A stretch of 34,759 nucleotides of DNA, taken from positions 1 to 34,759 of IMG/VR virus record IMGVR_UViG_3300030376_004728; one strand, written 5' to 3'. The stretch's first letter is position 1. Each line of letters opens with the position of its first letter. The notes below the pieces were generated by a model, which was not told where the DNA came from, searched no databases, and worked only from the letters and a program-made list of their open reading frames with translations. This DNA comes from a virus (Duplodnaviria; Caudoviricetes). Below, piece after piece: positions 1 through 34,759 of this stretch. The translations under genes and the position numbers were made by a program.

Positions 1-98
1 GACACCGCTTCTGGTTCTCCTGGTGGGGACTTTAGCACTATTAAAGTTCTGGATGTCACCGACAAAAAATCCATTCGAGAAGTAGCGTCGTTCTACGA
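1..98. repeat. Terminal direct repeat, copy 1 (circular assembly overlap)
   Basis: 1-98 is identical to 34661-34758. Base 99 is G and base 34759 is A (GAG/GAA, synonymous in TerL). Confidence 0.97.
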
Positions 99-648
99 GA
101 GGCTCTCCCCGTCGGACTTCCGTGAAGAGGTGCTGAAGATCGCCAAAGAGTATCACGCTCTAGCTGTCATCGAATCTAACTCGTATGGCCTATCGATCGT
201 CGAGCACCTAAGAGACGAAGAGTACTTCCAGATGTACAGGGACACCGCCTACGATAAGACCTCGGGCGTATGGAAGCCTAAGTGGGGCTACAACACCAAC
301 GTCAAATCAAGAGGCCTATTGTTAACGAGACTGTACGAGCACGTCACAAGGGAGTGGATTCAAATCAGGGATCAGAACTTCATGCTCGAGGCGAACAGTT
401 TAATCTACAATAACAGGGGTAAAGTCGAAGCCGCAGCTGGTAAACATGACGATATGATCATTGCAACTGGCCTTGCGTTGATGGGACTTGATCAGATACA
501 CGACATCGTCCAAGAGGTACAGAAGTCGGCGAAGCCAGCCAACATAAGCGATATGCTTCAGTGGGAACAGGCAACCGGCAAACAGTATCGAGGGACAGGT
601 AGCGACGAGTTTTCATTGGGTGCTTCGTCGTTACTTAACTCAATATAA
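1..648 (+). CDS. terL: Terminase large subunit, C-terminal RNase H-like nuclease part (continues from 33725 across the junction)
   Basis: Frame 1 is open from base 1: DTASGSPGGDFSTIKVLDV...AVIESNSYG...GKHDDMIIATGLA. These are typical TerL nuclease motifs, in frame with 33725-34759. Confidence 0.93.
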   Translation, partial: DTASGSPGGDFSTIKVLDVTDKKSIREVASFYERLSPSDFREEVLKIAKEYHALAVIESNSYGLSIVEHLRDEEYFQMYRDTAYDKTSGVWKPKWGYNTNVKSRGLLLTRLYEHVTREWIQIRDQNFMLEANSLIYNNRGKVEAAAGKHDDMIIATGLALMGLDQIHDIVQEVQKSAKPANISDMLQWEQATGKQYRGTGSDEFSLGASSLLNSI

Positions 649-650
649 CC

Positions 651-701
651 CAATGTAACTACGTTGCGCGAGCGTCATTCGCGTAGGAAAGGCGTAAAAT
701 T
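651..701 (+). promoter_or_regulatory. Hairpin(s) abutting the scaffold gene RBS
   Basis: TGCGCGAG (665-672) pairs with TTCGCGTA (678-685), directly followed by GGAAAGG and the ATG at 702. Confidence 0.4.
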
Positions 702-1526
702 ATGTTGTCAGATGAACAACAGAACGAGCTGGCCGCCGCGCTCGAAGGACTTAATCTTGGTGAGGAGCCCGCTGCTCAAGCACCTGAGCCCGAACCGGTA
801 GAGGTTCAGGAAGAAGCTAGCGAGCCCGTACATGAGTCGGAAGCACCAGAAGAGGTAGCGCTCGACGCTAGCGATGAGACCGATGAAGTTGAGGATGAGT
901 CGGGGCATAATGTGCCTTATTCTCGTTTCTCAAAGGTTATCGCAGCAAAGAACCAGTACGCTGATGAGGCTGAAACGCTCCGGCAGGAAGTGGATCGTCT
1001 TCGTCAAGCTGAGCAGGAACTTGAAACCCTGCGACGCTACAACATGAACCAGCCGCAACAAACCAGTTCGGAGGAATCGTATGACTATGATGATGTCGAT
1101 CCCTACGATAAGCGCTTGGCCATGTTGGAAAATAGACTGGTAGAGACAGAGCGTGAAGCAACGATCCGGGAGCACATGAGCCAGATGGAACAGCAGATTG
1201 CTGTCATCCAGCAAGAGCATCCCAATGTCGATCCGATCGCATTACTGCAGCATGTGCAGCATAATCCCGATGCGGACCTTATGGAACTGGCGACATCTGA
1301 AGCGGCGAGAGTTGCTGAGATGCGAGAGTCCGTAATTGCTGAGTACCTTGAATCGAACCCGCACCTGCAACAGCAGGCTCCTGCTACGCCTCCAGACGTG
1401 CCCCCTGAAGTTCGTAATAAATCAAACAATGGATCACGCGGCTTTGCTGGCTCTCAGAGTCCTAGTTCATGGGAAGACGCTCATGCACAGGCTCGGAAAG
1501 CAATTGAAGCAGCATGGACTGGGTGA
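702..1526 (+). CDS. Capsid scaffolding protein
   Basis: 274 aa with an acidic disordered N-terminus, VPYSRFSKVI motif, coiled coils and a short C-terminal helix. It lies directly upstream of the capsid gene. Confidence 0.8.
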   Translation: MLSDEQQNELAAALEGLNLGEEPAAQAPEPEPVEVQEEASEPVHESEAPEEVALDASDETDEVEDESGHNVPYSRFSKVIAAKNQYADEAETLRQEVDRLRQAEQELETLRRYNMNQPQQTSSEESYDYDDVDPYDKRLAMLENRLVETEREATIREHMSQMEQQIAVIQQEHPNVDPIALLQHVQHNPDADLMELATSEAARVAEMRESVIAEYLESNPHLQQQAPATPPDVPPEVRNKSNNGSRGFAGSQSPSSWEDAHAQARKAIEAAWTG

Positions 1527-1550
1527 TCCTAACTATTAAGGAATAGTACA

Positions 1551-2825
1551 ATGGCTGCTGCTAGTTTAACTACGTTAAGCGCGGTGATGAAGCAGTTCTA
1601 TCTGGGACCTTTGCAGGACCAGTTGAACAACGAAATCATGGCGTTTGACCTCTTCCAAAAGACCAAGGTCGATTGGGTTGGTAAAGAAGCGATCATTCCC
1701 GTGCGGACTGCTCGCAATAACTCTCCTGCGTTTAGCGCAACGGCTGCTCTTCCGCCCGTCGGAAGCCAGACCTATGCTTCGCTTACGGTTGAAGCAAAGT
1801 ACCTGTATGGTCGTATGCAAATCGATGGCCCGGCAATTGCTCAGGCTAAAGCCAGCGTAGGTGCGTTCATCAACGGCCTTCAGGTCGAACTTGATGGCGC
1901 AATGGAAACCGTCAAGAACGCTTGCGATCAAGCCCTGTTTACGGGTGCTGGTGGTGTTGGCTTCTTGAACGAGCGTGAAGCGTTCGGCGCTAATGCTGCA
2001 ATTGAGTTTTCGGGTAACATTGATTTGATCCCCGAGGGCGCTGGTGCCAAGGTTGCGGGTACGCTTGTTCGTCTCGACACCTACAAGTCGATTGCTGTGA
2101 CGATGTATCGTGATGCAGGCGCTAAGCAACACATCAAGTTTGATGCCGCTGTCGATACGCGTGACATTGATGGTGCGGGAACTGCTGCTGCGGGTACTGC
2201 TCACCTTGTCATCATTGGTGCTAAGACCGAAGAGTCCATGGGTATCTATGGCAACCTCGGTGAGAAGACGCACTTTGGTGTTGATCGAAGCACTGGCGCT
2301 AACGTTGTGCTGCAAAGCATTATTCGTGCGGCAAACCTTGCTGGCACGGGTGACCGCGTTGATCTTTCGACGGGTCGTATGCAGGCCATGATCGATGACA
2401 TTGCTACCGAATCGGGCTCCACGCCGGACTGCATGTTGGCACACTATGTGTTCCGTCAGCAGTACGTCGGTCAGTTGTCCTTCGTGACCACCACTGAAGC
2501 TGCAGCGGGAATTGCTTCGACAACCAGTCGCACTAAGTCGGTAGACAACGGTGATGCTGGCTTCGACATGGGTCAGTTGGCGTTCAACGGCATTCCGCTT
2601 AAGGTGAGTCGTCACTGCGGCAAGGGTCTCTTGATCTTCTTGCACACTCGCTCGTGGGCTCTCGTGCAGATCGAAGATCCGAACCTGGCTGACTTGGACG
2701 GCAACGTCCTTAGCCGTGTCTCGGCAAGCGATTCGTACGAAGCGTATGTCCGGTACTACTACAACTTGGTTTGCAAGCAGCCTAATCGCAATGCGATCTT
2801 GGTCGGCTTGAACTTCCCGGCGTAG
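1551..2825 (+). CDS. Major capsid protein (HK97-fold presumed)
   Basis: 424 aa, RBS AAGGA. N-terminus LSAVMKQFYLGPLQDQLN, FNGIPL and a C-terminal YYNLVCKQPNRNAIL pattern are typical of phage capsids. It follows the scaffold gene. Confidence 0.88.
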   Translation: MAAASLTTLSAVMKQFYLGPLQDQLNNEIMAFDLFQKTKVDWVGKEAIIPVRTARNNSPAFSATAALPPVGSQTYASLTVEAKYLYGRMQIDGPAIAQAKASVGAFINGLQVELDGAMETVKNACDQALFTGAGGVGFLNEREAFGANAAIEFSGNIDLIPEGAGAKVAGTLVRLDTYKSIAVTMYRDAGAKQHIKFDAAVDTRDIDGAGTAAAGTAHLVIIGAKTEESMGIYGNLGEKTHFGVDRSTGANVVLQSIIRAANLAGTGDRVDLSTGRMQAMIDDIATESGSTPDCMLAHYVFRQQYVGQLSFVTTTEAAAGIASTTSRTKSVDNGDAGFDMGQLAFNGIPLKVSRHCGKGLLIFLHTRSWALVQIEDPNLADLDGNVLSRVSASDSYEAYVRYYYNLVCKQPNRNAILVGLNFPA

Positions 2826-2832
2826 TACTAAC

Positions 2833-2979
2833 GTGGAGTGGATTGCCCTCTCACTGGATCTGGCTCAGACCGCATTGGTGTTTATCATCTGGCGTGATGT
2901 CCGGAACTGGTGGGGGGGTGATTCCTCCCAAGTCGGGGATGATGATTTGTCTCCGCAGCAGATTTTAGGGGAGCCCTAA
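2833..2979 (+). CDS. Small putative membrane protein, 48 aa (below ORF-track cutoff)
   Basis: GTG at 2833 gives MEWIALSLDLAQTALVFIIWRDVRNWWGG...ILGEP. Its TAA overlaps the next ATG (TAATG at 2977-2981) and it fills the gap exactly. The RBS is weak. Confidence 0.55.
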   Translation: MEWIALSLDLAQTALVFIIWRDVRNWWGGDSSQVGDDDLSPQQILGEP

Positions 2980-3230
2980 TGGCAAGCCGCCAGCTTCCTG
3001 GTATCAGCTCTGTTGATTTCTCCGAAGCGTTGCGCTTGGCAGCCGCTCGCAAAACGCGAGCCGAAGAAGAGCGCAAACGGAAAGAGGCGGAAAAGAGGGC
3101 CCTTATTATGAAGGCTGTTAATCCGTTGTTGTCGATGGCGGCAACAGCTTACGGGGGGCCTGTCGCAGGGTCTGTTGTCTCCGCAGCGCTGCCTGTTGCA
3201 GCAAAAGCTTTAGGGTCGTTAGGAAGATAA
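2979..3230 (+). CDS. Hypothetical protein, possible minor internal virion protein
   Basis: 83 aa with a charged helix followed by a Gly/Ala-rich hydrophobic tail. RBS GGGAG, coupled to neighbouring genes. Confidence 0.7.
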   Translation: MASRQLPGISSVDFSEALRLAAARKTRAEEERKRKEAEKRALIMKAVNPLLSMAATAYGGPVAGSVVSAALPVAAKALGSLGR

Positions 3231-3231
3231 A

Positions 3232-3468
3232 ATGAAAAACGGTGGAACTGGTTGGCGTAAGATCGTCATGGGTATCGCAGCTGCTTTGCTTCCGATGGTG
3301 TTGAGGGCTGTAAACCCCGAGATGCCTGTCGAAGAGATCGTGGTCAGCGTTATGGGCTTGCTTGGTGCAATCCTCGGTGTTGCTTGGCAGGATGCTGCTA
3401 AAGAGAAACGTGCGGCGCTGGAGAGTGTAAACAACCCCCCGGCACCATCCCCCGAAACCCAGGATTAA
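3232..3468 (+). CDS. Holin-like protein with two predicted TM segments
   Basis: 78 aa with a basic N-terminus, hydrophobic IVMGIAAALLPMVL and IVVSVMGLLGAILGVAW, and a charged tail. Confidence 0.65.
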   Translation: MKNGGTGWRKIVMGIAAALLPMVLRAVNPEMPVEEIVVSVMGLLGAILGVAWQDAAKEKRAALESVNNPPAPSPETQD

Positions 3469-3662
3469 AAAATCTTAGTCCGAAGGATTCTGGGGGCATC
3501 GATCTCAACCTTGGCAGTAACGACGATCTTTGGTTTGTCCGTGGGGATCTTACTCATCGTGTCAGCAGGCAATTTGAAGTCGGGATGACAGGCGAGATCA
3601 AATCAGACTGGGGCGGCGATCCTGAATGGGCAGTCGGCGCTGGTCTCAAATGGAGATGGTAA
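3402..3662 (+). CDS. Start-less -1 frame encoding four amphipathic beta-strands; candidate frameshift extension of 3232..3468
   Basis: Open between TAA at 3399 and TAA at 3660, with no ATG/GTG/TTG before 3585. It reads ...GGIDLNLGSNDDLWFVRGDLTHRVSRQFEVGMTGEIKSDWGGDPEWAVGAGLKWRW and ends 1 nt before the next ATG. Confidence 0.65.
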   Translation, partial: RETCGAGECKQPPGTIPRNPGLKNLSPKDSGGIDLNLGSNDDLWFVRGDLTHRVSRQFEVGMTGEIKSDWGGDPEWAVGAGLKWRW

Positions 3663-3663
3663 C

Positions 3664-3885
3664 ATGGCCTATGTAGGTTTCAAAAAGTTACAAGGCAAAC
3701 TCGAGGCTCAGGGTAAAAGCCCTAAAGCTGCTGGTGCTATTGCTGCCTCGATTGGTCGCAAGAAATACGGTAAGAAGAAGTTCAATAAAGCAGCGGCTGA
3801 GGGTAAGTCCTTGCGTGGTGCTGCGGCAAAACGCATCAAGAACAAGATGGTGGACTACTCCAAACAGAACGCTAGTTATTCGTAA
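3664..3885 (+). CDS. Small Lys-rich basic protein
   Basis: 73 aa with AIAASIGRKKYGKKKF motif and RBS GGAG. Confidence 0.8.
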   Translation: MAYVGFKKLQGKLEAQGKSPKAAGAIAASIGRKKYGKKKFNKAAAEGKSLRGAAAKRIKNKMVDYSKQNASYS

Positions 3886-3894
3886 GGTAGAGAC

Positions 3895-5796
3895 ATGAAG
3901 ATTCCTGACGCAGGTAAACTCTCGGATCAGATTGCAAAGTGTAGAAGTGATCGGCAGAAGTTTGCTCGTGCTTGGGATCTTTGCTTGCTCTTCCTTCAGG
4001 GAAAGCAGCACGTTAAATACGACAGGGTAAAGCAAACCTTTGTCCGCACGGGCGCAGATGAGATGCAGGTGACAATCAACCTGATCGTAAACATCTACCG
4101 CAACGTGCAAGCACGGCTCACGCTGGCCTATCCTTCGGCTACTGTGTTGCCAGCCAGTGAATCAAACGAGGACATCATCAAGGCGAAGAGCTGCGAGTAT
4201 GCCCTCAAGTATTACTGGAACAACGATAAGATCAAACGCAAGCTTGTTGACGCCATTCGGTGGCTCCTGACCTGCGGCAACGTAGGCCTTCATACTAAGT
4301 ACAACGGCGAGAAGGTAACCACCGAAGCCATTAGTCCGTATGACCTGTACTTCGAGCCGGGCCTTGACGATCCTGACCAATGTAATTGGATTGGGTACGC
4401 TAAGCTGGTGAACCGAGAAGAACTTGAAGAGGCCTATCCCAATAAGAAGGACATCATTAAGAACGCTGCGGAAGCTACTAACTCAACGCCTGGTGCGTCA
4501 TGGTTCAGGCTCCGGCAGACTTCGACACCGAAGGATCGAGTAGAAATCTATGATGTATACTTTCGCAGCGGTGAGCGTCGCGTTGTTCTTGGCGGTAGTT
4601 ATCTTTTTGAAGGGGAGTGGGTAGGCAAGACGATGCCGATCCAGTTCATCCGCTACACTCCGGTTCCGGGTCAGTTGTGGGGCATGGGCATGATTGAACC
4701 ATTGCTCGACATCCAAGACCAGTACAACCGAGTCCGTGGTCAGATCATTGAGAACAGTGACTTGATCGCTAACCCGAAGTGGATGATCCCGAAGAGCGCA
4801 GGTGTTGGCCCATCCAGCATTACCCGGCGACGAGGTGAGAAGGTCTATTACAACGACGTAGGTGGGCAACGACCTATGCCGGTTCAGATGCCATCACTAC
4901 CGGGATACGTTCTCCAGCAGGTATCAGTACTTCATGGAGAGATGTTAGACGTGGCTGGTGTCCACGCTACGAGCCTTGGTAAGCGAGCGGTAGGGGTTAC
5001 CTCAAGTGTAGCCATGCAATCGCTTGCAAGCAAAGACTCGCAACAGTTGATGGTGACGCAAGAGGACCTTGAAGAGGCCGTCATTGATCTGAGCAAAGTA
5101 GCGCTGACGTTGATGCAGAAGTACTACACCGAGAAGCGCATGGTGCGTATGCTCGATAACTTAGGGCAAGTCGTCTTCCATGCCTTAGACAGCACAAGTC
5201 TTATGAAGGACCCTGAAGTGTTCATCGAAGCGGGCTCTATGTTCCGTGATGAGCGTAAGGATCGTGATCAGAAGGTGCTCGACCTCGTCCAGATGGGCAT
5301 GTTGCAACCTGCTGACGCCATGAAGGAACTGACGTTTGGTAGTGGCCTCGAGCAGGTCAGCGAGAAACTGCAGGCTATGGCGCACGCTCAGGATCTTCTT
5401 GAGGCGGCTAAGTTGGGCGCTGCTATCGAGATCTTCCCGACGGACGACCTCAAGTCATTCGGCGAGGTCTTCGGTGACTACATCCGAACGGATCAGTATT
5501 ACCAGTTGCCGGAAGAGCGCCAGCAGTACATCCGTGACATCTACCTCAGTGTTGAGACCTTTGGCACGCAAGCGGAAGTCCAAGTCGAGGCACTCAAGAA
5601 CCGTAAGGTCTTCCCTCGGTCAGCACCCCCTGAGCAGATGACGGAGATGGCCGTGACCATGGAGTCCCCGACCTCCGCCATCCAAGCGCAGATGGAATCC
5701 GAACGCATGGGCGTTATGGATATGAACCGACAGATGGTAGACGAGCAAGGACCTGAGCAGGGTCTGCCGACCACGATTATGGGAGCCCAGGGATGA
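3895..5796 (+). CDS. Portal protein
   Basis: 633 aa. ISPYDLYFEPG, LWGMGMIEPLLDIQDQYNR, ANPKWMIP and EMLDVAGVH follow the pattern of P22-like portals. It precedes the adaptor and nozzle genes. Confidence 0.88.
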   Translation: MKIPDAGKLSDQIAKCRSDRQKFARAWDLCLLFLQGKQHVKYDRVKQTFVRTGADEMQVTINLIVNIYRNVQARLTLAYPSATVLPASESNEDIIKAKSCEYALKYYWNNDKIKRKLVDAIRWLLTCGNVGLHTKYNGEKVTTEAISPYDLYFEPGLDDPDQCNWIGYAKLVNREELEEAYPNKKDIIKNAAEATNSTPGASWFRLRQTSTPKDRVEIYDVYFRSGERRVVLGGSYLFEGEWVGKTMPIQFIRYTPVPGQLWGMGMIEPLLDIQDQYNRVRGQIIENSDLIANPKWMIPKSAGVGPSSITRRRGEKVYYNDVGGQRPMPVQMPSLPGYVLQQVSVLHGEMLDVAGVHATSLGKRAVGVTSSVAMQSLASKDSQQLMVTQEDLEEAVIDLSKVALTLMQKYYTEKRMVRMLDNLGQVVFHALDSTSLMKDPEVFIEAGSMFRDERKDRDQKVLDLVQMGMLQPADAMKELTFGSGLEQVSEKLQAMAHAQDLLEAAKLGAAIEIFPTDDLKSFGEVFGDYIRTDQYYQLPEERQQYIRDIYLSVETFGTQAEVQVEALKNRKVFPRSAPPEQMTEMAVTMESPTSAIQAQMESERMGVMDMNRQMVDEQGPEQGLPTTIMGAQG

Positions 5797-6455
5797 ACGT
5801 AACGCAAGTCTACGATTTGTTTAGGGCCTTGATCGATGAGACGGATCAAACGTTTCTAACGGACGCTCAAGCTGAGTCGTACCTAGCTCAAGGGTATCGA
5901 GAGTTTAGGCAATCGGTCTACTCTGTCGATCCTGACATCTACAATACGCAGTACAAGTTCACGGCAGCAGGTAAAACCTTTAGCCTTGATGGCTCGCTGC
6001 TGGGTCCTGGAGCAACCAATCGCATGGAGCGGTTCTTGCGCTTGGGTCAGATCAACACGATCGCCGGCAATGAGATCCAGTACTACCTTGAGGCGTGTCC
6101 TAATCAGGAGCAGCTCAACCGAGAGCAGGGCGAGTACTGCCTGAGTGGGCGCAATATCGTCTTCAACTCAGAGCGCACAGACTTCTTTCGGATTGAGTAC
6201 GTCCCGGCAAGCACGGTTGACTGGACCAAGCACGCAGGCGGAGACAACGAGTACATTGATGATCTGCAAGACCAGCATCCGTTGATTGCTCTACTTGCTG
6301 CGCAGTACTATCAAATCCGAGATGGGGCAGCCAATCCAGTGCTGCAGAACCAGTTAGCCATCCGGCGGCTTGATCTAGTGAACTATCTTACTCAAGGGCG
6401 AAACGCTGCAGGGTCGCACTATATTACTCCTCAAGTCGAATTTTACATGGGCTGA
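5793..6455 (+). CDS. Head-tail adaptor protein
   Basis: 220 aa, ATGA overlap with the portal. Helical N-terminus (LFRALIDETDQTFLTDAQAESYL), beta-rich middle and HPLIALLAA helix. Confidence 0.7.
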   Translation: MNVTQVYDLFRALIDETDQTFLTDAQAESYLAQGYREFRQSVYSVDPDIYNTQYKFTAAGKTFSLDGSLLGPGATNRMERFLRLGQINTIAGNEIQYYLEACPNQEQLNREQGEYCLSGRNIVFNSERTDFFRIEYVPASTVDWTKHAGGDNEYIDDLQDQHPLIALLAAQYYQIRDGAANPVLQNQLAIRRLDLVNYLTQGRNAAGSHYITPQVEFYMG

Positions 6456-6457
6456 TC

Positions 6458-9058
6458 ATGGCAACACCGGGTACTGATGTTGAGTTAATCGCTGGTGGAA
6501 CCGAAGGCCGTCCTGCGGAACGAGGCGTTTGGGTGCAGAACATGTGGCGCCCGAAAGGCTCACCGAACTGGCAGACTCGTCCAGGGTTTGGTCAAATGGC
6601 GCAGCTTGATACGACTCTGCGGGCTGGAATTGCTACAGAGTGGGGAATGACCAAGCACCTTGGGTCGCACCTAGTGCAGACGGAGTGGGGAACCGAGCAG
6701 ATTGTATCGGTGTTCTTGGTCAACGCTCGCAGCGGAACGGACACCATCGACTCATCAAGCCGGTGGGGATCGTATTACTCAGTCTCAATCTTCGATACGA
6801 GCACAGGCAATCATTACGAGCAGGTCCTATTTAGGCACACAGCTCAGAACAAAACAGCGGCGTTTGGTGAGTACAATACGCCCCGCATGGAAGAGTGGTA
6901 TGGTAACTACTCGACCAATGAAACCTATGACAACCAGTCGTTCCTGTATGGCATTGATGATCCGTTTTACTTCACAATGTACCAGAACAACTTGTTCTTC
7001 GGGAATCGCCTGACAGGGCTCTTGTCCTATTTGCCGGCAGACTTCCGGGAGCCCAGAGACCAGACCGTAGACTCTACTCAGTCGAACGACTGGGTTAAAG
7101 GGTATAGCGAAGACTGTTTGGTCACGAAAGTGGTGCCTGTTGACGGTCCCTCGATAGACGCTTTGGCATACCTTACGGAGCAAAACTTTCCCGCCCCAGT
7201 AGCAATCACCACTCTAGGCGGCCGGTTTGTGGTGGCATCTGAGTCGCAGCTTTTGTTCTCCGACGAAAACTTTCCTAACGCATTTATTGACGGGAACGCT
7301 GTTAATGTTCCGAGTAAGAACCCTATAATAGCGATCGCTGAAACAGGCGTTAACCTAGCAGTGTTTACTGAAACCGAGATGCTGTTGTTTCAACCAAGCC
7401 AAGGCGCCCTCCTCGCTCCGGGTCGGTTTACGGTTGTTAGCAGAAACGTGGGTTGTCTTTCCTCTCGGACGCTGACTTCAGTAGGGTCTACGATCTTCTG
7501 GGCAGACACCAATGGGGTCTATGCTTCAAGCAACGGCCTTCAGATCGAAGAGTTGTCCAAACCAATCAACGACTTCTTCAAAGGCGGTATTACCTGCCCG
7601 CTCAATAACTACCTAACAGCTGCTGGTGTTTCTAATCCTGTCGCCGATGCTCAACCTCGGACGTTGTATAGGCAGTCGGACAGCGAAGACATTAGCATTG
7701 CGTACAGCCAAGAGACCGAGTCTCTGTTTGTGTCGTACCCTGGGTCCAACGCCTTGTGGTGTTACAACCAAGGAGGCTGGTCTCTGTGGCCTGTCGAGTC
7801 TACCGTCAAGGAAAGCGGTGGCGCTGCAGTGGTCGGTGTTCAGCAGAACATTACCAATCCTTATGTGATAACAGGCACCAGAGAAGTGTTCCTTGTTGGG
7901 TCTGTTGAAACAGGGACTTTTACTAGCGCAACAACTCGAGCAGAGACGATCTACTCATCAAGTTATTACCTGATGCAGCTTGGGCGAGGCGGCGCTATTG
8001 ACCGATCGATCTACAACGAAGATCAGCGCCTTGTGTACGGCGAGTTTAAGAAGCGTGCTACTGCTGCTGCGGGCAATGCTCGAGCCTACTTTGGGAAGCC
8101 AATCTACGATGCCCTCGGTGGTGCTGCCTTAACCGAAACTCACTGGATTCCGATTGAAATAGTTCCTGACTACACTGCCGTACCTGCCGGGTTCCCGGTC
8201 GGGGTCGAATTGATATTCACCTATGATAAGACTCGCTGGACACCAGGGGCATCATTGGTCATACCGCCAGAGCGCCGCACCCTAAATATAGCCGGCCTTA
8301 CTTACACAGTTACGCCTGCGACATCGACTATTTCTATTGTGTATGCAGGGGGCGCTACGCCTCTTGCGCTTGCTGATAAACAACGGAATCCGTTTGTGTT
8401 GTTGCCAATGACTCCGGTCAGCAGCGCAGCGACGCTTTTGGATTACGGGTTTGATTTCTCCGGGGCTGGAGCACAAGCTAGGATCGCAGCGCCAGGGCCG
8501 GTGTACACCTCGCTTTCGGTCTACATTTGGAACCAGCACTATGGCCCATTGCACGCTAACAACGACGTGGCGCAGCCTGTAGACTGGGCGTACAAATCGC
8601 CTCAAGTAGGGATCGAAAGCGCTGACCACATTAAAGCTCGGGGCATCTTCGCTCGCATGGTGACGCACGGGGCAGGCACTTCTCCGTTGTCCCCTAACTG
8701 GATCTGGGGCGTATACAACACGCTACTAGGTGCGGACTGGAAAGGGTGGACTAGCCAAGTCATTGATTTCTCAAGCGGGCTAGTAAAGATTGCGGACAAG
8801 TTTCCGTTGCGCACTCGGTACAAGGACACCGCTACGTCATCAATGAAGTACAGGCGGTTTAACGCAACGCCTAAGTATGGAGAGTACCTAGTGGACGACG
8901 AAGAGCATGACACGATCGCTACTTCGGATAGCGTCAAGGGTGCTTACCTATCGTACATGATGTTTGGGTTTATGCGTGACCGGGCTGAAAAGGTTGAGAT
9001 TGCCAGCGCTAAAGCTGTGATCCGACCAGGTGGTACTCGGCGAAGGACTGGCCGATGA
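6458..9058 (+). CDS. Tail nozzle / stabilisation protein (P22 gp10 or T7 gp12-like)
   Basis: 866 aa, beta-rich. N-terminal WQTRPGF and VGCLSSRTL..VGSTIFWADTNGVY propeller-like segment. Located after the adaptor. Confidence 0.75.
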   Translation: MATPGTDVELIAGGTEGRPAERGVWVQNMWRPKGSPNWQTRPGFGQMAQLDTTLRAGIATEWGMTKHLGSHLVQTEWGTEQIVSVFLVNARSGTDTIDSSSRWGSYYSVSIFDTSTGNHYEQVLFRHTAQNKTAAFGEYNTPRMEEWYGNYSTNETYDNQSFLYGIDDPFYFTMYQNNLFFGNRLTGLLSYLPADFREPRDQTVDSTQSNDWVKGYSEDCLVTKVVPVDGPSIDALAYLTEQNFPAPVAITTLGGRFVVASESQLLFSDENFPNAFIDGNAVNVPSKNPIIAIAETGVNLAVFTETEMLLFQPSQGALLAPGRFTVVSRNVGCLSSRTLTSVGSTIFWADTNGVYASSNGLQIEELSKPINDFFKGGITCPLNNYLTAAGVSNPVADAQPRTLYRQSDSEDISIAYSQETESLFVSYPGSNALWCYNQGGWSLWPVESTVKESGGAAVVGVQQNITNPYVITGTREVFLVGSVETGTFTSATTRAETIYSSSYYLMQLGRGGAIDRSIYNEDQRLVYGEFKKRATAAAGNARAYFGKPIYDALGGAALTETHWIPIEIVPDYTAVPAGFPVGVELIFTYDKTRWTPGASLVIPPERRTLNIAGLTYTVTPATSTISIVYAGGATPLALADKQRNPFVLLPMTPVSSAATLLDYGFDFSGAGAQARIAAPGPVYTSLSVYIWNQHYGPLHANNDVAQPVDWAYKSPQVGIESADHIKARGIFARMVTHGAGTSPLSPNWIWGVYNTLLGADWKGWTSQVIDFSSGLVKIADKFPLRTRYKDTATSSMKYRRFNATPKYGEYLVDDEEHDTIATSDSVKGAYLSYMMFGFMRDRAEKVEIASAKAVIRPGGTRRRTGR

Positions 9059-9669
9059 GCACGATCGTTGCCACTCAAGTAGAGTCTGACGCTAGCCTTG
9101 CGGAGATTGACGAGAACGCCACGGTCAACCAAAAGACGGACATTATCAATGCGTTAGCGACTGACCTAGTCATGCCAAACCAAGTGCTTCAGCAGCGCAG
9201 GACTCTGGACTACGGCGGCCTGTTGCTGTCTGGCTCGCACGGTGGGTTTGAGGCCAAAGGGAGTAGAACAACAATTAAGGGGTCGCCAGGGTCGGTCGTT
9301 CGCAAACAGATCGTAGTTACAGGAAACGTAACTCTTTCAAGCCTTACACTGGTTTGTGACGGCAACAACCCAGCGATTGTTGTAAGAAACAATGCTAGGT
9401 TAGCCCTCAACAACTGCCACATCGTCAAAGCGGATAACAAACAATTAGCGGCTACTGACACTTACTTGTTAATGGAAACAGGTTCGTATGCTGCCTTTAT
9501 CGGATGCGTATTCTACGGTAACCAGAGCAACACAGGGGCGCTGGTGTACAACCAAGACGCTGGTGCCACTAATCGTGGGTCAGTAGTCGGCTGTGTTAAT
9601 TTGACGGACGTGGTAGCGGCTCCGTTTGTTAACATCTCAGCGGCCAATATTCTTGGAGTAGTGCCGTGA
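9055..9669 (+). CDS. Putative tail protein with beta-helix-like repeats
   Basis: 204 aa with VTLSSLTL, LALNNCHI and AFIGCVF repeats. ATGA-coupled. Confidence 0.55.
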   Translation: MSTIVATQVESDASLAEIDENATVNQKTDIINALATDLVMPNQVLQQRRTLDYGGLLLSGSHGGFEAKGSRTTIKGSPGSVVRKQIVVTGNVTLSSLTLVCDGNNPAIVVRNNARLALNNCHIVKADNKQLAATDTYLLMETGSYAAFIGCVFYGNQSNTGALVYNQDAGATNRGSVVGCVNLTDVVAAPFVNISAANILGVVP

Positions 9670-10472
9670 GCCTTAGAACAATCACTAAAGAGCAGTTCTC
9701 TGATGGCACCACGATCGACGGCAACCGTATCGAGCAAGCCCTTCAGGAGCTGGAAGAGATTTGCGATCAGGTCCCTGGCTACTATGTCAAACGACGGTTT
9801 GTGCAGAATCAGATCGTCGTAGGGTTTTCGCCGTTCCAGCAAGCTCCGTACAACACGACTTATCCCGTTATAGCGCCAGCGGCTACGAAGACGCTCAACC
9901 GAGAGCGATTCAAGGGCTTCAAAAGCCTGACTCAACCAGTAGGTGATGTCCTAGACCAGTTGTTCTGGGAGACATCGATTCAGGTAGAGAACCCTTTTAT
10001 CCTGCAAGATGTTGACTGCTTGATGATCCAAGACGATGGATCTGCAACACCATCGCACCAGTTGCCGGGGGGAGCATCGTCTCCTTATGCGGCTCCAAGT
10101 GTTTCGGATGTGCAGTTGTTTGTTATAGTGGATGCGCCGTTTATACCCGAAGACCGCAGCCAGTCCGACGCCATCGTTCATAAATATGCTATGAGTATGG
10201 ATGCTTGGAAGATGACGGCTATTCCTGGGGTGGCTTCGACGAACAGTATGGTGCCAGCGTTTCCGGGCGGGGAAGCTTGCGGATGGGGCTTGACGCTAAC
10301 CGGGTTGAACTTGCCTATACCGGGTCTGTCTCGGGTCCGGGTGGCTTTGTGCATTCCTAAGTATAACCCCGTAGGACCAACCCCTGGGTATGCTCACTGG
10401 GGCGCTACTCCTTGGAATACCTTTTCTCCGTCGCTAACGCTTTCGCTTCTGGAGCCATTGTCGAATGTCTAA
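9666..10472 (+). CDS. Putative tail/virion protein
   Basis: 268 aa, GTGA overlap, in the tail module. N-terminal FSDGTTIDG followed by a helix. Confidence 0.55.
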   Translation: MSLRTITKEQFSDGTTIDGNRIEQALQELEEICDQVPGYYVKRRFVQNQIVVGFSPFQQAPYNTTYPVIAPAATKTLNRERFKGFKSLTQPVGDVLDQLFWETSIQVENPFILQDVDCLMIQDDGSATPSHQLPGGASSPYAAPSVSDVQLFVIVDAPFIPEDRSQSDAIVHKYAMSMDAWKMTAIPGVASTNSMVPAFPGGEACGWGLTLTGLNLPIPGLSRVRVALCIPKYNPVGPTPGYAHWGATPWNTFSPSLTLSLLEPLSNV

Positions 10473-12213
10473 GATAGGCTTCAAGCGTTTGAGCAGGGGC
10501 GTAAAGCTCTTGACCTCGCATATCCACACACAAGTGCAGAGTGCTCTTACTCGGATTACCTCAACGGGGTTTGACTCGAGTGAGATTGAAAACAACGCTG
10601 GGTCGTTTCGAGTTAACGTGTCCCTTAGTAACATTACGCCAAAGACGTTCTTCCAAGATGTTGACGGTGTAAAGACCATGAAAGCCTGCGCTGGATTTAC
10701 CCTGCCTCCCCCGCAAGAGTCTTTTAGTCCTACTGCTATGGTGTCACCAACAACCCCAGTTTACATCCTAGAGAGCATTGGCTTGTCGATGGACACGCAG
10801 GCTACTCCGTTTGTTACGGTTCGGTCTAACGGCTCGCTTAGTCAAACAGAAGCAGACAAAGCAGCGTTCAACATTACGATCCAGCGCAAGCCTGTTGATG
10901 TGTTTACGGGGACAGCCATCACAGTAGCTAGTTTGCCAGCGGTGTCGCCGGAGATGACCAACGTTGTTCTATCTTTGGATTACCCTAACATTCTTTGGAA
11001 CAGCGAGTATCGAAGATTTAATCCCGGCATTAATCCTAACTTGGATACTATGTTCGATCCATATTCTGCGTACCTTCTTTCTGTAGACTGCGGCAGTTTT
11101 GCTGAGTCTGCTACAGAGCTGAGGATCGACAGTTTGCTGGTGACCATGAAGTTTCGCACCAAACTGATTGAGCGGGATTCAGGGGCTACTATTCAGAATA
11201 TGCCTCAGTCGCCTTACTTACCTGCAGCGGCTCAGTACGGGGGTCGATACACTGTCCCCGAAACGGTCGCTACCCCTGCAGCTGACGCTGTAATCAGAGC
11301 AGATACCGGTGGCGGGGATGATGGCGTATCCGGCGCTCTCGCTAAGACTGATGTCAAGTTCTTGCGTGGCCTGCTCGGCGGTATGACCAATCGTTCAAGG
11401 CGCTGGGGTGCAAGCAACATTAAGACCGACGCTTCCTATGAAGTTATCTCGGTGCCTATGTGGGGTAACGGTTGGTACTGCAAAGGGAGCCAGGCTTCAG
11501 TTGATACCGATGCTGTGTTGCTGGAGAAGATGCCGTTCGTGGGGGCCTCACCGTACAAACTCCCTACAGTAGACCGTAGGATTATTCCGATCCGGTTTCC
11601 GTTTACCGTGCATCACGTCATTGCGTTCGTAAATTACAGCGGGAAACCAGGAGCGTCAGCAGGCGCTACAGCAGACAAAGCGCTTGATTACAGTGCCAAT
11701 AACCAATGGGCCTCTGCTGCTTCCGCTGGGCTTGCTCACAAAGTAGGAGTGGGTATTGGCTCTGGTATTCGTAGCGACATCCGAAGTTCAAGGAACGTGG
11801 CTTACGCAGAGTGGAACCGTGCTACGATCGACAGCTACAGAGTTAGTAGGCTGCAGTCTCAGACAAGGGGATTATCGTTCTGTCAAGGTGACCTCCTGAG
11901 TATACCTCTGGTGTACCCAGCAGGCGCTCCAGGATCTGGTTACAACGCAACCGTTAACGCAGCCCTTACCAATACCGGGCCTCCAGTTTTCGCTGGCCAG
12001 ACTAACTCGCTCGATTTAGCAAGGTCGCCAATGGCAGATCTGCCGAATGGTTCAGACACGGCCCTTGCGCAGGATGGCTACGAGCAGTTTATAGAAGTGC
12101 GTTGGGCTATAGAGCAAACGGCAAACGGCTTTGAGCAAATGGCTAATAACGAAGTCATTATCGGTCAGGGCGGATTTCAAGTATACATTATCGGCAAGAA
12201 ACATCTTTGCTAA
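10465..12213 (+). CDS. Putative tail/virion protein
   Basis: 582 aa, beta-rich, overlaps the preceding gene, in the tail module. Confidence 0.55.
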   Translation: MSKIGFKRLSRGVKLLTSHIHTQVQSALTRITSTGFDSSEIENNAGSFRVNVSLSNITPKTFFQDVDGVKTMKACAGFTLPPPQESFSPTAMVSPTTPVYILESIGLSMDTQATPFVTVRSNGSLSQTEADKAAFNITIQRKPVDVFTGTAITVASLPAVSPEMTNVVLSLDYPNILWNSEYRRFNPGINPNLDTMFDPYSAYLLSVDCGSFAESATELRIDSLLVTMKFRTKLIERDSGATIQNMPQSPYLPAAAQYGGRYTVPETVATPAADAVIRADTGGGDDGVSGALAKTDVKFLRGLLGGMTNRSRRWGASNIKTDASYEVISVPMWGNGWYCKGSQASVDTDAVLLEKMPFVGASPYKLPTVDRRIIPIRFPFTVHHVIAFVNYSGKPGASAGATADKALDYSANNQWASAASAGLAHKVGVGIGSGIRSDIRSSRNVAYAEWNRATIDSYRVSRLQSQTRGLSFCQGDLLSIPLVYPAGAPGSGYNATVNAALTNTGPPVFAGQTNSLDLARSPMADLPNGSDTALAQDGYEQFIEVRWAIEQTANGFEQMANNEVIIGQGGFQVYIIGKKHLC

Positions 12214-12225
12214 GTGAGGTAAGTT

Positions 12226-12879
12226 ATGAGTGAAGAAGAAGGAATTCCACATGGATCGCCTGTGCGTAGTGGGCGAGCCGCTCAAACCGCTCAATACGAT
12301 CCGCTGATTCAGCAGCAGGCAGAACTAAGACGCTTGCGACAAAACGAATCGCGACGGATGGACGATCTTGTTAATCTGTACGGACAAGAGCCGGGACGAC
12401 TTCGTGAGGCTCAAGGTGTCGCAACTAATGAAATGCGCAGGCAAGCGGCTCTTCGTATGGCCTCGCAAGGTGCTAGGGGTAACATTATTGGCGCTGCTTC
12501 TGCTGCTAAGATGGTGGGCGGTGAAGCGGAGAACATTGGGACCCGATTTGGGGATCAGATCAGGCAGGCTGCTGAGAAAACAGCCCAAGCTAAAGTTGAG
12601 CGAGCACAACAGGCTATTGAGTCGATTGCTAAACCCGGTGTCGATGTTGAGCGCATTAGTGCAGAACTTCGCTCGATTGTTGATCGCAACAAACGGAGCC
12701 TTCTGAACAAGGCCAGTTTCGGCTACGCTGGCCAAGCGGCAAGCCCAGCAGCACGAGATGCAGAGTTGGACGCCCTAGCAAGAACAACTAGAGACCCCTT
12801 GGCGCTGCAGATGATTGCTCAAATCAGATCAAACATCAATCAGGGCAGAGATCCATTTGACGGCATGGCTCAGGCATAG
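12226..12879 (+). CDS. Putative internal virion (ejection) protein 1
   Basis: 217 aa, Ala/Gln/Arg-rich and helical, RBS GAGG. First of three genes of increasing size, as in podoviruses. Confidence 0.6.
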   Translation: MSEEEGIPHGSPVRSGRAAQTAQYDPLIQQQAELRRLRQNESRRMDDLVNLYGQEPGRLREAQGVATNEMRRQAALRMASQGARGNIIGAASAAKMVGGEAENIGTRFGDQIRQAAEKTAQAKVERAQQAIESIAKPGVDVERISAELRSIVDRNKRSLLNKASFGYAGQAASPAARDAELDALARTTRDPLALQMIAQIRSNINQGRDPFDGMAQA

Positions 12880-12888
12880 GAGTTTATC

Positions 12889-14652
12889 ATGGGTCGAGTG
12901 CTACCAGGACTGACAACTCGCACGGGGGCTACAAGCGTCGCTGACGCCCTTGGTACGACTAAGGACCAGCAACTGCAGAATGCTTTGCGCAGAGCCGCCT
13001 TCCAGAAGCAAGAAATCCGCAAGACGCCCGAAGGGATGTTAGACTTTATCGGGAAAGCGGCTACGACTGCGGGCAAGGTGGCTGGTGCTGCTAAAGGAAT
13101 TGGTGGTTTAGTTGGTAGCCTTCCTTTGTCAGAAGCGATGCGCAACGCAGCTGCTGCTAAGGCGAGTAAAGAAATGGTGTTACCGCAGGTTCGTGAGACC
13201 GTTGAGCGAGTTGCTGGGATGACCGGCTTAGGCGAGGGAGCCCCCGTCACGCCTCAAACAGCCGAGATGATCAGGCAGGTGAGCCTCCAAGGTCCTCAAG
13301 GTAGATTATCAGCGGAAGCGCTCGGGGCAGAGGCAGCACAGGATATTGCCATGCGTGCCGATAGGGGGCTTAGCGCAGCTGCTGAGGCAGAGCTAGAGCA
13401 ACGCACAGAGCAAACGCGCCAGAATATCGTGCCAGGCCGTTTAGGGTATACCTCTGAATCGCTTCTCGAGGCTGCAGATCGCGAGTTAAAAGCAGGCGCA
13501 AGAGACATTAACGACGCTATGGAAATAGCAAAAGACAAGATGGCCGAGCGTGCTGCTGAAGCGTCTATGGCTACGGACACTGCCCAGCGGGCTGCCGAGC
13601 AAGAGGCAGTAGACGCGTCGCTGGCTGAGGCGTCGCCTGTTACCAGAGCAGACCGAGGTGAAGAGCAGATCGACGTGTTCGTAGAGTCATTAGGCACTAC
13701 GCCAATTGACCGACAAGAGAAGTTGTTGAGTCTGGCTCAAGGGGCTCTTAGTTCTGAAGACCAAGCAAACATTCTGCGAGCAGCGGATCGAATGGATATT
13801 GCTCCTGGGCCGCAAGTGTCTGATCTGTTCGATCCTAAGGGGGCCTACAAGCGCAAACTTCGTGCAGCAATGCCTGACCTTACAAAGCTAGAGCAGGAGC
13901 GCCTGAGGGGCGAGCGGGCACAGATGAGAGCGGGCGTTCAGATGCGAGGGCAGGACATTACAGCGGGCTCGCGTAGAGACACCACAGCGCAGAAACGTGA
14001 AGCTACTAAGTCTCGAGAGCAGATAGCGAAAAACAAAGAAGTAAGATATAGCCGTCAGCTTGTAGAGAAAGCACGCCAGTTCAATGCTACCCACAACTAC
14101 AGATGGGCCAACCTAAAGAGCCGTGAGAGTATGGCGGAAGCACGCAACAAGACAAGCAAGCGCGTGGCTAACATCCGCAGCAGGCGGCGAAGCAGTGGCA
14201 AGACGCCTGGCAAAGCACTTGCGGTTGCGATTGCCACCGGGATCAGAGAATCTATAGGGCGCGAGAAAGAGTTGACTAGGGCTCTTGGGGGGGCAAGGCG
14301 TGCGACCAAAGAGTTTAAAACTTTAGTAGCAAAAGAAAAGCAGCGCATCCAAGATCGCCTAGCAAACATTGGAAAGTACCCGTTCTTTTCTAATGTTTTA
14401 ACAGACGGCAAAACTGGGTTGCTCGTCGAACTAGAGAAAAGCTTGGCTGGCGCACAGAAAGCAGAGGCTGGCCTTGCTTCGGTTGGCAAGCAGCTGAGAG
14501 CAGCGAGCGACAAGTATCAAAAATTAAGGTCTCGGCTACTCAAGAACCCTCAAGACCCTGATTTAATTAAAGACTACGCAGATGTCGAAGATGAGCTGTC
14601 CGGTTTATTATCGACCTATCAGGATCTGGCCACCGAGGTTGGGGGCGATTAA
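12889..14652 (+). CDS. Putative internal virion (ejection) protein 2
   Basis: 587 aa, helical, with a Gly/Ala-rich amphipathic N-terminal segment and a basic C-terminal half. RBS AGGAG. Confidence 0.6.
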   Translation: MGRVLPGLTTRTGATSVADALGTTKDQQLQNALRRAAFQKQEIRKTPEGMLDFIGKAATTAGKVAGAAKGIGGLVGSLPLSEAMRNAAAAKASKEMVLPQVRETVERVAGMTGLGEGAPVTPQTAEMIRQVSLQGPQGRLSAEALGAEAAQDIAMRADRGLSAAAEAELEQRTEQTRQNIVPGRLGYTSESLLEAADRELKAGARDINDAMEIAKDKMAERAAEASMATDTAQRAAEQEAVDASLAEASPVTRADRGEEQIDVFVESLGTTPIDRQEKLLSLAQGALSSEDQANILRAADRMDIAPGPQVSDLFDPKGAYKRKLRAAMPDLTKLEQERLRGERAQMRAGVQMRGQDITAGSRRDTTAQKREATKSREQIAKNKEVRYSRQLVEKARQFNATHNYRWANLKSRESMAEARNKTSKRVANIRSRRRSSGKTPGKALAVAIATGIRESIGREKELTRALGGARRATKEFKTLVAKEKQRIQDRLANIGKYPFFSNVLTDGKTGLLVELEKSLAGAQKAEAGLASVGKQLRAASDKYQKLRSRLLKNPQDPDLIKDYADVEDELSGLLSTYQDLATEVGGD

Positions 14653-17600
14653 TGCAGCAACCAAGCCGCAAGCGAGTAACCCTAACAGAGCCGTTGGTAG
14701 TCGAAGGGACAGTTGACGGTCTAGTTGACGAACTTAAGGACCTTGCAAGCACCACTGCGGAAGTAGACCCCAGCGCTCAAACGTTTGAGGAAAAAGAAGA
14801 AGAGAAAAAGAAACGACTGCAGCAACAGGAGGCAGATCGTGCAAAAGGCGTTGCTACTCCTGTTGAGGCTGCAAGGGCTATTGGTGGTCTAGTTGGCGAT
14901 GCTGTTGTCAAACCCGTTATGCGCACGGGCCAGCTCGCCGTGGGGGTGGCCCTTGGCACCCAGAGCATTTTCGATCACATCGCCACCAGCTTAGCAGCGA
15001 ACGAAGCAATGAACGGTTTGCTGGAGCGACTGGAGAACCAGAGTCTAACAGCGCCGCAGCGTCAAGCCGTCAAAGACCAGATGGAAGATGTTGAAAAAGC
15101 TTACATTGAAATGAACCCTGCGATGCAGGTCTATAAACAAGTTGACCAAGAACTTGAGGACCGGTTCAAGAACAACAGCTCGTACAACAACGCTATCAGC
15201 GACTTTGGTGAAGTGGTCACCTCATTCCCCACGATGGTCAGAGCCTTCTTAGAAGCAGCGTATGACGAAGACCCCGAGACCATGAAAAAGTTGGGTTTCA
15301 TGATGTCTGGCGGTGGCATCGTCTCCACCATGGCAATGTTGGACCCTGATAAGCTCGGGCGCAACTTTGATGCTCGGCCTGCGTCGGTCATTCTTGGGGT
15401 GTCACCAGCGTTCGGGATTGTGGCCAGAGCGCCTAGGGCCATGCAGGTCCTAAGAGGGAGATTCGGGAAACAAACGGATGTTCTTTTGCGGGCGGTTGAG
15501 ACGGTAGACAATACAGTGCGTTCAGGCATGGCAAAGGTAGCTCAAAGTGAGATCCCTGGGCGGGTGATGACTGAGGCAGTGAGGCCTTATGCGAATGTGC
15601 TTGAGCGCCTCCCTGGTGAGTTAACTTCGAGCGTGGCCGCTGGTCTTCGTGGTTTCGGTAAAGTCGGAGAAGACGTTGTTAGAGTAGGCGAATCACGCAC
15701 TACGCAGAAGACCAAGAATATTTTAGGCAAAAAGCAACGCATAACAGAACTGGTCCCAGGTGTTAGGTTTATGACGGTTGGGGATCTTGCTAATTCTTTT
15801 GCGAGCGGAGCAAAGAAGGGCTTCCTAGCGGGCGTTCCGGTCGAAACGGGTTTAGTGCTAGCGGCTGCTAGGCTCCTGTATCCAAATACAAAGATGACAC
15901 GCAATATAGCGCGCAGCGTTGGGCAGTTTTTACGCCACACCTCAGCGCAAAGCGGAGCCAGCCCGGAGTTGGCGGTTCGCGGCATAATGATGGCATCAGC
16001 CGAGCAGAAAAACCGAATACGATCTATTGCCGACAGGATAGATAAAGCATTCCGAGAAGAGGATGCTCTAACAAAACGGGACGGCGACACTCGGGTGGAC
16101 GTGTTCTTTGAGGGCGAGCCTTTTCAGCCGGGGCAGAAACGCCAAATTGATTATGAGTTTACTGAATCAGGCCAGGAGTTTTTGCCTGTATCAAGGGCGG
16201 ACGCTCTTGACACGTTAGGCAAGCTAGAGAAACAACGTGACCTACTGCTTAATGACCAGCGAAAGCCCGGAGCAAAGAAATACACCAACCAACAAATCCG
16301 GCAACTTAACGCACAGATTAAGTCACTACGGCAAGCCGTTGAGTCAGATGCCCCGGATGTGTTTCCAAACCAAACCCTGCGAGAAGCGATTGATGATCTC
16401 GACGCAGTTCTTAGAGAAGCCGGCGTTGATAGTGGGATTGAGTTAGTCAAAAGCCGTCTGGCAAATGTCGCAGATCGCAATGCTATTCTTCTCCAAAACG
16501 GGGATGTAGCTGAACTGGTCATACGAGCAATCAAGCGAAAGTATGGGAACCGGCTTTCACGAGCAGGTGTTACCGATGCAAAGTTGCGGAAGCTTATTTT
16601 AGACCACGCTGAAGAGCCATACTTTGGCAGTACTCGGTTAGCCGCTACGGTGGACATTGAAAACGTAGGCAAGTTAGACCTCGACAGCCTTACGAGACGA
16701 GCGTTTGAAAGCCTTCGCCCTGAAAAGCAGAAGGAAGTCATGGGTCAAGTCGCCTCCAACGCAGCGTTGCGGTACTCGCAACTTGTAACCGAAGCGGCTA
16801 AAGGTGCGGCTTTAAAGCGAGAGTCGGCGAAACTCGGTATGGCGCAGTCGCTCGAGGGAGTGTCACTCACAAACGTCCAGCCTCAAGTATACGCAATGGC
16901 ACTGGCTCGCATGCTTGCTGGGAAAGATCTGACGAGAGGCGGTGTTAGTTTACCGCAAGTTATTCCAAAGTCAGCATCAGGCCCGGCGTTGCCGGCAGCG
17001 CTACGAGACTTGGCAACAGACCGTCGTAAGGCCCGCAAAATACTAGAAGACGTTCTCGGCGATGAGCCCTCGGCGCGTGAAGAGATGGCGTTTGAGCGAG
17101 TGCTTCGGCAGACCGCAGATGAAGTTGGTGATTATACAGCAGGAGACGGTTACGCTCAGTCGTTTACAAACGATCTGAAAGTTAAAATAGCCGACAACCC
17201 CGATCTTCCAGCAGATGTTCGCAAGTTAGCGCAGCAGGTAGAGACCGGCGAGTATGCTTACTCTCCAGGTTTTGCTGGCACGTTAAATTGGATGTCAAAA
17301 TATCAAGGGACCCCAGGGTTCTGGAGAGATATCATCCAGTTGTTTAAAGGAAACCAAACAGTCCGCAACATCATGCCTCACATCAACAACAGCGTGGGCA
17401 ATGTGTCCAACTCAATGTTGAGCAGCGGCGAAGGGCCTGTTCAGTTTATCGTCAACAGTTACCGAGACGGATTAGTATACCTTGACCATAAAGCAGGCAA
17501 GCTTGGTGACTATCGCAAGAATACTACACCCGGCTCCGAAGAGTATTTTACCAATCGCGCTGCTGTTGCTGTAGACCAATCAGGTGTTGGCAATACCGAC

Positions 17601-19283
17601 TTCGTAGCTGGGGAGCTTCTTAGGTCAAGCCGGAAAAACCTGACGGGCGATGATTTGTCTGGTCCTATTTTAGGGGCCCTAAGGCGACTAGGTGAAACCA
17701 AGCTTGGGTATATCCCCCGCAAGCTTAATGAGTTAGCCAGTAAAGCCTACGCCAAAGAGGATAACCTACCCAAGGTTCACATTGGAATGGATCGAGGTAG
17801 GCAAACGTTTCGAGACATTTTTGATCTTAGACCAAACGAACAGATGACTATTCGGACATCGCCTGTATCAACTAGGACGATCTTCAAAGATAAGTCAGGC
17901 CAGATCCGAGAGGGAACACCATCTAATCCCGGGCGAGTGCTGACCGACAGGGACATTAACAAGATCGTTGCGGCGGATGTCCGCCAGCATGTTCAAAAGT
18001 TTGTTGTCAGTTATGACGAGCGAAGTGGTCTCAATCGGTTTGTTACCAACAACCCAGTCCTAGCGCCGTTCAATCCGTTCTTCACGTTTACCGACAAAGC
18101 TGCGGGCCTTGGGGGGCGTAAAGGGTTTGTTGAGCACTTGCTTTTCCCGGCAGATGGGCTGGTTAGCACCTCGCCTAAAGTGGCATTGCGCCAAATTAAA
18201 AGCCGGGCAGCGTTGGCAGCTCGACGGGCAGTACTGGTCAACTCGTTTCAGACACTCGCATCGAACCAAGAAAACCTTTTGGCTCAAGCCCTGGCCTTTG
18301 ACCCAGGGGTTCCTAATCAAGTTATCTTTGAGATGCTAACTGACCCAAGCGCAATCCAGCATCGAGATATCTCCGGGATGTCGGTCTTTGGCCCAGGAGA
18401 AGTCAAGTACCGTGCGTTTGCTTATGCTATCGGCAAGATGCTTCAGTCTGTTGGGTACGATAAGAACCCTAAACTATCAGACAAGCAGAAGAGGTTCTTT
18501 ACGGAACTGAACAACGGCGAGGTAGCGCACCTTGGAACAATCGGCTCTTTGTTTGGGGTTGATCGTGGCCCTGGTTTATCGCTGATGGAAATCGTTCTAA
18601 ATAACGGAGAGAACAGGTACGGTCAGCCTACTAATATCGCAAATGAATTCCTTAAAAGGGCCGCCCCGTTTGCTGTTCCTGCTCCGATTGCAGTCGCTAT
18701 GAGAGAACTAGCAACGTCGGTGTCTGAGGACTTGTCAACGTTTAGCGGGCGGCAATTTGATCGCAACGATGTTCAGTTAAACGAAAAGCGCACAGACTTC
18801 TTCTTGCGTCGTTTCTTACTCCAAGGTGGTCGCAAGGTCCGCTTGTCAGGATCAACCAAATCAATTCTGGATCGCAAGATCGAGCGCATCAAGGATCACG
18901 AAAGGGAGCTGCGCAAGCGGCTTCTGGATCAGATGATTCTATTGACTAACGAGAAGAAAGAACTTGAGCGCCAGAAGAAGAAGATCGAAGACGGCCAAGG
19001 TTCCGTTGGCGCTGAGATGTTTATAGATACTCCGGGCGACATGACATCGCTCACAGATCAAATCCAAGAAAAAGCAGACGGTCTAGAGAGAACTACGCAA
19101 AAGTTTAAAGAAGCTCACACGAGGCTCGCTCCTGTTATGAAAGAAGAGATACAGCGCTTGGTAGATGCTTACAAAACGGTTGAGCGCATAGGCAGCCTAA
19201 GAAAGCGCCTCAAGCAGCGCATTCCTACGGGCAAAGTACCGTCTCTCAAAGAGCGCCGGCGTATCATGAAGGAGGCACGATGA
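14652..19283 (+). CDS. Large putative internal virion (ejection/DNA transfer) protein 3
   Basis: 1543 aa, largely helical, TAATG coupling, last gene of the trio. No catalytic motif recognised. Confidence 0.65.
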   Translation: MQQPSRKRVTLTEPLVVEGTVDGLVDELKDLASTTAEVDPSAQTFEEKEEEKKKRLQQQEADRAKGVATPVEAARAIGGLVGDAVVKPVMRTGQLAVGVALGTQSIFDHIATSLAANEAMNGLLERLENQSLTAPQRQAVKDQMEDVEKAYIEMNPAMQVYKQVDQELEDRFKNNSSYNNAISDFGEVVTSFPTMVRAFLEAAYDEDPETMKKLGFMMSGGGIVSTMAMLDPDKLGRNFDARPASVILGVSPAFGIVARAPRAMQVLRGRFGKQTDVLLRAVETVDNTVRSGMAKVAQSEIPGRVMTEAVRPYANVLERLPGELTSSVAAGLRGFGKVGEDVVRVGESRTTQKTKNILGKKQRITELVPGVRFMTVGDLANSFASGAKKGFLAGVPVETGLVLAAARLLYPNTKMTRNIARSVGQFLRHTSAQSGASPELAVRGIMMASAEQKNRIRSIADRIDKAFREEDALTKRDGDTRVDVFFEGEPFQPGQKRQIDYEFTESGQEFLPVSRADALDTLGKLEKQRDLLLNDQRKPGAKKYTNQQIRQLNAQIKSLRQAVESDAPDVFPNQTLREAIDDLDAVLREAGVDSGIELVKSRLANVADRNAILLQNGDVAELVIRAIKRKYGNRLSRAGVTDAKLRKLILDHAEEPYFGSTRLAATVDIENVGKLDLDSLTRRAFESLRPEKQKEVMGQVASNAALRYSQLVTEAAKGAALKRESAKLGMAQSLEGVSLTNVQPQVYAMALARMLAGKDLTRGGVSLPQVIPKSASGPALPAALRDLATDRRKARKILEDVLGDEPSAREEMAFERVLRQTADEVGDYTAGDGYAQSFTNDLKVKIADNPDLPADVRKLAQQVETGEYAYSPGFAGTLNWMSKYQGTPGFWRDIIQLFKGNQTVRNIMPHINNSVGNVSNSMLSSGEGPVQFIVNSYRDGLVYLDHKAGKLGDYRKNTTPGSEEYFTNRAAVAVDQSGVGNTDFVAGELLRSSRKNLTGDDLSGPILGALRRLGETKLGYIPRKLNELASKAYAKEDNLPKVHIGMDRGRQTFRDIFDLRPNEQMTIRTSPVSTRTIFKDKSGQIREGTPSNPGRVLTDRDINKIVAADVRQHVQKFVVSYDERSGLNRFVTNNPVLAPFNPFFTFTDKAAGLGGRKGFVEHLLFPADGLVSTSPKVALRQIKSRAALAARRAVLVNSFQTLASNQENLLAQALAFDPGVPNQVIFEMLTDPSAIQHRDISGMSVFGPGEVKYRAFAYAIGKMLQSVGYDKNPKLSDKQKRFFTELNNGEVAHLGTIGSLFGVDRGPGLSLMEIVLNNGENRYGQPTNIANEFLKRAAPFAVPAPIAVAMRELATSVSEDLSTFSGRQFDRNDVQLNEKRTDFFLRRFLLQGGRKVRLSGSTKSILDRKIERIKDHERELRKRLLDQMILLTNEKKELERQKKKIEDGQGSVGAEMFIDTPGDMTSLTDQIQEKADGLERTTQKFKEAHTRLAPVMKEEIQRLVDAYKTVERIGSLRKRLKQRIPTGKVPSLKERRRIMKEAR

Positions 19284-19669
19284 GCCACGGGTATCCACCA
19301 AAGTTCAGCCCTGAAGAGTTTCACTGCAAATGCGGCAAGTACTGTGATGGGCCATCTCCACATGCTGATAAGACTCGTCACCTCGCTTGGACACTTCAGG
19401 CGATCCGGGACGAAGTCGCTGCTCCGATCAAGATCAACAGTGGCTATCGATGCCCTGAGCACAACAAGGCGATCGGTGGCGCCACGAAGTCATTTCATGT
19501 CCAAGGGATGGCGGCTGACCTTCACTGTGCGGCTGTTTCTCCAGAGGAACTGGCCAACACTATTGAAGATATGATGGAACACGGGCAGATTCCCAATGGC
19601 GGGCTAGGTCGTTACAATACGTTCACGCACATTGACATCCGCCACCAGAAAGGAAGGTGGTCAGGATGA
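19280..19669 (+). CDS. Peptidase M15A-family endolysin
   Basis: FSPEEFHCKCG, INSGYRCPEHNKAIGGATKSFHVQGMAAD (H-x6-D) and FTHIDIR zinc ligands. Confidence 0.92.
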   Translation: MSHGYPPKFSPEEFHCKCGKYCDGPSPHADKTRHLAWTLQAIRDEVAAPIKINSGYRCPEHNKAIGGATKSFHVQGMAADLHCAAVSPEELANTIEDMMEHGQIPNGGLGRYNTFTHIDIRHQKGRWSG

Positions 19670-20397
19670 GGCGTCATCATTACAAGCCGTACCTTGGTGA
19701 GCACGGCACTGTTATTCGGCCTGCTCCTACAACCAACGGCATCACCGCTCGTTACGAGAACTTCAGCCACTCAGGCACTACCTGGTTCGATGTAACACCG
19801 ACGCCTGCTAATGGGACAGACGGTACTATCGGCGCTGCGTTTACTTGGCCGGCTTTCAATGGCGAGTCTTTTGTAAACTTTGGCGATCCTGCTAAACTGG
19901 AGTTTGCCACCGATTTTAGCGTAGTGGCTTGGTATCGACAGAGCATTGATCCTCCTACCCAAGGGTATGAGCGCATTGTCAGTCGTGACACAATTGCAGC
20001 TGCGGGCGGCGTGACTACTAGGTGTTTCTCGCTCCAGCAAAGAGACGATACAGGCACCGCACAGGGCTTCATTCATAACAACGTGGGCAATGTGAACCCG
20101 GTAGCAAGCGGAACCTACAACACGGGAACGTATCACATGGCGGTGCTTGTCAACGACGCAAGCAACACCAACGCCTACTATTATGTCGATGGGATTGTCC
20201 GCTCTACAAAGATCGGCCAAGGCGGCCCCGTAACAACGTGGGGTTCAATCAACACAGAGGCTGGTCGACATCAATTAACAGGCAATACGCAAGATTATTT
20301 TACGGGGGACATTGATACCGTTCGTTTTTATAATCGAGCGCTAAGCCCTGACGAAATACTTAACGATTACAACGCCGGCAAACCGGCTCATCCATAG
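19666..20397 (+). CDS. LamG / concanavalin A-like lectin domain protein
   Basis: DFSVVAWYR, YHMAVLV, YYYVDG and FTGDIDTVRFYNRALSPDEI. The ATG at 19666 overlaps the endolysin TGA. Confidence 0.85.
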   Translation: MRRHHYKPYLGEHGTVIRPAPTTNGITARYENFSHSGTTWFDVTPTPANGTDGTIGAAFTWPAFNGESFVNFGDPAKLEFATDFSVVAWYRQSIDPPTQGYERIVSRDTIAAAGGVTTRCFSLQQRDDTGTAQGFIHNNVGNVNPVASGTYNTGTYHMAVLVNDASNTNAYYYVDGIVRSTKIGQGGPVTTWGSINTEAGRHQLTGNTQDYFTGDIDTVRFYNRALSPDEILNDYNAGKPAHP

Positions 20398-20405
20398 GAG
20401 TCATC

Positions 20406-20618
20406 ATGACTAACTACATTTACTCGACAGTCGAGATTAATGGGCGGCAAGTCGAGGTGCGTCGAGAGGCTCCTGAGCCTGTCCCCGCTTCCGAGCCTGA
20501 GATCGACTACTCTGAACTTACTAAGACGGCGCTGATTGCTCTGGCGGAAGAGCGCTCAGTTGAGGTATCGAGCCGTATGACTAAGGCTAAGATCATCGCT
20601 GCCTTGGAAGGAAACTAG
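20406..20618 (+). CDS. Small protein with Rho-N/HeH-like helical domain
   Basis: DYSELTKTALIALAEERSVEVSSRMTKAKIIAALE. RBS AGGAG. Confidence 0.75.
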   Translation: MTNYIYSTVEINGRQVEVRREAPEPVPASEPEIDYSELTKTALIALAEERSVEVSSRMTKAKIIAALEGN

Positions 20619-20619
20619 C

Positions 20620-20952
20620 ATGGCATTCATCCGTAATCCCCAAGTAGCCAATAGCCCGATCGCTAACGCCAACACCGGTGGGGCGGACGTTTCAGCGATC
20701 GTGACCAAAGGCTCAACGGGCACCATCTTTGGCAGCGGCGGTTTGTACACTGAAGGGTACTACCTGATCCTGCAGAACACAGGGACTGTTAACCTTGAGG
20801 TTCTGTTCAACGCATCAGCTGACGGCATTATCCTTTACCCTGCCGCTACCTTTGAGGTGGCTGTGTCCGAAGGCACCAAGGTCTTGCTCAAGAACACTAC
20901 CGATCCAGGTACCGGCACGGATGGGGCTGCTCAAGTCCTATTGTTTGCATAA
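20620..20952 (+). CDS. Small beta-sandwich putative virion protein
   Basis: 110 aa with the LILQNTGTVNLEVLF..GIILYPAATFEV pattern. Confidence 0.65.
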   Translation: MAFIRNPQVANSPIANANTGGADVSAIVTKGSTGTIFGSGGLYTEGYYLILQNTGTVNLEVLFNASADGIILYPAATFEVAVSEGTKVLLKNTTDPGTGTDGAAQVLLFA

Positions 20953-21017
20953 CACTAAGACTTCCTGTACGAAGTGCCTAAGCCTTCTCTGAAGGTTTGG
21001 GGTGCCCGCAAGGGCGT

Positions 21018-21053
21018 GAAGGTCGGGGGTGGTTCCCCGGCTTTCGTTTTTTT
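21018..21053 (+). terminator. Intrinsic terminator at the convergence of the two arms
   Basis: GAAGGTCGGGGG-TGGT-TCCCCGGCTTTC stem (with G-U pairs), followed by T7 at 21047-21053. Confidence 0.75.
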
Positions 21054-21441
21054 ACACCAAGCCCCTGAGCGATTCGTGGATCTTGACGATCTTACTGTGC
21101 AATGCGTCGCCCCTCGCTTCTGAATCTCTGAGGGCTGACTCCTTCTTGGCGAGCTGCTTAATCAGGGACTCCGAGGTGGCCTGCGCAGCGTTTACCCGCT
21201 TGCTGCACTCCTTCTTCTGCTGGCGAAGTTCTCGCTCGAGATCAAAGATCCTATCCCGAAGGCCGCTGATCTTATCGCTTCGGGCGCTTACCCTCTGCTT
21301 GAGCAACTCGACCTTCCGCTTCTCTGCCGTCAGCGCGCTGTCCAGCTTGCGGATCTCACCTTTATTGTCTTTGATCGACTGCAGCTTGCGCCGTAGCTTG
21401 ACGTTCTCGCCAACGACGCCTTCGATTAGTGTCTTACTCAT
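21052..21441 (-). CDS. Coiled-coil hypothetical protein
   Basis: 129 aa with a continuous heptad pattern, overlapping the upstream gene. Confidence 0.75.
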   Translation of the reverse strand: MSKTLIEGVVGENVKLRRKLQSIKDNKGEIRKLDSALTAEKRKVELLKQRVSARSDKISGLRDRIFDLERELRQQKKECSKRVNAAQATSESLIKQLAKKESALRDSEARGDALHSKIVKIHESLRGLV

Positions 21442-22105
21442 TGTTTACTTTCTGTAATCGGCGGTCTGGTCCTTTGAGCACCATCATGCCTTCGGTTTGT
21501 TCAATCATTCGGCTGACGATGTGATCGCCATACATGCGCTCAAGCTGCTCCCAACTATCGATGTTAGTACTCATAAACGTAGGGCGGTCGTGAGCGTGGC
21601 GCTCCTGCATAATGAATCGAATCATCGAGGACTGAGACTCGGTAGGTTTGCGCCTAGAGCCCCCTAGATCGTCGAGCACCAGCAACGGGGCCTTCGCTAT
21701 CCGATCGATGTACGATGCCCTCCCAGAGTATCCTCCTGCTGCTGAGCGGTCAGCATTAGTAAACAGGCCGGCCTCGGTGATCCATATGGGCAGATTGTTT
21801 TCGCCGGGACCCCCTTCTCTGAACCGTCGGAGCCTGCGTTTGCAGTAGTCGTTGAAGGCTGCAGTGATCCAGGTCGTCTTGCCTCGCCCCACCCTGCCAC
21901 TCACAAGCAGCCAGCCCGTGTGCTTATCACCAGCGAGGCGCGCATCAATGACTGAGCCAAGCACGCAGTTGTGCTCATCCCTAGCCAGTTCAATGCGAAC
22001 ATCGACAGGTGAAGAAGCAGACCCAGTAGTCCAAAGGCGGTAGCCCTTAGGCACACCACTGCGCTTAAGGATCGTCATGAAATCCTCTAAATCATATGCG
22101 TCCAT
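21434..22105 (-). CDS. DnaC/IstB-like AAA+ ATPase (helicase loader-like)
   Basis: LKRSGVPKGY, Walker A GRVGRGKT, Walker B LLVLDDLG, PTFMSTN, IVSRM and GPDRR. Start chosen at the TGATG overlap (22105). Confidence 0.88.
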   Translation of the reverse strand: MDAYDLEDFMTILKRSGVPKGYRLWTTGSASSPVDVRIELARDEHNCVLGSVIDARLAGDKHTGWLLVSGRVGRGKTTWITAAFNDYCKRRLRRFREGGPGENNLPIWITEAGLFTNADRSAAGGYSGRASYIDRIAKAPLLVLDDLGGSRRKPTESQSSMIRFIMQERHAHDRPTFMSTNIDSWEQLERMYGDHIVSRMIEQTEGMMVLKGPDRRLQKVNNE

Positions 22106-22557
22106 CAGTCGCAGTCTTTCCATTTAATAGCGTGGGTTGAGGCGGGCTCACCAAGCGTAGACAGGCAAACCCAAACGCCTTCCGGGTCGCCAAACTTGGG
22201 GATCAGTTTTCGGGATACCTTCGAGCAGATCTGAGAGTCATCCTCCATCAGATCACACAGCGCGTCGGTGATGCTCTTCTCGATGTTGTCTAGGTCAGGA
22301 CGCTTAGTGTGCCAGCGGATCGACTCCTTGTCGGCCTTTGATGCGGACTGGGGGCACTTGAAATAGAAGGTCAACTCCAGCTTGAGCGCCTTGCCCGTCT
22401 TACGCCATCCGCTTTCCTTCTGCGCAGCAATCGCTAGGACCTGCGCATACTTCTTAAAGTCAGTGACCCGCTTGGGTTGGTATCCTCCCCTCTTACCCAT
22501 GCGGAAACTTTGTTTGGCGATCGGTCGAGTGTCGACGAAGAATTCGATGCGGCTCAT
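22105..22557 (-). CDS. rusA: RusA-family Holliday junction resolvase
   Basis: PIAKQSFR and HTKRPDLDNIEKSITDAL...EDDSQI. Confidence 0.92.
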   Translation of the reverse strand: MSRIEFFVDTRPIAKQSFRMGKRGGYQPKRVTDFKKYAQVLAIAAQKESGWRKTGKALKLELTFYFKCPQSASKADKESIRWHTKRPDLDNIEKSITDALCDLMEDDSQICSKVSRKLIPKFGDPEGVWVCLSTLGEPASTHAIKWKDCD

Positions 22558-22904
22558 TCCGTATCCTCAAACTCTTGAGGCAGGCCATTAGCATGTGGTG
22601 ACCCTTCCTCAAGTATTACTGCTCGCTTGTGCTCAGCATCGAGACTTTTGACAATTTGCGAAATTCGAGAAACTATTTGCCTCGCAGCTTGGAAATGCAC
22701 CTTGTATGCATTGTCTCGATTCACAAAATGCTTATCGACTGCCTTGCACTCAGAGCGCAGGGCTTTAATCTCTTTGTTAAGCATGTCATTGAGATTGAGC
22801 CTCGTTTGGGTCTGTCGCCAAGTCCGTCCTTTATTGGCCAGACTGCTCGCTTCATCGTAATAGGTGCTTCGTAAATGGTCCCAATGCGGGTTGCTCTTGC
22901 CCAT
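22554..22904 (-). CDS. Hypothetical protein
   Basis: 116 aa, ATGA overlap with rusA, RBS GGGGTGG. Confidence 0.7.
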   Translation of the reverse strand: MGKSNPHWDHLRSTYYDEASSLANKGRTWRQTQTRLNLNDMLNKEIKALRSECKAVDKHFVNRDNAYKVHFQAARQIVSRISQIVKSLDAEHKRAVILEEGSPHANGLPQEFEDTE

Positions 22905-22913
22905 ACCCCACCC

Positions 22914-23291
22914 CTAGAAAGGCGAGGCGGTATCACTATCGCCCCCTTGCTGGTAGTAACTGCCATAGTCCCCGCTACCACCAGCCGCAGGCGCTGCGCT
23001 CTGCTTCTTGGGGCTCAGGTACTGAACACGGAACACAGTAACCGACAGGCGATTGTCGTCGCCGTAGGTGTCAAGGCGGCCCTCCACAAAGATCTGGCGC
23101 CCCTTCTCCCCGTACTTGGCTAGGCTCTCTGCAGTCTTTCCAAAGGCAGTGACCCAGACCCAAGTCGTTTTCTCTTCACCGTTGACCATGCTGTTCATGG
23201 CGAGCGACAGTCGGGCTCGAGGCCCGCTCTGCCCTACGTTGATCTCAGGATCGACACCCATACGACCGATTAACATTACTTTATTCACCAT
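22914..23291 (-). CDS. ssb: Single-stranded DNA-binding protein
   Basis: VNKVMLIGRMGVDPE, TTWVWVTAFGKTAE, KGRQIFVEGRL and an acidic tail ending in PF. Confidence 0.95.
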   Translation of the reverse strand: MVNKVMLIGRMGVDPEINVGQSGPRARLSLAMNSMVNGEEKTTWVWVTAFGKTAESLAKYGEKGRQIFVEGRLDTYGDDNRLSVTVFRVQYLSPKKQSAAPAAGGSGDYGSYYQQGGDSDTASPF

Positions 23292-23958
23292 CAGATTGTC
23301 CCTTCAGAGCGATCATGCGCTCCGTATAAAGTCGGCGCAGTGGCGCCTTCAGTTCATTGCCCACTTCTAGGGCGGCTAAGTCTTTACCTAAGTCCAGCAA
23401 CACCTCGACGCTGGGCGCATTCTCGATGGCCTCACGCCACTCATCCATGCCCGTCTCTTGGTCGGGCTTGCTGACTGCTGGTGCGCCTGCCTTCTTAGGC
23501 ATTGCCCATGCTGGGAGTTTGGGAGGGTCCCAGTACATACCCTTGCCAGACTTGGCTCGGTGGTAGACCTGACCCTTGGGCTTGAGATGGCACCAGACCA
23601 TCGGCAGATCGTACAAGTAACGACCAATGCCCCAATGCACAGCAGCTCGCTTGAGCGCAGACGACAGCCCGCCCTTCACCGCTTCGATGTCCGTGTTTGG
23701 CGATCCGTCGGCCTTCGTGACCCACTCGCCATCCGGTCCCTTGCAGGACAACTCGCACACCACGCCACCATCCGGTCCCTTGACGTACTTAGTCGCCCAA
23801 CCGAACGGTCCGAACACATCATCAAGGCGCTGCTGCACGGCTCGAGACGTAAGATAGGCCAAGGCGCTAACCTTGTCGCCATTGCGCGTGGTCTGACCCA
23901 CTCGCCACTCAATATCCTCAGGCGCAAAGGGCGCCTTTAGTTTTGCCATGATTTCCAT
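23281..23958 (-). CDS. Rad52/Rad22-like (Sak) single-strand annealing protein
   Basis: LKAPFAPEDIEWRV, LAYLTSRAVQQRLDDVFG and KGGLSSALKRAAVHWGIGRYLY. AGGAGG precedes the ATG at 23958. Confidence 0.9.
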   Translation of the reverse strand: MEIMAKLKAPFAPEDIEWRVGQTTRNGDKVSALAYLTSRAVQQRLDDVFGPFGWATKYVKGPDGGVVCELSCKGPDGEWVTKADGSPNTDIEAVKGGLSSALKRAAVHWGIGRYLYDLPMVWCHLKPKGQVYHRAKSGKGMYWDPPKLPAWAMPKKAGAPAVSKPDQETGMDEWREAIENAPSVEVLLDLGKDLAALEVGNELKAPLRRLYTERMIALKGQSDGE

Positions 23959-23966
23959 GGTACCTC

Positions 23967-24704
23967 CTACAGGTTTAGGGTTTCGTAGCCAGGCCACCGG
24001 CCCGACTCAATACAATCAGCATACACAGCAAGACCCCGCTCAAGCTTGGCGTTGCCGGCCTCAATGATCTCATCCGATGCCCAGACCATGCGAGGTAGGG
24101 CGCTCTCCTTCTCTACAAACAGCCAGCCCCACTTAGGCGAGACCCCATGCACAGACTCCACCGCTCGGATGTACATGGCAGCTGACAGATCGTAATCATA
24201 ACGACGGATAGCAGAGTGGATGCCATAGTTGGATGCGTCGACAGTGGTCTTAAGATCGATCATCACCGAGTGGTCAGACGCTAGCCAGTCGGGCTTGGCT
24301 TTGCAGTTAGCACCAGTCGCTGGGTCAACCCAGTCAATACGTCGCTCGACCAAGGCATCCTCGGCTAAGATCGCTGCAACGTCGCTGTCAGCATAAACGC
24401 CATCACGCATACGGAACATCTCGTCCCAGTCGTCTTGCTTCAAACCACCAGCGAACGTCTCATTGACTAGCCACTGCGAGTACTTAGCCGTGCCAGGGTG
24501 AGCAGGCGCAAAGCCATACTGCTGCCTGCACACTGCCTCACCTTCGAGCACCAGCGCATGAAACGCAGACCCAAAGACCAGCGGACGGCTGACAGGCTCA
24601 GGTGCCGACTCAGCATAGCGTTGATAGAAGTGAGCAGGGGTTTTATTGACGATCAACTTAACACCACTGCTCGAGATCGAATCAGTACCTCGATGATAGC
24701 TCAT
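23967..24704 (-). CDS. PD-(D/E)XK exonuclease (RecE / exonuclease VIII-like)
   Basis: ISSSGVK, FGSAFHALVLE, CKAKPDWL, IDLKTT, YDLSAAMY, LFVEK and WPGY. Confidence 0.88.
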   Translation of the reverse strand: MSYHRGTDSISSSGVKLIVNKTPAHFYQRYAESAPEPVSRPLVFGSAFHALVLEGEAVCRQQYGFAPAHPGTAKYSQWLVNETFAGGLKQDDWDEMFRMRDGVYADSDVAAILAEDALVERRIDWVDPATGANCKAKPDWLASDHSVMIDLKTTVDASNYGIHSAIRRYDYDLSAAMYIRAVESVHGVSPKWGWLFVEKESALPRMVWASDEIIEAGNAKLERGLAVYADCIESGRWPGYETLNL

Positions 24705-25192
24705 GAGATCACCTCCCGAACAAAGCCCCGCAGCTTACGCCACGAACGCAGGGTTAACAGCCACTCTTCACGGACTCGCTCAGGCTCTTGAAAGCGAGCG
24801 GCCTCCTCTAGGATCGCAACTTCACTGCGTACCACCAGCGCCCAATTGCTTATGGCGTCATAGGTGTGCTTGGTAGGTGCTGCCTGGTCATCGTTGTCAA
24901 TGGCGACGCTGCGATGCACCAGCACAGCAGCCCAACGCCCCGTACGGGTACGGCGACGGCGACCAGACGGCACGATCTTACCTGCCTGCTTCAGTTCAGT
25001 GACTCGAGCCGAGCCAGTCTGATAGGCAATATCGAAGTGAACCAACACCTCGTCGGATGTGGCGCCCTTCTCACCTTGCAAGCGGACCCAGTTCTCAATG
25101 CGAAAGCGCAGCGCTGGAGCCATCTTAGCGATCGACTCGGCTGCCTCCCTCGACTCATTGTTAAACATGTTTGAGTTAGGCATTAGATGCAC
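24701..25192 (-). CDS. Winged-helix DNA-binding protein
   Basis: GATSDEV..YQTGSARVTELKQAGKIVPSGRRRRTRTGRWAAV. Confidence 0.75.
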   Translation of the reverse strand: MHLMPNSNMFNNESREAAESIAKMAPALRFRIENWVRLQGEKGATSDEVLVHFDIAYQTGSARVTELKQAGKIVPSGRRRRTRTGRWAAVLVHRSVAIDNDDQAAPTKHTYDAISNWALVVRSEVAILEEAARFQEPERVREEWLLTLRSWRKLRGFVREVIS

Positions 25193-25431
25193 CTCATCTC
25201 TTGGACTTCATCCCAATACAACTCGAGCGCCTCTTGGCAGGCAGCCTCGTAGAAGCCATCGCTGTACTGCTGCTGTTCATCATGCGTGCCTTGGTCGACC
25301 GTGCCTTCTCCGCCGCAGCCAGGACAGGCCAACTCAAACTCTCGCACGTCAGCTGGGTGGCGACTGGTCTGCTCGGCTACGACCACTTGGCCACAGCCCT
25401 CACAGACTCTACATTTAAACTCACTGGTCAT
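25183..25431 (-). CDS. Small DnaJ-type zinc-finger protein
   Basis: CRVCEGCG and CPGCGGEG (CxxCxGxG twice). GGAGG precedes the ATG at 25431. Confidence 0.75.
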   Translation of the reverse strand: MTSEFKCRVCEGCGQVVVAEQTSRHPADVREFELACPGCGGEGTVDQGTHDEQQQYSDGFYEAACQEALELYWDEVQEMRCI

Positions 25432-25699
25432 CGTTTGACCCTCCATCATGGTTAGTAAGAACAGGGGCGACGATGCGAACATCGACCCCCGTCTTGCGTT
25501 TGATAAATTCAGCGGCTCGCTCGATCACGCTATCAGCCGATCCGGTGAAGCGAGCATCCAAGCCCGAGACCCCGTCGAACAAGCGCACAATCGTTGCACC
25601 TTTGCTGTCCATAGCGATCAAGCAGCGAGACCCCTTGCCATCGATGTCGGCGTGCCAATCGACGTAGGCGTCTTTGCGTTTGCGTAGGGCGAAGATCAT
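25421..25699 (-). CDS. Hypothetical protein
   Basis: 92 aa, RBS GGAGG, ATGA coupling. Confidence 0.7.
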   Translation of the reverse strand: MIFALRKRKDAYVDWHADIDGKGSRCLIAMDSKGATIVRLFDGVSGLDARFTGSADSVIERAAEFIKRKTGVDVRIVAPVLTNHDGGSNDDQ

Positions 25700-25971
25700 C
25701 GGCGGACCTCCAGGTTAGAAAACAGAACCCTACGGCGAATGCCATTCGGCCATTCTAGGGTAGCAATAACCAGCGGGTTTTTATCCAAAGACCCACCAGT
25801 GTACGCCGCTACATCAAGCACCTCAGCCCATCCATTAGTGCCGTCATGGTCCACAACATTACCAGTCGATCGGAGCCACTTTGCGCTCATGCGTGCTTTA
25901 TTGCCTGGCGCAATAGCCTTGAGCCATGGTCGTTTAGATTTGTTGGCAGCGCTCATCATTTTCCCTCCCAT
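25696..25971 (-). CDS. Hypothetical protein
   Basis: Tiles with neighbours. The true start is probably the MMSAA at about 25959, after GGAGG. Confidence 0.65.
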   Translation of the reverse strand: MGGKMMSAANKSKRPWLKAIAPGNKARMSAKWLRSTGNVVDHDGTNGWAEVLDVAAYTGGSLDKNPLVIATLEWPNGIRRRVLFSNLEVRR

Positions 25972-26249
25972 CCTAAGATCATCTCATCGACCATGTCGTC
26001 ACACATGCTTTGAGCGATATCACCATTCATACGGATGTTGGGGATAGCCGAACCATAGGGCGCAGGCTTTGCTTTGGGCGCAGGCTTCGCTTTAGGCTCG
26101 GGCGTGCCAGGATCTGGGCAAGTAAAGCAGAGGTGCTCAGCTTCGGGCTCGTGACGGCGACGAACCGTAGCGCCGATGGGAATCTTGCACACCATGCAGT
26201 GCAGCTTATACGGGACCCACTTACTAAACATCGCTGTTCTCCTCTTCAT
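25956..26249 (-). CDS. Small Cys-containing (CxxC...CxxC) protein
   Basis: HCMVC and LCFTC followed by a KAKPAP duplication. The start may be the downstream MFSKW after GAGGAG. Confidence 0.6.
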   Translation of the reverse strand: MKRRTAMFSKWVPYKLHCMVCKIPIGATVRRRHEPEAEHLCFTCPDPGTPEPKAKPAPKAKPAPYGSAIPNIRMNGDIAQSMCDDMVDEMILGWEGK

Positions 26250-26529
26250 TCATAATCAAGCGCTCAAGCGCTGCTTCAAGGGCTGACGTGTCACCCGACA
26301 GATCGGGTAAGATGTCATCAAGCTTTTCATTAAGACCACTCAACCAGATCTCAACTTGGTGCTCTCGTTCGCTACCGTCTCCAGTATACCGAGCACTGCG
26401 CAGTAGGTGCTCACATGTAGCAAGCGCACAGATCGAGCGATGGAGATTGTTAACGGTAGAACTAACCAGCTCGTAAGTGAGCTTCTCGGTTTTAGATCCT
26501 GGCAGATTGCCTCGACGTGGGTAACCCAT
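26224..26529 (-). CDS. Hypothetical protein
   Basis: 101 aa with a strong AGGAGG RBS, downstream of a predicted promoter. Confidence 0.75.
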   Translation of the reverse strand: MGYPRRGNLPGSKTEKLTYELVSSTVNNLHRSICALATCEHLLRSARYTGDGSEREHQVEIWLSGLNEKLDDILPDLSGDTSALEAALERLIMNEEENSDV

Positions 26530-26564
26530 AATGCCTCCTGTGGTTTTGGGTTTGGGGTAGGGTA

Positions 26565-26593
26565 GATATACACAGGCCGAGACCCACTTGCAA
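26565..26593 (-). promoter_or_regulatory. Sigma70-like promoter for the recombination/replication operon
   Basis: TTGCAA (26593-26588), 17 nt spacer ending TGTG, then TATATC (26570-26565). Confidence 0.6.
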
Positions 26594-26622
26594 TACCCAT
26601 CTCTGAAATAACTCTACAAGGT

Positions 26623-27048
26623 TTACAAGGGCTTACGCCTTTGCTCTGTTTTTTGTTCTTCATCGTCTTTGCTCGGATCGAAAAGCCGGGACCCACTTTC
26701 AAGCTGCTGGTCTAGGGCGCTGGTGCTCTTTGCCTGGTCGATCAATTGCAGCGCGTCGCTATCGGGTATCTCGAGCGGGAACGGTTCAATACCGGCGCGG
26801 ACCTTCTCGGTTAACTGTCTTACCCGTCTGGGTGTGACCCCATAGCGCTTTGCAGTGGTTGCCGTAGGCGTAGGGTCAGACGCTATCACGCAAGCGCAGT
26901 AGAACCGAACCACGTCAAGCGCAGGCGCTACTTGTCGCCGACTTGGAACGTAGACACGCAAAGCCCCTTGTTCGCTCGCTATCAAAGGATCATTCAATAG
27001 TGCCGTTTGGGTTTCAGGTTTCAGATTTTCAAAACGTAGGTTTTTCAA
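26623..27048 (-). CDS. Hypothetical protein with possible HTH
   Basis: TTG start after GGAG. TATTAKRYGVTPRRVRQL is HTH-like. Confidence 0.6.
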   Translation of the reverse strand: MKNLRFENLKPETQTALLNDPLIASEQGALRVYVPSRRQVAPALDVVRFYCACVIASDPTPTATTAKRYGVTPRRVRQLTEKVRAGIEPFPLEIPDSDALQLIDQAKSTSALDQQLESGSRLFDPSKDDEEQKTEQRRKPL

Positions 27049-27065
27049 GGTACTTACTCCAAAGT

Positions 27066-27099
27066 AAAAAGCAGAAAAGACACGCCCGAAAGCGTGCCT
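27066..27099 (-). terminator. Intrinsic terminator after the Gp88-like gene
   Basis: Minus strand reads AGGCACGCT-TTCG-GGCGTGTCT followed by TTTCTGCTTTTT. Confidence 0.75.
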
Positions 27100-27121
27100 A
27101 GTCCGTAGGTGTTAGTGTGCT

Positions 27122-28150
27122 TTAATGCACAGGGTAGGTGATCAAAGGTTTCTCATTATGCCAGCATGAGCGGCAATCGCCACAGATACCGCCGCGAGTG
27201 TAAGCCGGGCATACGGCGCCCGGTGTCTCGCCCGTGCTTGATACGCTAGACGCCAGGACGTTGTCGCTCGTCTTTGGCATAGGGTGGACGTCAACGCGTG
27301 GCGAGCTGATACGGACGGTCAAGTTAAGCGGTAAAGGTCCGCGTTCTTTAATCCATCGTTTGACGGTGGCGCGCTCCTGAGTAGGCAACCAATGCTGCAG
27401 GTTAGGCGTTGCTTTGATCACGTCCATTAACAGGACCATATAATCAAAGGAGAACACGTCACCGGCGTCATGCCACCTAAAGTATTTTGCCTTATCATAG
27501 GCAAGCGCGGCTTTCACCCGTTTCTTTTCGATCGGTGGCAACGCGTCGAAGGTTTCTTTCGCTTGGATCGCAAGCAAACCGACTTCCCTTTGCTCGGGTG
27601 TTTCTTTGATGGGCGCTCCGCCTTTGAGAATCCGCAGACCACCGGCGCCACATCGGAATTTAGCAGCAAGGGCAGCGTGATATAGGCTCATGCTGTGCTT
27701 TTCAGGCTTGCCAAGCTTAGCGACTCGAGCGCTTGCCTTAATCAATTGATTGTTTAAATAGCCAGCGAAAGTCGAGACCCACTTTTTACGGTAGGCAGTC
27801 GATGCAATGGCGCGCTTAACGAAAGTGTAACGGAGCGCCTGCGCATTGCGCACATTAGGCATTTGATAGCGTCCTTTGAGCGCATAACAATTCTCGCATG
27901 GGGTACCCGCCACACCGGCGAGCTTGGCGCCGATGGGACAAGTAACAATCGCCGGTAGGCTGAATGATCCACCAGGCATTTTATCAGTGTACGTGAGCGA
28001 GCCGCACACGCGTTTGAATTCAATGTACGAAACAGGTTTCGGCTTTACATACTTAGCAGACGGCAAAGCGTAGCAACCGCGCAGCGCGTAGTCGTTGCCT
28101 TGTTTGCTCTTACAGTTAGCGGTGATCTCACCTAGGCTAGGACAATTCAT
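27122..28150 (-). CDS. Gp88-like Cys-rich protein (radical-SAM-like Fe-S candidate)
   Basis: KMPGGSFSLPA, C71-x13-C85xxC88 (CENCYALKGRY), YFRWHDAGD, HWLPTQE, NLTVRIS, CPA..CGDCRSCW and ITYPVH. Confidence 0.8.
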   Translation of the reverse strand: MNCPSLGEITANCKSKQGNDYALRGCYALPSAKYVKPKPVSYIEFKRVCGSLTYTDKMPGGSFSLPAIVTCPIGAKLAGVAGTPCENCYALKGRYQMPNVRNAQALRYTFVKRAIASTAYRKKWVSTFAGYLNNQLIKASARVAKLGKPEKHSMSLYHAALAAKFRCGAGGLRILKGGAPIKETPEQREVGLLAIQAKETFDALPPIEKKRVKAALAYDKAKYFRWHDAGDVFSFDYMVLLMDVIKATPNLQHWLPTQERATVKRWIKERGPLPLNLTVRISSPRVDVHPMPKTSDNVLASSVSSTGETPGAVCPAYTRGGICGDCRSCWHNEKPLITYPVH

Positions 28151-28174
28151 TTTAATTCTCTCAAGGTTTGGGGG

Positions 28175-28501
28175 TTAGTTAATGCGGTTAGTGTAGCCGT
28201 TTGAGGTCAGCCCCTGCGTGCTACGGCGCAAACAAAACAACTCAATAGCGTTAGCAATGGCGCCCCAATTGGGTCGCTTTGATTCAAGCCACTTTTCGCC
28301 AGTCGAGCGCATGAATGGGAATTGCTGATCAGTACTTGCCCAAAGCAAGCGCTCGGGCGTGCATGGTCTGCCGGCAAACGAAAGATAAATGGCAACGGTG
28401 CGCCGCCTTCCGGATGGCGTCACACTAAACCGGGTGACTAGGCCGCGCTTGTACTTATCGCAAAGGTAGTTTGCCCTTACTTGTGGTTTCATTTTTTCCA
28501 T
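28175..28501 (-). CDS. Early hypothetical protein
   Basis: 108 aa, bounded by the repeat on both sides. Confidence 0.7.
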   Translation of the reverse strand: MEKMKPQVRANYLCDKYKRGLVTRFSVTPSGRRRTVAIYLSFAGRPCTPERLLWASTDQQFPFMRSTGEKWLESKRPNWGAIANAIELFCLRRSTQGLTSNGYTNRIN

Positions 28502-28520
28502 GTCCTTCTGAGTTTGGGGG

Positions 28521-28757
28521 TTAGTTTAAGCGCCAAGCGCTCTCGATGCCTTCTAAGAATGCGCTCATCATATGGTAGCACAGGGTTTTAGTAGTCCGCG
28601 GTGTTATAGGGCGCCGGGTTCTATTGTTGACCATGCGAACACCGCCATAAGCAAAGCACAGGTCATACGCTTGGTCATGTTTGCAGTAGGCTTCGCTAGC
28701 GTTATTAATCAGCTTTAGAAGGTGCGCCAGGTCAGAGCGTTTAATATTCTTTCTCAT
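28521..28757 (-). CDS. Early hypothetical protein
   Basis: 78 aa, bounded by the repeat. Contains the YDLCFAYGGVRMV motif. Confidence 0.75.
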   Translation of the reverse strand: MRKNIKRSDLAHLLKLINNASEAYCKHDQAYDLCFAYGGVRMVNNRTRRPITPRTTKTLCYHMMSAFLEGIESAWRLN

Positions 28758-28786
28758 GAGATACCTTTCTCTAGGTGGTTTGGGGG

Positions 28787-29134
28787 TTACGCTAAGACAG
28801 AGGAAACAAGCGCGTACTCAGCCGGAGCCAATGCAACGGTCAGCACCTTTTCCAGTACCTCTTCGGTTGGGTCCCAGATGATGTCACCGTGCCAACAGTG
28901 TGCGGTCTCGTCACTGTATAACCGATATTCTTTCTCAACTTCGCTGACCTCGTGCATAGCGTGGCAAAGCACATAGTATTGCGGGTCGGTAAGAGGACTA
29001 ATGGCGTCAACGTCACGAGGATCAATACCAAGGGCTTTCTCGATATTAGCCATTTTCTTGCAAATGGCGCTGATAAGCGGGCGGCAGTTCTTGTAAGCGA
29101 TGGCGATGCTGGGATTGTCGATGTTCTTTCTCAT
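28787..29134 (-). CDS. Early hypothetical protein
   Basis: 115 aa, ATGA overlap with the upstream gene. Its stop is part of the repeat. Confidence 0.75.
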   Translation of the reverse strand: MRKNIDNPSIAIAYKNCRPLISAICKKMANIEKALGIDPRDVDAISPLTDPQYYVLCHAMHEVSEVEKEYRLYSDETAHCWHGDIIWDPTEEVLEKVLTVALAPAEYALVSSVLA

Positions 29135-29430
29135 GCGTCACCCCCTAGATCGTCGCAGTAGTCTTCTTTAATTTTAGCAATGGCGCTCTCAATTTCAGCG
29201 GCGGCCTTGAGGTACTGGTCTCGAGCGTCTTCAAGGCTTCTGGTTGCCGCCTCCGTCATGCCTGCTGCGTAAGGAGCAACCGTGCTTTCAGTGCCTTTGC
29301 GCTTGTGGCGGCTTAGCAGGCAGTCGGCAGCGTAAAGGGTGCCCTCAGAGCGGGCCGCGTTAGCGTTAGCCTTAGCGCTAAACTCTGATGCCCGCTCAAT
29401 GTGACGGTGATAGTGCTGCTCATTCTTCAT
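29131..29430 (-). CDS. First early protein (helical, 99 aa)
   Basis: ATG at 29430 (MKNEQHYHRH) follows the repeat-borne GAAAGG. This start is preferred over the track's 29481. Confidence 0.75.
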   Translation of the reverse strand: MKNEQHYHRHIERASEFSAKANANAARSEGTLYAADCLLSRHKRKGTESTVAPYAAGMTEAATRSLEDARDQYLKAAAEIESAIAKIKEDYCDDLGGDA

Positions 29431-29483
29431 GGGGCGCCTTTCTCTAGGTGGTTTGGGGTTGCCGATATCGTATCGACACAAGG

Positions 29484-29512
29484 CTTATAGTTGGGCGGTA
29501 ACACCGTGTCAA
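29484..29512 (-). promoter_or_regulatory. Strong sigma70-like early promoter
   Basis: TTGACA (29512-29507), 17 nt spacer, TATAAG (29489-29484), with an A-rich upstream tract. Confidence 0.85.
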
Positions 29513-29648
29513 GCTTTTTCTTCTTAGTTTATTTGAAGCGCTCAATTTGAGCTGGGCTTTGCGTGCGCGTGCATGCGTATGTGATGTGATGGGTAGTGGG
29601 GGTATCACTTAGAGTGGGTGGTCAGGGTTGCCTTGCTTGTGTGGTGGC

Positions 29649-29735
29649 GAACCTAGAACCGAAGAACCTAGAACCGTGGGGCGGTAGGGGGTGGTGAACT
29701 GAGTGGTTTGAACCGTGGTTCGTGGCGTGAACCGG
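29649..29735. repeat. GAACC repeat cluster in the non-coding strand-switch region
   Basis: GAACCTAGAACCG at 29649 and 29664, inverted GAACC-GT-GGTTC at 29710-29721, and GAACCGG at 29729. Confidence 0.75.
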
Positions 29736-30100
29736 TAGCCTTTCGAAACGTCGTTTGGTTCTCAAGCGCTCGAGCAATAACGCTGTGTTTCCAAGGCGAT
29801 ACCAAAAGCCCGAATCCGTTCCCTGTTGCTAATACACCTTCCAACCGGAACGAGTTTTTCAACCCTCAATAAGAAGAAGAATACTTAGTGGGAGCTGACA
29901 GGATCGTGTGTAATGCTGGCGGATCGTGCTTGCTAGAGCGAACAGGCTCAATAGCATTTAACAGGCTACTATCTATTTTCTTACCATGTGAGTTTTTAGA
30001 ATTGCAATAGGTCTTGTTAAGTACGAGGTTCTCGTGGGTTTCAAGAGGCTGCCATTCTGACAGTCGGAGTTAACCCTATAGTGACTGCCATTTTGGCAGG

Positions 30101-30349
30101 TTAGTCGAAGTCGGGGATCACAAGGTCGTTGTAGGTGGGTTCCTTCTTTGGGGGTTTGCTTTGGAGTCCTGCTGAAACGTTGGCTGCCCAGTCGAGTGCT
30201 TTGTTCGCTGCTTCAATGTCTGACGTGAAAATATTTAGTTTTTTTAGTTCCTCTGGGGTGAGGGTGTAATGAAGCGCCATGTTCATCCCTGGTTTGCCTA
30301 AAGCAAGAATCCCTCGAATCACGGTCGTCGTCAGTTTCACAGATCGCAT
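30101..30349 (-). CDS. Hypothetical protein (82 aa)
   Basis: ATG at 30349 after AGGAAGG. A CTGCCA/TGGCAG hairpin follows the stop. Confidence 0.6.
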   Translation of the reverse strand: MRSVKLTTTVIRGILALGKPGMNMALHYTLTPEELKKLNIFTSDIEAANKALDWAANVSAGLQSKPPKKEPTYNDLVIPDFD

Positions 30350-30413
30350 GTGCAGCCTTCCTAGAGTGTTGTTGTTGCGGAGTGTGGTTAACTTGCTGTA
30401 GTTAGCCCATGTC

Positions 30414-30767
30414 ATGGATAGTAATCAAATACTACAAATGCTGGCAGACTTTGGCGCTCTAGGCTTGGCGTCTGGTGCGATCTTCTGGTTGTACCTCAAG
30501 ATGGCTAAACGCATGGATGACCTAACCGACAGCTTTCAAGTTCAACTCAGAGAACAGATGGAAGACTGCAATCGGCGAGAAGCAGAAGTCCGTGATCGCT
30601 TTATGGAAGTCGTCAATAAATATGACCAAGAGCGCCTGCACTGGGTCACCCGTCTCGACAGTATCGATAAAGAAATGCAAGACACTGAAAGCTTGATCAA
30701 AGAAGGTCTAGGTGAGATGCGCAGGCACTACGCAAAGATCAGCGCAGCAATCGGGAAGGAAGTCTGA
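30414..30767 (+). CDS. Single-TM plus coiled-coil membrane protein (holin-like)
   Basis: LADFGALGLASGAIFWLYL followed by a charged coiled coil. TGATG coupling. Confidence 0.65.
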   Translation: MDSNQILQMLADFGALGLASGAIFWLYLKMAKRMDDLTDSFQVQLREQMEDCNRREAEVRDRFMEVVNKYDQERLHWVTRLDSIDKEMQDTESLIKEGLGEMRRHYAKISAAIGKEV

Positions 30768-31186
30768 TGGCTAAGAAGAAGCCGAACTTTAAAATGAGGG
30801 TGGTTCAAGAGCCTAAAAAGCGGCTCAAGCCAACAGAGGCTGAACTTGAACAGGTGACGTTCGAGGCAGGCGGATCATCGCCAGAGCAGAAGCGTCGGAG
30901 CTTGGATAAAATCCGCAGGGACGCCAAAGCATATGCGCCTACATTAGCTTACGAAATCGCATACCAGAAAAAAGTCGAAGACGGCACGGTAACGCTAGAA
31001 GACATCGAGGAATTTGGTGATTACTCGCACCCGCTCTATCAGAAGATGTTAAGAGACAACCCAAACACCCTAAGTGATGCCCAAGTTGAAGAGCAATATG
31101 AGCGCATTACAAGGGCAGAGAACAAAATGGCTAAGCGCAAACAAGCCCTGCGCAAAGCAGCGGAAGCTAAAGCCCGGAAGCAGTAA
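30767..31186 (+). CDS. Hypothetical protein ending ALRKAAEAKARKQ
   Basis: 139 aa, coupled on both sides. Confidence 0.8.
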   Translation: MAKKKPNFKMRVVQEPKKRLKPTEAELEQVTFEAGGSSPEQKRRSLDKIRRDAKAYAPTLAYEIAYQKKVEDGTVTLEDIEEFGDYSHPLYQKMLRDNPNTLSDAQVEEQYERITRAENKMAKRKQALRKAAEAKARKQ

Positions 31187-31566
31187 TGGCTAAGACCGCA
31201 ACTAAGACCGATCCCGCTAAATGGGAGCAAGCCAAACGAGACGCCAAGGCTAAGATGGGCGGTAAGCACAGCGCCCGTGCCATGCAGCTTGCTACCCAGA
31301 TGTACAAGAAGCGAGGCGGTGGTTACTCCGGAGCAAAGAAGGAAACCTCGCTCAGCAAGTGGACCAAGCAGGACTGGAAGTACTCAGGCAAAGATAAGCC
31401 CGGCAAAGGGGGCTCAGGTGTGTACTTGCCCAAGAACCGTATCGCTAGTCTCAAGAGTACAGCAGCTGGCAGGTTAGCACTTAAGAAGGGTGAGGCGAAG
31501 AAAGCCAAAGCAACCCGTGAAGGCAAGCAGTACTCACAGCATGGTCTGGGTAAAGGGTTGGCATGA
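31186..31566 (+). CDS. Basic protein, DUF5872-like
   Basis: GKHSARAMQLATQMYKKRGGGY, SLSKWTKQDW and YLPK. Family recalled by eye. Confidence 0.7.
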   Translation: MAKTATKTDPAKWEQAKRDAKAKMGGKHSARAMQLATQMYKKRGGGYSGAKKETSLSKWTKQDWKYSGKDKPGKGGSGVYLPKNRIASLKSTAAGRLALKKGEAKKAKATREGKQYSQHGLGKGLA

Positions 31567-31868
31567 GCGCCGAGCGGATCGAAGCAGCACGTCGCCTGAT
31601 GAAGAAGCTAGGGCTTGAGGGCTTCAATAAGCCTAAGCGCACACCGAACCATCCAACTAAGTCGCATGTGGTGATGGCTAAAGAAGGTAATCAAGTGAAG
31701 TTGATCCGGTTTGGCGAGCAAGGGGCAAGTACAGCAGGCAAGCCCAAGGCTGGTGAAACAGATCGCATGAAGATGAAACGTAAATCATTCAAATCCAGAC
31801 ACGCTAAGAACATCGCCAAAGGTAAGATGAGCGCAGCGTACTGGGCTGACAAAACGAAATGGAGCTAG
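31563..31868 (+). CDS. Small basic phage protein
   Basis: NKPKRTPNHPTKSHVV..LIRFGEQG..RKSFKSRH..SAAYWADKTKW, a pattern I recall from environmental phage head regions. Confidence 0.75.
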   Translation: MSAERIEAARRLMKKLGLEGFNKPKRTPNHPTKSHVVMAKEGNQVKLIRFGEQGASTAGKPKAGETDRMKMKRKSFKSRHAKNIAKGKMSAAYWADKTKWS

Positions 31869-31872
31869 AACT

Positions 31873-32556
31873 ATGGCAACGAGAACACCGCAACGAGGAG
31901 CTGGCGGCGAAGCTGCTGATGTTAGCCGTAAAGAGCGCCGGCACGGTAAAAGCGAACTAAGTCCGAGGCTCACAGGAGCCATGAAAGCCGGCGGTAAGAT
32001 GGCGGCAGAAGAAGCTGCTATGGCAGTGTTCCCGGCTGTGCGCATTGCTAAGATGATAAGACCCATTGTAGGCAAGGGAGCAAAGGCGCTTGGTAAAGCT
32101 ATGGGAAGAGGGGTGAGCCCGTACAATTCCGGATCTAAAACCTTTTCTTCGATGGAGGCTATGAAAGCGGCTGAAAAGGCGCACGACAAAGCCGGGTTTG
32201 ACGACGATCTGTCGCTTGACTTGATTTACGGTGACGGTCCTGACTTACCAAATTGGTGGAAACGCCTTCCTGAAAAGGAGAAGGTGAAAATCTACAAGCA
32301 GCACAACAAACCAAAAGACACCGACTTTGTAGATAAGAAAACAGGGAATCGGAAAAAAATTGGCGGCGGCTGGGATATCCTCGGGTTGCTTACCGGCGAC
32401 TACGGCAAGAAAAACTCCACGGAACAAGCTGTGAGGCTGTTTGCTGAAACGGGTAAGAATCCAGCAATTATAAAACAATACGCAAAATCGTTATCCCACG
32501 TGATAGAATTGAAACCAGCCCTCCGCAAAGCCGCCGAAGCTAAGGCTAAGAAGTAA
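31873..32556 (+). CDS. Hypothetical basic protein ending ALRKAAEAKAKK
   Basis: 227 aa, RBS GGAG, TAATG coupling to TerS. Confidence 0.8.
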   Translation: MATRTPQRGAGGEAADVSRKERRHGKSELSPRLTGAMKAGGKMAAEEAAMAVFPAVRIAKMIRPIVGKGAKALGKAMGRGVSPYNSGSKTFSSMEAMKAAEKAHDKAGFDDDLSLDLIYGDGPDLPNWWKRLPEKEKVKIYKQHNKPKDTDFVDKKTGNRKKIGGGWDILGLLTGDYGKKNSTEQAVRLFAETGKNPAIIKQYAKSLSHVIELKPALRKAAEAKAKK

Positions 32557-33089
32557 TGTCTCGCAAGCCACGCATTATTCTCCCAGCAGCGGTATGGGCT
32601 AAGATCCGTGCCGAGTATGAAGCCGGTGTGCCCGTCAAGCACCTAGCGGATACCTTTAACCTGACTGAAGCAGCCGTCTATCGACGCAAGAAGAGCGAAG
32701 AGTGGTCTAGGGAAGTCTCGGTCATCAGTGACGACATGCTGTCCAAGGCACGCAAGGAAACAGAACAGCGCATCATCGAGCATATCCAAGAGCAAGAAGT
32801 GGACATGAAGCAGGTGATTGACCAGCACAAGTCCGTGTCTCAGCAGATCATGGAGCGAGCAGGTAAACTCCTAGATGCAGTCGATCTGATCCCGGATACC
32901 GAAGTCTCCAAAAAGGCACACGCTCTGAAGACCTTGTCTGATGTGATCACCGCTCAGATCCGTAACGAGCGTCGTACATGGAACATTGATGAGAAGGGTG
33001 CAGACACCTCGCTCGAGGCATTGCTTGACGAGCTGGATGACGAAGAAGAGAAGCGTAACAACACCCCGCAACCGGTGCTGGTGAAGTGA
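32556..33089 (+). CDS. terS: Terminase small subunit (putative)
   Basis: N-terminal HTH WAKIRAEYEAGVPVKHLADTFNLTEAAVYRRKKSEEW, then helices. It lies upstream of TerL. Confidence 0.72.
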   Translation: MSRKPRIILPAAVWAKIRAEYEAGVPVKHLADTFNLTEAAVYRRKKSEEWSREVSVISDDMLSKARKETEQRIIEHIQEQEVDMKQVIDQHKSVSQQIMERAGKLLDAVDLIPDTEVSKKAHALKTLSDVITAQIRNERRTWNIDEKGADTSLEALLDELDDEEEKRNNTPQPVLVK

Positions 33090-33343
33090 GTATAGAAGCC
33101 ATAGAACTACTCAAGATGGTACTCAACGGGGCTGATGGCGCCCTGGTTATTGTCTTGCTCTATACACTGCATACCGCTAGGGCGTGGACCAAGCGAGTTG
33201 AAGACGCTATTGAAAATATTGAGCGACTCAATAAGATTGTAGAAGATAACCAAGCTGACATCGCCAAACTCCGGCGCATGTACTTTGCCCTGAAGGACCG
33301 ACTACGCCATGCCCAAGATGAGAGCCGACAACCAAATCATTGA
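33086..33343 (+). CDS. Single-TM plus coiled-coil membrane protein
   Basis: 85 aa, GTGA overlap, hydrophobic GALVIVLLYTL. Confidence 0.65.
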   Translation: MSIEAIELLKMVLNGADGALVIVLLYTLHTARAWTKRVEDAIENIERLNKIVEDNQADIAKLRRMYFALKDRLRHAQDESRQPNH

Positions 33344-33734
33344 GAAGTTATGCACTGAGTGCATCATGAGCGTAAAGTACTCGCTCGACGCCTTCGCCAA
33401 AGAAGATGAAGCCAAGCAGGTGGTAAACACCGGGCTTACCGAGGAAGAGAACTTTCTCACCACGGCAATTATTACAAGGCAGCAGACGAAGATTACGAAG
33501 AAGGCGCTCGACATGATCGACAAGCGTCACTTTCGCCAGAAGCAGAAGATGTTCCTGATCCGGTTGCACCAGTTTGCAGAGTTTCTCGATACCTTTGAGG
33601 AAGACCTCAAGGGCGAAGAAGAAGAACAAGTCCGCCTCGCTAAGGGGATCATCAAGTGGCTCGAGAACAGTCACAAGATTATGCTTGAGTCATCGTCTCG
33701 TAAGACGCGTGAAGCCAACCTCGTATGGAACTAG
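33309..33734 (+). CDS. Hypothetical helical protein
   Basis: Fills the gap before TerL. The start may be 33366 (MSVKY). Confidence 0.65.
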   Translation: MPKMRADNQIIEKLCTECIMSVKYSLDAFAKEDEAKQVVNTGLTEEENFLTTAIITRQQTKITKKALDMIDKRHFRQKQKMFLIRLHQFAEFLDTFEEDLKGEEEEQVRLAKGIIKWLENSHKIMLESSSRKTREANLVWN

Positions 33735-34759
33735 GCAAAGACAGAGTACGGTCTGAACTGATCAAGTGCAGGAAAGACTTCAAGTACTTTGCGCTGCGCT
33801 ACCTAAAGATCGTCAACACCAGCGGTGAGATCGTCAATCTTAAGCTCAACCAGCCGCAGATTGAAATCATCGACTCGGTGGACGGTAGTTTCCAAACAAT
33901 GGTGCTCAAAGCCAGAAAGCTTGGGTCGTCCACGGTTATCGCTGGCTACTTCTTCTGGAAGGCTCTGTTTAAGAAGAATACCCGAGTCGCTGTCGTCGCT
34001 CACACTGACGAGGCCGCCAAAGAGCTGTTCACGATCTACCAGCACTTCTACAAGAACCTTCCGAACGAAATGCGCCCTAAGGCTATCAAGAACAGGCATA
34101 ACGAACTGAACCTCGTCACCGGTTCTAAGATCAAGATTGGCAGTGCCGACTCCGACAGCTTCCGTGGACAGACGTACCAATATATCCATGCCTCCGAGTA
34201 TGCGTTCTGGTCTAACGTCGAGAAGACCATCGCCTCATTGTTTCAGACTGCTGATGCAAATGCTAGCATCGTGCTGGAGTCCACAGCGAACGGGCTCAAT
34301 GGTGCTTACGACCTATGGGTCAACGACGCTGGTTACACTAAGATCTTCCTACCGTGGATGATTGATGGCCGATGCCAGATCCCCAAGGCACGGTTTACTG
34401 ACTACACCAAACTGGAGCGAGAATACCGTGCGGAACATAAGCTTAGTGATGAGCAGTTTAACTGGTTGGTGTACACACTACGCGTCAAGTGTGCGAACAA
34501 CTGGCGCATATTCCATCAGGAGTTTCCGTCATCACCAGACGTTGCGTTCGTTACATCGGGCGATCGATTCTTCCCGGAGACCTATAGCGTCACCACCGCC
34601 AAGCCAGGATACCACCAGTGGGAGAAGAGACAGAAGTACCACATCTATTCAATGGGAGTGGACACCGCTTCTGGTTCTCCTGGTGGGGACTTTAGCACTA
34701 TTAAAGTTCTGGATGTCACCGACAAAAAATCCATTCGAGAAGTAGCGTCGTTCTACGAA
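33725..34759 (+). CDS. terL: Terminase large subunit, N-terminal ATPase part (absent from the ORF track; continues at base 1)
   Basis: Translated by hand: MELGKDRV...LNQPQ...VLKARKLGSST (Walker A)...FRGQTYQYIHASE (Walker B)...VLESTANG...QEFPSSP..AF...MGVDTASG. Confidence 0.95.
   Translation, partial: MELGKDRVRSELIKCRKDFKYFALRYLKIVNTSGEIVNLKLNQPQIEIIDSVDGSFQTMVLKARKLGSSTVIAGYFFWKALFKKNTRVAVVAHTDEAAKELFTIYQHFYKNLPNEMRPKAIKNRHNELNLVTGSKIKIGSADSDSFRGQTYQYIHASEYAFWSNVEKTIASLFQTADANASIVLESTANGLNGAYDLWVNDAGYTKIFLPWMIDGRCQIPKARFTDYTKLEREYRAEHKLSDEQFNWLVYTLRVKCANNWRIFHQEFPSSPDVAFVTSGDRFFPETYSVTTAKPGYHQWEKRQKYHIYSMGVDTASGSPGGDFSTIKVLDVTDKKSIREVASFYE
34661..34758. repeat. Terminal direct repeat, copy 2
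   Basis: Identical to 1-98. Confidence 0.97.

Follow-up and report, generated by a model that had tools for sequence, protein, structure and literature searches.

Probable −1 recoding in a candidate phage lysis gene, predicted to join a holin-like hairpin to a four-strand outer-membrane-type tail

Class II holins have two transmembrane helices in an N-in/C-in arrangement, and YadA-type anchors place a pore-filling helix before their first strand and carry an N-terminal passenger. The disruptin gp28 of phage phiKT is reportedly a cationic peptide that attacks the outer membrane without being a spanin, and the slip site of lambda G/GT is G GGA AAG. The closest −1 frameshifts to the one described here, as far as the available portions of the papers go, are those of E. 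coli dnaX (PMC3711429), IS3/IS911 (PMC4066793), and tail assembly chaperone genes (PMC10885494), where a heptamer precedes the first stop, an SD-like element lies upstream and a hairpin downstream, and the short product is made in larger amounts than the long one. In the accessible part of PMC4066793, G_GG.A_AA.G and A_AA.A_AA.G are among the best motifs in E. coli, and C_CC.C_CC.G is one of 18 motifs with >0.10% unstimulated shifting and stands outside the best ones. For the outer membrane step of lysis, the available text of PMC6139136 describes membrane proteins in overlapping reading frames (lambda Rz/Rz1) and a single chain joining inner and outer membrane (T1 gp11); it reports 91/677 phage genomes without an identifiable spanin, many of them marine, and its section 15 names as an untested possibility that "an OMP could act as an o-spanin". 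Further, in the part of the LambdaSo work available (10.1101/2024.01.23.576932), lysis requires Lcc6, an additional small membrane protein encoded by a separate 65-aa gene. In the available descriptions, neither gp28 nor Lcc6 involves a beta-barrel or recoding, unlike the locus presented here.

This locus lies in a window of 34,759 nt (the whole stretch of DNA that was analysed), a circularly assembled tailed-phage genome of 52% GC in which bases 1-98 are repeated at 34661-34758 (a 98-bp end repeat), i.e. a circular contig and apparently complete genome. Terminase, major capsid protein, a P22-like portal, and an M15 endolysin are encoded in it. Sequencing runs containing the region 3232-3662 are mostly marine, and RNA runs contain just 0.08-0.13 of the region's words. 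A holin-like gene of 78 aa occupies 3232..3468 (plus strand, as for all features of the locus given below) and ends at a frame-0 TAA (3466..3468) that is invariant in 14/14 aligned rows; the 78-aa form is the predicted main product of the locus. In the window, the −1 frame is open over 3402-3659, its TAA (3660-3662) stands one nucleotide before the next ATG (3664), and its first ATG/GTG/TTG leaves 25 codons (identical locus L084). A sequence-only reading of the window had already described the 78-aa gene and this −1 frame together with a C6 run at 3435-3440 and a C5 run at 3449-3453, all of them correctly, and had proposed a −1 frameshift leading to a fusion of about 143 aa, which the frame switch of selection and the conservation of the break described below bear out.

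The predicted shift site is the slippery heptamer C CCC CCG at 3435..3441; it is placed there because selection switches frame at this point and −1 frame stops occur directly before the C run. Synonymous and non-synonymous codon differences were counted per frame in 10 distinct close sequences, giving 78/29 for frame 0 over 3232-3401, then 11/6 for frame 0 and 2/21 for the −1 frame over 3402-3434, and finally 2/11 for frame 0 and 8/6 for the −1 frame over 3435-3468. A −1 frame stop stands immediately 5' of the C run in 4/10 of these sequences and five codons earlier in a fifth. The earlier description of a −1 frame running from 3402 is thus right for the window itself, but the useful frame begins at 3435, with stops before the C run in relatives. 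Tandem slippage at 3435-3441 would join 70 residues to an extension of 73 aa plus stop (3441..3662), a predicted fusion of 70 + 73 = 143 residues deduced from the sequence.

Ribosomes would slip from CCC CCG back onto CCC CCC, aided by an upstream GGAG and a downstream stem-loop, and judging from the sequence we regard slippage at this heptamer with such help as very likely. The SD-like GGAG (3420..3423), a possible upstream stimulator, lies 11 nt 5' of the slip site (6-17 nt is the spacing used for upstream SD-like sites in the available text of PMC4066793), and across the family an SD-like site is found 7-16 nt upstream of the heptamer in 37/40 loci but is tied to conserved Glu codons. The possible downstream stimulator, a stem-loop at 3449..3495, starts 7 nt 3' of the heptamer and spans the frame-0 stop. 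Its fold z ranges from −0.9 to −2.4 in 6 loci, and 94% of its cells are paired across 8 sequences, with no two-sided (compensatory) change; more generally, a downstream fold z below −1 was obtained in 20/40 loci vs 8/40 control windows. Both candidate stimulators appear plausible from these patterns.

Conservation of the frame break was followed in two sets of loci. A GLKWRW-motif scan of viral contigs returned 82 loci, 50 assigned by eye to the family and 32 not, and after removal of 2 incomplete loci and 1 misparsed locus the viral set holds 40 distinct junctions including the window. The metagenome set comprises 89 loci, 77 of them distinct and 74 with a tail (the 3/77 without one were left out), and three further loci were too short for the N-part, one of these also being without the junction. 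A strict in-frame heptamer of the form X XXY YYZ lies 6-39 nt before the stop in 38/40 distinct viral loci (the two exceptions, 2/40, read C CCC CAG) and is present in 72 of the 73 metagenome loci in which the junction is covered, against a background of 5/5315 codons in window genes and 13/2802 further upstream within the ORFs of the family loci themselves. Likewise, the N-part is out of frame with the tail, in a −1 relation, in 71/71 metagenome loci where it is detectable, and in frame in 0. The heptamers are spelled CCCCCCG, GGGAAAG, GGGAAAC, AAAAAAG, AAAAAAC/A, or CCCTTTA/G, and the same break is kept in relatives down to about 13-41% tail identity. Because the viral and metagenome sets overlap and the loci are related, what chiefly counts in this evidence is that the heptamer is spelled differently from clade to clade (C-run, G3A3, A6, C3T3). 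Relatives of the window gene share the motifs A AAA AAG and G GGA AAG with the known −1 systems and likewise have the heptamer shortly before the first stop, with candidate SD-like and hairpin elements on either side; unlike those systems, the gene encodes a holin-like membrane protein, the shift adds a beta-barrel module, and the motif in the window's clade is a C run. We hold it to be highly probable, judging from these comparisons, that programmed −1 frameshifting at this gene is real and conserved and is not a sequencing error. As a side observation, the frame-0 stop follows directly 3' of the G GGA AAG heptamer in L144 and L218, the tightest form of the signal.

A homopolymer run is a natural place for a sequencing error or for the decay of one ordinary fused gene into a pseudogene, and the sequence-only reading had itself suggested looking for an added C at the two runs and for fused homologues. 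This explanation has a negligible probability, and sequencing error was rejected: the same break occurs in 13/13 close relatives and throughout the metagenome loci, at heptamers of differing sequence, and assembled contigs, on which the check for added bases was done, contain none. Thirteen related viral contigs have zero indels across 3232-3662, and no base is added at either C run in contig X1 (depth 45; possibly the source of the window DNA) or in contig X7, which comes from another study and spans 3234-3900; the junction falls in a gap in contigs X5 and X6, which are therefore uninformative on the C runs. Homologues with a detectable N-part in the metagenome loci keep the frame break and are fused in none of the cases. 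A full two-helix-plus-tail protein was found neither among proteins of 47-151 aa (with words from the window's tail only) nor among those of 145-2000 aa (a weak search by the tool's own note), and a further fusion search gave 7 matches, 3 of them pieces of family members and one more, the only other that was inspected, a repeat protein; in protein collections the gene is represented by its short form or by fragments. It is very improbable as well that RNA polymerase slips on the C run, or that the tail is a separate gene with a non-standard start. Polymerase slippage would agree with the five-C run, which alone stays unchanged at the site within the window's clade, and with C CCC CAG, which precludes tandem tRNA slippage; against it, other clades have G GGA AAC, G GGA AAG, and C CCT TTA, which are tRNA-slippage motifs and not long runs, always in the right frame, and a separate tail gene is contradicted by the lack of any start codon common to the tails. 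Separately from these comparisons, one 81-aa variant on a 574-bp contig (P0008) has its C end in another frame from the C run on, probably through a one-base loss or error at the run.

Another difference from known −1 systems is that the extension itself is overlapped by a third ORF. This ORF-X (3469..3588), a probable third product that the sequence-only reading had overlooked, consists of 39 open frame-0 codons after the holin stop with one transmembrane-like segment, and its candidacy is based on hydrophobicity and low synonymous variation. Among 27 representatives with <85% identity, a 19-residue frame-0 stretch with a Kyte-Doolittle value of 1.74-3.06 is found in 27/27, and it exceeds synonymous recoding of the tail under window codon usage in 26/27 (p <0.05) and within-gene permutation in 20/27 (p <0.05; the window itself p 0.13); the corresponding controls were 6/76 window tiles and 7/27 N-parts. 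In the 17 sequences of the window's clade, 8/18 degenerate tail codons vary over 3498-3587, vs 42/44 in the holin and 8/8 further 3' (p 5.6e-6). The pattern recurs in two further clades (p 0.001 and 0.049) and is missing from a third (p 0.26). An explanation of this low variation by RNA structure was rejected, with fold z of −1.2 to 0.9 over 3498-3587 in the 17 sequences. A second in-frame stop follows the holin in 13/91 loci, which rules out readthrough as a general route to ORF-X, and in all 13 it is followed by ATG (12) or GTG/TTG (1); in the window, the start candidates are an ATC at 3472 that an AGGA precedes by 7 nt, and a TTG at 3511. On this evidence, ORF-X is somewhat more probably made than not, and if so would likely be a small accessory membrane peptide, for which Lcc6, in the portion of its description available, is a possible analogue.

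The tail encoded by the extension is modelled with four amphipathic beta strands (3489..3659). An AlphaFold2 model built with 41 sequences has four strands at tail residues 19-28, 32-42, 47-58, and 64-73, as the sequence-only reading had supposed, with a mean pLDDT of 78 and a disordered linker; residues 1-18 are without a helix and residues 1-14 have a pLDDT <50. When faces were assigned by hand from residue alternation in 41 rows, one face was 91% A/V/L/I/M/F/W/Y and 0% charged and the other 37% charged. Moreover, the tail has a Trp/His/Phe girdle and a short periplasmic-type turn, and its C-terminal GLKWRW (3642..3659) fits the beta-signal for BAM, defined as G-X-X-phi-X-phi in the accessible part of PMC13721041. 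This end is present in 13/13 loci found through the N-part, and its conservation in distant loci is circular because those were found through the GLKWRW motif. A three-copy model scored 0.66 vs 0.00 for the best control and pairs strand 1 with strand 4 of the neighbour, so that the predicted oligomer joins edge to edge; runs agreed in at least 92% of contacts and partner pLDDT was at least 74. The mark used was reached by 20/30 solved pairs and 1/23 single chains, counts that are roughly valid for three copies, and the output gives edge pairing, not closure of a ring; the score may also have been reached because the tail resembles anchors of known structure. The amphipathic faces, the beta-signal, and the trimer score support the earlier proposal of an outer-membrane-type tail.

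Family searches with the tail gave no match in Pfam, PHROG, or PDB sequences, and the Pfam anchor profile found 0/41 members at E 0.5; PF24653 Phage_OMP, an Atlas lead (rank 19, score 0.91), was not backed by Pfam and was rejected. A fold search returned none at E 0.001, and a second gave one match, an uncharacterised giant-virus protein, with phage YadA-anchor adhesins among the nearest viral folds (E ~0.003). In a third, all matches had Z <8, a generic level, and included the Hia, AtaA, and YadA anchors and gasdermin hairpins; gasdermin pore hairpins were top by Z (7.1 and 7.0, a level called common by the tool), and the AtaA anchor matched with Z 5.6 and an rmsd of 2.3 over 55 residues. The comparison with a YadA-type anchor that the sequence-only reading had drawn goes no further than a likeness. 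Four C-terminal strands per chain, a terminal aromatic beta-signal, and predicted edge-to-edge oligomerisation are shared with YadA/Hia/AtaA, but the fold matches are not significant, there is no Pfam match, no helix precedes strand 1, the inward face is charged, no passenger or signal peptide is present, and the N-part is a membrane hairpin. The tail is thus predicted from models to behave as a partial outer-membrane barrel outside the trimeric autotransporter family. In one relative (L062) the tail's last codons occur twice, at 1501-1521 and 1828-1848, 327 nt apart, which may be a local duplication or an assembly artefact.

The 78-aa product is modelled as a helical hairpin (H7-27 and H33-67); two of its segments are hydrophobic, and its C-terminal helix is basic. 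Median K/R counts before, between, and after the helices are 3, 0, and 3 in 27 representatives, which by the positive-inside rule would mean an N-in/C-in protein whose tail starts in the cytoplasm, just as the sequence-only reading had cautioned. In being small, with two transmembrane helices, a predicted N-in/C-in topology, and a charged C end, the product resembles a class II holin; the endolysin linkage in some relatives is a further likeness, and the lack of a family match over cut-off and the frameshift extension are differences. PHROG 9987 matched weakly (best E 0.0014, in 8/30 members), Atlas holin scores were weak at 0.84-0.86, and no Pfam family for the N-part was over cut-off; the nearest named holin leads are PHROG 9987 and Pfam Phage_holin_9, _10, _Dp1, and Holin_SPP1. 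These matches are weak but one-sided, pointing to a holin. A lipoprotein N-part, suggested by a lipobox-like VGGC in one relative, was rejected, its Cys not being kept in that clade.

A role in lysis is suggested by the association with the endolysin. The Peptidase M15 endolysin of the window (19280..19669, plus strand) lies 15.6 kb away from the frameshifted gene, which is flanked here by the capsid and portal genes, and in other clades it stands directly behind that gene. All 15 family genomes searched encode the enzyme (15/15); it lies at most 127 nt behind the gene in 7/40 viral loci, while another 6 have it upstream at a distance of 273-558 nt, and it is at most 200 nt behind in 22/74 metagenome loci. 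The sequence-only reading had seen no lipobox spanin pair, and a six-frame scan of window ORFs of at least 40 aa, which recovered lambda Rz1 and T1 gp11 as positive controls, likewise found no lipobox ORF in the circular window genome. In nine relatives at least 90% complete, lipobox matches were short, without SD, and shadow frames by eye, apart from one on the family gene. The product also differs from an i-spanin in having two hydrophobic helices and C-in charges in place of a single N-terminal transmembrane segment and a periplasmic coiled coil. On the whole, the neighbourhoods and sequence features make a lysis role for the frameshifted gene likely, and the locus is a probable lysis gene with what appears to be real recoding. 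Of the lysis or spanin-like device proposed earlier, the link to lysis is the part that stands; the spanin-like part is something we infer, because the positive-inside pattern puts the tail in the cytoplasm.

The most far-reaching interpretation, with a probability of roughly 0.4, is a three-product lysis device within 431 nt that comprises a holin, a holin-barrel fusion replacing spanins, and an embedded membrane peptide. In the explanation that we prefer, the short 78-aa product would be the holin, and a minority of ribosomes would add the barrel module to give a minor 143-aa form; it is fairly likely that the short form is of class II type and that the long form joins it in its membrane patches, in proportions that depend on slippage. 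That the tail of the fusion oligomerises as a beta-barrel and breaches the outer membrane at lysis instead of a spanin falls slightly short of even odds, when arrival after waiting in the cytoplasm and arrival by export are taken together. The main difficulty for an outer-membrane role is the charge pattern, since with N-in/C-in the tail would initially be on the side where BAM cannot receive it. The tail might remain cytoplasmic at first and, once the holin lesion is open and the wall has been cleared by the M15 endolysin, reach the outer membrane, insert via its beta-signal, and tie the lesion rim to the outer membrane; its cytoplasmic position would in that case act as a safety catch, the outer membrane being reachable only after lesion opening and wall cutting. 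This waiting route is the most speculative step and rather doubtful. The fusion would resemble T1 gp11 in joining both membranes in one chain and Rz/Rz1 in the overlap of reading frames for membrane proteins, and it would differ from both in the absence of a lipobox, the beta-barrel anchor, and recoding, with an orientation the reverse of that of gp11.

Export during synthesis of the fusion is an unlikely alternative route to the same end, in which helix 2 fails as stop-transfer, helix 1 serves as an N-in signal anchor, and the remainder becomes periplasmic, yielding an inverted unimolecular spanin with an N-end inner-membrane anchor and a C-end beta-anchor that is checked by the cell wall. 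Helix 2 is rich in Gly/Ala/Ser (median 0.47 vs 0.24 for helix 1) and its Kyte-Doolittle value is ~1.0 in some clades, but it reaches 2.2-2.3 in the window's clade and is followed by approximately three K/R across the family. Export would leave ~60 residues between helix 1 and strand 1, the spacing from helix 2 to strand 1 being just ~35 residues. Such a build is seen in P0023, a protein of 91 aa in which helix 1 continues into the tail in a single frame and helix 2 is absent, yet this is a singleton on a 550-bp contig and may be a natural deletion or an assembly chimera. A tail that never gets to the outer membrane and stays on the cytoplasmic side, forming an inner-membrane beta-pore or an antiholin-like timing form, is the direct fit to the positive-inside pattern, and the gasdermin pore hairpins at the top of the fold list, at their generic level, point the same way; the exact G-X-X-phi-X-phi end, the Trp/His/Phe girdle, and the short turn are traits of outer-membrane proteins, however, and a lipoprotein-free genome would be left without an outer-membrane solution, and we consider it quite unlikely. 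Family phages carry other candidates for outer-membrane attack, namely small basic proteins and single-TM coiled coils, which counts against an outer-membrane breach by the tail. Improbable, too, is a function outside lysis, be it as a phage-made outer-membrane protein that serves in superinfection exclusion or in surface display, or as a helper of morphogenesis: the position between capsid and portal genes in the window, the phage YadA-anchor adhesins nearby in fold, and the weakness of the holin matches would suit it, but the gene stands immediately 5' of the M15 endolysin in several divergent clades, it is placed among late structural genes, and no passenger domain or conserved cleavable signal was seen.

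If the three-product reading is true, widespread lipoprotein-free marine phages would disrupt the outer membrane by a device of a new class, whose stoichiometry recoding determines, and a lysis gene would join the tail and capsid genes as a place of phage −1 frameshifting. It offers a concrete, clonable 431-nt candidate for how spanin-less phages cross the outer membrane, and gene callers miss both the extension and ORF-X. A search of the accessible literature found no report of a holin frameshift or a barrel-type spanin. The word "holin" has 0 occurrences in the first 300,000 of the 449,034 characters of PMC5009743 and 0 in the main texts of PMC3711429 and PMC10885494; the accessible part of PMC10885494 does list lysins among genes known to contain a frameshift.

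Neither the N-part nor the tail matched any of 50,697 phage records, among which there was one distant capsid match, and a host look-up in GTDB gave 4 matches, none of the family (of the 3/4 inspected, two were TolC-like by eye and one was off-frame); these searches thus yielded no cultured relative and no host. Scanning 2700-4000 gave no internal promoter or terminator above chance. The window order over 702-5796 is terminase, scaffold-like ORF, capsid, small ORFs, and portal, the portal gene being 3' of the capsid gene. Immediately upstream of the holin-like gene, an 83-aa ORF (2979-3230) has a Gly/Ala-rich hydrophobic C end; it had no tblastn match in 9 related genomes and is absent from the near-identical locus L012/L086, where the upstream sequence continues straight into the holin start; in L112, L114, and L060 the frameshifted gene has ORFs resembling it in build on its 5' side. 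Small, very Lys/Arg-rich ORFs occur at 3664-3885 and 30767-32556, and similar ones cluster round the gene in many relatives; they are possible DNA-binding or disruptin-like candidates. A single-TM plus coiled-coil protein (30414..30767, plus strand), a candidate further lysis protein, is present in 4/9 related genomes by tblastn and has no Pfam family over cut-off, and a second protein of this kind lies at 33086-33343. Both presumably resemble BhlA/UviB holin-like proteins, with no Pfam match of that type for either, and the same single-TM coiled-coil build precedes the frameshifted gene in endolysin-adjacent clades.
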